Shown in pieces: positions 1-64,000 of a stretch of 64,000 bases of DNA. A model generated the notes under the pieces. It ran no database searches. It worked only from the letters and a program-made list of their open reading frames with translations, and was not told where the DNA came from. The position numbers and the translations under genes are program-made. The number at the start of each line of letters is the position of its first letter. Position 1 is the stretch's first letter. Source of the stretch: Ionaspis alba (Eukaryota); the NCBI GenBank assembly GCA_964255285.1, contig CAXUUL010000016.1:1-64000 (forward strand). Direction: 5' to 3'.

Positions 1-2325
1 TACTGATGAGTAGGAGGTCGACCCCTACAGTACCGAAGTCGACATATTCCATCGAGGGGGCTAGTGTCTGCATCATAGCGGAAATGAGCTTTGCGGAGTT
101 GATGGCGCAAGAAAACGGAAAGCCTCCGAGTGGCCCAGGGCACGCTATCAGCTGCAGAGAACCCCACGATTGGAACGAGTCGACCGGTTCAGGCTCCGTC
201 GACCATGTGGAACACCTCCAGTGCCGCGTAAAGCAGATCTGGTGCCGGGCTGCAGAGAGACCCTTCGTATCGGCTTTCGGTTGGGGAAGTTGCTCCCAAG
301 CTAGTCCGACTGACATCTGAGCACTTCGTGCATGATTTTCTGTGTCAGCGAAGGTCTCTGTCCATCATATTTTCTCATTCTCTTCCACCAATGGCCACCC
401 TTCCAGTACTGGATGGATTGTCCGAAAGCATGCTTTATTCGGGTCCAGTGACTACTGCAGTTGAAGATCTCGCACATCTCCCGTAGCACCCAGACTGACG
501 GTTACTGTTTTCGCAAAGTAACAGCAGGCCTCGGACGAGTACGTGCTTTGAACAATCCCACATGAACGTACTCGAGTGCAAGCGACACTGCACACCAGTG
601 TTGAAGATCGCATCATACTGGGAACGTGCCTGTTTCTAGACCTGGCCTTATGCTACTCGAGGGTGAAGAATCGGGGGACGTGTGGATCTCCGTGGCCGTG
701 ATGAGCCGCTGTTTCCGTGTGGCGCTTTCGAGATGTTGATGCATGATGGAGAGGATTCCAGGTCTCTTATCGACTGCGACTGCAGAAGCTTACATTTAAG
801 CTTCGCAGCTTGCATTTATTATTGCGTGCATTGGCTGTTCATGCCGGCATCGGCCCGCCCGTATCATAGACGAGTTATTCCTTCCCGCTTTCGTTTCCAC
901 ATTACTCCTGTACCCCACAAATCTGTGACTTCTAATTCCCACTGACGTCTTTGTGTGTTTTGCTGAATTCCGCAGGTTGTCGACTGAGACATTAATCTTC
1001 GCGGCCAATCGGGCATACCGACGCTCACTCACCGCGTACCGCTGTGCAAGTTCAACAATAACACCGGATTGGATTTTGAAATCCACCACCTTACAAGTGC
1101 TGTTTTCTCGCGCGTAGCTAAATGCCTGCAAATATGTCCCACGGTATGGCACCAGTGAATCACTACAGTACCAAAGGGAAAAGACGGACCAGCGACATCG
1201 ATCTCCTGCATTGATAAAGCACCATATTCTCCTTGTGCTTTCAAAGGAAATATTGTACCCTGCATGGCCGTGGCCTTTCGCATAGTAGTGTCATATCCGG
1301 GGACTACTACTCCGTATGGCATATCCACTGCAGTGGCGACCGCACTCGCATGCAAATGCAAGCCACATTGGGAACTCTCGGTGCTCGGGACGGATATCAC
1401 CAAGTTCATATGCGGGAGATGGGCGAAAAGTTTCATTGACCAATCGAATCGGACGACGGTGATGATCTATGAATCTCTTCGAAAGTGCACCAATGCATGT
1501 TTCACTCATTTTTGACCGTCTAGGTCGTGGGACAGTTCGATTGCCATTGCTCCTAGATCAAAACTGAATCATGAACAGCTGAACTTATGTACTGCTCGAC
1601 GTAGTGGAGCAGAACGCGGAGACCTTGGAAGACTAGAAAAGCCATCCGCCCTGAGTGCTGATGTTTGTGTCTTCAATCTATTGGTTATGGCCTTTCAACG
1701 CTGAAGAGCAGCTGTCTTGGGGCAAAGACAACAATATACAATTATTGAACTCTGCTCAGCCTCTTTGTTCCCCTTCTGGAATTCGCCGTCCCGTGTACAG
1801 CTACAACAGACGAAGACCGAATGTCTGAAGCCATTGTCGCATCTGAGCAGGATACTCTTCGTCTCGTTTGTCTTTGCATGAGACTAAGGCAAGCATCGTT
1901 CTGTAATTCAGCTCCGATTGGCTATCTCCATGATGAGAGAAAGGAAGAGAATGATAAAGGCGGAAAGATCTGACTTCACTATGCACTAGATGCCAGTCGC
2001 CCACTCCACATGGTCCGGATGTATTGATCGTGGCGTGAACTGCTTCAGCTGATTTTCGCGGTAACAGCAAAAATGTACACCATAGGACGAACAGTCGTCG
2101 ATCGAACCAGCTGAAGGAATGCAAGAGCTCGAGACTAGAAGATCGAGCAATTTGTCATTACGAAGAGCACCATAACTATAAGAAGGAGGACCACCTTTCA
2201 TACTCGACTTCAGAGCATCAATCTCAAGATCTCATATCTTCCACTTTACAGCAATTTCCTACTCTCCTCCACACAAACTCTTCAGAACGGCTCCACGATT
2301 ATCGTTAGGAGATTCCACTGTCACG

Positions 2326-3069
2326 ATGCCGTCGGGAATGTCCGCGAGCGATGTCTGCGCTGCTATCGATGTCCTCACTACTAAAGCTCAATCATGCCAA
2401 GGTCCAGCCAACCAGATCAACATTGTCAACATAGCTCTTGCTGTTACTGGCGCTGGACCCATTCCGGTACGAATCTTGGTCCGCAATCGTTGTGGAACCA
2501 ACCGGCTGAATCATGTCTAGGTCGTTATTGCCCGCTTGTCAGATATTTGCAGTACTACACTGGATATGATTCCCAGTATCACTCCGACTACATTATCCGT
2601 CAAGTCCGATGAGGACGCAGTGGTCAAGTCCTTCACCACCGTGAGTTGCTTTAGCCGCTCTTGCAGATTGTCGTGTTGACAATCGACCCGAAAGATGGTC
2701 CAAGTATACCAAGCTCTTCTCAACATCCTCATAGGCAAAGCTGGTCTGGTTCCCAACTTGGTTCCGTTTGTGGGTCCACCGGTGGCTGCAACTCTCAGGC
2801 AACTTGAGGCTGTGACTGATGTCAGTTTGTCTTTCATTCTTCCCCCTATTGAGCCCGAATCTGTCTTCATTCTGTACCTGCTTTCGCAGCATTCCCCGCG
2901 ACCCAGATAGGCGTCGTGGGATGCTGACATGACCCTCGTGCAGACTTTAGCTTTCGAGTTGATCGATGCTGTTCCGGACAGTGCCTCCGACTGCGCAAAG
3001 CAGAAGGACACTCTCGACGTGACGATCGGTCAAGCAATTAGCGCTTGGAATGGGGGACTCTCAATCTAG
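2326..3069 (+). CDS. UVI-1-like helical protein, ~170 aa, 4 exons (2326-2466, 2521-2640, 2695-2820, 2944-3069)
   Basis: Three phase-0 GT-AG introns join MPSGMSASDV...GAGPIP / VVIARLSDIC...KSFTT / MVQVYQALLNILIGKAGLVPNLVPFVGPPVAATLRQLEAVTD / TLAFELIDAV...GGLSI*. The QALLNILIGKAG...LRQ.E..D..AF.LID motif matches my recollection of the fungal UVI-1 family. Confidence 0.8.
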
Positions 3070-3714
3070 GAGGCTTTTCCCGGTCATGACTGTGGCGAGA
3101 GCAACACTGACGGTCGTTGTCAATGTCGAGGGATCAAAGATTACAGCAGAAGCTGTGCTAGGGCTATTGTGCACTGGAAAGCAAGTAGAAAAGCTAGTCA
3201 TTGAGATCTATCTTCATATTACAAACTATCGCTCCTGATTCATTGGCCTGATCCCATTGGTTGTGACCATCTGCAACCGTATTCTTATCTTGGGATCCTC
3301 CGGTCGTTGTCCAGCGTCGTAGCTCTCTCTACATAAAGGGCTCTCACCACGCTCTTCCCATAACTGCTATCTCACGCAGTCGTCTGCGAAGCCATGATTC
3401 TATGCCACAGCAAGCGCGGATATTCCTACAGGTGTATCTGCAGATATGATGGTTCTTTCTCACTCATCGCTGCAGTCGTCTCATATCATGCATAAAAGAT
3501 TTGTTTCGATCTACAATATCGGCAACACGCCTCGCCCATCAATTGACTTAGATGTATACCGAAAAATGCAAATAATTATCCGTTGCAAAGGCCACTATCT
3601 ATTCTATGACCTTTGTTACTCATGCTCTGGGCTCTAGTCGATCGACATCTACGGACCGCATTGGGCAGTCACCACCGCCTTCTCTCAAATGGCCTAGCTA
3701 TGTTATACCAGTTT

Positions 3715-5669
3715 CTACTTAGCAGTAAAGCGACTCCTCGCTCTTAGCCTCGCACCATACCACCACAAAGCCCAAATTCCGGCGATGCCCCCGACTGTCA
3801 ACCCGGCCAGCAAGCTCACGCCTTGACCGACACCGAGATTTCGATACAACGGTGTTGCGAATAGAATCGACGCAGCACTCAAAGCTGACCGAGCTACATC
3901 GTTGCCTGCGAAAAGACTGGCCGCGTACTGCGGATATGACAAAGGCACGTATAGGAAGATGCATTGGAAGACGATGAAGATCCCGATGGTGTAGATGGTG
4001 ATCCCTATGACCGACACAATCCAGTGAATCTCACCATTGGAAGTCCAACCGAAGAGGAAAAGACCGATCGGAATGATGAAGCTCGTGATGAGGGCCGGTT
4101 TCAGGCGATCCTCCGAAGGCCCAAGACCTTTGGTGCGGATCCTTGGGTTCACGGAGGTGTAGACGTAGAAGCAGTATGTTGGGAGGGCGATAGCGATGGC
4201 GACCGTGATCGAGAGGAATGTCAGGCCTAGCTCGCCGATGTTGAAGTTGTACCGCTCGAGGTAGACAATGGGAAAGGCCTCGAAGAAAGAATAGTAGATC
4301 TGTGGTGAATGTCAGCGCGTCGATGTAATATGTAATGCGGGAATGCTTACTGCGTAAGTGAGACTGGAGTAGATAGTGACGAAGAAGATGGCGGGATCAA
4401 GAACCATAATCTGAATAGGTCGTATCAATGCTTCGACAAGAATGTCGGAAGCCTTCAGTTTCCTCTGATCTATCTCGCTTTGGCTTTGGAGCTTGTCGTT
4501 GCCAGTGACTTGACGAAGGCGTTTTGCACGGCGGAGCAGGATGTTGGGTGCGGAGGTCTCCGGTAGGCATAGGAAGAGTAGAATGAAGACCGGGCCGGCC
4601 ATCCAGAGAATTTCCCACAATGACCATCGCCATCCCTCAGCAGCAACACTAAAACCTCCTATAATTGGTCCTAGACTTGGTCCACACTAAACAATCAAGT
4701 TAGTTGGCGGCTGATGGATGTGATGAATGAGGTGTTACTTACAGTAGCTGCTGCGACCCAGAATGTCATCAAGAAGGGCAACTGAAACAGATTATACATA
4801 TCACCAAATGTCGCTCCTCCCGTTGCAAGACAAGGACTACCAAAAAAGCCTTGCAGGAATCGAAGCACCAACAACCCGCCGATATTTTCTACTAAAGCTG
4901 TCGGTACACATAGGATGACAAATAACCCGAATGTGATGATGTAGGGTGGATTCCGTCCGATGATTGGGATCTCGCTCAGGGGTGAGAAGAGTAATGGGCC
5001 AAGTCCATAGCCAAGCACATAGAGCGCTAATCCTAACGATGCCACAGGCAAAGATACACCAAATGCCTCAACAACACCGAAGGTGCTGGGTGTGTAGATC
5101 GCGGAGCCCATGTATACTGCGAAGGTGTACAGATCGATCTGAAATGTCACAAACGCCTTCTTGCCCGTCGACCAGTTCTGTGGATTTGCCGGGTCATCCG
5201 TCGTGTACCAATCCACAAGGATCGTTCCATCAGATGTCCGTGCAGGGGTGATTGGTCGAGTGGGATGCTTCTTGATGGTGGCCTGGCTGACTGCTCGCTC
5301 TATGTCCGCTAGGCTGACAACCTTCTCGAGGCCAGTGCGACTTTGGATGCTGGTGATTCTTTCGACCTCCTTCAAGCTTTGTTCTTCGGACTCTGCAGCG
5401 CTCTCGGTGGGGCCTTGGGGCGGTGGTCGCCCGAAAGGGATCTTGGCTTTCTCCTTTTCGACATCTTCCAACGTATCTTCGATACCTGGGAAAGGCGTTT
5501 CTGGAACGGGGTCATGGTGGGAGTGGGTAGGAGAAGGAGGAGTGGGAGGATAGCGATAGCAGTTCGGACACTCGAAATCGGCCTTTTCTTCTGGATATCT
5601 CAGGAATTTATTGCGGGAAACGAAGCGGATAATGTAACCAAGTGTAGTGTCACGGAAGTAGTCTGCCAT
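3715..5669 (-). CDS. MFS drug:H+ antiporter, DHA1 family (FLR1/Caf5-like); introns 4687-4742 and 4300-4350
   Basis: Motifs VDWYTTDDPANPQNWS, LFSPLSEIPIIGRNP, LRFLQGFFGSP, LPETSAPNILLRRAKRLR, PSEDRL, YAASLFAGN; many hydrophobic helices; canonical introns restore frame. Confidence 0.93.
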
Positions 5670-6642
5670 TGCAAAGGAAGATCAAGAGTATAGATGGGGA
5701 AAGACAACTGCAAATATTCCAGAGGACCGAGTGGAAGACTGAGCCTCTTGAAGGATTCAAGAAATAGAAGCTGAAAGGAAAGGGGTAGACTGCTATCTTA
5801 TTTATATCAGCACAGAAAGGACCGAGATCCACTTCATCGCTGATGCAACCCTTCTTTACCAAGCCTCTTTCCGATTACATATTGTATGATAGTTATCACG
5901 GCCAATAGTAGCATAGACAGTCCATGGAATTAGCGGGAATGAAGCTGACCAAAAGCCGGCAGGATTGGCGGTCCTCTCATATCTTTAACTCCACGCCGCA
6001 TTGACACTTACGTGAGCACAATGTTTCGCGAGTAGAGGACCGTTGACTCATATTTCCCTGATGTCGATCAAGAAGATTGCACCGTTGTTAAATGTTGTTG
6101 TGCCAGGCGAAAGGCGCGTTGAGGTGGGAGTATGGGAACGCCAAGTTAATGACTGGGGAGTCGTGACAGCAACACTTCTTCCTATATGTCAGCTTTTCAG
6201 CCGTAGGAGAAAGTACCTAGCCCCGCATTAGCCGTTGGCATTTAGTGATCAACCAGGAAGGATTTCCGTCTATGGCAACCTGCCAAATTCAATTGCTCGA
6301 GGCTTGATTCTAGATGCTACCTGTAGTAGTACGTCCATTCCATGCCGACCGCTTATGTCTCCCAACACAATCGTGCTCTATTTTCCTTATCAAGCGCTAC
6401 AGGTGCCTAGGTAGCCCATCCATATATAGCTGACCGTGACCGCCAAGTACACCAGCAATGTAAGACGCTATAGGATGCAACAGCGACGAACGCCATAAAT
6501 GCAATATAAACTGAACTTTCTCCGGAGAAGCCGTGTATGGTCGACATCGAATAAGTTTCATGAATACATGGTATGATCCTGGATGGGAGGACCGCTCCAA
6601 TGTGGAATGCACAAAGCAGCAACTCAGGGTCCTGTTTCCTGA

Positions 6643-9600
6643 TTATCGGTTGTTGGATTGACTTTATTATATTTCTCTACTAGGGCCTCGATCTTGGGTA
6701 TCAGGTCCGAAATTCTGAATGGCTTACTAACGACCGCGTCCTGTGAAAGATTTGTGAGCATTGTGGACAGGGTCAGAGGCAAGAGATATCTACCATTCCA
6801 GCTTCCATGGCGATATCTATCTGCTCACTCCTTGCGTTGGCAGTCACAGCAATAATCTGGGGATACTGTCAGCCGCACACTTTCCATGAATAAGTCGAAA
6901 TGCAGGCGTAATTTCCACTCACAGGAACATGCCGGGTAACTTCACCCGTCTTCTCAAACTCACGAATCTTCCTCGCACATGTCAAGCCGTCCATAACTGG
7001 CATTTCCTGATCCATCAAGATGACACTAAGCTCTGTACCCTTTTCCTCATGGCCACTCCAGAACTGAGAATCCCTCAGCTGTTCGATGCATTCACCGCCG
7101 TGATTGGCGACATAGACTAAGCAGCCCAATTTTTGGAGTTGTTTCCTTAAGACCTCTATATCCTCCATTAGCGACGGCACGCCCTGCCAATGTACACAAG
7201 CATTGTACGCAACTCACTCTGGTTGACCAAGTTATCCTCCACGATCATGACTTTGAGCAGGTCAATGGACGATTTGAAGTGCGGACCTACACTCTCGGCT
7301 GCTTGATCTGACTTGGTAGACGGTTTCACAATATCCCACGAATATTGCCGCATGGAACTGGACTGCGAACCCGCTTCGATGCTCTGTTCCGGTCCTGGCG
7401 ATCTCCTCGCTTTGATATAGAAAGCAAAAGTGCTGCCTTTGCCGCTCTCCGAAGCAACACCTATCTCGCCACCTTGCAGTTCGACGAGTTCCCGCGATAT
7501 GAAGAGCCCAAGTCCCGAGCCACCGTACTGCACATGTGTTTTGGGACTCGCTTGTGAGAATCGGAGGAAGAGAAGTTTCTTCTCACTGTCGGTCAAACCT
7601 CTTCCGGTGTCCTGTACAGCGAAGTGGATAAACACTTCTTCGCCACTTCCCCAATCCGGACCTTTGGTCAAGTCCCTTTGCTTTTGCCGAACTGGGATAT
7701 ATGAAACGCCTGACTTAGCACCTTGGGAGGGTCTCTCAAGTGATGCAGAAAGTGTAAGAGTGATCGTTCGTTTTTCTTGTGTCGTGGTGAATTTTATGGC
7801 ATTTGTGGTAAGGTTGATTAGAATCTGCAGCAACCTCGAGGGATCGACTTTTACCCATTTTATCTTCAAAGACTCTATAGAATCGTCGATGAAAAATTTC
7901 ATTTTAATGTCAGCTGACTGGAACTCGCTTTCGAACATTTTGAGGGCTTGCTGAACCACGGTCACTGGTCTCACATCGACAGGAGTGACCAAGAGTAGAG
8001 CAGAATCAAGCTTTGATAGCGTGAGAATGTCGGAGACTATACGTGTCTGATGGTTAGCACACAAAGCAATGGTTTGCGCTGCGTCGATATTGCTGTCTAT
8101 CAAGTCGATCGGCAGTGGCGGGCTTTTGGATCTGAGTTTGAAATCAGAAAGAGACGTCAAAATCTCGTCTGCACATTGAAGGATGGCCGATAAGGGGTTC
8201 CTAATCTCGTGGCTTGTTATGTCAATGAAGTTCTCCTGCTGTCTTTTCAATTCAACAGCTTCATCTGTTCTTCTCTTCTGGAAGTCCTCCGCCCACTTTT
8301 GCTGACTGATATTGGTGATGCTTCCGAAGACGCTCTTAAGATGACCGTCTCCACTCTTTTCTGGATATGCGCTGGCGAGGACCCACGTGTCTCCTTTGTT
8401 ACCATTCCTGTCCTGCCATGGCGTCTTAAAGCGAAACTCCGCCGTTATGGGTTCCTTCTTCTCGACCAGATGCTCCCACCATTGTCGCACGATTTCCAGA
8501 TCTTCGTCCTTGACCGATTCCATCCAATGATCCGCACTGTCATCTTCTCTGGGATGTGCGGAGATCTCCCACCACTGGTCATTAACGTACTGCATTCGAC
8601 CCAAGCCATTGGCGATGAACATCCCCACAGGAGCAAACTCTGCCATTCGTGTAAATTTAGTTTCACTTTCCACAGCCTGTTGAGTACGAGCAGCGAGTTG
8701 CTCGGACAACTCTATTCGATCTAGAGCAGCTAGCCTGGCTGCGCGCTGTCCCCGTCGAATTTCCTCCTCAAAAAGCACGACTGAGGCCATGGACGTGGCG
8801 AGCTGCCGACTCAGCAACTGCACAAAGAGATCGTAATCATCGTCGTAAGGTCTCCTCGGATTAACACCAACAACCAGGAAGCCCACAGTGTTGTCACCAC
8901 TTCCTGTCGTAGGATGGATTGCGCATACGACGGCGGCTCGAGGCATCTCTCCAAATCCTCGCCATTCCACACCGCTTATCATGTTGACATCAAGCGTGCC
9001 ATTTTCTGTCTCCAGGAGGATTGGCTTGTCGGCGGAGACAGCTTCTCTGAAGACAGGTCCAAATCCTTCCGTACCAGACTTGAGATCTATCTGTGCCGGA
9101 GCCGCATGGTGCCCTTCTGGAAACTTTGGCAAAGTGCCTTCAAGAAAACATTGCTTGCCCCCCCAAGCACTATTCGAGTGAATTGAAGATGCATCGCTGT
9201 CGCCATCATCCGAAACACTGTATAGTAGCACGAATGGGGTGTCGTATTCGTTGTATTCCAAACCCTTCAAGACCTGACCCCAGAACGATTTGACTTCTCG
9301 CGCAGCCGCGGTCCTTTCACCGACTTCACGCAGGGTAAGCATGCGACGTTCGGCAATCTTTCTCCTGGTCTTTTCGAATGCCGGGTTGTATAAGCCGACG
9401 ACTGATCCATCGGGACCAACTAAGGGTATGATCGACCTATCTTGATAATCAGTATGGTACTAGGCCGACCGTTCGACGCTTGGGGGTGACAACCAAGAAA
9501 AGTACGTTTCCTCCAAGAAACCAGAACGATTCAGAAAAAGACAGTCATCATCTTTCATGGTAGATTGACCCGTCAAAGTTGCCGTTGAGAAAACGGGCTC

Positions 9601-11424
9601 GATGACGCTCCATATCTCTGGCCATGCTTTCGAGTATGGCAGGCCCATAAGATGAGGATGCTTTCTTCCTGCCAGGTGTATATATGCTTCGTTATATATA
9701 GCTGTATAATCATGGCCAAAGTACATTGCCGACGGATTAGGACTTGCCATTATAAGATTGCACATTCCCCGTAGTATCGAAGACCATCCCTCTATAGGTC
9801 CAAGGCTTGTAGAAGCCCAGTCGACGCTCCGAGCGAACTGGATGTGTCGTGGTAGAGCGGTCGAGACAGGTAGTCGGGTCCAGTCAAAAAATCCTTGATC
9901 GTTACGCTGAGCGCTTGATTGTGTATCGCTGTGATTTGCTGTCGAGAGTCGTGAGGCTAGATCTTTGGAAGGGTTTTCTAGTGGGGAGTATTGCCTGTCC
10001 TCAAGATCATGCGCAAGACGAGATACATTATTTAAAGGGGCTGCGGGCTTCGATGAGCCTGCAAATGTCATTGGTGTCACTGGGGCAATATTATTGGAAG
10101 TAGTGCTACCGGTTTCACCATGGCCTGCTTCGGGTAAGGAAAATTGGGCATTCCCAAAGTAATCATTTGGCTCTTCTGGTGCAGCATGGATATCGTCTAC
10201 CTCGGCCCGCGGTTGTGCATTCAAGAAGGCATTACTCAACGAAGATGGAACGGTAGGCCCAGACGATGGCGGATTCGAGTTGACAATGGCGGAGGCGAGG
10301 GGAAGGCTTCCGTTGATCAGCCGAAAGCGTTTCCTCAGTGTGGAACAAGTCCAGGTGATATCTGCAAACAAGAAGGACGGGAGACAGACGTCCATAGATT
10401 CGTTATTGTCGACAAAACTGACAGCCCAAGCTTTGAATTCTGCGAATGTGTCTGTTGCAGCAAGTCCTGGCGACTTACCTACAGTCCTTCCACAGACCGA
10501 GTTATACAGATCTCCATGATCCATGAGCGCTGCGTTTGCAAACATGATCTGGAGCGGTCCCGGTTGGAAGTTGGCCTGAGTACCCATATCCAGAATGAAG
10601 GTTGGTCGGTCATCTTGTTCGAGGAATTCCACTATTCCGATCTGGCTCAATGCCTGGAGATTGCTAGACGGTCTATTCTCTTCCGGTGTCAAGATTTCAG
10701 ACATGGTTGGTCTGTCCAGCGGTAAACGACCGGGAGGAGAGGTGACAGTCCGTGACGGACTGTTACTTGTGCTGAGCGTTCCCCGCGCCATTCTGATTGT
10801 CCTGATGCCACTTCCTTCCTCCGTCCGAGTATTATTGATCATTGTAGCACCCGCTTCTGAGCTCGAGAGTCGTGGGGGAATAGCCGGTCGCGCTCGTGAG
10901 CTGTTTGAGAAGAATAGTGGTGAGGCTGGACTGTCATCAACGAGAGGTCCTTTGGGAAAGGTGGACGGGTCGAGTGTATGACGGGGCCGATAGTGAATGC
11001 GGCTCTTTTTCGCCTGACGCTCAGATCTCCTTGCAATATGTGATGAGGCCTCTAGGGGCAATCGACGCTTTTGCGCTGATGATTGCGATGGTAGAGGATG
11101 AGTAGTGTCGGTTCGGACTACCCCAGATGAGCACAGCGAGCGTTGCCGATTGATAGGAGAATAGAGCGACTCAACTGCCTCGTCTGATGCCAATTGGCCA
11201 TTTGGTAACGTTTCTGTAGCTGGATTGGCGATTTCATGCTCTGGATTCCAGGGGTTGATTACACCTCTTTCGGAAACGTGCACGTAGGGTTCTCCGGATG
11301 TGCTGCTGGGATTGGATATACTGGCCCTCCGTGAAGGGCCTTTGTTGTTAGGAGACTCGGAAAGCGATTGCGGTTGACTCTTGAAGTCGGCAGGACGAGT
11401 GAAAATTGATGGGGAGCTATTCAT
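6643..11424 (-). CDS. Hybrid sensor histidine kinase (PAS/GAF-like sensor, HisKA, HATPase, receiver), about 4 introns
   Basis: H-box ITSHEIRNPLSAI, N-box QILINLTTNAIKF, G-boxes VQDTGRG and GGSGLGLFIS. Receiver VEDNLVNQ...ILMDQEMPVMDG...IIAVTANAR...SKPF. Spliced frame ends at TAA 6645-6643. Confidence 0.93.
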
Positions 11425-11955
11425 AAAGAAGAAACAACACAGCTAGAGGCTCTGGAGGTGCAGCTCACGTCTTGTGTAGTTTCGGCATATCCAGCTCTCG
11501 GAATGGCAAACCACACTTGTCTCAACAATTCAATTCACAGAAATGAAGTTACCGACCCAGGGCCTCTAGAAGATACCTTGCGGGTCTGTGATAATTGCCA
11601 CTCCCAGCACTCTAGCCGAATAATTGGTCGCAAGGACCCCTAGAGATGCCCGGACATTCCACCGCGGCAATGACGTCGGAGGTTGCAGGGCCCAGCCTTA
11701 TCCAGATCTCTATCTTGAGTCAGATCTCACATGCAGATCGAGATGAGGCTGAATTCAGAGTATGTTCGATCTCAATTTTCTTGCTACAGCGCATAAATCT
11801 ATTTATGTGATTTCCCACACTGTCATCGCACATCCCAACCATAAGGTGTTCCTGGGTCCAGTGGTTCAGAGGGCAATGCGCGCATTGACTGATATCAAGT
11901 CGAAGCGGACTAAGAGAATAATATTCAAGTGATATGACAAGAGATACTAGGTTTT

Positions 11956-13140
11956 TTAATCTATCCATGCCCATCTTTTTCTGAACCATTTCATCACATA
12001 TACCAAGGAGACAAGTACGGGTACTTCTATCAATGGACCCACCGTGCTTGCTAAGGCCTGCCCACTCCCAACTCCGTAGACAGCCACGACGACCGCAATT
12101 GCTAATTCGAAGTTGTTACTGGCCGCTGTAAAGCTCTGGGTGCAAGAGACTCGATATCCAAATCCGAAACGCCGGCATAGGGCGACAGTCAATGTGAAGA
12201 CGATGGCGAAGTACACAATCAGTGGGGCGCAAACCCTAAGGACAGAGGTGATCTGGGTCACAACGTGTTGCCCCTGACTGGCAAATAGCACAATGATGGT
12301 GAAGATGAGGCCAATGAGACTCAAAGGGGCCAAGAGGCGGATGAACCACATCTGGTAGTTCCGTTCGCCGATCGCGCGCCTCAGACTCAACCGAGTAATG
12401 ACGGCAGCTGCTAATGGAATTCCCAGGAAGACCGCCACGCTTTGCGCTACCCGAGAATAGTCGACGGTGAGACCTTCGCCGGCATGGCTGACGATCTTGA
12501 TATAAAAGACAGCGAGAGGAGCGAACAAGACGATCTGGAGCAAACTGTTGAATGCCACCAGGACGGCACAATAGTCTCCGTCGCCTCCTGCGAGATCGGT
12601 CCAGATGAGAACCATAGCGATACATCTAGCGATACCAACGAATATCAAGCCCTCCCTCAGATCAGGCCGATCGGGAAGGAAAGCCCATGCCAAACCAACC
12701 ATAAGTAATGGACAGAGTATCCAATTGATGATGAAGGAGACCAGGATTTGGATCCATAGTGCACGGTCTTGTAGGATCAAATGTAAGGTTTCGTAACGGA
12801 CCTTGCAGAGAATAGGGTACATCATGACGAGGAGACCAATGGCTATAGGCAGGCTTACGCCCACGAATTGTCCTTTTTGTAGAGCCGGACCTGTAGAGGG
12901 GACGAATTGGCCAAGTATGATGCCGAGTGCCATGGCAACAATGATCCAGATGACAAGAAAGCGGTCAAGGAAGGACAGGCCTTTGAGCGGTGGTATATCT
13001 TTCGTTGCATGGCTTTCTTCTACCGAACCTGAAGTCAGTTCCTTGCCTGATTCGGAGCATGAAAAGACTTCAAGAGAAGGAGGGCATACCAAGGGGAACA
13101 TCGTGCTCGATGGCTTTGCCGTTGCGGAGAGGATGGTCAT
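11956..13140 (-). CDS. ACR3: Arsenite/antimonite efflux permease, intronless
   Basis: 394-aa hydrophobic ORF with LSFLDRFL, GLLVMMYP, GIARCIAMV, SNNFELAIA and GPLIEVP motifs of Acr3. Confidence 0.95.
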   Translation of the reverse strand: MTILSATAKPSSTMFPLVCPPSLEVFSCSESGKELTSGSVEESHATKDIPPLKGLSFLDRFLVIWIIVAMALGIILGQFVPSTGPALQKGQFVGVSLPIAIGLLVMMYPILCKVRYETLHLILQDRALWIQILVSFIINWILCPLLMVGLAWAFLPDRPDLREGLIFVGIARCIAMVLIWTDLAGGDGDYCAVLVAFNSLLQIVLFAPLAVFYIKIVSHAGEGLTVDYSRVAQSVAVFLGIPLAAAVITRLSLRRAIGERNYQMWFIRLLAPLSLIGLIFTIIVLFASQGQHVVTQITSVLRVCAPLIVYFAIVFTLTVALCRRFGFGYRVSCTQSFTAASNNFELAIAVVVAVYGVGSGQALASTVGPLIEVPVLVSLVYVMKWFRKRWAWID

Positions 13141-13715
13141 TTGGGGTCATGATTTTGCTTTCTTGGACCACGGAGGGCTCAACCGTGTTCATGATTGTGA
13201 ATCGGAAGAGTGATGAGATGCCTCTGCAACATCAGGCGCACGAACGGGACTACTTTTATATCCGGCATTTTTGATGGACTTGGTTGAAGTGCTCAGTGCA
13301 GCCAATAAGAACAAGGCAGTGACACTGACTTCCAGCCCTGCGAGGCTCACATTTTCAATGCCCATGGTAAGCTGTGATTGGTCTGAGGAGAAGCTTCTTG
13401 CATTGCAGAGGACTAGACACAATTGTGCAGAAACACCTCCTGAGAGAGCACACTTCCTGGAACTCCACAAGACTCACGGGAGGCAGCCAAAGCCTTCAAT
13501 GAATCCTGTCACGAGTGGTAGAAGTTGCATGTGAAGGAGGGTAAAGACGCCAAGCCCTGACTCTCGCGTCCCATTCATGCACATCTGAGGCACTGTTTGC
13601 CCCACCAACCTCCAATCCCTCTACTCCGACCTCTATATAGCTCACCGCTCACAACACTCTCCACAACTCACAATACGAGGCTATCTTGAAAGACTCTCAA
13701 AGGCACTCACAGAAA

Positions 13716-16700
13716 ATGCCCTCTTTTACTCCTTCATATTCTCTTCTTCTCTGTGTTGGTGTTCTATTGATCCTTCAAGCGGCTCCCGTGTCTGCGTTTG
13801 GAGCTGGCAATATCGGTAAGCTTCGCAGGTATCTACATGTAGCAACTTGCTAAGGCCGTTTTCAGCATCCCTTTCCGCAATCGAAGGTCAAAATTGGCGC
13901 CATGGCGATATCGAAGATACCCTACTCAATATTCTCATGTCCAGAGCCGCAGGCGGCAAGAAATTCTCCAAGCTTGATGTCAAACGCGTCTATTTTGGGA
14001 ATTGGCTCCGAGATTACAGTCAGGCAGTCGATGTTGGCACGGTCAAATACGTCAGTGCGGAAGCAATCCGATTGATCCTTTGGGTCCTTGGCTTCATGGT
14101 ACGTTTGGTCCACCGTCATCTGGCGCGCCCCTCCCCAGCACTAACATGTAATGCCAGAGCTTCGGTTATGGATCGAAAGAGTTCGAAGTCACCTTTGATC
14201 GATTGGGCTGCTACCGACCAGAAGAGCACATTGATGTACGTACCGCAATATACTCTTCCGGTCGATATACAACCCTTCCAGAAATGCTATTACTCGGGTC
14301 TATGAATAACCTTCTAACCTTACCCCCAGAACCCTAAAGACTACGCGGACAATATTGATGCCAGGCAATATGATCGAAGACTGCGTGGACCTGTCGATGA
14401 GCGTCGAGAGCTAGCGATCAATCCGCAGACTGGTTTGTACCATTGCAGCCTTGCTGAGTAAGAGACTGACAAGCTTTGCAGGATTAAAAAACTACATTGC
14501 TACCGAGAACATGGGTATCGCAACTAGCGCGGGCCTTGTTCGTAACTTGTTTGGTCGAAGCATTCAGCTCGGAAGACAATATGCGCGCTCCCGGAACAAA
14601 GCTGATTTATACGAGGCTCTGCGTCTGTTGGGCACAGGATGTCACTGCTTGGAGGATTACCCGGCACATTCCAATTACACAGAATTGGCTTTGATCGAAC
14701 TAGGAGAGCGAGGAGTTTTCCCGCATGTGGGTCGCCAGACTCAGGTCCAGCTACCGGGCACTCGACAGCCAGTCTACCCCATCATTACTGGCACCTTTGG
14801 CGGCACCGACTTTTTGCACTCTGTCATGGCATGTTTGTTGTTCGTAACGTGCTCAGCTATTTTCTGCTAATGCTTTGGTCAGGGCGAATTCTCTGACAAA
14901 GCCACGCAATCTGAGCTTCAAGAGCTTCAAGGAACCATCCAATCATCTCAAAACAGTGGACAGGGGAACATCAGCATCGTACAAGACCTTTTGAACAACA
15001 TTCCAAGCGGGATATTCGGAGATCAAGATCAGGCAGGGAAAGCTGAGGAGCTGCAGATGAATGCACAAGCGGCTCAGCTGCAGAACACGCACATCACACC
15101 TAGACAGCCAGAGGCATGGACAAGGCAATTGCAGGAGGTTTCTAAACAGATTGCTCCTATCATCGAATGGCATGATGAAATCATGCAATCGATAACCGAA
15201 ACGATCGAAAAAATCCCCATACTTCCTGACTTGATAGAGCAGCTTACCGGTACGTAGTCCTCCCAGCTAAAATCTATAATACTGACCATGTTTAAGACCA
15301 GATCAATATCTTCGTCTTCTCGTTGATGGCTCCATTTATCTTGCCAATCATCAATCAAGTCAAGACGGAGCTCGCCACCGGGTCTTCTGAGATCATCCAA
15401 AGTAGTCGAGAAAAACAGCATATCGTGTTCAGCGACGACCGCTGCTCTGATCCTACCCATTCGATGCTTTCCAAGGATCACTTCTCCAACATCTTGAATG
15501 AACCTGCTGGCAAGGTCGCTTCGCAAGTGCTCAAATGGGTTGTCCCTCAGTTGATAGCTGCTTGGGACGACGAAAGAATCGACATCGATCGTACTTTGAC
15601 GCGAATCGTCAATGGAGTCTTCCATCACCCGGCCTTACGTGATCGCGGGGACGACGGGGCCGCTGATGGCCGACGTGGCATGTTCCAAGTTGTTCAGCAA
15701 TGGTGGAGCCAAAAGGACCAACGAGAGCAAGCTATGATGCGCGATCAACTGAGCCGCAATGGTGTAGAGCAAGGTCAAAACCACAAGGAAGGCGTCCACG
15801 ATGGCGGACACGGATGTGGAAAGCCTTTGGGGATGCCTGGCGCCAAGACTGCTTCGAGCTCGGGTGCCGTAGGGGGCCTCCCTGTAGGGAACATTCTTGG
15901 TCAGATCAACTCCGCCATTTCTGGACAGTCAGAATTCGATACTGGGGCGGGCCGCCCGGGTATGGGAGGCTCATCGAACAGTTTCAGCAAATTCACTGAA
16001 GAAGCCGTTGGTGGAGGAGCCCTTGGTGGTATTGTTGGGGGACTGGTTGGTGGCATTGGCGGAGATCTTCTTGGTAACACTCTTGGTGGTTCTGGAGCTA
16101 AGAAGCAGAGCTATCAGTCCCAACAGTACGGAGAAGATGGCTCGCACACGCAAAGTTATACGCAGACGGGATACAGCCAGCATCAAGGTGGTCAGCAGCG
16201 TTACGGACAGGCTCAATTTAGCCAGACGGATTACCCTGGAGGAGGCCGCCGTGAAGAATTCCAGCGATATGGCCAGGAAGGTAGTTTTGGCGGCGGGGGT
16301 GGTGGCGGTTACGGCGAGCAAGTAATCCAAGAAACCAGACCCACATACGGCGGTGGTTATGAAAAAACCACCGAAACCCGTTACGGGCAAACTGGTGGTG
16401 AGTGGGAATCCAGCACTCGTCAAGAAGGCATAAACAAGCATAACAAAGGATACGGGAGCCACGAGGATGACTCGGATTCGGACTCCAGCCGCAAGAAATC
16501 CAAGCACAAGAAGAAGCACAACAAGCATGGGTCCGGGACCGATTCCGATGATGACAAGAAGTACAAATCGAGTTCCTACGGCCAGGAGCAATCATACGGA
16601 GGGGGCCGCACGAACTACGGCGAAGAACGTCGAGGCACTGGCGAGTATGGAGGTCAGTCTGGCTACGGGGCACAACGTCAGGAATATGGTGAAACGTATG

Positions 16701-17074
16701 GCGGACGCCAAGAATATGGTTCCGGACGCCAAGAATCCAAGGAGGAGTACGGCGCAAGTTCTGGCTATGGTAGACAACGACGTGGATCTGGTGAGGGCTA
16801 TGGCGGCACCGGGTATCAAGCACAGTATCGCTCCGAAGAACCAAGCATGCCAGGCGGATTTGGAGATGAATCGTATGGACAGGAACGCTCATCTTATGGT
16901 GGAGGTGGGGGAAGCTTTGGGTCCCGGGAGGAGTATGGTGGTGGTAACGACGGCGGTGGAGGGTTTGGAGGATATGGTGAGGAAAGGTCGGAAGAGGATA
17001 ATTATGGAGGTGGAAGGAGCTATGGGGATGACGACGAAAATAGGGAGCGGAGGGGCTATGGGGACGACTATTGA
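13716..17074 (+). CDS. Het-C domain protein (HET-C/HCH/TinC-like) with signal peptide and Gly-rich C-terminus, about 6 introns
   Basis: ATG 13716 MPSFTPSYSLLLCVGVLLILQAAPVSA-FGAGNI; WRHGDIED, RVYFGNWLRDYSQAVD, HCLEDYPAHSNY, DPTHSMLSKDHF, VFHHPA; long G/Y/E/S/Q-rich tail. Confidence 0.93.
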
Positions 17075-17368
17075 TGGCATTACCTAGTTGCAGATATCCT
17101 AAAAAGCAGCTTTGTAGATGCAATGGGCTCTTCAGCGGTATCATAGACTTTGGGACTGAGATACTCCTTTTGGGAGAAAGTAACAGGACGAATGCAACAT
17201 ATGTCCAACATGACAAAGCACTATATCGGTTCAGATGTTTTGTGGAGATGCTTTTTGAGTTCCTATATACAATATCCCTATCTCAGGGGGGCATCATCTT
17301 ACACATCTGATGGTCACCGACATTAAAGGTAACCCTCTTCTTTCCGCTTCCTTAGCATTCGGGAGGCT

Positions 17369-20300
17369 CTAGAACGAGAGCATCCAGTCGGCACTCCAAG
17401 CACCCGAGGATGTCAGCTTCTCCAAGCCAGTGATGGTCAGAAGCTTGCTCTTGGAATTGTAGCTGACGCCACTGCTGATGCTCATGCCGTTCAACGAGAC
17501 CTTGGAGACCGCATGATCAACACCCATGATGGTGATGTTGGAGAGCGGGTTCGAGTCTTGGAAGGTGCCGCGTGCAGAGGCGTAAAGAGCATTGCGCGAG
17601 GCGGCGAACTAGTGACAGAATGTCAGTCAATACTTCTTGTCATAGTTATACAGCACATAACGACGACGAGGAAGAGAGGTGAACAGGAAGCGAGTGGTAA
17701 GTAATAATGACTGACCTCAACGTAGAGAGTTGACTTGGGTACTAAACTCTCTCCATCATCCACGTACAAGCTTCCACTTGCAGTGTTCTCCAGACCCAAA
17801 GCGACAAGCATGCTCCAGGGCTTCTTTCTTGCATCACGGGTCGTCATAGCCATGGGCTGAGTAGCCAGGACATGACCACCACGGATGTACACGGGGATGT
17901 GGCCGAGAGGAGCGTCGATCGTCTTGTTCTGGCCAGCCTGGACCTCAACCGGGGCTTGCGTGTACCAGTCGTAGTAGACCTCGCCCATACTAACGCCAGG
18001 GAAGACACCGTCGACAGATTTGGCACCTTGGTCAAGGACGGGTGTGACGAGAATGGCAGACCCGAGGAAGAATTGACGGTCGGCGTTGGCGAGGGATGGG
18101 TCATTGGGGAACTCCCATGCAAGAGCACGCATGACCGTGCTTCCGGTGGTGTGGGCAAGGTGGAAGAGGGTGTACATGTACGGGAGGAGCTGAAATCGGA
18201 TGTTCATGGCCGCCTTGGTAGCATCGGCCACACTCGCCCAGACATAAGCTTCCTGCGAAGCCGATTGGATGACGTTGTGATTCCTGTAGAAGGGGAAGAA
18301 CGCCGAAAGCTGCATCCATCGGTTGCAGAGTTCCTCGTCCGAGTTTCCGGCGAATCCGCAGGTATCGACTCCAAACATGGGGAATCCGAACAGAGCAAAT
18401 TGTAAAGCCTGAGGAATAGAGAAGATCATGTCATGCCTAGTTGTTATCGTTGTCAGCGTTGATAGCCTCCATACTTGCAAAAGCGTCAGTTGATGCTTAC
18501 CATTTGCTAACGTTGTCCCCTCCCCAGTGACCGGCAAACATGCCAGAACCGACATTGGTAGAACGTCCAATAATGAACGGCCGCTTTCCTGGGAACACGT
18601 TGAGGAGCGCGTTATAAGTGGCAATCAAGATCTGGTGGCCGAAAACACTATGCCAGTCATACTCCTCGGTGCCATCTTCATGAGTAGCATTTGGAGAGAC
18701 GGCGTGGACGGCCAATTCACCCTGAAGGTTGTTGATGACATAAGGAGGGTAGTTGACGTTTCGAACACCTGGAGTGGGTGTAGTTCTCAAGAAGGTTGGA
18801 CTGGTAGTAGGTGTAGGACCAGCCTTCGCAGCGTTCGCCGAAGATTGACTCGCAGACGCCGCTGCGGCGCTCGAGGCTTCAGTCGCGTTGGTGAGGTTGA
18901 AGCCTTCCGGATAATTGTAATCAACATTTCCAGGTTCGCCGGGCAAGCTGAAGGGCGGGTGAACAGCTGGGAACGATTAGTCCATTTTCGCTCAAAATGA
19001 TTGAAGATTCTTACGATTCATGGTGACGTTCCTGCTACCGCAAGAACCAATACAGAAAGAGGAGGCCTCGGACATATCGATCCAGATGCCATCAAAAGCC
19101 AACTTTTTGTGCCATATAAGCATCTCATTAGTCCACCATTGGCCTGCTCCGGCGCTCAGCCAGTCTGGGAAGACAGTGTAGCCAGGCCAGACATCGCCAA
19201 TGTACTGGGAGCCATCGGGATTCATCAGGAACGAGTGGGTTGCATTTCCTCTGTTGTACGTTTCGTACCTGAAGGTTTATGTAAGCAAGCGCTTGGGACG
19301 GGACAGCTTAGCTCAGGGGCCATTGCAAGAATGGAAAACTTACGCATCGCTGGCATTGTTGGGGTTGGGGATGTATATTGCAGAGTCGACGATAGGGATG
19401 TAGTGTTGACCATTCGCATGCAGTTTTGACAAGAACTTCTCGCCCTCCGGATAGCCAAATCTGATAGCATCATTATCGAAATCACGGTACTGGTTCATGT
19501 AGTCGATATCGGTCCTGGTGGTTGTCAGAAACATTGCAGTAGTTTTGTGGAATAAGTCTATTTACCAAATGCATTCCAGTGGAATATCGAGCCTGGCATA
19601 ATTATCCACGACTTCCTGGAGCTGAGTCCAATTCTGATAGCCCCACCGACACTGGTGAAAGCCGAAAGTGAAATATTGTTGCATGGCGGGATAACCCGCA
19701 GCGCTCTGCAAGAAGGAAGAGGTAATCTTTGGCTGAGTCGGACCAGAGTAGAAGTACAAATCAATACCGCCACCGAGTAGACGCCAGGTAATGTTGCTTG
19801 GACGCAGCAAAATCTCCTGTGGATGGGTATTTCGATTGTAGACTCCATGAGAGTACGAGACGTACTGGGATTTCGGATCAATCTGGTTGCTTGTTACGAG
19901 GGTCAGGTTGCCGCTGCTTTGGTCCTTCTGGTAGTATCGTGTCTCCATGTAGAAGGGCTGACTCCCATAAAGATTGCCGTCCTGGACGTCACCAGAGTCG
20001 GATGGGAATATAGTCTAGAGGGTTCGTAAGCCACGCTCGTACTAGGAGGTGAAATATGATTCACCTGAGTGTAATTGTTTCCCATCCTCAACGCACGGAA
20101 TGTTTCTCCAAGTCCGTAGATGTTGTAGTTAGGCGGGAGGGTGCTGACAAACTCGACGAATTGGTTCTCGAAAACAATCTTGGTACCCATGGTCGAAAAG
20201 ACGACATCGCCTGTCGACAGCCGCACGATGGTGAAAGAGAAGGTGGGCTCATTACTCCAGAAAAATGCTAAGTCATTGGTCAAACTCGAGGATTTTGCGT

Positions 20301-20982
20301 CGTGATCGACCCCTGGCTTTTTGATGATACTGTCGGGAATAATGTACTGCTTCGAGGTCTTGGCATCAAGATGGGCAGGTAGAATGTTGACAGACAGACG
20401 GTCTGAGGATTGATACTCGACCGTCAACTTCAATTGCTCCACATCGGTGCCATACACGTTGCAGGCGGGGCCGGCCAGCTTCAAAGTGGCTGTCAAACCA
20501 TTCGAGGTCCGCCTAACATTGGAACCTTTGTAGCCGGGACAAACGGTCTGGGCATTCACGGCTTGGGGATCTTTGATATTTGGCAGCAGGACCGCCCCCA
20601 CATCAGCAGCGGCAGGTACAGTGAAGATGGGTCGGAATGTGGAGGTCTGAGTTCCACTGCGCGCTACTGTCGCAGTACCGGCCGTGGGTAGGGTGGTTTT
20701 GGCCTGGGTGCCAATGGCATCAGTCGTGAGGCTCTGAGCATAGGCAAGCTTGCTGAGCAGGATGGTGAAGTAGAAGAAGGCATTGAACAATGCCAGAGGG
20801 GATGTGAAGACCATGGCGTCTCCGCGGGCAGGACGAAGCCTGACAACACCCGTCGCAACGGAAAGGACGAAGATGAGATAGATGACGCCAAGCAAGGCGG
20901 CGATGTGAAAGGTCTGGATGGCGATGAAGACGGACGAGGACCAGAGGAAGACGTGCTCGAGGGCGACAATGGAGGCGTCCAT
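17369..20982 (-). CDS. GH31 alpha-glucosidase, multi-exon; start 20982 or 20814
   Basis: CPGY N-terminus, GFHQCRWGY, WPGYTVFPDW, nucleophile motif WIDMSE, acid/base GHWGGDN, GVDTCGF, WMQLSAFFPFYRNHN. Last exon ends at TAG 17371-17369. Confidence 0.95.
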
Positions 20983-23372
20983 GGCATGGCCTATATAGCC
21001 TTCCTCATTGAGGGGGCGGTCCTATTCTCCCTGGTGTGATTGTTGACCGCGTCGACTAGTCTTTGCAGCTAAGCTTGGGCTAGCTGGAGAGATGATGCAC
21101 ATCGCCCCCGCCATGGCAATGTTTGTGGAGCCACAGTGAGGAAGACGATGCAAGGGGGAGGGGACAACCCTCAGGCCTGTTCGTGGAAGGAGCTTTGCCA
21201 TTGGGTGGGAATGCAGCTTGTATGGAAGGCCCCAAGAACGATAGAAGCGGCATCTGCACGACGATGCTCCAGGTCAACCCTGCCATCAGATTATCTTTCG
21301 TTCGCACCTCCGGTTCCAATGAGGTTACCCAGCTACCAGCCCATGGTGTAGGGACTGTCGAGACGGCATTGAAAAGCAGTGCAGGGGAGATGACGAGGTG
21401 GGCTGCTGTAGCTAGCAGGCAGTGGTTCGGAATAGGGAGCGCGCAGCTTGGACGGAACGGCGTTATTAGCTTTGCGGGGTAAATGTTGGACGAAAAGGAT
21501 GGATCCAACGGCGGGCTGCATGAAGGGGGGCGGAGGTAAAAGCTTCGGTCCGAACTGCAGCCAATTCCTCATGTACCGTATGTGATCAATCATCTCTCTT
21601 TGCTGACTTCGAATCGAAATACTCCTCAGATCGAGGTGCACTGCATCGGCTCGAAAAGCACGATGCAGTAGATGCTCAGCTACACGTCCTCGCAGGGCTT
21701 CGTCTGTTGTTTTTGCAATCGAGAAAGTCTCATATCCGTGGAGAACGAATTTGCGGCAACACTTGTCGGTACATGAGGTGATGTATGCAGTTCTCCCGCG
21801 GCCCCGTTGGCGGGCACCACGACTATGCGAGATGACATCTGAGGCTCGCGGGCAATTAGTAGACGGAATGACTAGTGGGGCTTCTCAATCGCTCAAGAGC
21901 TGAGGTACTGGCATGCAGCATCTCAATTTCGGCCAGCTTCAAGGAAATTTCTGCTTCCAGTCGGTCCGAATGATTGAACGGAAGGGTCAATTGGTATTGG
22001 TAGTACATGGCAGGTCCGAGTGCAGGAGAAAGCCTTCCGGTAGGAAGCTTTTTCATTTTCATGACCACTAATATAGACTAATCTTGTTGTTTGTTTGTGG
22101 TGCTCTGGGACATTGTTGGGCGGGAATGGCAAGCAAATTGGCGCGTCCGTTTCACTCAAAACCCGGTATGTACAGTTGTGCGAGAACATGATCAGCTGCT
22201 TTTCCGTTTCACGAGCGCCCAGTAAAATGAATCGGAAATAGTTTAGTCTGGAGGGGATGAAAAGACCTTCCTCGTAGTTAATGAGCATTCTTAGGGACAC
22301 CGTGAGTTTTGCATTGAGCCCATTTATTGTTGACAGAGTATCATTGATGAAGTGATCTTGTACTACGGTCGTCTAGACTGCATATTCCACCATAGGCACA
22401 GTTTGCCCAGGTTGACTAATCACAGGATACTGTTGACCTCTCCAGAAAGGTGTTTCCTTTGGTCTAACAATGGCCTATTGTAGGCTTGTCTTCAGGAGTA
22501 CTCCAGCAAAAGACATACCTAGCACGCTGCATACCGTTAATATCACCCTTTCTTTGCCACGAAGCTGTAAACGTTCATAGATGCCCCTCATCACCAGCCT
22601 CTCCTTTCCATTTTCTGGTAGGTCGTCGTCGAAGGAATTGGTCTTGGTACAAACATCATCGTTGGATCCAATTCAGGAGGTAGCCTCTACGGCGAAACAT
22701 GGAAACGCTTGCTATTCCCTATTGTTGGCTGGCATAGCTGAGTGGAGGAGAACGAGAACGGAGGACAACTGATACCATATCAGGTAGATTGCATCGAAGA
22801 CCTAACCACGTCCGAGAGTAAACAGACACATGAGTGAGTCTGACGTCGTTGTCTCACATAGCGCCGAGTCTAGAACACAGAATTGGCTGATTATAGATCT
22901 TGCCACCACGTGTCGGATTCGACAGCCACAGTTGCCACAGCATCAAGGTCCCATGTGTGCAAGATTGAATTGCTCTCTGTTCTGCTATCTCCACTTACCA
23001 TTGACGTGGTACCGAAGATCTCAGCTGTTGTCCGTAGAATGGAGATTATAGTACCGTTCCTCGATCGAGGATGAAGGAATGAGATGATATCGAAGCAGCA
23101 GATTGGACTTGTTTCGGTGACAGGAATGCTGCCAAGATGGGCATTAACTGCCTCTCACTCACACGCCGGGGGATTTACTTTCCATCAGTGGGGCAATGAC
23201 GACTGCTTCTTATCGTCAGGTACATATATCAAGCCAGACTGATTCCTTGATCGTTGGAATCCTTTAATCTCGATTTCACGCTTAAGATCGTCGATCATCC
23301 TTGATCCACCTGAGCTGCATACCCTTCCTCCCGACAGAAACGATTCTGGTAATCTCAATTCTTGCTTCTAGG

Positions 23373-24192
23373 ATGGCCTCAATGGTTGGCATTGCAGTGG
23401 TAGCACTCCTTCTCACAGGGACGAATGGGAGTCCTCTTAATATCGCAAACGGATGCATGAACGACGACGTCTTCAGAGCACTGGAGAGTAACCGAGCAGA
23501 TGCCTTGCCATTTTGCAGATTGTATAGTGGAGAAATCACGACAACCACCCAGCATGCCGTATGTGCTGGTTCACGGCATTTGATGGACCGTACCGAGACA
23601 CTGATCGAACTCGCAGACGACCACAATCATCCAAGGGGCAACCACTGTGACAACGACAGTGAGTGTTGTACCAACCATGTAGGCTTGCTGGTACCCTTCT
23701 TGTGGACGATGCTGACGTTGATGTAGCATGTTCACCGTTATGAAAGACTTTTATGTGACAGCGACCACGACGGATACTTGCTCTGCAGAAGGCTCTTCGA
23801 CCGACGATAGCGCAGCAGCAACGCCACCTCCCCGGGCCCAAGGAGGGTTCCCACCCGAAGGGAGCCAAGGAATGCCTACAGTGCAGGGCCGTAGAAAAAT
23901 ACGCTCACCAGGCATAGTTGCGTTGCCCGCTGCAAGACTCTCCAGTGCATGCCGATGCCTCAGGGCTGCCATGGTGACGACTGAGACGGACACATCAACC
24001 ACCACAACGGCCGTACCTGTGAGAGACCCGGATGCCTTCAATTCTTCGATACTAACGAAAGAACAGACCGTAACCGAAAGCTTCACCACAATTGCAGATG
24101 ACCCGGTCTTGGTCTATGCAACCATACTGGCAACACAAACAATGATGGTAACTTCTTGCCTGGCAACAAGCTCAGCTGTATCAACCATGTAA
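23373..24192 (+). CDS. Small secreted Cys/Thr-rich protein (cell-wall or effector-like), 2-3 introns
   Basis: Signal-like MASMVGIAVVALLLTGTNG-SP, then GCMNDDVFRALE...FCRLY, Thr-rich linkers and RLSSACRCL. Introns inferred at ~23559-23616, ~23679-23726 and possibly 24019-24066. Confidence 0.65.
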
Positions 24193-24476
24193 TTATGACA
24201 GAGCATGAGCGAAATTGAAAGGAATACTGTATAGTTGTCGAGGCTATTTCTTTTGACTGTATAAGGTCAAGACGGGTGCTGTGAAAGATTTTGATGACTT
24301 TTTGGACGGCGTTGGTGATGGGAAAACTGTGAACGATGGATTGGGGAATGTATGATGACAAATCCCACAAACTCGATAGTCACTCAAGAATTAGAATGAT
24401 GATACTCTCTCTGAAGATCTATGCATCAGTATTGTGTCGTTCGAAGCCACGAGGATTCCTAGACGTGACGACGAGC

Positions 24477-27400
24477 CTAAGAAGCAACGACAGCTCGCGT
24501 TGAGAACAGCCCTGCAACTTGCTCGAAAAGGTCCTTTATGGGCGGGAGTGTAAGAGGATTCGTGGAATCAAACATCTCGGTGAGCTGATGTTGATGAACG
24601 ACGGTCTCATGATCAATTGTCGACAGCTCCTTTCCCATCGTATCTATCTCTGTTGAATTGAAAAGCAGATTGTCTCCTTTGCCATAGATGTTCTCAAGCC
24701 CGGCAGAAGACACGGCGTGTTCCTCTACTTGTTTCATCTCATCTACCACAGTTTTTCCGGATGGCTTTATCATCCTGATTTCGGCAGCAGAGTCTATGGC
24801 CCAAAATCCTTTAAGGTGCGTTGCCGGTAATAGAGCTCTGAGGCGATGCGACGTCTGCGTGACGTATAGCGGTACAGATGAGGCAGGGTCGAAGACCAGT
24901 ATCTGAGATCCGACCTCCGTGAAGCCTGACTTGTAAATGGTTTTCGTTGGACTAGCGACTGCAAAAACACGATTCTTTTGATCTAGAGCAAGATGGGTCG
25001 TATCCAACTTGAATTGTTCTCGGAGATCGTAAGACTTCAGAGCAAAGACGAATTGTAGCTCTTCGTTCACTATGTCCCAGACGATCAGTTGGTCAGAGAG
25101 TAATATCAAGTATCTGTCAATAATACCGAGGCCAATGAGAGAGGTCGAGAACAGATCGGTATAGGTTGAAGTGATCTCGCCATCCGTGGTATCAATAAAG
25201 TGTACGATTGAGCTCAAGGTTGACTGGTATGCAACTGCAAGCAAAGACCCGTCGGCTGATAATGCGAGCCTCGATGTGGATAGCTCCGACCCAGCGACGT
25301 TGATCCTGTCCAATCCAGGCAGCGGCACAACCGACCGACAGCTCCAGCTTACTATGGCCTTACCATCCTTGCCTCGGACTTCCACACCATCCCGATACCT
25401 TGCTTTTGGATACCAGAGCCTCACGATCCCGTCCTCTCCGATTGTGGCAAATCCTGCCTTAGACCGGTCTTCCGCGAGATCTAAGACTCTCGAAACGGAC
25501 TGCAAGCCGCCAGAATTATCGGAGTGCGGTGCATCTATTCTGGCCAGAAGCTCCCAGACCTTCAATCCTACGTTCCACGACCAGAACTTGAGGTATGTTT
25601 CTAAACGACTCCTTTGCATCTTGCGTCTGTCATCCTTGTCGATTGAAATTGCCATGAGGTCGCTCTCTGGGGGCCACCATTCCTCCACTGTTGCTAACCA
25701 TTGTTCATCATGACTCGTACTCAACAATACCACATTCGGCTCCTCGATAATGTTCGCTTCGGGGCCCATGTTCAATTGGGTGATCTTGGTTCGAGTCAAA
25801 GCCTGGCGCGCAACCTGTACCCCAGATGACGCGTTGTAGGTTTGTAGATAAGCCGTACTGGAAGTCGTCGCCAATCTCGTCCGTGATGGGGTAGAGGAGG
25901 GGACCGCAAGTAGAAGGTTGTAAGGTTTCGCAGTATCGCCCACCATAGCTGGACGTCGATGGAGCCGCGGGAGACTCTCCCTGTCGCGGACACAAGGAAC
26001 TTCCGGGACCTTCGTTGCGGATGGCCTGGAGTGTGAGAGCTGTATACCAGGTACGCTGACTGTAGGTTGGAGCTCGGCAGTAGATAACACCATTGCTGAA
26101 TTATCCGCCAGACGAATAGCATAGGAGGAGCCGGACGGCGATACGACCACAGCTTCAATGGGAGCTGAAAGATGAGGAAGATCTTGTTTTCGGCCGGTAT
26201 CAACTTGCCACAGTGCTAGCACGGTTTCCATGCCTCCAGATATGATATAGTTGCCTTTGAAATCAGCTGAAATGTAAGACGGACCGAAATATCGAGTCAC
26301 ATACCGTCCCGCGACCATTTCACCGCACAAACGGCGTTCCTATGCCAGTGAAGTTTTCTTGCCCCGATATTCTTTGCGTTCTTGTGCCGCTCTTTTGAGA
26401 TGAGGTTATTCAATAAATCCTGGTACACAAAGATGACGCCTTGAAGACCGCCGACCACAACATCGACTTGCGGGTTTGTCATAGGAGTGGACTTCGAGCC
26501 TTTTCTCTGCATCTTTGTTTCAACCTCGACACGGATATCGAGGCAAGTTATCCACTCCGCACATCGTATTTCTCGCCACGTATAGGCTGTGTCTTTCATC
26601 TTCGGCGACGTTGTCTCATTCAGTCTGCCCAAAAGTAATAGTTGTCCTGAACTCGCGAGGATGACCTTACCGGCGCCAACCACCTGGAAGAAGGTGATGG
26701 GATCCGGGGATCGAAGAAGGGTCTTGACCTCACTTGGTCCGTCATCCGGAAGTCGATGAGCAGTAATCATCCATTGCCCTCCCCTGGAGTCAATCGTATA
26801 TAATGAGTCTACCTGATTCTCCTCTCCGGCTATGCTTGGTATGGCGAGAGCGTGGATCTTAGAACCAATATTCACCTTCTTCAATTTGGCACCGTTCACC
26901 CAATCCCACTTTTCAATGCTGCCATCATCTCTGGCGATGTACAAATGTGAAGTATTTGAACTAGATGTAGCAAAAGCCGTTATGAGACCGGTCGTTTTGT
27001 GATTTTTCAATGTGCGGACGAGGGTAGAGGTGGATGTAGCATACACGCGTATGGAGGATTCAAATGCAAGGAGAAGGTACCTGGGATGTTTTAGTCAAGG
27101 TTCTTGTCGGAAACCAAGGCAGAACTTGTGTGCGTACTGTTCATCTGCAGAAAATATTGGGTCAAGGTCAAGCATGCATCCTCCGACAGGAAGCGAGCTC
27201 TCCCATGAATCCTTTTCGTTTACAGAGTCAATCTCATGGTGTCTCTGCTTCTTGTTCGTCTTTGCCACAGCCACTTGCTTCTGATCCGAATGGTCTACTT
27301 TGAGATTTGAATTCTTTAGAACATCGCCAGACACTTTCTCTTCCTCCCCCGCGCCATCTTGAATAATACCCTTCGCATTTTGCCTATGGCCTTTGTGATG

Positions 27401-27565
27401 ACGTTCGTATTGTGGTGGCTTCACTAGCCCAGTGCTTCGAGATCTTCCTGCCTGCTTCCTCTCCTCGTCTTTGTGGTTTGGTCTATGCTCAGTCTTCATT
27501 CTTTTGCCGGCCCGACCATTATCGTCCACCTCTTGCCTCCCTCCGCCATTCTTGCGTTTTGGCAT
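24477..27565 (-). CDS. UTP17: WD40 t-UTP subunit of the SSU processome (Utp17/Nan1/WDR75), 2 introns
   Basis: KLHWHRNAVCAVKWSRDG-NYIISGGMETVLALWQVDTGRKQDLPHL, WLATVEEW, YLKFW, and C-terminal LPPIKDLFEQV; basic N-terminus. Confidence 0.88.
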
Positions 27566-27845
27566 GCTGAAGAGGTCGTCAACACATCAGCATCGTTGTA
27601 ATACAGGCCATTGGCCAAGTGAATTGTTGTAGATGATTGCAAAAGGGTCGCGTATGTCTCGATGGGAATGTTAGCCCTCAAAGCGAAATTCCCGAAAATC
27701 TGATAGGGCTGGGAATTTTTATCTTAGCGCGAAACTGCGATATCAACTTCAACCCTAAGCAGCGTCTATATCACGTCGACACGCAGAGCTTAGATGCTAG
27801 AATTCGATATATAGAACTACAACCTAGCCACTCTGATCTCCCACC
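27566..27845. promoter_or_regulatory. 280-bp bidirectional promoter between UTP17 and RPB10
   Basis: Divergent ATGs at 27565 and 27846; contains AGCCCT (27673), AGGGCT (27705) and AACCCTAA (27751). Confidence 0.7.
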
Positions 27846-28230
27846 ATGATTATTCCGGTACGCTGCTTCTCCTGCGGAAAGGTATGTCAAATACATGGTA
27901 CAAGTGTTGAGGAAGTCGATTAATGCTTCAAAAGGTGATCGGTGACCTCTGGGAACGCTATCTTAAAATGCTTGACGACGGTGTTTCAGACGGGTGAATA
28001 ATAACTTTCTGCGAGGCTATTACCACAATCTATCACTGAATTTCTATTAGTGATGCCATGGACCAGCTAGGCTGCAAGCGCTATTGCTGTCGACGGATGT
28101 TGATGACACATGTCGACTTGATTGAAAAACTTTTGAAGTAATAAATCTCCCTCAGTCCTTACAGAGTCGAACGATTGACTGGCTTAGGTACAACCCTGCG
28201 GAGAGAGACCGGTCCAAGGCGCAGCTATGA
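27846..28230 (+). CDS. RPB10: RNA polymerase I/II/III subunit RPABC5; exons 27846-27881, 27935-27993, 28051-28137, 28188-28230
   Basis: Spliced translation [74 protein letters not shown]. Not in the ORF track because the exons are short. Confidence 0.97.
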
Positions 28231-28790
28231 CACCTTCAGTGTCAGAAGGTTATGATAGACCAATGGTTTGTGTACAATATGTGATGGACATGATACCAGG
28301 GAGTGTGGCGTCTTCGGCGTTTTTGAGAGGAGCATGTAGGAGGGAATAAGTGAACGATTGCTAGTGTGGTCCCCCGCTCCGTGGCCAAGGTGGCTTGAAT
28401 GCTCTTTGAATATTCATAACTCAATTGAAATACGGCACCAGGTGAATCGGCAAAATGCAGTTGTCATTTTCTCGAAACGGAGACGATCGTTTCGGTTACA
28501 GTCGGCGAACAGTTAGTTCGAGTTGCTCCTATAACCGGCAACTAGACATCATATTTTGCACTGGCCCCAAAGGCTTCTCCATTTGTAATCCTAGCTTTTC
28601 CAATTCCGACCTGACCTTTCGACCAAAGCTAAATTATGCAAAACCTTGCTGCGTAGCAGAAAGCGCTCCCAGCGTCGAAAAAGAGAAATCCTATGTCCAG
28701 CCATCATTAATATCATAAATTATCAGGACAACACTGTTCCTTAGGTCCCCGTCAAGGTCCATGTCCTTCCATGCCCCGACTATGTTCAAC

Positions 28791-31753
28791 TCAATGATGT
28801 CGCTGGTGCAGATAAACGATCGCAGTCCACCCTGCACAGCACACCGTGCTCATCCCATGCTCACACCACGGACATCTCACCTCCGTGAACACTTTTCCCG
28901 CTATTCCCTTCCCTTTCCCAATAGAGCCGAACCCATTCTTGGCGCCCACACTCTGTGCCACCCCGTCTCCGGTCGTGATGGTCCTGGGCAAGGCCATAGC
29001 TTCGTATAACTTACTTGGCAGGTCGTGCCAGAACTTGCATTTGCAGCAGATGACGAACATCTTCGCGAGAGGCTTCGTAGCAAGTGCGGCGTCGTTGGCG
29101 GAGTTGCCATCTTTGCTATTCATGGTGAAGGGCGTAGACGGGGGACTGAGCATGCTAGTCCGCTTACTGGGCGACGAGGTCGGACTGAGTCGACGAGCGG
29201 CCGCTGAGGCGAACGAAGGACTAGGTTTCGACTGGATTGTGGCGGGAGTGGTAGGTGCCGAGAGGGACAAGGCGGATGAGGGGCGTGGAGACTGCGAAAG
29301 TGGGGACGTAACCACGGCACTTTCCGGGATTGGGGCGAAGGTGACTTTCGCCGGAGACATGCGTTTAGGTTTTGTCAACGGTTGATGTTTCAGCTGGGGT
29401 AGGAAGTCAAGAGAGGGTAGGGGTTCGTTGTTGGCGGATATCAGAAGATTGGGATCAGAGCGGGGACGTTTTATGGAGGTGCGGCGTACAAGACCGTCCC
29501 CGTCGACGCCTTCGACTACGACCTCGGGAGACGTCTTCACCTGTTCTGGGGGAGCTGACTTGCTTTGGTCAGTGCTATCCGCGCTGCTCGCAGACGGTTT
29601 TTCGCGCTCAGTCGACTCTGTTTGTTTGACAGAAGGGGGCTCTGTTGGTGGGACTGGAACATTTGGGCGAAGATTCTCTGCAGTTTTCAATGCCGGGCTT
29701 GTGGAAGACCTTGGAAAGCCTAGAGGACGGATGTCCTGGGTCAAGATCTGCGAAGAAGTGGTTCGTGATCTTGAGTGATCGCGCGGGGGATTGTTAGACT
29801 TCTCTTCCTTGTTGGAAGTTGGCTGGATGGCCACATTCTTTGGCAAATTCGGTTTATTTTCGTCATCTGCAATAGAACTGTTCGGTGTGACATCGACTGT
29901 CAGGGGTGTCCAACTAGGAATGGTGTTGGGAATGGTGGGAGCCTGATCGAGCTTCCTTGCCGGATTAGCAGAAGTGGATTTGTCTGGCGACTTTGACCTT
30001 TCCCCTAACATCCTCTCGGCTTTGGAGTTTCTTCTTTCTCGCTTCGTCGTCTTCCCACTCGATTTCTGTGACTCCTCGGCCAAGTACCTGTGGTAACCAT
30101 CGGTGGTGTCGTCCTCCGATGATAGTGGCTCAAATATCGACACATCATTCTGCTTATTCCGAACGGCCTTTCGGTCATCAGAGAATGATTCGGATGAAGC
30201 GTTCGGTGTTGGAGGCATGTTCGTTTTCCCGCGACTCGATACTGCGTTTTGTCTTGCCGGGTCGATGGCGTCCTTCACAGCCATTTCGTCTTGGTATCCC
30301 GATATCGATCGCCGCTGTTGGTACATTCTCTGTTTATGAACATAACTGCTCCCGTCTTGGGAGGGTCGTGACACGAAGGAAGTAATGCTTGGGAAGGACG
30401 AATGTGGTGGTGTTGGTGGGGAACGCCGAAATTTTTCTAGGTCTCTGGCTACAGCAGCTTGGATCTCTCTCTTTCTGGCAGCTTCATCGACTCGAGGTCT
30501 GACAAATGGGGGATAGTGATACGACGGTTTCACCTCATCCTTTTTCTTGCTGGACGTGACAACAATGGTTTGCTGAGTTGTTTCTTCTGGTGAAGTGTGG
30601 ATTACGCCATGCTTTTGGGGGGAGTTCCTTCCTCTAGGACTCTTCCCGTCAATTCTTTTCGCTGCTGATGTACCAGAACTCAAAGGTTTTGCTGAAGGCA
30701 ACGAAAATCGGGCGGTATTGATCCCCTTCATACTGACTCCATATGGTGCTTCCTGTGATGCTTCGAGCTGGTAAGCAAAGCTAACAATGTCACTGACATA
30801 TGCTTCGTCTCCATCAGAATGTTTAGATCCCTGAGTGCTGGCAGAACCTTTGCGAGAATGAGATTCTATCCCCACGAGTTTCCCCAACTGGGGAACCGTA
30901 TCACTGATGCGCTTCCATGATGGTGGTGAGGGAGCTTGAGATGAGGCGCTGCTATTGGATGAAGTTCTTGAAAATCGTTTTAAAGATGACAGTGACGTGA
31001 AGGAGGACCTCCTGTCCTCCTTTGAAGTCTGCCTCGAGACATCTTGAGATGGGGATGCAGATCGAGAAGTCGAACTTGCAGATGGCCGCGACAGTGCAGC
31101 CGGCATTCGCTGGGTTTCCATAGCTGCGGGAGGCCGTTTACTCAAGCGCTTCGTTGCTTTCTGTGAGGCTACCCTTTGCTTCTCCTCATCCTTCTTGCTT
31201 TTCTTTTCCATCTCCTTTCGTTCCTTGTCCATTTTCTTCTGCTCCTTCTTGTGCTTATCACCACCATAATCAGACCAGCTCGGCGAATGGCAGATTTCCT
31301 CCGGCAAACGTGTCGCGTCCTGCTCAATGCTTTGCTTCTTCTGAGATATCGCAGGCGGGGTGCCAACATCCTTAGCGCTCGTCCTCAATGACAATTCTGG
31401 CATGGTGTTGGATCGGTTTGAGGGGTTCAAGGGGGCTCTTGGGCTCTGTTGTGGAGGATTTGGTGCTGTTGTGGCTGGCAAAGGGCCAGGATCATGTTTC
31501 GATGTAAGGGAGCGCGACGTTTGAACTTGCGGACCAGAATTTTGAATGCTGGACAATCGACGTTGCTATTTGTGGAGGATTAGTAAATTGTATTTATAAG
31601 AACCATAGAGATCCCGAGAACGTCAAGCAGCAGTTCAGGCGAGGATGCTGAGCCACATACCTGGCTGAGCTTTTCCAGTTGCAGCATACGAGAGAAGATG
31701 TCCTTGCCCGGCGTGGTAGGCTTGTCCCGAGATTTCTGGTCGGTCGATGCCAT
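28791..31753 (-). CDS. Ser/Pro-rich disordered protein (~955 aa) with C-terminal Cys-rich putative zinc-binding domain; intron 31566-31660
   Basis: Exon 1 MASTDQ...EKLSQ splices (GTATGT...TAG) in frame to QRRLSSIQ and the 921-aa ORF; tail KMFVICCKCKFWHDLP...CPWCEHGMSTVCCAGW. Confidence 0.8.
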
Positions 31754-33662
31754 CGTGCTTTGAACGGTAGATTGTGCCAACATTCACAATTGATGGTTGA
31801 GATCTTGAAGCTAGGGCAACTGATGATGCTCAGCGCGATACCAAGGAGGAGACCATTATACCAGAGAGATCAATGAAGAGATGCAACAAACACACCACGA
31901 AATCAAAGCCAATGCGCAAAAAAAAGGTCGACTTTGGCTAAGGTATGAGGGGAAAAGAAGAGAGATGTGGGTAGGAATGTTAGGCTGTGTCAACGACAAT
32001 AATATAGATATGATGTAACTAATGGACAAACAGATAGTTAATTTGGAAGAAAATGTATGTTGTCGTCAAATCCACGCCGTTACAGTTTCACAATCTGGAG
32101 GTAGATGACGGATAGTCCGGAGGTCAATTGGTAAAATTGGGGAGGGGGGATGTATGCAGGATTGTTCGAGTACAGTCATCCGGGGAGCGGTGTCCAAGGT
32201 TCACAGGCGCATTGCATCTGCGGCATTATCGAGGATTAATGTAATCAAGGGAGCAGTGGCCAAGAGAAAGGAATCTTTTCTTGCGTTGAGGCTGGCTGGA
32301 ATCGAGGAACTACTGCTGCAACAACTAAAACTCTACTACCCCGTCGTTGCTCATCAATCATTCTTGTAATAACAACAACAACCACAATCACAAGAATAAT
32401 TGCTGGTCGCCTCTTGTTTGCCTCTTTGCTTCCTCGCCGTCTCACCTCCTCCTTCTCGTATAGACTTTGATTATCTGTCAGAATAGGGAAAGGGTCGCAG
32501 CGAACCTTGCAGTTTCGCAACACTGACCCAATGACGAGTCGAGCAACAGCTTCCACCTGCGATCCAACGGCAAACTATCAGAGGTCCATTCGAAGCCATT
32601 CGAAGCCACCGTGGCGGTAGATAATCCCCCTCAGCACACCTTGCTTCGGGTTGGAATCAGTCCGCAGGGTTTAAGCGGCTCATTCACGTCCCTTCGATCC
32701 ATGATCGACACAGATCGTCCTCCTGCCCACTAACCGCGCTCTATTTTTGTCTACACAAGGACAAAAGAATCAATCATCCACTGCTGCAATACCAGACAAT
32801 CGTGATCATAGTAATACGGTGCCTCGTTGCAGAAGGCAAATACCAGCACTCCAACGACACCAATGCAGGGTCATTTCAAGAGTGGCACAAGGACAAGGAG
32901 ATGCACTTACTCAACTTGCATCATGTTGCGGAACAGGTCCTTGGGGGAAAGTATGTGGGAGAGGCAACAGGGGCAAACCAGGAAAAGGGCAGATGGGGGT
33001 CAAACTCAGATCTGGGTTAGCCAATGATCGGCACCCACTCCAGATTTAAGGTTGACCCCTAATCCAGGACTCGAGAAAACGTGCTCCAGCGTTGTGATCA
33101 TCAACAAATAAATCACTCGCACGAAATCAGATACCATACGGCAGTGCGAGGATGTGTAACTGATTCCACAGAAGATGGCCTAAGATATTTGTCACCCACG
33201 TCCATTGCTTCTATCGGCAAAGCCAGTGATTCGAGCGACGAGCCATACGGAGTATAATATGAACAACTCGGCGGTTAGCAGTAGACTCTCAGCAACCAAG
33301 CAAGTATGTCACGATATTGAGCCGAAACTTGCAATTGTAGGTTTGCACACAGTCCCAAAAAACGTCCTGCCTAATCATACCTTCACCGTTTTCACGCTTG
33401 CCTTTACATTGGCATGTACCAGTCCTTGGTCCTGTCACTGCATACCTAGTAGGGGCTGGGGCGCAGGAACATGGTCCTTATCCCACATGTCCGCATGGGA
33501 CGGGATGTACTCGCAGCATTAATCTTATCGCGCAGACGGTGGATGAAATGGCCATGACCATTATGATTGATCATTGGCCTCGCCCTCCTAAACCACCGTA
33601 CCTCCGGTATGGACTGTCCTGGGTCGTCAGCCCGGACACACGAGTGATAACCACCTTCCTTA

Positions 33663-34836
33663 CTATCTCGCTTCTCCTTCGAACTCTCTCCAGCCCCAGA
33701 TACCCCACCAGCATTCGACTGCAAGATCTCCGCCTTCCCAATCATCATAGCCTATCTCCTCGCCCTGTAGTATGAGGAGAAATCCGTTTGTCTCCATTCT
33801 TTGCTTGAACTCATGAATCTCTGGTTGATATGCCTCTCGCAATGGTAGTTCCACGATGACTCTCGCTTGTGGCTCCCGCCGTATGTACCGCTCTATGGCG
33901 TTTGCCACCAATACGGGATGTAAAGGTGAATATAAAGGATCAGATGCGAGAACGATATCGTACCTGTCACACCTTGACAACTGCTCTGCCCGAGGTAGCT
34001 TCGACCAGTCCAGTGGTCGGGCGGATGCCGATCCACCGTAGGCACTTATAACAGCTTTGTTCTGCTCACAGTTGTATGCTAGATTATTCCTTATCTCAGG
34101 GAGATCAGTAAGGTCGACCTGGGATGCCCAAACTGTTGCGGCTGCAATACCCACGAGTCCTGTACCCGATCCCAACTCAAGCACTCGAAGTGGCAGCTCT
34201 TCTTTCACGGTCATCTCGGTCTGCTTCGGACAGGGTAACAAAGAGCGTAAATGTGGAAGCTGTCTTGCAAGCAGGTAAGAGGCTGCCCAGGTCTTGTGAC
34301 CAAGATTGTCCGCCGTCAGGGAAGGCTCGCGGAGGGTAATGGATATTGATTTCCCACAGTCTAACAATGGTATCTCGAAGGTGCGGTCAACGGATGGCAT
34401 TGCTAAACGGAAAGCATCAGGAGGTGCTACCATGCCAGTGTCAGACCAATGAGCGTACCAGTCCTCCCAGCTCGTTCACTCAATCGGGCTCCTGCTGTCT
34501 CCCATACAATTTCCTTCAGGTTGTCATCCTCGATCCATGACAAAGGGCTACCAATGACAGTTGTCAGATATCGCGGAATGCCATCGCTAATGGCGAGAGC
34601 CGTCCCGTTGTCCTTTACGTCTCTTCTCTCAAAGCTCGCGGGCCGTAGTGCGAGCTGTCCCAAAACGTCAAGCAATGTTGTCGCCGATGGTCGACTGTAG
34701 AGAGGTGGCAGGTCGAGAGCTGTTCACTGGGGTTTCATTTCAGTTGTCAAACATTGGCCGATGAGATCAAGGTAGCGGAGGTTGGCTGACCATGGATGAG
34801 CAAGCCCTCAGGATTGGCCGATGCACCCTCTGACAT
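33663..34836 (-). CDS. SAM-dependent protein-lysine methyltransferase, family 16 (Efm2/Rrg1-like), 2 introns
   Basis: LDLPPLY.RPS, RLSERAGRT, LREPSLTADNLGHKTWAAS, motif I VLELGSGTGLVG, LTDL, LDW, LASDPLY. Confidence 0.88.
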
Positions 34837-35283
34837 GATTGATCGACTTCGAGGCAGTCGATCATGCGGATGAAGGAAGGATATTGTAGATACAGAAGAT
34901 TCCACCTTGTGACATCAGTCGCAGGACGATAATATTATTCGTCGACTGTTCCGGGGTATGGTCTTGTGCCGGTGCTCCACGAATGGACTAGTCAGGGCAA
35001 ACGAGCCGAAAAAACTTGGCCATAAGAGCCTCATATGCCTCGGCCCGGTCAGACTCTGGTGGACGTCATGGAGAGACTGAGTAGCATGAACGATCCTCCG
35101 ACTACGCAATGGCATCTCTACGGACAGGTGGAGGGTGGCAACTTGTTCATCCTTACTTGCTGTCTACGCTCTTCAGAAGTCGCATGAGGTACACACATTT
35201 ACATATCGAAGTTCTTCCTTATAACAATCCTCCATAGATTTGCCCACCACCTCTTTTTTTCATTTGGCTGACGCTGACTGACC

Positions 35284-36976
35284 ATGACTTCGTTGTTCTC
35301 CCGACTTAATCCAGTACCCTCCTTTCCAGCATATACAGGTCCCTACAATGTTGGCACCGTGGATGTTGAGCTCGAGGCTGGCCAGCAACCATCAGCTGGT
35401 CCCTGCCCCGATACTGTCACTTCCGTCAGTTTTCGCATCTTCTATCCTTGCGAAACCCCCATGAAGGCGCCCAAGCCTGTCTACTGGATACCACCGCCTC
35501 AACACGAAGTCGTCTCGGCGTACGCTCGCTTTCTAGGAGCTTCGTCACGACTTGCCGAATTCATTGCGTGAGTCTCTGCCTTCGCCTGAGAAGAAAGAGC
35601 CTGAGGCTAACATGGCACCTAGATACTTCCCAAGACTCCTGTATCACGTCAAGATCCCAGCATTAGGAAATGCGCGTCTACTTCAACCTCCGACGAAGTC
35701 CAAGCGATGGCCGGTTATGATATTTTCGCATGGGTTAGGCGGTTCACGAAATGCCTACAGTCATGTCGTCGGATCGTTGGCAAGCCATGGCATTGTCGTT
35801 GTCGCTCCCGAACACCGTGATGGAAGTGCTCCTGTAACATTTGTCAGGAGCTATAAAACCTCGAAACCTACGCCAATCGACTACAGGTCAATCTCCCACC
35901 AACCATCGATCGAAGTCGAGGAAGCAAGAGATAAACAATTGAAGCTCAGACTTTGGGAGCTCGCCTCTATACACGACTTGCTGCTCAACCTAGACAAAGG
36001 CGAGAGTCTCCAAAACCTTGCTGTGCCGGACAAACATCCTCAATCGGACCACGGAGATCTTTCAATGTTTGCATCATCACTTGACGTACTTCGACCTGGC
36101 AGTATCGCATGGTCTGGTCACTCTTTCGGTGCAGCCACAATAGTCCAGTTTGTCAAGTCTACTTTCTATCGTCCCAACAGCTCTACACCAAAGACCTACC
36201 AGCCTCTTTTCGTTCCAGCAGATGACTCGCCGATCGTGAAACAGATTACCCCCGGATCACCCGTGAGTCTCTTAGATCTTTGGACATTACCCTTGCGCAG
36301 TGCCTCCAAGACGTGGCTATGGGAGAAGCCATTACCCTGTTATTCTGCTGGTGGACCAGGCGGATCCAACGTCGTTGCCATACTGAGTGAAGCGTTTGTC
36401 AAATGGAAAGGCAATTTGATTCCGATCAAGAAGGCTGTATCGGCGCATCCCTCGGACAATCGAAGATCACGGAGTCAGCAGAATGCTCCGCACATTTTCT
36501 ATCCTGTAACATCCGCGCACCTGAGTCAATCAGACTTTGGAATCCTCTTCCCGTGGCTTACCAAGAAAGTCCTCAAAGCGGAAGAGCCGGAGAGAACTCT
36601 GCTGCTGAACGTTCGCGCAATCTTGGAGGTTCTGCGACAGAATGGAATGGAGGTCGCGGACACTACTGTTGCCGAGATGGAGGAAGTCGAGAAGGCCCAC
36701 CCAACTGCAAACGGACATACCAATGGCTTTGCCCAGCGCAGTATGAACGGGGACCTCAAAGACTACAGTCATCAAGACAAGACATCTTTAGGGCAAGATA
36801 GGAAGATCCTACTTACTGATGGTTCAATCAGGGGCTGGATTGCACTCGACGTGGACGAAGACGACAAGGCTGACGAAGGTGTAAATGTCATGACGAAGCA
36901 AAGCGCGGATCCAAGCGAAGCTGTCATGGAAGGGGAAGCTAAATGGAGTGAGAACGAGGCGGACCTGAAATTATAG
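35284..36976 (+). CDS. Platelet-activating-factor acetylhydrolase type II-like alpha/beta hydrolase; intron 35568-35622
   Basis: GPYNVGTVDVE, FRIFYP, PVMIFSHGLGGSRNAYS, LASHG, EHRDGSA, nucleophile GHSFG, HLSQSDF. Confidence 0.9.
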
Positions 36977-37141
36977 ATTTGATTTTTGCTCGATACTTCA
37001 GAATAGCGACGGCGCTGGGGGGCTTATAGATAGATCGTACACTGCAGCTAAAATAGGAGAGTTGCTTGAACGCCAACGAAGGCTCTGCCTCTTGTTCCAA
37101 TGTCCAAGTTCACATTTTTAAAACTTTATAGCAGTACATTT

Positions 37142-39056
37142 TCAAACTGCTTCTTGCATAACAGTATCGAGCGCATGATCAACGTCCTCTTGCCGATAAC
37201 CAGGTGCTCTCCCTAAGCAAACTGCGTGATCGTTCAAGACTAGTAGATGTCAACGAGAACAGTTCGGGTAGGCCAAGTACGCTCAATGATGCTCACCTTT
37301 TAGTAACTTATCCACATCAACGATTAACCTCCTTTTCTGTGGCGGTGGAGCCGACGGTCGAACATTGGGAAACAAAGCAGCGTTCGGCATGAAGTCCAAG
37401 GTGTTTATTGGTTTACCCAGGCTTTCGTCGAACCAGGAGGAGGAGAAGCCAAAGTCCATGTTGCTGTTCTGCGCGACACAAGTCGGAAAGCTACCAATAC
37501 CTGTAACGGTGTTTTCGGAGAAGTAGTCTTCGTTCTGTACGAAGAAAGGGGCGAAACCCTCACCTGTGTGTCTGGGACTGTGTGGTGCCGTGAAGCCCCC
37601 AGAAGAGGAGCTATGCGGAGAGGTAGCCGATATCTCTGTCGTCAGGGCGGGCATGGGATCATCGACTTCGATTTCGGCCACTGAGGACTGACCGTCTAGG
37701 TGCAAGCCCTTGCCCTTCAGATATTGCTCAACATCGTTCGAATCCAACCACTCCCCTCCGACATTCGCCCATTTGACGAGATTGTTGGGATAATCTTCGT
37801 CAGGCACGGCCGTCTCCGACTTCCGGCGGAGGAACGGTCTAATCGAGTGAGAATTCGACCAAGTCTCCGGCGGAGTGGCTTCGCCGTCCATAGAGAGCCG
37901 CGGATAGTGTAGGCCGGCCCCGCCAATGTGCAGGACCGGGGCGTCCCACTGCTCCAAACTATCTTGCTTCGTCCGCGTCAGGACTTCACGAAGCCGCTCC
38001 GTGATGGATTCGACGTTGCCTAGGCAGAAACTATACCGAAGCATTCGACGTTTTTCCTTTTCAGGTGAATTTGGACTTGTCAAGATATGGTAGACTCTTT
38101 CGTAAGAGGCTCGAAGCAATCGACGCGCGAATGTTGATTCTTGGAAGCTGTAGGTATAATCTGGCGTCAGTTTCCTATCTACCTCTGCGTTCCATATTGA
38201 CGTGTATATCGGAGAAGTGGGAACTTCGGCTCGATATTGTTGCACATCTGTTTGATTTCCCACCCACTTTTGAGCCATGTCAACGTTGGTGTTGTAGTCC
38301 TGACTTCTGACAACTTCGGGAACATCGACATCAATCTCGTCATGTTGGATGTCTGAAGTGGGCTCGAATGATACTTGGTATCCCCAGACTGTATTGGGAG
38401 GGGCCACCTCTACCGATGGGTAGGCTTGAACGAAGCTGGCGGAAGACTGATGCGACCCGCTATCGAGTATCGCCGCATTGGTTGAGTATCGGTTCAAGTT
38501 CTTGGACGGACTTGGTGGACTGTTGTCGCTTTCGGATTCGTGGTTGGTACTACGCGCTACCTGTACGAATCGTTCCACAGTCCTTTTCAAATCCTCGCCG
38601 AGTACTGGAGTTGTACTGGCGAGCCCAGACGATATAACTCTGTCATTGTAATCCAAGAACACGTCATTCATCTCGTTGATAGTCTGTTGCATTTCTGCGA
38701 CACGTTTCTCTAACGCGGAAATAGTTGTTTCCTTTCTTTCCCGGTAAGCTCGCTGTGCAAGCCTGATCTGCGTTCGGCGCCGCTACCAGACATCAGCATT
38801 GAAACGGTCGAATGGCAAAGCAGGTCATAATTACCTCTACAGCATTTTGATCTTGCGGGTCTACCCTTGGCCGACCCCTTTTGCCATTCTTCGCGACGTC
38901 CTCGTCGCTAGCAGGACTCTTGGAAATGCTTTTCCGTGCTCTTTTCTTCGGTCTCGACCTCTGCGAACACACTGAAGCGTCGGGATGATGCTGCTGGACA
39001 AGGCTAGAGTCCACGCTTATTCCTCCATAAAGCTCGGTGCAACCGACTTGTGCCAT
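37142..39056 (-). CDS. bZIP transcription factor; introns 38783-38834 and ~37240-37297
   Basis: Spliced KRGRPR...ERRRTQIRLAQRAYRERKETTISALEKRVAEMQQTINEM; YSFQESTFARRL; last exon CLGRAPGYR...EAV*. Confidence 0.88.
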
Positions 39057-40369
39057 AACAATAATGCTAGCTGATAATTGTTCAGCAATAGAAGCGTAGT
39101 ACTATTAGAACAAGTATTGCCGTAAGCTCCGTGTGGAACGACTCTCAAGTGCAAAATTACATGAACAGTGCCTTGGCGATCGCGTCGTCAGAATAGGCAG
39201 AAGTAGGCTCTTTACTTATATGGAGGGAGAAAGAGGTAACGAGATGAGAATGTGGACAACAGATGTTCGTTATTGAAGGCTCAACACGTTTTTTGTAGAT
39301 TTCCGTATGACTATCGATCAACAACAAGACGACACAATGTCCATGATGCGCGAAGGGAGTGGAGCGACTGGCAATCCTGTTTATTAATGAGGGATGGAGG
39401 AGGATATGTATGTAAGCAGTCAGCACCCGCCCCCTCCCTCAATCTGCCGCACTTCCCCCCAAAACCACCCCCCCAAGCAATGCAGGAGTCGTGGATGCGA
39501 CCTGATGGAGTCGGCTCGGATCGACCTTGGCCAAGAAGTTGATTCGTTCCTCTGTCGGCACGTGCCGTGGTCTCAGTAACAAGGCACTCCAGAAAAGGGA
39601 CACTCTTACTCGATCGAGGCACCACTTCTCCAGCGGTGAAAGTGGTGAGAGTCGCACAAGGCTGACTACGCTGATCATGCTGGCTGTGTTGAAGCCGAAT
39701 TGATGGCTAGCTCTGCACATTGTTGGCTTAGGAGATCTGCTGCTGAATGACAAATGGAATGACAAAGTACGAAACACAAGGCCAGCGACGAATTCGGTCA
39801 GTTATGGGTAGTCTAGGTATATGGTCTAGACCTTCTCTATGTAGGAGTACTAAACGACACCCGTCATTGCGTTGGAGATACTGATTCTATTCTCCTTCCC
39901 TTTATCCATTGTACCGCCGTGGAGTGATGTGGTGCCAGCCCAGCCCTATGGCAATTTATCTTTGAAAGCAAGCCTGCCTAGATTTACTTCTGTGAGAGTC
40001 GTGAAAGCCACCAATGCCCACTACACATGGTCATGAAAATACGGAATTCCTCACAAAGCATCATCTGCTGATAAGAGCAACACAAGCAGATCGATCAGTG
40101 ATAAAGAAGGTGTCTTGGTCAACTGCAAGCTCACAAATATTATTAGATAGATTTATGATGGAAGATTTTGTAAGTTAAATGGTAAATTCTGCTTGTTTTC
40201 TCGAGGAGCGTTATTATTTTGCTAGATCGCCAAGACCTCAAAAAAACAGGTACAACTATCCTGACCAAGGAGGAGACAGGTTTTGTCCAAACCATATTTG
40301 CGAAACCCACTGTCGCTCGAATCGGGTACTTTCGAGTTACACACTACTTGTCGTATTATCGTCCGGACA

Positions 40370-41330
40370 ACTATTATCTATGTGCTCCGATGCTTGCTTG
40401 CGCTGATGTCCTCTGACGGAGGAGTTGGCAGACCGAAATGGTGTATGTGCTGCGTTCTTGGATTCCATATACACAGCGCTTGCAACCAGGAGTAGGCTGG
40501 CAGGATTACCCAGTCCTGCTGATATCCGGGCAGCCCAATTGACAGCCATACTCGCTGACGAGTTTCTTAGACTCGCAGAGCGCACATTTAATACTTACGA
40601 AAGCCGTAGTTGAGATGAAGCTGGTGGAAGTGCAAGTGGTGACAGTGGACTTGATTGAGGTAACTGTATTGCTCTCCGAATGTAGCACGACCTGGTCTAC
40701 TCATCAGCGTGGTCAAAATGGAAGACAAAGCACTTTGCCTGACATACACATTCAGGGCATGGTCAGAGATCGTTGGCAGAGAATGACGATAAGAAAAATG
40801 GGAATGCGGAGGAAGCATTCTGGGAAGCTCAAGATCGAGGTTCCGCCTCCAAATTCCGTGACTGTCACCCTAGATGTTGCGGTCTCCGCTCGTGTTGTTG
40901 TCGTTGGGTTGGTGACAAGGTAGGGATAGGCGTTCGAAATGCGGGGAGAAACAGGATGTCAATCTATGTGGTGTAGTACGACCGCGTCACTCGTAGCAAT
41001 AGCGTTTCTGAATGTGTAGGAAGTCGTAGAGATGAAAGTACATGTTACAACATGTTCGATAGGCAGTGCGTTGTTGGGCATAAGAAGAAGCGTATGCTTT
41101 GTGCTCAAGAGATCGATGTCATCTTCGTGCTGTCAATCAACATAACGACAACTGTAATGGATGTTCAGAAGGAGCGGTAACTGTCACTGTCTAGGCGCCG
41201 GTCGTTGTCATTGTATTGGCGATCGTGTCGGTAGATTAGGTAGATTTCGATCTAAAGCTAAGATAGCAGTTTTTGGGGCTCTCGTCAATCTTCGAACCCA
41301 GTTGTTGGCCACACATGCTGTAGGTTCCTG
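40370..41330 (-). pseudogene. Possible decayed gene for a Thr-rich secreted protein with an apple/PAN-like Cys motif
   Basis: Broken-frame fragments TACVANNWVRRL, Thr-rich runs, and GCQLGCPDISRTG*SCQPTPGCKRCVYG...VCQLL with in-frame TAA at 40508-40506. Confidence 0.3.
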
Positions 41331-42733
41331 AGTTGATTCCGTTCCAAGGCTTCGAAGCGTGGTGGACAGAAATCATTTACATGCTTCAAACTCGAACAGG
41401 CTAGATTCAGGCGGACTGCCAACAATAGTGGACAGTACGAAGGTCATAAAGAACAGGCATGAAATACACGAACAATGCATGATTGATGACGGAAGCCAGA
41501 ATAGACAGACGTGGGTATCGAGGCACAAATAACACAATTCTCCTTTGCCAAAAAACCTATTTCTTCAGTAGCTGCACTCACCTGGTTATACCGACCCCGT
41601 ACAATCCTCGCATGACAAGATATTAAAAGACGAGAAGCTCTAAGTCAGGATTTGGAATGTACAATCGGGATCTTAACCAGCCCAGCTCGATACAGAATAG
41701 GCTCGTTCCTAGGCTTTGGACATGAACCAAGACAGGAGACCCAAGTCGACGGTTGTTCATTTTCGGGCGACGCTCTGGCCCTGTTTTCCTGAAAAATCTA
41801 GAAACTACCGTCCACTAAGTCTCAAGCGGGACGAGAGTATTCGAAGCTGCGGCAACGTAGAATGACAACAGCCTACGACCTTGTGGTCTCCGTCCAGGAA
41901 TTTAAATGTTTGGTCAAGGCTCATGTACATTATGCGCAGGTTTGGCGGAGTATGTCAGCTTCATCTTCACTTCAATCCAGGAATGGGGTGGTTTTGAAGG
42001 AGGTATAGCCCTGCTTGAGGGTAAATCCCTAGTGGAGCCTCCTCCTCATAGAAGGCCAGTGAACGTGGCTAGAGCCAAGGCGAGTATGGCTTGATGGAAA
42101 TCCGCGTTGGATGAGCGTGACATGTCTCTGAGTATGCAGCTGGGATTCTGCTTTAAATGATGCGATGCGTGTATGGACACTTTTACATCGGTAGCCTAAG
42201 AAGGTGGGTGAGGAATCATAAGATTTGTTGAAGCTTGTAGTCATTGGATTATGGCCTGGTATCCTGGTAATGTTGTAATGAAGCCTTTTGCACAGATTCA
42301 ATTGGCAAATGCACGATGTGACTGTTGTCCCATATGAATGCAATGAGCTGGAAGCTACACCACCATACCAACCAAGATGGTATCGCTGCTTGATATCGCA
42401 GATCGCATTGCGCAAGAAAAAACTTGATCTGATACTCACAAATTCAGCTTCGTATCATTGGAAAGTTCGTACAAGAGTGGCGTCGACGACGCGATACCTC
42501 TGTGATTCAGTCGGGAGGTACGTTACCAAGCATAGAGTACTCTATCAGTAGTGATGGATGAGGGTTCGTCTAGCCTGGCATGTGGATTTGGAGTAAGAGG
42601 AGACGAATCCCTCGAAAGCTCTTTCGGGAAGGTGGAAAATATACTTCATACGCTGTATGCACTTGCTCAAGAACGCGGGCTGAGCGTCGTTTCCCTTGAA
42701 TTTTTCCTGTAGAAGGCATGCCACTATACAGAT

Positions 42734-45018
42734 ATGACACTTCTGAATACCACTAAGATGACTCCTGAGTAGGTAGGAGGTAGACTCGTCTGAACCCAAA
42801 TACACAACGGTTTATATTGAACAGGCTGCTGATCACTGCACCTCGTCGCTCTGACGCAGTTCCAAACCACAGTGGCAGCCATGCTCTTTACACTACCTCG
42901 ACATATTCTCTCGAATCCCACTCGGAGAAACTAGAGATCTGGATACTGAATATACGGACGGGGATCACGACCTTGTTCTCAGACGACGACCGAAATAAGG
43001 ATCCGCAATGGCTAGTAGGAAGTCAAGTTCTATGGCTGAGGGAGGGTGATACCGGAGTCACAGAACTATGGATTGGTACAGCTGGAGAAGCGGAGAAAAA
43101 GTACGCATATAATCATGAAGCTTGAAGGTCCACAGTGTTGATGTCGCTCAGTGCATACTTTGGAGGCTCTATTTCAGCGCCAATCTCCAATGTCAAAACA
43201 AAGGAGCTCGTGGACGGCACCATTGCGTTTGCCTTCAACGCGGAAGCAGACTCGAAAGGCAGTCTTTTCAATCATGTCACAACATCCAAAACTTCCTCTT
43301 CCGCCAGAGAGTACGAGACAGCCGTGGTCCGTTTCTGGGATACGTATTACAAACGTGAGAGAAGCTCCCTTTGGTTTACCACATTAAAGAAAGTAGATGG
43401 TGGTAGATATGAACTGTCAGAACAGGAGCCCATCAATGCCTTGAAAGGGACTCTTCTGGAACACCCCATTTCGCCCACCGACCCCCTTGCCGGCCTTGGA
43501 TATGATATATCTAGGACAGGATTGTTGTTTAAGGCGAGAGACCCCGATTACAACCCGGGGATCACAACCAGATTCAGTATCTTCTATCTTAGACTACTCA
43601 GTTTTACGGAGTCCTCTACGTCTAAGGTTCGTAAGATCGTTGTGCCAGACTACGAAGGATTTGCTTCACATCCGGTTTTCTCGCCAGAGGGCAATTCTGC
43701 TGCTTTTCTCCACACCAAGATCGCAGACACCGAATACGACTGGAATCGAGTGTTCATGATCGGCAAGCTTGATCATGACGAGTCGATGACGAGCACTGCT
43801 TTGGACATCCAAATCAACAGCGAGCATTGGGGCTTGTCCCCCGACACCATCACTTGGGCCAACAATGGTAAGGAACTATATGTTACCGCGTCAGAACGCG
43901 GCCGTCAGAAGCTCTTCGTTTTACCCCTGGGTGCTGGGTTGGGAGAGCCAATAAGGAGCACTGTACCAGTCGCGCTATCAAAGGATGGTACAGTCACGTC
44001 GGTTTTCCCTCTGAGTACTTCGAAATACGAGACACGACTTTTTGTCAATAAGACCTCCCTGGTAGAAAGCAGCGTCTTCACCATCATCGATGCCCAATCG
44101 GGTAAAGGTAGAATCGTTTCTAGCGCTACGGCGGGCGGGTCAGCCCTTGGTCTATCCTCGTCACAAGTCTCCGAGATTGAATTCAAAGGAGAAGATGACG
44201 GCTACAGTGTCCATGCTTGGGTGGTGAAACCTTCGAATTTTCAAGCAACCAAATTCTATCCTCTTTGTTTACTCATCCACGGCGGCCCTTTGAGTGCGTG
44301 GAGTGATGCTTGGAGCACGCGCTGGAATCCTGCAGTCTTCGCTGAACAAGGCTACATAGTCGTCGCACCCAACGTATCCGGATCAAGCGGCTTCGGCCAA
44401 GATTTTGCCAACAGTGTCAGAGGAGCTTGGGGCGGTCGCCCATACGTTGATCTGGTCAAGTGCTTCGAGCACATCGAGAAGAACTTTGCATTTGTCGATA
44501 TCAATCGCACAGTAGCTCTTGGAGGGTCTTATGGCGGATATATGGTCAATTGGATAGCCGGGCAACCTCTTGCCAAGCGGTTGAAAGCACTTGTCTGTCA
44601 CGACGGGATTTTCAGTAATTACAACATGATGTCGGCCGACTATGTCACCACACTTCCTGAAGAAATGGGCGGTTTCCTCTGGACGAACAAGTCAAATTGG
44701 GATAAATACGATCCTGCTCAGTTTACCAAGAACTGGTCCACGCCCATGCTGATCATTCACTCGGACAATGACTTTCGTTGTCCTATCACGGAAGGGTTGG
44801 CAGTATTCAATGTGTGCCAGCAGCTCGGTATCAAAAGTCGCTTCTTGAACTTCCCGGACGAGAACCATTTTGTTCTCAAACGGGAGAACTCCCTTAGATG
44901 GTACAAGACTGTGCTCGGTTGGATCAACAAATACGCCGAGGTGGAAGGAGGCGTTGAGTTGAAACCTCCTATCTGCGAGCCGCGTCCGATTTGGAACGGT
45001 GCCGCGGCAAAAAGATGA
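42734..45018 (+). CDS. Dipeptidyl-peptidase V-like S9 serine peptidase; introns 42769-42824, 43101-43151
   Basis: MTLLNTTKMTPELLITAPRRS, IHGGP, WSTRWNP, GSSGFG, catalytic GGSYGG, DFRC, DENHFV. No hydrophobic signal peptide. Confidence 0.93.
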
Positions 45019-45343
45019 GAAGGGTTAGTACAATAACAGGACGTTTGTCTGTCCGAGGGATCCTCCTGTCATTTTTGATTGATCGTAGTGCACGTTGCAT
45101 TGGTTCGTAAAGCGTGCGAACATACTAACGAATATGCAAGTTGTGCTTGGTCCTTGTTCTGTTGTCGTCATTGAATATTGTTATATGTGTTTCACAAGAA
45201 GACCAAGCAATATGATCAATTCTGCTCTTCCCTAAAAAGACATTCATGACTGAAAGATCCGTGAAGTCTTCGATGTTACCCGTGGAATGTCGCCAGGATC
45301 GTGAATGAAGCAGGAGGTACCACCGCTGGCAAGCCTGTATCGA

Positions 45344-46174
45344 TCACCTCATTTCTACCTGTACTGTTCCGCTTGTCGTAGTGGTTTCAGCCCCCCGTTC
45401 CGTCTTCACCCCGTCGCTTCCCTCAGCCTTGGGTTTCTCATCAGTGAAAATCCTTTCAAGGCTGACTCTCAAGACCTTCCGGCCCTTAATTCCTTCCACA
45501 CCCTTCAATCCATCATCCTTTCCATCCCATCGAACCTCCCACTTCCCATCGCCGTCTGTGCCGTTCTCAGGTTCCACGATCACGAAATATTCGTCACCAT
45601 CAAGCAGCAAGCCTCCCGCCTCTTCTTCCTCGTTCGAGAATTCACCCTCATCCAATTCTGTAGTCCAGCCCCAGCTTCCTACCCTGTGTGGCTTGCTCTG
45701 TGTTCTGTTCCCATACTTCAGCTCAAAGGTCTTTCTGTCAACGTATATCCAGTTCAGCATCGGTGGGTCCGTCGAGATAGTAGTTACTAGGCCAATCGGA
45801 GCTGGTTTGGGGCGATCTTCGTCCGGATATGCTATGTAGAAGCCGCAAAAGGGATGAAAAGACCTGGAAGGTTGATATGCAGGGGACTGTATCCAGACCT
45901 GCAGCAGAACGGGCCCGTTTAGCCCTGGTCCGGTTGAATCAGATGGTGGATCTGCTCATATATGCGGGCTTACCTTGTCATTCCCCAAGACTACCTCCCC
46001 TCCATGCAGTGCATCTCCAGCTTTACCGTAGCCCTCGCACCAACATTCCAGCGTAAATTTTCGAAGGAGCTTATCATCGTTGTTTTTCTCGTTCTGCTTT
46101 TTCTGCTCCGACACTCCAGCGGCGATGCCGATGACAGTGGGAATTGCGGTAATCATGAGAAGTCCAATGACCAT
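45344..46174 (-). CDS. Conserved fungal hypothetical protein with N-terminal hydrophobic helix; intron 45899-45973
   Basis: MVIGLLMITAIPTVIGIAAGVSEQ splices in frame to VWIQ...HPFCGFYIAYP...GLVTTISTDPPMLNWIYVDRKTFELKYGNR...WEVRWDGKDDGL. Confidence 0.8.
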
Positions 46175-46533
46175 TCTTCTCGACAGGAGCGTCCACTAAC
46201 GAACGTGCATACTGGAGGGAAATACTTCATACCAAACATGGTAAATACTTTAACGGAGTAAGTGTATTCATCCGTCGGGTCATCCAAACGAGCACGGAAA
46301 GATAGGAAAGGATTCCTTGCTGTATTCGTATGACTAGAAACGTCATGGTACTTTTAGTATGCGGGAGGTAGTATCAGCCTCAAGTTAAGCCCAAGATAGT
46401 GGCTTTGTCTCGCCAACCACTCATTAAAACTCGATAGCGATTAGGTGATACGGCGGCAATCCGTGAATTTGAGTTCGCTTACCTTGACATCCACAAGTCC
46501 CTCGACAACCCAGACGAGAGAAAAGAAAATGTA

Positions 46534-47838
46534 ATGTCCATTGATATCGACTGGGAAGCTCTTACGACTGGCCCTGATGGGCTTGCACTAGCAGAATCGA
46601 TCCGTGTCTTCATCCACGACAAATTCCAACAGGTAGCATTACCACGCTTCATCAAATCCGTGGAGGTCCACTCCTTCGACTTTGGAAAACAATGTCCCGT
46701 CATAGAGTTGAAGGACGTCTGCGATCCACTACAAGACTTTTATGATGGTAACGACGAAGATGAGGAAGAGCACGAAGGACGAGAACCGCCAGAAGACGAG
46801 GTAGAAAGGCAGGATGACCAGGCAATTGGCGTTGGAGGAGTAAGACCCGAAGAATCACTGAGAGACCGCCGAAAAGTAACTCGCTACAACGAGCTTAACG
46901 GAGCAGCGTTGATTTCGGGCACACAGCCGAAGCCTCCCTCGATCATTGATGCGCGGCCGAATCTACGCTCTAATGGGAGCCTAGCAGACCAGATTGCAGG
47001 TCCATTGCTCAGCCGTTCTGGTACTCCTGGCATTCCGGGAGGCACCTCGAATCTCAGCTACTTCCATCTTCCTCTCAGCGCTGGTCTGTCTGGTTCCCAA
47101 ACACCTCTAGCAGCAGTGGCGGGCGGAACGCCTTACCAAGCGAACTGGCAAGACTTCCACGCACCGCCATGGGAGCATCATCCCCGATGTAATTTCCCGC
47201 GGGAAAGGCAGCACTACGTCTCTCAAGACCATACCTATGCCGACCCTTCCACACGTCCTTCCACGGCTACATCATACGCTCCACAGCATGGTGGCTTTAC
47301 ACGACAAGATTCTATTGACGGTACGGCGGATCAATCCGATTCGCAGACCCAACGCCACGAGCCAGATCCCTCAGACCTGCAGATCGTGTTACACATCTCA
47401 TATAGCGGTGATATCAGGCTTTCATTAACAGTGGAAATCTTGCTCGATTATCCCATGCCAAGCTTTGTTGGCATCCCATTGAAGCTCAACATCACTGGTT
47501 TGAGCTTTGACGGTGTGGCTCTCATCGCATATCTGAAGAAGAGGGCGCAATTTTGTTTTCTCGGAGAAGAGAACGCCGTGACGTTGGTCGGTGCTGAGAA
47601 TGCCCTTGATGACAGTGGACATGGTGAAGATACTAAAGCCATGGATCGTAATCAGCACGGCGACAAGCTGGGAGGGCTCTTACGTGAGATCAAGGTAGAA
47701 AGTGAAATTGGCCAGAAAGAAGGAGGAAAACAGGTGCTTAAGAATGTTGGGAAAGTGGAAAAATTTGTGCTTGAACAGGTCAGGCGAATCTTCGAGGAAG
47801 AGTTCGTTTATCCGAGTTTCTGGACATTCTTGGTATAG
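46534..47838 (+). CDS. MDM12: ERMES subunit, SMP domain
   Basis: MSIDIDW...FIHDKFQQVALPRFI...GTPGIPGGTS...DYPMPSFVGIPLKL...VLKNVGKVEKFV...VYPSFWTFLV. Confidence 0.96.
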   Translation: MSIDIDWEALTTGPDGLALAESIRVFIHDKFQQVALPRFIKSVEVHSFDFGKQCPVIELKDVCDPLQDFYDGNDEDEEEHEGREPPEDEVERQDDQAIGVGGVRPEESLRDRRKVTRYNELNGAALISGTQPKPPSIIDARPNLRSNGSLADQIAGPLLSRSGTPGIPGGTSNLSYFHLPLSAGLSGSQTPLAAVAGGTPYQANWQDFHAPPWEHHPRCNFPRERQHYVSQDHTYADPSTRPSTATSYAPQHGGFTRQDSIDGTADQSDSQTQRHEPDPSDLQIVLHISYSGDIRLSLTVEILLDYPMPSFVGIPLKLNITGLSFDGVALIAYLKKRAQFCFLGEENAVTLVGAENALDDSGHGEDTKAMDRNQHGDKLGGLLREIKVESEIGQKEGGKQVLKNVGKVEKFVLEQVRRIFEEEFVYPSFWTFLV

Positions 47839-47985
47839 AGACACGATGGTGGGCAAGTTCACAACCCTGTATTGGACCAGTCTCACTCCTGCAACTAAGA
47901 TCAGGGGAGAAGAGATTGAGATTCAGGCGGGAGTATATCTAGAAGTTGAAGCTAGTAAAGACACGGCAACCCCAAATATCCGGTT

Positions 47986-49149
47986 CTAAACATCTACCTC
48001 GCTCTGAATCTGCACCTTGATCGCACCCGTCTTTGGGTCCGCCGCCGTCTTGAAAGCATTGACTGCATCCTCGATATCGAAACGATGCGTTACCAGCTTC
48101 GACAAGTCAATGATTCCACTTTCGACCAATCTGATAGCTCGTGGCCAGGTGTTGCAATATCTGTACTGAAACTGCAAATCGATCTCCTGCGTACTCAATC
48201 TCATGAAAGGCATATTCATCTCGTTCCTGCCAACTCCAATCACGAATACCTTACCTCCGAATTTGACGCTCCATATTGCAGTTGTGATGCTGCTCTCGAC
48301 GCCGGTGCACTCAAGAGCGACGGCTAGTCGGATGTCCCCTGCAGCTTTGATGATCTCCTCCGCTGCCTGCTCGGGTCCAACACCTCGCTCGACCTTGTAC
48401 GTTTTCACGCTTGGGACAAGCTCTTTCGCGAATTTGAGCCTTCCCTCGTCGATATCAGTAATCACAATAGGCTCGGCCCCAGCAGCTCGACAGCAGAGTA
48501 GGGTGACAAGACCTATAGGACCAGCACCGCAGACAAGGACTGGGTCTCCGAGTCTGACGCCGCTCCGTTCCATACCAGCAAGAGCAACACTGAGAGGTTC
48601 CAGCATCGACCCCTTCTCAAAGCTCATGTCACCAATCTTATGACACCACACTGCCGGGTGGTTGAGGTATCTCCTCAGTAGGCCGTTGAATGGTGGGGTC
48701 GATGAGAACTGCATGTCCTCACATCCGTTGTAGCGGCCAGTCAGACACGGCTCACACTTGTTGCAAATGATGTTCGGCTCAATCGCGACCCTGTCTCCGA
48801 CTTTCAGATGTGTCACTGACGGATGGGCGGCGAGGACGACGCCAGCGGACTCGTGTCCGAGTATGTGGTCATCTTTGACTATCATTGGCCCAATGGCGCC
48901 TGCGTGCCAGAAGTGAACATCGGACCTGAGCTCTCACGTCATCAGTGTTACGTTCTCGAGCTAGATTATCTCTCGAACTGACCCGCAAATGCCGGTACTC
49001 TTGACTCCTACTGTCACCTCTCCCTCCTTCAATCCCTCTCCGCTCTTGACCTCTTCAAGGCTCGGCTTGGAGTCGGCAATCCAGAGATCGTGGGCTGGGT
49101 TCGTGTACACGCCCACATTCTTCTTGGTGATGGTTGTGGTGGCGGACAT
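47986..49149 (-). CDS. lad1: L-arabinitol 4-dehydrogenase (zinc MDR family); intron ~48926-48980
   Basis: [33 protein letters not shown], four-Cys zinc loop, [32 protein letters not shown]. Confidence 0.93.
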
Positions 49150-50010
49150 GCTGACTGTGTTGAATGTAAAATGGGGGAGACGAGATGGAGGGTGGAGTTC
49201 GCTGCAAGGGAAAGAGGGAAGGATGCTGGTAAGTTATAGATCGACGCCGGAGCAAGCAAGCTTCGAGTGGGGTTGTAAAGTGATAGAGGCGCCTAAGCGC
49301 ACCAGTTGTAAGAACGAATCGCAAGTAAATAGAAGTTGAGACGATGTTGGATCCCAGAGTTCTAGATGTTCGAGGCGAGCTCGATCGCTATAGCATCCAG
49401 AAGCTGGTTAAATGGGAAGGGTGTCAATATTTACTTTGCAGCTGTGGTGTTTTTAGATGTGGAAGATATATTATTGCATTCACCGATTCGAGTTGTGAAT
49501 CAGGATGGTTGGGGTCAATCGATTTCATGAGTTTGCTTTTCGATATTACCCCGCCATTACCTCTGTTTCCAGTCCCACCCGTTTCAATTCACCCTGGCAG
49601 GCGCGCAGGGTACCCTGCTGCCACAAAGTCGGTAACTTGTGGTCGCAGTTTAGCTGAAAGGCCGTTAGACGTGCCCCGGAACATCTGACTATTGGGTGGT
49701 CCCCGCCTCGGAGGCCAACTACATGGGGGCTGAGGTGGCTGTGAACAAGGGACCCCGATGTGCAGTACTCAGGGTTGTGTCTGCAGAGACAGTCACCTAA
49801 ACCTAATAAGAATTTGGACGGCGCTGCTACCCGAACAGATTCTACTGTTACCAGAGCCATATCACGCATGCAGGTGGGAAAACGGCTTGGCGGCAGCTCA
49901 GCCTTGTGATCGGAGCCCTACTTTTCCATCTCCTCAAATTAGGTTATTTTTTTCATCTTCCAGAGCCGACACAATTGCGTTGTTTGGCTGCTACAGCAAT
50001 ATTATCAATC

Positions 50011-52404
50011 ATGGGTGGCCAGTCTAGGAAAGCGACGAAGAAGTTTGAGAAGAACCATCTGAAAGATATCATTGAGCAGCGCAAAGACCACGCAAAAATC
50101 AAACAGCGTCAGCAGATCAAAGCTAAGAAGAAAGCCAGGAATGCGAGCGACTACGCCAAAGTTTCGGATCAGGAAGAGCCGGGCGCAACGGAGAGGAATG
50201 GCGGCAAACAGAGTCGCACAGCGGATGCTCTGAAAGACATGACTGTGGATGAGTTCTTCCAAGGCGGATTCGATATTCCGGAACTCAAGGAGGCCCCCAA
50301 AACGCAGTCGACGGTTAAACACCTTGCACCTCAAACAGGAAAACGAAAGCAGCATGTTGGGTCAGATGATAAAATTGAGACCAGCGTTTCAGACTCCATG
50401 ATCTTGAACGGAGAGGAAGTTCCAGCGGACGACCCAATCGTGTCCGAGTCCGAGCCCGAATCCGAGTCCGAGTCCGAATTCGAAGGCGATACAGCGATTA
50501 GAGCACACAGAGGGGAATTGGATGCCTTGGCTGCGAACGATCCAGACTTCTACAAATACCTGAAGGAGAATGATGCAGATATGCTGGACTTTGCCGAGGA
50601 CGCGGACCTACCGGCTGTTCAAGTGAGCGAAGAGGAGGACGAACCGCCCTCTAAAAAAATAAAGCGCAAGCAGGTCGAGGCGGCTGTTCTGGAAACGGAC
50701 GAGGAAACAGAGGTGACGATGGCGCTGCTCGAGAAGTGGCGGACTGCCATGGCAGAGCAGAAATCTTTGCGAGCAATGCGCGAGGTGGTTCTGGCTTTCC
50801 GTGCCGCCGTTCATGTCAACGAGGAGGACGGTAAAGCATACAAGTATAGCATTTCTAGTCCTGAGGTCTATCACCAGCTTCTTGTGATCTCTTTGCAATA
50901 TGTCCCCGAAGTCCTGGGTCACCACCTTCCCATCAAGGAAGTAACGTCGGGCAGAGTGCGTGTTCCGACGGACTCAAAGAAGTATCGAACCTTGACACCC
51001 CTGCTGAAGTCTCATGCTGCATCGCTACACCACTTGCTAGAAAATCTATCGGACCCTCCGACCATCAAACTGACGTTGAATTCAGTGCTCCCACTGCTTC
51101 CTTATGTGCTGTCATTCAAAAAGGCCCTCAAGAATCTAACCAAGACGATTGTCGGCATCTGGTCGGATTCTTCGAGCACGGAAGTGACCCGTATCAACGC
51201 CTTCCTTCTTATCCGTCGATTGGCCGTCATTAGCGATGCTTCTCTTCGTGAGGCTGTCCTCAAGACAACTTATCAAGGCTTGGTCAAAGGCAGTCGAAAC
51301 ACGACCATACACACTCTACCAGGTATAAATCTTATGAAAAATTCTGCAGCTGAGCTCTGGGGTCTCGATCCGACTATCGGGTACACAACCGGCTTCACAT
51401 ATATTCGCCAGCTCGCAATTCACCTTCGGACTAGCATCACCCAACCCACCAAAGACTCCTACAAAGCTGTCTATAATTGGCAGTACACGCATTCCTTAGA
51501 CTTTTGGTCTCGGGTGCTCTCTCTCCACTGCTCGACCGCGACCAACCCCACAATCAGGAAGCCCTTCGACTCACCGCTCCACCCACTCATCTATCCTCTT
51601 GTTCAGATCACATTGGGAGCGCTGCGCCTCATCCCAACACCTACTTATTTCCCGCTTCGCTTCCATCTCGCTCGATCTATACTCCGTATATCTCGCAGTA
51701 CGAATACCTACATTCCGCTTGTGCCATCACTCGTCGAAGTTCTGCAATCACCAGAATTGAGGAAAGCCCCCAAGGCTAGTACTCTGAAACCGCTCGACTT
51801 CAATGTTGCCATTCGAGCACCCAAGTCTTACATCCGCACCCGTATCTACCAAGATGGGGTCGGCGAGCAGGTTTCCGAGCTTTTGGCCGAGTTCTTTGGG
51901 GTTTGGTGTAAAAGCATTGCCTTCCCCGAGCTCGTCATTCCACCTACTGTACTGCTGAAGCGATGGTTGAAGGAAGTCTCTGCGCCTCCATCGAAAGGAT
52001 CACAGATTTCAGGGGCGCGGAAAGATGGCAAAGGCAACAAGAATTCCAAGCTGAATTCATCCATCTCGCTTTTGGTCCAAAAGCTTGATGCTAACGCGAG
52101 GTACGTGGAAGAGACCAGAAGGAGGGTCGACTTTGCCCCGAGCAATCGCACGGCAGTCGAGGCTTTCCTGAAAGACGTAGAGTGGGAAAATATGCCGTTG
52201 GGGGCATTTTTGGTGGGGATGAGGAAGCAGCGGGAGCAAAGGGAGAAAATTTTAGAAGAAGGAAGGAGAGAGGAGCAGGAACGGCGGGACCAGGAGAAAG
52301 AGGATGGCAAGTCGGTCGACGAAGCCAGCGCTATTTCGACCGAAGGTGGTGATGATGACCTTGATGACGAGGTTGATGGAGATGGAGAGGCGATGGACGA
52401 ATAG
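50011..52404 (+). CDS. NOC2: Nucleolar complex protein 2, intronless
   Basis: KATKKFEKNHL, DPDFYKYLKEND, FTYIRQLAIHLR, VYNWQY, PLIYPLVQ, YFPLRFH, SIAFPEL. Confidence 0.95.
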   Translation: MGGQSRKATKKFEKNHLKDIIEQRKDHAKIKQRQQIKAKKKARNASDYAKVSDQEEPGATERNGGKQSRTADALKDMTVDEFFQGGFDIPELKEAPKTQSTVKHLAPQTGKRKQHVGSDDKIETSVSDSMILNGEEVPADDPIVSESEPESESESEFEGDTAIRAHRGELDALAANDPDFYKYLKENDADMLDFAEDADLPAVQVSEEEDEPPSKKIKRKQVEAAVLETDEETEVTMALLEKWRTAMAEQKSLRAMREVVLAFRAAVHVNEEDGKAYKYSISSPEVYHQLLVISLQYVPEVLGHHLPIKEVTSGRVRVPTDSKKYRTLTPLLKSHAASLHHLLENLSDPPTIKLTLNSVLPLLPYVLSFKKALKNLTKTIVGIWSDSSSTEVTRINAFLLIRRLAVISDASLREAVLKTTYQGLVKGSRNTTIHTLPGINLMKNSAAELWGLDPTIGYTTGFTYIRQLAIHLRTSITQPTKDSYKAVYNWQYTHSLDFWSRVLSLHCSTATNPTIRKPFDSPLHPLIYPLVQITLGALRLIPTPTYFPLRFHLARSILRISRSTNTYIPLVPSLVEVLQSPELRKAPKASTLKPLDFNVAIRAPKSYIRTRIYQDGVGEQVSELLAEFFGVWCKSIAFPELVIPPTVLLKRWLKEVSAPPSKGSQISGARKDGKGNKNSKLNSSISLLVQKLDANARYVEETRRRVDFAPSNRTAVEAFLKDVEWENMPLGAFLVGMRKQREQREKILEEGRREEQERRDQEKEDGKSVDEASAISTEGGDDDLDDEVDGDGEAMDE

Positions 52405-52990
52405 AACGGGACGGTTCACACGATTTAGCTTGAGTAGAATGAGGAGGATTTGTACTCTTTGACCAGTTCAACCACTTATGGAAGGCAAGGCGTCATTAAA
52501 TAGACCATCTAGTGTCTATACATCAAATCTCGTAGCGTGGAGATATTTCTATGTTCCACCAAGCAAAGTTACTTCTTTCCGGCGCCCCAGTTCCATTCAT
52601 TTTGTCTTTCCTTCTTTCAGCCTCTTCTAAACCCACACAAGTGCAGAAGCATAGCCAATAGGTCCCCTGGAGACCTGCACCCCGAATTGTCTGCACCGAA
52701 TGAAGAAAACAAAGTCTAAGCGAGGTGGGCCCATGATCTGCTTCCAGGGAACCATCATAAGAACTGTACTGAAAAATCCATCTAGTACTCGTACACTTGC
52801 TCGCTCTAGCGCCAAATAGCAAAACAAATAATGCAAGCAACGAGTGTTGTCTTGATGTCCAGATCAAAGCAAAGCTTTTATGCAAATCGTCTGGGCGCAA
52901 ACTGGACACAATGCCTCTGGTTCCATTGACGATATCGAACATGAATAGCGAAGTATGAGAGGCGACAGTTTAGCAGCGTATCAGCATGGG

Positions 52991-54960
52991 TTATTGAACC
53001 ATTTCCTCCCCTATTCCCGGCAAGCCCGCGCCAGCGATATTGGCGTTTAAACCAGCATTGATGGGTATGCCCGCACCGAGCTTCAATTCTGGATTGCAGG
53101 GCGGAGAGTGAGACTTGTGGTATTTCAGCCCATTCAGATTTTTATAGCGCTTGCCACAGACCTCGCATTTGTAGGGCTTTTCTTTTTCCATGCCGAGAGT
53201 GCCAGGATATGGAGACAGAGTGGTGGGGTCGACAATGGAGAATGTACCATCAGCGTTCTCATGTAGCTGCTGGTTATTGTGGCCATGCTGCAAAGTGGTA
53301 ATTAGTCTTGTGCGACGGACTGCCACACGATAAGCTTACCGTCTTATGATACTTTAGTCCATTCTGGTTCTTGTATGCTTTCTCGCAGCCTATGACAGGG
53401 CATCTGAATGGTTTTGGTTCTTCTCCGTTCATACCCGTGGTTGTGTCCGCTAGCCCAACTCTCCGTTGCTGCTCGCGGATCCTCCGCGCAATCTCACTAT
53501 TAGCGCCATACTGTGCACTCCCTAGTCTGGATTGAGTGTACTGTTGGTTGTTGAAGCCGCCGTTCGGATTGAATAATCGTTTGGCGGGCTCGTCAATGCA
53601 AAGATCCAACATATCGTTCCCGTTCCCAAACCCGTAACCACCTAAATCCTGCTGTTGACCTTGCATGAACTGGCTGTTATCCACAGCCATGTTGTCCATG
53701 TGCCCCAGAAAATCCGGATCCAACTCTCCGGGAGTTCCGGGTGCGGATGAGTCGGGTGTGTTGCGAAACTGCTGCTGCTGCAGAGGATGAGCGCTCAGCG
53801 TTGGTGTATTGACCGACGAAACTGTAGGGTTATGATGATAAAGGCCCCCAGGTCGACCACCTGAAACAGGAGTTGATGGCTGAGAGTGTTTTAAGCCCTG
53901 ATAGCTATGCAAAGGATTGTTCAGGTTGTGGGTGTTGAGATCAAGAGGAGGAACCCGTGCGCCGCCTGGCTGACCGAACTGAGATCGTGGAGGAATCGGA
54001 GGTCTGTCTTGTAAAGGGTATTGTGATTGTAGCTGAGCATTTGAGTGGAAATCATCCCCGAGCCCCCCGCCTGAGATATCATCCATGTCCATATCCTCGA
54101 CGGACTCCATGTTATGTACCGGCTGTGATGAAAGCGAGGTGAATTCTCCTGGCCTGAACTGGGGATGGGATGGTAGAGCACGGGTAGAACTAGGCCCTTG
54201 GCGAGAAGATGATGACTGGTTCGTGGAGCTGGAGCTGTTCTGGTGTTGCTGCTGGACATTCGTAGCAGCCGAAGCGGCAAGTGCAGCTCTTGTGTCTGGA
54301 GGGGCCGTGCTTTGATGGGTTGGTTGCATAGGCATCGTGGTGGGCATTTGCTGAGCATGAGCCTCTTCATAATGCTGCAGCAGGTCATGTAGAGAAGGTA
54401 GTGTCATTCCGCAACAGGAGAAGTCTTTCATGAAATTGGCTTCGAGTTTCGGAAGATAAGAGGAGGAGTGGAAAGAGGGAGACTGGTAGGCAAAAGGTGA
54501 GGTTCCTTGCATTATGATGCTACTAAAGCATTAGTACTATCTTCGACGAGCTACCAGAACTTCATGCCAGCGAGCTTTGGGGAACAGGGAGGTACAAGAT
54601 AGAGAGAGGACTTAGCACATACTCGTCGCGAATCCAACTCCCGACCGAGACTCCACCCCAGCTCATACCTCCTACAAGGCTGCCAGCCAGACTTTCTCGC
54701 CTAGGTTGGGATCTTCCCGCACTGTTCATGGATATAGGTTGTGCTCCGCTACCATATTGGGGCGTCAGTCCCGACATGGCTGCGGACAGAGAATCGTGCC
54801 GTCCAAAAGCGGTCGATTTGCCGCCGCCGCCAACCACGTTCAATGCTGATGAAGGTCTGATCTCATTTCCAGTGGTGGCTTGTAGGGCGGATGTCAGGTT
54901 AGACGAGCGGTTTTGCGGCGACTGGGTGGCAATGCTGATAGGGGAGGAAGCCGTCGCCAT
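52991..54960 (-). CDS. SFP1: Split C2H2 zinc-finger transcription factor; introns 54520-54622 and 53288-53339; possible CTG start at 55245
   Basis: RRESLAGS...[23 protein letters not shown]...[69 protein letters not shown]. Confidence 0.95.
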
Positions 54961-57271
54961 TGCACGTGGCGGTGAGGAGTGGCCGAAGAGAGGAAAGCTG
55001 GAATCGTCCAAGTCGGAATCAAGCAGGGCCGAGTCGAGATAGAGGCTGGACTGTCCGCCGAAACCGTCGATGGACTTGCGATGCCAGGAGAAGAGGAGAT
55101 CCTTCTCCCGCTCCGACTTGCGCGGATAGACAGGGCCGAAACCCTTGGGCGTGCCAACCGGAGTCGTTTCGCTGGGAGAGACTCGTTCAAAGTCACTTGG
55201 GGTGGGCGAGTAGTGTAGAGGAGGTGGAGTCTCTCGAGAATCCAGCTTTACGAATTATTGAAGTCGAGATCTTAGGGGGAAGAGAGGCGGATATAAGCGG
55301 TGAGGTGTTTCGAGGCGGGAATACGGCTTTTGGGTTGACAGTTGCGGCGAGTGGCGACGGTGTGTATTGCAGTTGCCAGTGAAGCTGAAGAAGATGAATA
55401 AAGTGCCTGCTTGATGAAGCTGGGGAGATAGGTGGGTGGATGAAGGAAGTGGTACGAGTAGTCGCAGGAGCAGTAATAGCAGGCGCACTAGTGGTAGTGA
55501 GAGACGGGATGCTTGGCGGGCTAGAAGACTAATGTAGGCATGGAATAGTAGTACCCATGTAATAACACTGTAATGAGAAGGACAGTGATGGTATTATTGT
55601 GGAAGAGTTATGTCAGAGCACCTTTTTACTTCCTCGTACTCCGTATGATTGGCACTATGACGAACCGAAACGGGGGGCACCGGCTGCTGAGTTAGGGACC
55701 CTGTTTAGCTTGACCACAGTATCCATAAGCGCTTGTACACTTTACTCGTGCTCGCACTGTCCGCTGGATTCTCTCCACCACCCAGCACAACTGCCGGTAA
55801 AATATCCAGACTATTGACAAGCGTTAGATGGGGTAGTGCAGGTGCCTGCAGACTTAAGTCTGACCAGCTCCGACGATATAATCCGGTGTCAGACCACAGA
55901 AGTAGCATTTTTGTCAGCGTGCAAGCTTGCCGAGGAAGGGCCATGATCGTGAATGCCATCTGCCAACCTGCCTCGGAAGGCGGACGGAGTGGCAACACAT
56001 ACATGGCATGGACGGGGTGGCAAGAATTATGAGTGTACAGCTTACGAAGTCCCTCTGCGACATCTTCAATCTTGACTCTAGTAATTGTTCTCGGAGGATG
56101 ATGTCTGTTCTGAAGCATATGCAGAAGCGACGACACAGGGACTGTACGACATGTTATGGACGGTCATTATTGTTCCAACTGATCGATCTCCGTTCACCCT
56201 GATTATTCAGGGTTGTGGGATTGTGGAGAGGATCGGAAGGACCCGATCGTGAAACCTGTGGATGCTACCACACCATCGACATGTGCAATCGTTTAAGCAA
56301 GTCAGCGTTCCGATAGCTGGCTATGATCAAATATGGTCCAGCATCGCCGGAACAAGGCTGTCATGATGGATTTTATGAGTTAGAGTCCCTTCAACAGCAA
56401 TCAAGTACGGACGATATCACAAGAAATGGGCCGTTTATAGCTGACGATTATAGGAAAGAAGTGATCTCCACGAGAATGAAACTCTCCAAATGTCCTCTGA
56501 GCGTAAGGGTATGCTTTTCTGATTATGTGATCCCCTTGACATGGATAAATGGGGTATGATGAACAGAAAGGGGTATCTTGAAGAGCTGGAGAAGAAGATG
56601 GATATAGTGGAGGCTACTAAGAAAAAGAGTTTGGCGCCTCAGCGTTTCCACGTTTCTCAGGGTCTTGGCAATTCGGCTCTTCTTCTCGTTGATGACGGAA
56701 CCCTATTTGCTGCACCAGGACGATCTAGCCCTTGGATGGGACCTAAGCATAGCTGACCACCAAAACAGCCGTCTGTCTTCCAGTCACCCATTGTCCTCTT
56801 ATTCGATCCAATCTACATAGGGTAGACCGGGCCAAGGACCCCGTCAAGCCACAATGCGGTGAATTGTACCTTCAATCAACCGATCAAGAAAACGGTTCCT
56901 GCTCTTCGACAGTTCCTTCCCTGTCAAACAGTACACTGGATGCCAATTCCAGACAACAGCTGGCAGCCCCGGAGAGCTGTGAGGCGCTACTACCATTGAG
57001 CGGCCAAAGCACAGTTGAGCTTCAACCATGTAAGTTCGACGTGCTCTCTTGCCCCTTGTAGATTACATTAGATTATCAGGGTATGGAGTACCAACTCGTG
57101 GAGTCGGCGCTTCACCGGCGTGAGTTTACGAGTGATCGGCTGCTAAGGTCTCTGTCGTAGTGTGTTGCACGCGTCTGTCACTGAGGCCATGTATCTGAGC
57201 GGCTGAATCCGAACAACTCGAGGATGGTTCCAAGGAATAGGTAGCACACTCGAACAATCGGCTATCCTATA

Positions 57272-59634
57272 ATGTCATCGATCAGCCAAAAGCCTTTCTC
57301 TAACCCTGTCGAGCCATCAGCAGGGTTAGCAGCGGCACCGTCTTCTAATGTCGAGGACGGAACTGCACCATCCCCAGCTCAAGACCAAGACTCATCTACC
57401 ACGAAGGCCGAAAAGTTTGAGAGGAATGGTCGTCCTTCCGGAGAGACAGAATTGGAGCCACCAGCCAAGAAGACGAAATTGGATGGGTTTCCTGAGATTG
57501 CTGGTGTGGAAAGACGGAAAGGAGTAGCTCCTATCAAAGCAGAGTAGATAAGATTTCTCCTTTCATTGCCTTCTCGACCTCTGACCTCGATAGATACTTA
57601 ATCAGTGCACTTGGAAGTAGGAGCCTGCCGGTCCAAGCGAGTGTCGACGATGGCGCAGCCGAGACGGTACCGCACACAGATGATCGAGATCACCCTAACG
57701 GAGGAGGAGGTAGGAGAAGGGAGAAAGGTAAAGGCCAAAATAAAGGTCGCGACTATGGCACTTCACGAGATGAAAGGGGCTTATGTCAAAGTCGTGCCCA
57801 GTTCGCAGAATTCTCCCCCTCTTCTTGCCCATTTGGAGACAATTGTAAGTTTGAGCACGATCTTCGAAAGTATCTTCGAGAATGGAAGAGAGAGGATTTG
57901 AAGACGCTCGGAGGAAGGTGTCCCGTCTGGACACTGAATGGTACATGCAGCTCTGGCTGGAAATGTCGCTTCGTGGGATCCCACTCAGAGGAGAGGGACA
58001 CTCTCGATGGTCGGAAAGAGCTTGTCTTGATAGAGGGGGCCAAGATAAACCGGTCGACATCGGGCTCCGCCGACGACGACCGCGGACTTTATATCTTGAA
58101 CCAAGTGTCAACGGGGGCCAAAGTGGACCTGATGAAGCGAAGGATTCAGACTTCTAAAGCCGATGAATACTCGAACTGGCTTGACGAGAGTGGAAAGGTC
58201 ACACTCAAACAACAAAACAGAAAGAAGTATGAGAATGAAGGCAGTAGCCGCGTGGGAGTAGCTCCTGGGGAGGCACGCGAAGATGCTAGAGCACAATACC
58301 GAGAGGCACCCTTTCTGCCAATCGAAAAACGGCGAATCTATTTCGGGCCAGAGACTCCAGTCCTTGCCCCCTTGACGACGCAGGGCAACCTGCCGTTCAG
58401 AAGGATGTGTATTGACTTTGGTGCGCAGCTTACTTATTCGGAGATGGCTATGAGCATGCCATTGATACAGGGACAGAAATCAGAATGGGCTTTGATGAAA
58501 GCGCATCGGATTGAGGCGGAGCCTCCACGATACAGTCCATCATCGATAGTCACCGACTACGACAATGCCAAAGATCTACGGTTTGGTGCCCAGATTGCAG
58601 GGAACAAGCCGCATCAAGTCATGAAGGCAACGGAAGTGCTCACAAAGCTTTGTCCCCATCTCCGAGTCGTCGACTTGAATTGCGGCTGTCCGATTGACCT
58701 AGTGTATCGTCAAGGCGCAGGTTCTGCACTACTTGATAGCCAGCCGAAACTTGAAAAGATGCTACGTGGAATGAATGCTGTCTCTGGAGAGATCCCGATC
58801 ACAGTGAAAATACGGATGGGTACTCGGGATGGAAAGCCCAACGCTTTGAAGCTGGTCGACCGTTTAGTGTATGGTGGTTCTGATGGTAATGAAGCCAGTG
58901 GTGAACCGTGTGGCATCGCGGCCATCACTTTACATGGTCGAAGTAGACAACAGCGATATACCAAGAATGCTGATTGGAAATACATCTACGACTGTGCAGC
59001 TCTGATAAAGAGACACACCGAGTACGGTAATGATCTTGCCGACACCAATCGAGAGCCCGAACCACGACAGCAGTCACCCTCCAACAAGGTTTTCTTCCTC
59101 GGAAATGGAGACTGTTTCTCTCACGTTGACTACGACGCTCACATTCGGGATGCTAGGGTCGATTCAGTCATGATAGCCCGCGGAGCATTGATCAAACCCT
59201 GGATCTTTGAGGAAATTGAGAAAGGTCAATATCTCGACAAATCTGCTACAGAGCGTCTTGCGATGGTGGAGTCATATGTACGGTATGGATTAGAAACATG
59301 GGGATCCGATGAAATGGGAGTGGGTACGACTAGGAGGTTCCTATTGGAATGGCTAAGCTTTGCATATCGATATGTCCCTGTGGGAATATTGGAGTATCTG
59401 CCACCCAATCTACAAGATCGGCCACCAGCATGGAAAGGAAGGAACGAGCTGGAGACGCTGCTAGGAAGTGATAATTACAAAGACTGGATAAAGATAAGGT
59501 ATTGAGATTACATCCACGCCAGGTAAAGGATGCTAATTTCTAGTAGCGAAATGTTCTTGGGTCCTGCAACCAAGGACTTCCACTTCCAACCCAAACATAA
59601 ATCCAACAGCTACGAGATAGAGGCTGAAGGTTAG
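57272..59634 (+). CDS. DUS3: tRNA-dihydrouridine(47) synthase, 2 introns
   Basis: [14 protein letters not shown]-type fingers, [51 protein letters not shown]; stop 59632-59634. Confidence 0.96.
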
Positions 59635-60192
59635 TTTACAATACCGTGAACGAGATGTCAATAGAATAGGGCGCAGTGGGCGGAGAGTAGCTGGAGGGTA
59701 GCTTGCAATGCTATCAACTTAATGTCGATAGTCGATAGCTTATGTCCCAGTAGACACCGGCTCGCGTTGAGCTTTATAGCCACCGAAGGATCGGTTTATC
59801 TGGCGGTGGCTTGAGTTATGAGACAGATACCTTAGAGAGAGGCTCAGAACTACGTTGGTTTCCTTGCCAGGCGCTGAAACAACACGGCTCGAGTATTTTG
59901 ACAAATATTTAGAAGAATTGTAGCTCGCGTGCTGCCAGGATTCTCTTACTGGTATGACGTCGTCAGGATGTGCGAGGAACATGCTACCTCGCCTGTTTTG
60001 GCACGCACACAAGCACTAAACACGTTGTAATCGTTCTCCGAAACCAGACGTCCTTTGCTTTGAGATACAAGAGTCAACATATCCGCTCTATGTAGGTTGT
60101 CATCTATGGTATCAACATTCATATAGGAGGGAACGCTGATTACTTGCAGTACTGTCTTACCTCAGGGTTCATATTCTACTACCAACTCCAAC

Positions 60193-61130
60193 ATGACGCT
60201 CTACTACAGTCTGGTAAGTGCCAGCAGCTGCGTCATCAGCAGCTCTTAACCTTGTCTTCTTTATCTACCTACCACTCTCCCACTCATTCAATTGTAAACT
60301 TCTATACCTTTTGTATCGACCGCAATGCCGTCCCTCGTCTTTGCACCTGTCAGGATCCGGAGTCCTTTGTTTGGAACGACCAAGCTGATGGTATGTTGAT
60401 TAGGTCTTCTTGCTCCTGGTGGCAGAAATGGCAATCTTCGTATTGCTCATTGTCCCGTTGCCGTATAGAATGAAGCGTAAGCTGTTTACCTTCATATCCG
60501 AGAGTCCTATTATAGCGAAGTTGCAATATGGAATGAAGGTTCAAATGCATACTGCTATCCCGCCCCTAACCTCATGCTTACCGTGATTAGATTACTTTCA
60601 TCTTCATTCTGATCCTGTTCATCGACAGTGTCAATCGTGTCTATCGCGTACAGGTTGAGTTGGCTCAGGCAACAAAGCAGGGCGGGCAGGCAGGGTATAA
60701 ACTCCGTCCATCCCTTCGATCTGTCTTAGGCTAACCTGCTTGCAGCGCTGCTGCCATTGGTGGCTCCGAACGAATGGAAGTTCAAGCCCGCAAGTTCTAC
60801 TCTCAACGCAATATGTATCTCTGCGGCTTCACACTCTTCCTCTCGCTCATCCTCAATCGTACCTACGTCATGATTCTAGACGTGCTACGTCTCGAAGAGA
60901 AGGTCAAGCGCTATGAGGGTGACCCAAAATCACAGGGCAAGAGCGCAGACAAGCTCGATCGGGCTGGTGATGCAGGAGAAATCGGAAAGCTCAAGAATCA
61001 GTTGGCTCAGAAGGACCGTGATCTCGCCACGTTGAAGAAGCAGAGTGAAGGCCTCAACAAGGAGTACGGCAACCTCAGTGACCAATATGGCAAGATGAAC
61101 GCGGATGGTACACCCAAAAAAGACAGGTGA
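60193..61130 (+). CDS. BAP29/BAP31 family ER membrane protein (Yet3-like), 3 introns
   Basis: MTLYYSL/VFLLLVAEM...LFIDSVNR...RKFYSQRNMYLCGFTLFLSL, coiled coil, C-terminal KKDR (KKXX ER-retrieval signal). Confidence 0.93.
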
Positions 61131-61987
61131 AGAGCCTTGTGGCTGCTATCTGTACAGCTTGATCCAAGTCCCGTTGGTGGCTCTTATTTGGTGGCATTGG
61201 CTACCAAAAAGAGAGATTATTGTTGGACTATGGACAGATTGAAACGGGTATAACGAGAATCGCAACGACGTTCGTCATTGGCGAAGGGCACACCTCAATT
61301 GAAACTGAAAAGTGGACAAGATTACAAGAATGTGCTTTGAAGTTCGTGGCACTTGTGACTCAAGGGTTCTCCTGCAATATGAACCAAAAAAGCGCTTTAT
61401 GTTCAATAGAAGTGATGAGGCGTTTGATCAATTTACAAGACTCTAATCAACGACATCGGGACCAACTAAAATCATTAAAATCTTATTTCGTTCTTCGTCA
61501 GTGTATTCTAGTAGTCCACGTCAAGTAAAATTCCGATAGCAGCACAACTGGTGAACTCGCATTAAGTCCGACTCTATCTACCAATCTTGGAGCATAATGG
61601 TGGTCCGCTATGATCTTGGTACCCAGGCCCTGATGGTAGCAGAACTATTGCTTTAGTGTGTATACAAGCTACATGTATTAACGGGACTCAAATATAACGG
61701 AGTCCAAAGTCTATTCATGATCGTGGCCCTTTGAGGGCTTCATCATTAATGGTTACAAAACAATAGAACATTTTTATATACCGATATCGGACTTGATGAG
61801 TCGTGACTCTGGAACGCCTTCTCTATGCCGCGTGGACGATAATGGAGACCTCCTTTACAGTGGGGTATATATAACCCTGGGGAAAAATGCCTTCCATAAG
61901 AAAGGAAATGCGAAATACTGCCTAGAATAGCTGTAAATCAAGTGGGTGTAGGCGTGATGCCTTGGAACTGAGGATCAAGCATAGAGA

Positions 61988-64000
61988 TCATGATTGAATC
62001 ATGAGACTTTGGCGCATAGGAGCCTCCTCCACGTGAAATCCGAGCACGAACCGGAACAACTCTTTCAACCAAACATATTGCCCATTCCTGACCATCCATT
62101 GAACGGCTTTTCCAACGTCAGTGGCACTGGCTCGTCGGGCTGGACCCGCTGATCTGAAAGACGGATCAGTCGCGACCAACTTCTTGTACTTCTCCAGTAG
62201 TTGGAGTTGCCAGGACGCGGTTCCAAAGGAGTCAGACGGTAGAGTACGAACGAAAGAAGCTAGTTTCTCGTCTCTTCGAAATCCCGTATTAACCGCTGCC
62301 TTGACAATCAAGAGTCTCAGACAGGTAAGTCGGGGGTCCTCTGACGGATTGATGACGGTGCTAGTAGAAGATGTTGTGTTATCCGAATAGTCGGACAGAG
62401 AGCTCGAGGATGAAGACCACTGGGGACCCGGAAATCGATCGCTTGCGTCTGGCCCCAGAACCAGGATATTTGGAACTTGTGCTTCGTCCGGTGAAACCTG
62501 CTGAGTGTCTTCGAAGATAGTCGTTGGGGTCTCTGGATTCTGTCTCCCAAAGTCATCATCCTCGACATCTGACTCTGCCACTGAAATGTCAGCAGCCAGC
62601 TCAGTCTGTTTGGCTTGCTGAAATGCTTGGGTAAAGGTGGTTTGGCTAGGTCTTGGTGTCCCTCTTTCTGGTCGTACCTGGGTCCATCCTTCACGAAAAA
62701 GATCGCAAAGTTCCCAGCAAGCTTGGACGGCGGATCCCAAAAGCTCCTCATCCGCTTGTTTGCCTTCCCTTTTGTTCTGTCTCAAAGTGAACAGCATTTC
62801 TGCTAATGACCAACAGGCTCGTAGCAACGCATCTGTCTCTTCTCCAAAATGTGTCCGTTGTTTCATAAGCCGATGGCATAAAGTAACATAGAAATCGAGA
62901 GTTCGTTCTCGGAAAGCTTCAGGGAGTGTGCGATCGTGGGTATTGAACAGGTGATTATTCAGCTCGAAACTGACACGTAGTACTGAATCCGCGATATCAT
63001 GTTCTCTTTGGCGTACCTCGAATAGGGTTTGGCAGAAATCTCGACATAAGTCCAAAGTCGCTCGTACATGTAATGAAGTGTCTTCGTCCCTCGTCTCGTA
63101 GAGCTTTTGGCATAATTTCCAGCATGATTTCCATGCCTGTTCCCGCCCGTTCCGCTTCTTGACCGCGGCGAAAGTCCGCCCTCGATGTATATAGCTCAAC
63201 CCCGCTAAAGTATTGCATAGAGTCCAGCATTCTCCCAAAGCTAATTTCAAAGCCGCAATCTCGTTGGTCGTCTTTTGAAATTGATCAATGGCAAAATCGA
63301 TTGAATCCTGGCAATTCTCATCCTCTGGATCTTGCGTTTCGGGTATGTCTGCCATTTAAGTCAGACAGGTGCTTTCAACACATGAGAGCGTACGATACCG
63401 TCAAGAGGCCGTGACTTTAGCTTTGCGCTTTTTTCTTGTTCGAAAGTCTCTGCTTCCTGCCTTGTTTGAGCCCGTGGTGTTGCCGACCAGTCTCTTGTAG
63501 GGGGTATGTCCGTCGTGATAGGTGGAGGAGAGAGTGGGCTTTGAACATTCTGGATGTTGTTAATCGACCAAGTCATCTACCAATCAAACAGCCTACCGAA
63601 TTATCCTGACCAGGATTTGTAATCGTAACGTCGGATCGTTGAGATGGAGTCGGAGTCGACCGGCGAACTTCTGGAGGAGATGGTGGAGCATGCTGTTGCC
63701 TGTTAGCTGAAAGCCCTTGCTCGAGCTGACAGTACCGACAAATCTTTCGAAGCTCTTCGGCGCATGTATAACTGAAGTCGGATAGGTCTCTTCAGAAGTT
63801 CGGGGTTCTCTTGTCGCATCCTTGGTTTTGAGCTGCGAGACCGTCAGCTTGGTAGATACCCTTGGTAGTATAACCAGCCTTCAAGTTCGATTCTGCGTCT
63901 GTTGTGAGCGTGCTTGTAGAGTGCATGGACTCCTCTAATGCTGTATCATCTATATCTGTGGAATCTGTGCCTGTCGAGGAAGGGGCAATAGGTGACGGAT
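61988..64000 (-). CDS. Conserved fungal hypothetical protein, 5' end beyond the window
   Basis: Long helical ORF (LGECWTLCNTLA, AWKSCWKLC, SFELNNHLF, ACWELCDLFREGW) joined by introns to upstream exons that remain open toward the window edge. Confidence 0.8.

What the first reader, a model, noticed from the sequence alone, without database searches (positions are those of the whole stretch)
54961..55245. SFP1 probably carries a CUG-initiated 95-aa N-terminal extension inside an ATG-free leader
Seen: on the minus strand the SFP1 frame is open from TAA (55257-55255) to the first ATG (54960). Three codons after that stop is CTG (55245-55243) in the context gtaAAG-CTG-G (A at -3, G at +4). I found no ATG in any frame from 54961 to 55538, about 578 nt. 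The extension reads (M)DSRETPPPLHYSPTPSDFERVSPSETTPVGTPKGFGPVYPRKSEREKDLLFSWHRKSIDGFGGQSSLYLDSALLDSDLDDSSFPLFGHSSPPRA. It has clustered S/T-P sites, two RKS basophilic-kinase-type sites and an acidic-aromatic DSDLDDSSFPLF motif resembling an activation domain. Known: yeast Sfp1 is a TORC1-controlled ribosome-biogenesis regulator, and Neurospora cpc-1 has non-AUG N-terminal extensions. Inference: leaky scanning gives long and short Sfp1 isoforms whose ratio follows start-codon stringency, a possible feedback from translation to ribosome synthesis. I do not know of this being described.
Basis: partly seen in the sequence, partly recalled or inferred. Interest (0 to 1): 0.8.

Follow-up and report, generated by a model that had tools for sequence, protein, structure and literature searches.

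The report
Conserved CUG start lengthens fungal Sfp1
In this lichen-type fungus the growth regulator gene SFP1 has a conserved 95-residue front part with no AUG before it; it very probably starts at a CUG codon kept unchanged across two classes of fungi, so one mRNA should give a long and a short protein, and many database gene models of it are wrong.

Summary
On the minus strand the SFP1 frame is open from TAA 55257-55255 to the first ATG (54960). CTG 55245-55243 sits in gtaAAG-CTG-G. No ATG occurs in any frame from 54961 to 55538, the longest ATG-free run in the window.

The 95 codons are coding. Homologues cover them, the frame is intact in 42 of 42 distinct sequences, and dN/dS is 0.06-0.32.

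In 33 of 33 distinct sequences without an ATG, the first conserved codon is CTG, with A at -3 and G at +4. Five other conserved leucines in the same sequences use CTG in 8-11 of 33. Eurotiomycete-type relatives have an ATG one codon upstream, with T at -3 in 9 of 9, and the CTG is not kept there.

The internal Met is invariant (42 of 42). The interval before it holds 7 ATGs against 46.5 expected. This fits leaky scanning to a second start.

No RNA or protein data were available, so the transcript start, the initiation event and the isoform ratio remain inferred. I found no paper on it.

Verdict: a new member of a known kind (near-cognate-started N-terminal extensions), with strong comparative support.

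The parts
55246..55538 (-). ATG-free 5' leader (293 nt) upstream of the CTG. The transcript start is not known.
   Evidence: There is no ATG in any frame. Orthologous loci are ATG-free for 110 to more than 695 nt upstream of their first start.
55255..55257 (-). In-frame TAA stop, three codons upstream of the CTG. It closes the frame to any start further upstream.
55246..55253 (-). Conserved context block at -8..-1 (TCGTAAAG here; consensus Y C G Y N A A R).
   Evidence: information content is low upstream of -9. A at -3 and A at -2 in 33/33, G at -6 in 32/33, C at -7 in 31/33.
55243..55245 (-). Proposed CUG start codon of the long isoform (A at -3, G at +4).
   Evidence: CTG in 33/33 distinct ATG-less sequences. 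Five other conserved Leu columns show CTG in 8-11 of 33 with 5-6 codon types. The next codon is GAT in 27/27 Asp cases, although GAC makes up 257 of 357 other Asp codons.
54961..55245 (-). 95-codon N-terminal extension (NTE), predicted disordered, with conserved short motifs.
   Evidence: Homologues cover it. The ORF is intact in 42/42 sequences. dN/dS is 0.06-0.32. There are 0 in-frame Met codons in 42 sequences. AF2 mean pLDDT is 50.5. No Pfam family matches.
55204..55230 (-). TPPPLHYSP motif (residues 6-14).
   Evidence: P7, P8, P9, L10 and S13 are invariant in A3.
54985..55035 (-). Acidic-hydrophobic motif DSALLDSDLDDSSFPLF (residues 71-87).
   Evidence: F87 is invariant. D78, F84, P85 and L86 are at least 90% conserved.
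54958..54960 (-). Invariant internal ATG, proposed start of the short isoform (context gcaATGg).
   Evidence: Met in 42/42 sequences. Purine at -3 in 35/42 and G at +4 in 41/42.
54623..55245 (-). Exon 1 (from the CTG).
   Evidence: GTATGT donor at 54622. The joined frame gives [14 protein letters not shown], as in homologues.
54520..54622 (-). Intron 1 (103 nt, GTATGT...CTAAT...TAG).
53340..54519 (-). Exon 2.
53288..53339 (-). Intron 2 (GTAAGC...GCAG), splitting the first C2H2 finger.
52991..53287 (-). Exon 3 with the second zinc finger and the stop (52993-52991). The whole CDS gives 699 aa from the CTG and 604 aa from the ATG.

Best explanation
The gene is the SFP1-type split-zinc-finger regulator of a lecanoromycete fungus. 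Its nearest named relative is Xylographa trunciseda.

Proposed mechanism:
1. The mRNA has a long AUG-free leader.
2. Scanning ribosomes first meet CUG 55245-55243 in a near-optimal context (A at -3, G at +4). A fraction initiates there with Met-tRNAi and makes a 699-aa protein. Its first 95 residues are a conserved, disordered extension carrying TPPPLHYSP, S/T-P sites, WHRK and an acidic FPLF motif.
3. Ribosomes that pass the CUG meet no AUG in any frame until the invariant AUG at 54960, and there they make the 604-aa form.

The same two-start design is kept in other classes. Dothideomycete-type and lecanoromycete-type relatives keep the CUG. Eurotiomycete-type relatives have an AUG one codon upstream (AAG to ATG is a single base change), always with a weak context (T at -3).

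Shown here: the sequence facts, the coding constraint on the extension, the invariance of the CTG and its context, and the depletion of AUGs.

Inferred: that the leader is transcribed, that initiation happens at the CUG, that both forms are made, and what the extension does.
For: (1) The extension is coding.
- 235 database proteins match the 208-aa query, and many cover 100% of it.
- The ORF is intact from the start position to WIRDD in 42 of 42 distinct sequences.
- dN/dS of the extension is 0.06-0.32 in the 19 of 21 pairs with finite dS. The downstream part of the exon gives 0.00-0.30.

(2) No AUG can start it.
- The window has a TAA three codons upstream.
- None of the 33 CTG-type sequences has an in-frame ATG back to the upstream stop or the contig edge.

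(3) The start codon.
- CTG occurs in 33/33, against 8-11 of 33 at five other conserved Leu columns and 26% of all other Leu codons.
- A at -3 in 33/33 and G at +4 in 33/33.
- The following Asp codon is GAT in 27/27, although GAC is preferred elsewhere.
- Conservation starts abruptly at -8.
- In the window, L007 and L053, AAG(-1) and CTG are the only in-frame near-cognate codons after the stop.

(4) ATG-type relatives.
- The ATG sits at the K-codon position, with T at -3 in 9/9.
- The former CTG position is free to vary (ATC, CTC, TTT, TTG, TTC; 0/9 CTG).

(5) Leaky scanning.
- The internal Met is present in 42/42, with G at +4 in 41/42.
- The extension has 0 in-frame and 7 out-of-frame ATGs in 12,198 nt. 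Synonymous resampling expects 46.5 +/- 5.5 out-of-frame ATGs (minimum 34 in 200 runs).
- The downstream exon has 158 in-frame and 113 out-of-frame ATGs in 14,502 nt and shows no depletion.

(6) Distribution.
- In a quick tree all 33 CTG-type rows fall in one 48-row group (SH-aLRT 90). That group also holds named Dothideomycetes, Lecanoromycetes, Sarea, Coniocybomycetes and Trizodia.
- ATG-type rows group with named Eurotiomycetes.
Against: - There is no direct evidence of transcription or translation. No RNA run holds the stretch, so the transcript start and splicing of the leader are unknown.
- The two codons before the CTG look partly coding-like: V/A/S then K, with free third positions. AAG (28/33) or GTG (16/33) could therefore add or replace starts in some species.
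- For the window alone, the absence of out-of-frame ATGs inside the extension is not significant (0.83 expected, P(0)=0.37). That signal comes from the family as a whole.
- The sequences are related, so the counts are not independent events. The Leu and Asp control columns come from the same sequences and control for this only in part.
- No conserved RNA structure that could aid CUG recognition was found downstream (0 pairs).
- Some relatives (L064-L066) have no extension at all, so the long form is dispensable in some lineages.
Confidence: 0.75

Rival explanations
1. An upstream exon with an AUG is spliced in frame onto the extension, for example at the AAG just before the CTG, so that the start is an ordinary AUG.
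For: The window has AG directly before the CTG. Forty-four of the 120 listed database models put more than 14 residues in front of the conserved part. No RNA data are available to exclude splicing.
Against: - Five of 33 CTG-type sequences have AAA, not AAG, before the CTG, and no AG is conserved at -10/-9.
- The residues that database models place upstream are unrelated to each other.
- An acceptor would not explain an invariant CTG, the invariant A at -3 and G at +4, or GAT in 27/27.
- The leaders are ATG-free for 110 to more than 695 nt.
Confidence: 0.05
2. The extension is translated, but it starts at AAG (-1) or GTG (-2), or at several near-cognate codons, and the CTG is only one of them or not used.
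For: AAG is present in 28/33 and GTG in 16/33 sequences. V-K is conserved as amino acids with variable third positions. The ATG of eurotiomycete-type relatives aligns with the AAG codon, not with the CTG.
Against: AAA (5/33) and GTA, GTT, GCG or TCC (17/33) are not near-cognate, so only the CTG is shared by all 33. By established knowledge (recalled), AAG is among the weakest near-cognate codons and CUG the strongest.
Confidence: 0.08
3. Only the long form is made. The internal Met is an ordinary conserved residue and the lack of ATGs between the two is a by-product of composition.
For: The extension is proline-, serine- and acid-rich. The window alone is not significantly depleted of out-of-frame ATGs.
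Against: - Across 42 sequences there are 7 out-of-frame ATGs against 46.5 +/- 5.5 expected, with amino acids held fixed.
- There are 0 Met codons in 12,198 nt of extension against 158 in 14,502 nt downstream.
- The first start is weak in both designs: a CTG, or an ATG with T at -3 in 9/9.
- Lineages without the extension begin at this Met.
Confidence: 0.12
4. The extension is not translated in this organism. It would be a relic, or a regulatory leader whose conservation is at the RNA or DNA level.
For: There is no direct evidence of translation. Eleven of the 120 listed models start at the internal Met.
Against: dN/dS is 0.06-0.32, there is no frameshift or stop in 42/42 sequences, variation is third-position, and no conserved RNA structure was found.
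Confidence: 0.03

Closest known systems
Near-cognate-started N-terminal extension of Neurospora crassa cpc-1 and its Pezizomycotina homologues (Ivanov et al. 2017, PMC5487733; abstract and outline read, term search of the text)
   Same: Both have a conserved in-frame extension of a transcription factor upstream of the annotated AUG, no AUG to start it, conserved near-cognate codons, and long and short forms from one mRNA.
   Different: cpc-1 has a leader of more than 700 nt with two uORFs and several candidate near-cognate codons. Here a single invariant CUG sits at the exact 5' edge of conservation, and the leader and extension are AUG-free. 'sfp' does not occur in that paper.
DualAUG / DualNCC genes of fungi: a weak first start followed by a strong in-frame AUG, as in the aminoacyl-tRNA synthetases (Wallace et al. 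2020, PMC7049704; passages read)
   Same: The first start is leaky (a weak-context AUG or a near-cognate codon) and is followed by a strong in-frame AUG. That paper states that weak AUGs and near-cognate codons have replaced each other several times in fungi, which is the CTG/ATG swap seen here.
   Different: In those genes the extension is a mitochondrial targeting peptide. Here it is an acidic, proline-rich disordered region of a nuclear regulator, and SFP1 is not mentioned (0 papers hold 'Sfp1' and 'non-AUG').
c-Myc CUG/AUG isoforms and C/EBP LAP/LIP isoforms in animals
   Same: A master growth regulator gives long and short forms from one mRNA by choice of start codon. In c-Myc the upstream start is a CUG, and in C/EBP the short form lacks the activation region.
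   Different: The proteins are unrelated. No evidence here shows that the Sfp1 forms differ in activity.
Other non-AUG extensions noted by this scan (WHI2, a sugar porter, a Zn2Cys6 factor; one in this same genome, e1-7680186)
   Same: Same kind of feature in filamentous ascomycetes, several of them lichen fungi.
   Different: They are different genes, and SFP1 was not among them. I did not re-test those notes.

Membership tests
Near-cognate-initiated N-terminal extension (cpc-1 type / DualNCC) | An in-frame ORF upstream of the first AUG with no AUG able to start it. | tested here: met
   In the window, TAA lies three codons before the CTG and there is no ATG. None of the 33 CTG-type sequences has an in-frame ATG.
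Near-cognate-initiated N-terminal extension (cpc-1 type / DualNCC) | The extension is under purifying selection as protein. | tested here: met
   dN/dS is 0.06-0.32 in 19 of 21 pairs. The ORF is intact in 42/42 sequences. Motifs are conserved.
Near-cognate-initiated N-terminal extension (cpc-1 type / DualNCC) | A conserved near-cognate codon in good context at the 5' edge of conservation. | tested here: met
   CTG in 33/33, A at -3 in 33/33, G at +4 in 33/33. Control Leu columns show CTG in 8-11 of 33.
Near-cognate-initiated N-terminal extension (cpc-1 type / DualNCC) | The codon lies within the transcript (transcript start upstream, no intron removing it). | not testable with these tools
   No RNA run holds the stretch, and only DNA-type contigs could be laid.
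Near-cognate-initiated N-terminal extension (cpc-1 type / DualNCC) | Initiation at the codon shown by profiling, a reporter or an N-terminal peptide. | not testable with these tools
   This needs an experiment.
Leaky-scanning two-isoform gene | A weak first start, a strong second in-frame AUG, and no AUG between them. | tested here: met
   The first start is a CTG, or an ATG with T at -3 (9/9). The second AUG is present in 42/42, with purine at -3 in 35/42 and G at +4 in 41/42. There are 7 ATGs in the interval against 46.5 expected.
Leaky-scanning two-isoform gene | Both protein forms detected. | not testable with these tools
   This needs an experiment.
Sfp1 family (split zinc-finger regulator of ribosome biogenesis) | Two C-terminal C2H2 fingers separated by a spacer. 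| tested here: inconclusive
   The spliced translation shows two C..C...H..H motifs about 40 residues apart. Pfam zf-C2H2 on the 72%-identical P0001 scores 22.6 bits, below the 25.2 cut-off, and zf-C2H2_aberr scores 21.8, below 27. The window's own spliced protein was not scanned.
Sfp1 family (split zinc-finger regulator of ribosome biogenesis) | Orthology to Saccharomyces cerevisiae SFP1. | not tested
   This rests on names given by sources to homologues ('Transcription factor SFP1', 'split zinc finger protein', 'Transcriptional regulator of ribosomal biogenesis proteins'). No reciprocal search against yeast was run.
Sfp1 family (split zinc-finger regulator of ribosome biogenesis) | TORC1-controlled activation of ribosomal protein and ribosome biogenesis genes. 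| not testable with these tools
   This is known for yeast (recalled). There are no data for this fungus.

The most novel reading that the evidence does not exclude
The Sfp1 long/short ratio would be a conserved read-out of start-codon stringency, set by eIF1, eIF5 and eIF2 activity and thus by nutrients and TORC1. It would feed back on ribosome synthesis. The CUG-started extension carries the acidic FPLF activation or regulatory motif, so the AUG-started form would be a weaker or antagonistic factor. This would be a fungal counterpart of the c-Myc CUG/AUG and C/EBP LAP/LIP switches. It would have been kept since before Dothideomycetes and Lecanoromycetes split, and rebuilt with a deliberately weak AUG in Eurotiomycetes.
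Probability: 0.2. Interest if true: 0.85.

Novelty: new member of a known kind. Interest (0 to 1): 0.6.

Why it matters
Sfp1 is the main nutrient-responsive activator of ribosome synthesis and a cell-size regulator in yeast (recalled). If filamentous ascomycetes make two forms of it from one mRNA, chosen by how strictly ribosomes pick start codons, then the translation machinery would tune its own production. That idea can be tested directly with tagged alleles and start-codon mutants in model moulds.

The comparison also gives an unusually clean natural experiment. The same extension is started by an invariant CUG in a good context in two or more classes, and by an AUG in a poor context in another class.

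There is a practical consequence as well. Among the 120 listed database models of this protein:
- 44 carry unrelated invented N-termini;
- 11 are cut back to the internal Met;
- 4 start without Met at VKLDS, KLDS or LDS.

Gene finders therefore mis-annotate this regulator in lichen fungi and Dothideomycetes.

Tried and rejected
- **RNA evidence.** The look-up of sequencing runs (kind rna) listed no RNA holder, only two contig-type runs from one study. Read laying on 54400-56300 showed an identical X1 contig and low-depth X2 fragments, with no joints, starts or ends. The transcript start and splicing could therefore not be examined.\n- **RNA structure.** I looked for a conserved structure downstream of the CUG that might aid initiation. 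RNAalifold on 23 sequences (-10..+100) gave 0 pairs.\n- **Domains.** Pfam found no domain in the first 208 residues. AF2 with a 33-row alignment gave mean pLDDT 50.5 and no fold, so no fold search was run.\n- **Literature.** Ivanov 2017 deals with cpc-1 only and 'sfp' occurs 0 times. 'Sfp1'+'non-AUG' gave 0 papers. 'Sfp1'+'Pezizomycotina' gave 2 papers, both unrelated by title and abstract. 'Sfp1'+'start codon' gave 89 papers; the 15 listed are yeast studies by title and abstract, and none concerns alternative starts.\n- **Splice acceptor at AAG|CTG.** Rejected, because AAA occurs there in 5 of 33 sequences.\n- **GTNAAG as a splice donor.** Rejected by eye, because it lacks G at +5 and is GCG or TCC in 7 sequences. 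This was not computed.\n- **Tree.** The careful search did not finish, so only the quick tree (SH-aLRT) is used. P0028 was dropped because my end-motif pattern did not find it.\n- **Earlier notes near this place.** None.\n- **Script.** timed out and was rerun faster.
Full report
**Observation.** All readings are on the minus strand.
- The sequence reads TAA (55257-55255) TTC GTA AAG CTG (55245-55243) GAT TCT CGA GAG and onwards.
- The frame stays open to ATG 54960-54958.
- No ATG occurs in any frame between 55538 and 54961. The nearest upstream ATGs (55541, 55558) are out of frame.
- This 578-nt run is the longest ATG-free gap on either strand of the window. In 20,000 composition-matched shuffles of the stretch the mean was 4.98 ATGs and P(0) was 0.005.
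- A contig of run X1 is identical over 54400-56300, but it may be the source of the window.

**Gene.** Splicing exon 1 (55245-54623), exon 2 (54519-53340) and exon 3 (53287-52991) gives one open frame of 699 codons from the CTG, or 604 from the ATG. It ends in two C2H2-type fingers.
- A search with the first 208 residues found 235 proteins at E <= 0.001, of which 120 are listed. The best is Xylographa trunciseda at 72% identity. Sources name several of the hits 'Transcription factor SFP1', 'split zinc finger protein' or 'Transcriptional regulator of ribosomal biogenesis proteins'.
- Orthology to yeast SFP1 rests on those names. I did not test it.
- Xylographa is a lecanoromycete, and the window pairs with it in a quick tree (SH-aLRT 96).

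**The 'leader' ORF is coding sequence.**
- Many homologues cover 100% of the query, extension included.
- A scan of metagenome contigs with alignment A1 gave 79 loci. Fifty-nine had a match reaching query residue 10 or less. Seventeen of these were identical to another locus over -60..+120, which left 42 distinct.
- I set aside L068 because its register was uncertain. I analysed 41 loci plus the window, which makes 42 sequences: 33 without an ATG ('CTG-type') and 9 with one ('ATG-type').
- The other 20 loci matched only from residue 26 onward and were not counted. One search examined 17 loci (16 of those 20, plus L068). Of these, L040, L052, L057 and L068 have ATG-type starts.
- All 42 sequences have an uninterrupted frame from the start position to the WIRDD/E motif at the end of exon 1.
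- Nei-Gojobori dN/dS of the extension is 0.06-0.32 in the 19 of 21 pairs with finite dS (11 of them with dS < 1). The rest of the exon gives 0.00-0.30.
- Conserved residues include P7-P9, L10, S13, T32, P33, W54, D78, F84-F87 and M96.
- The region has no Pfam family and is predicted disordered (AF2 mean pLDDT 50.5).

**Where it starts.** Conservation begins abruptly. Information content is low upstream of -9. Then comes Y C G Y N A A R, CTG, GA.
- In all 33 CTG-type sequences the first conserved codon is CTG. At five other Leu columns that are at least 90% conserved in the same 33 sequences, CTG makes up only 8-11 of 33 and 5-6 codon types occur. CTG is 26% of all other Leu codons.
- A at -3 and G at +4 are present in 33/33.
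- The next codon is GAT in 27 of 27 Asp cases, although GAC makes up 257 of 357 other Asp codons.
- None of the 33 has an in-frame ATG between the upstream stop (or contig edge) and the CTG.
- In the window, L007 and L053, the only in-frame near-cognate codons after the stop are AAG(-1) and the CTG.
- The codon before the CTG is AAG in 28 and AAA in 5. The one before that is GTG in 16 and GTA, GTT, GCG or TCC in 17. The CTG is therefore the only near-cognate codon that all share, and there is no conserved AG acceptor in front of it.

**The ATG-type relatives.**
- In 9 distinct loci an ATG sits exactly at the K-codon position. AAG to ATG is one base change, and the spacing to TPPPL is the same.
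- The position that is CTG elsewhere reads ATC, CTC, TTT, TTG or TTC there (0/9 CTG).
- Their ATG has T at -3 in 9/9 and T, C or A at +4. By the established scanning model this is a poor context.
- Named proteins that start this way are from Aspergillus, Talaromyces, Histoplasma, Coccidioides, Arthroderma and a Chaetothyriales species. These are Eurotiomycetes by recall.
- In the quick tree the ATG-type loci group with them (clades of 8 and 7 rows, SH-aLRT 99 and 98). All 33 CTG-type rows lie in one 48-row group (SH-aLRT 90). That group also holds named Dothideomycetes (Lojkania, Boeremia, Melanomma, Clohesyomyces, Bathelium), Lecanoromycetes, Sarea, Sclerophora, Chaenotheca and Trizodia. Classes were checked for six of these names.
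- The tree is the quick version only, and P0028 was left out of it.

**Second start.**
- The Met at residue 96 is invariant in 42/42 sequences, with purine at -3 in 35/42 and G at +4 in 41/42.
- Between the first start and this Met there are 0 in-frame and 7 out-of-frame ATGs in 12,198 nt. The rest of exon 1 has 158 in-frame and 113 out-of-frame ATGs in 14,502 nt.
- With amino acids held fixed and codons redrawn from the pooled usage, 46.5 +/- 5.5 out-of-frame ATGs are expected in the extension (minimum 34 in 200 runs). Downstream, 79 +/- 6.7 are expected and 113 are observed.
- Six of the seven exceptions are one shared 6-codon mini-ORF. It starts 23 nt before the Met in one group of loci and ends 2 nt before the Met. 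The seventh is in L028.
- Leaders are ATG-free for 110 to more than 695 nt upstream of the first start.
- For the window alone, the synonymous-site test is not significant (0.83 expected, P(0)=0.37).

**Reading.** The simplest account is this:
- a scanned, AUG-free leader;
- a first start kept weak, either a CUG in a strong context or an AUG in a weak context;
- an AUG-free interval;
- an invariant second AUG.

That is the design of a leaky-scanning two-isoform gene. Wallace et al. 2020 describe the design for fungal aminoacyl-tRNA synthetases. They note that weak AUGs and near-cognate codons have replaced each other several times in fungi (passages read). Conserved near-cognate-started extensions of a fungal transcription factor are known for cpc-1 (Ivanov et al. 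2017; abstract, outline and a term search of the text).

I found nothing in print on SFP1. 'Sfp1'+'non-AUG' gave 0 papers. 'Sfp1'+'Pezizomycotina' gave 2 unrelated papers. The 15 listed of 89 papers with 'Sfp1'+'start codon' are yeast studies by title and abstract.

Earlier notes of this scan report the same kind of feature in other genes (WHI2, a sugar porter, a Zn2Cys6 factor), one of them in this same genome. I did not re-test them. They suggest that the phenomenon is common in these fungi, which lowers the surprise of any one case.

**What remains inference.**
- The transcript start, the absence of an intron in the leader, initiation at the CUG, the existence and ratio of the two proteins, and the role of the extension.
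- No RNA run was available.
- The conserved positions -8..-5 and the amino-acid-like conservation of V-K before the CTG are unexplained. AAG or GTG may contribute as starts in some species.
- That the acidic FPLF motif is an activation domain, and that the ratio reports start-codon stringency back to ribosome synthesis, are hypotheses. The parallels to c-Myc and C/EBP are recalled, not read.

**Other lineages.**
- L064-L066 have no extension within 900 nt upstream and begin at the conserved Met.
- L072-L078 have a different, AUG-started front part of about 60-85 residues.

**Annotation.** sorted the 120 listed database models with a simple motif pattern:
- 44 have more than 14 unrelated residues before the TPPPL motif;
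- 29 start with M within 14 residues of it. Most are Eurotiomycetes. Three MKLDS models from unnamed sources probably reflect a GTG read as a start by a prokaryote-style gene caller, which is inference;
- 4 start without Met at VKLDS, KLDS or LDS;
- 11 start at the internal Met;
- 32 were not classified by the pattern.

**Verdict.** The kind is known and the gene is new to it. Direct proof is still missing.

Noticed in passing
window 55539-55558 (minus strand): Two short ATG-started ORFs lie just upstream of the ATG-free run: ATG 55558 (9 codons) and ATG 55541 (6 codons). They could be uORFs of the leader, or they could lie upstream of the transcript start.
   Followed up: no
window 49810-52404 (+ strand): A long open frame (864 aa stop-to-stop) converges on SFP1. 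Its product contains MGGQSRKATKKFEKNHLKD... By recall it resembles the nucleolar ribosome-biogenesis protein Noc2. This was not tested.
   Followed up: no
window 55246-55253 and loci: Positions -8 to -5 before the CTG are conserved (Y C G Y; C at -7 in 31/33, G at -6 in 32/33). This reaches beyond the usual -3 context and is not coding-like at -7. It is unexplained.
   Followed up: partly
L014, L015, L018, L019, L020, L022 (about +253 to +274 from the CTG): One group of lecanoromycete-type loci shares a 6-codon out-of-frame ATG mini-ORF that starts 23 nt before the internal Met and ends 2 nt before it. It is the main exception to the ATG-free interval.
   Followed up: partly
L064-L066: Eurotiales-like loci (MTGAAPIDI...) have no homologue of the extension within 900 nt upstream and an in-frame stop 3-11 codons before the Met. 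The long form seems to be lost there.
   Followed up: partly
L072-L078: Another group of relatives has a different front part of about 60-85 residues (M P x x W L/F x S K ... FIDDD) started by an ATG with A at -3. It is possibly a sordariomycete- or leotiomycete-type design. No names were available.
   Followed up: partly
protein P0028 (Haloplaca sp.): This lichen-fungus model begins MDSRDTPPPLHFSP, with M exactly where its relatives have the L of KLDS. It may be a natural CTG-to-ATG change or an annotation artefact.
   Followed up: no
run X2, record 4, window 55204-55252: A 13-kb contig of another organism in run X2 matches the window only over the 49 nt around the CTG, with 6 differences. 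This fits the nucleotide-level conservation of the start region.
   Followed up: no
proteins P0081 and P0107: NCBI models of Melanomma pulvis-pyrius and Boeremia exigua are marked partial and begin at KLDS and LDS, as if the annotators had found no ATG.
   Followed up: no
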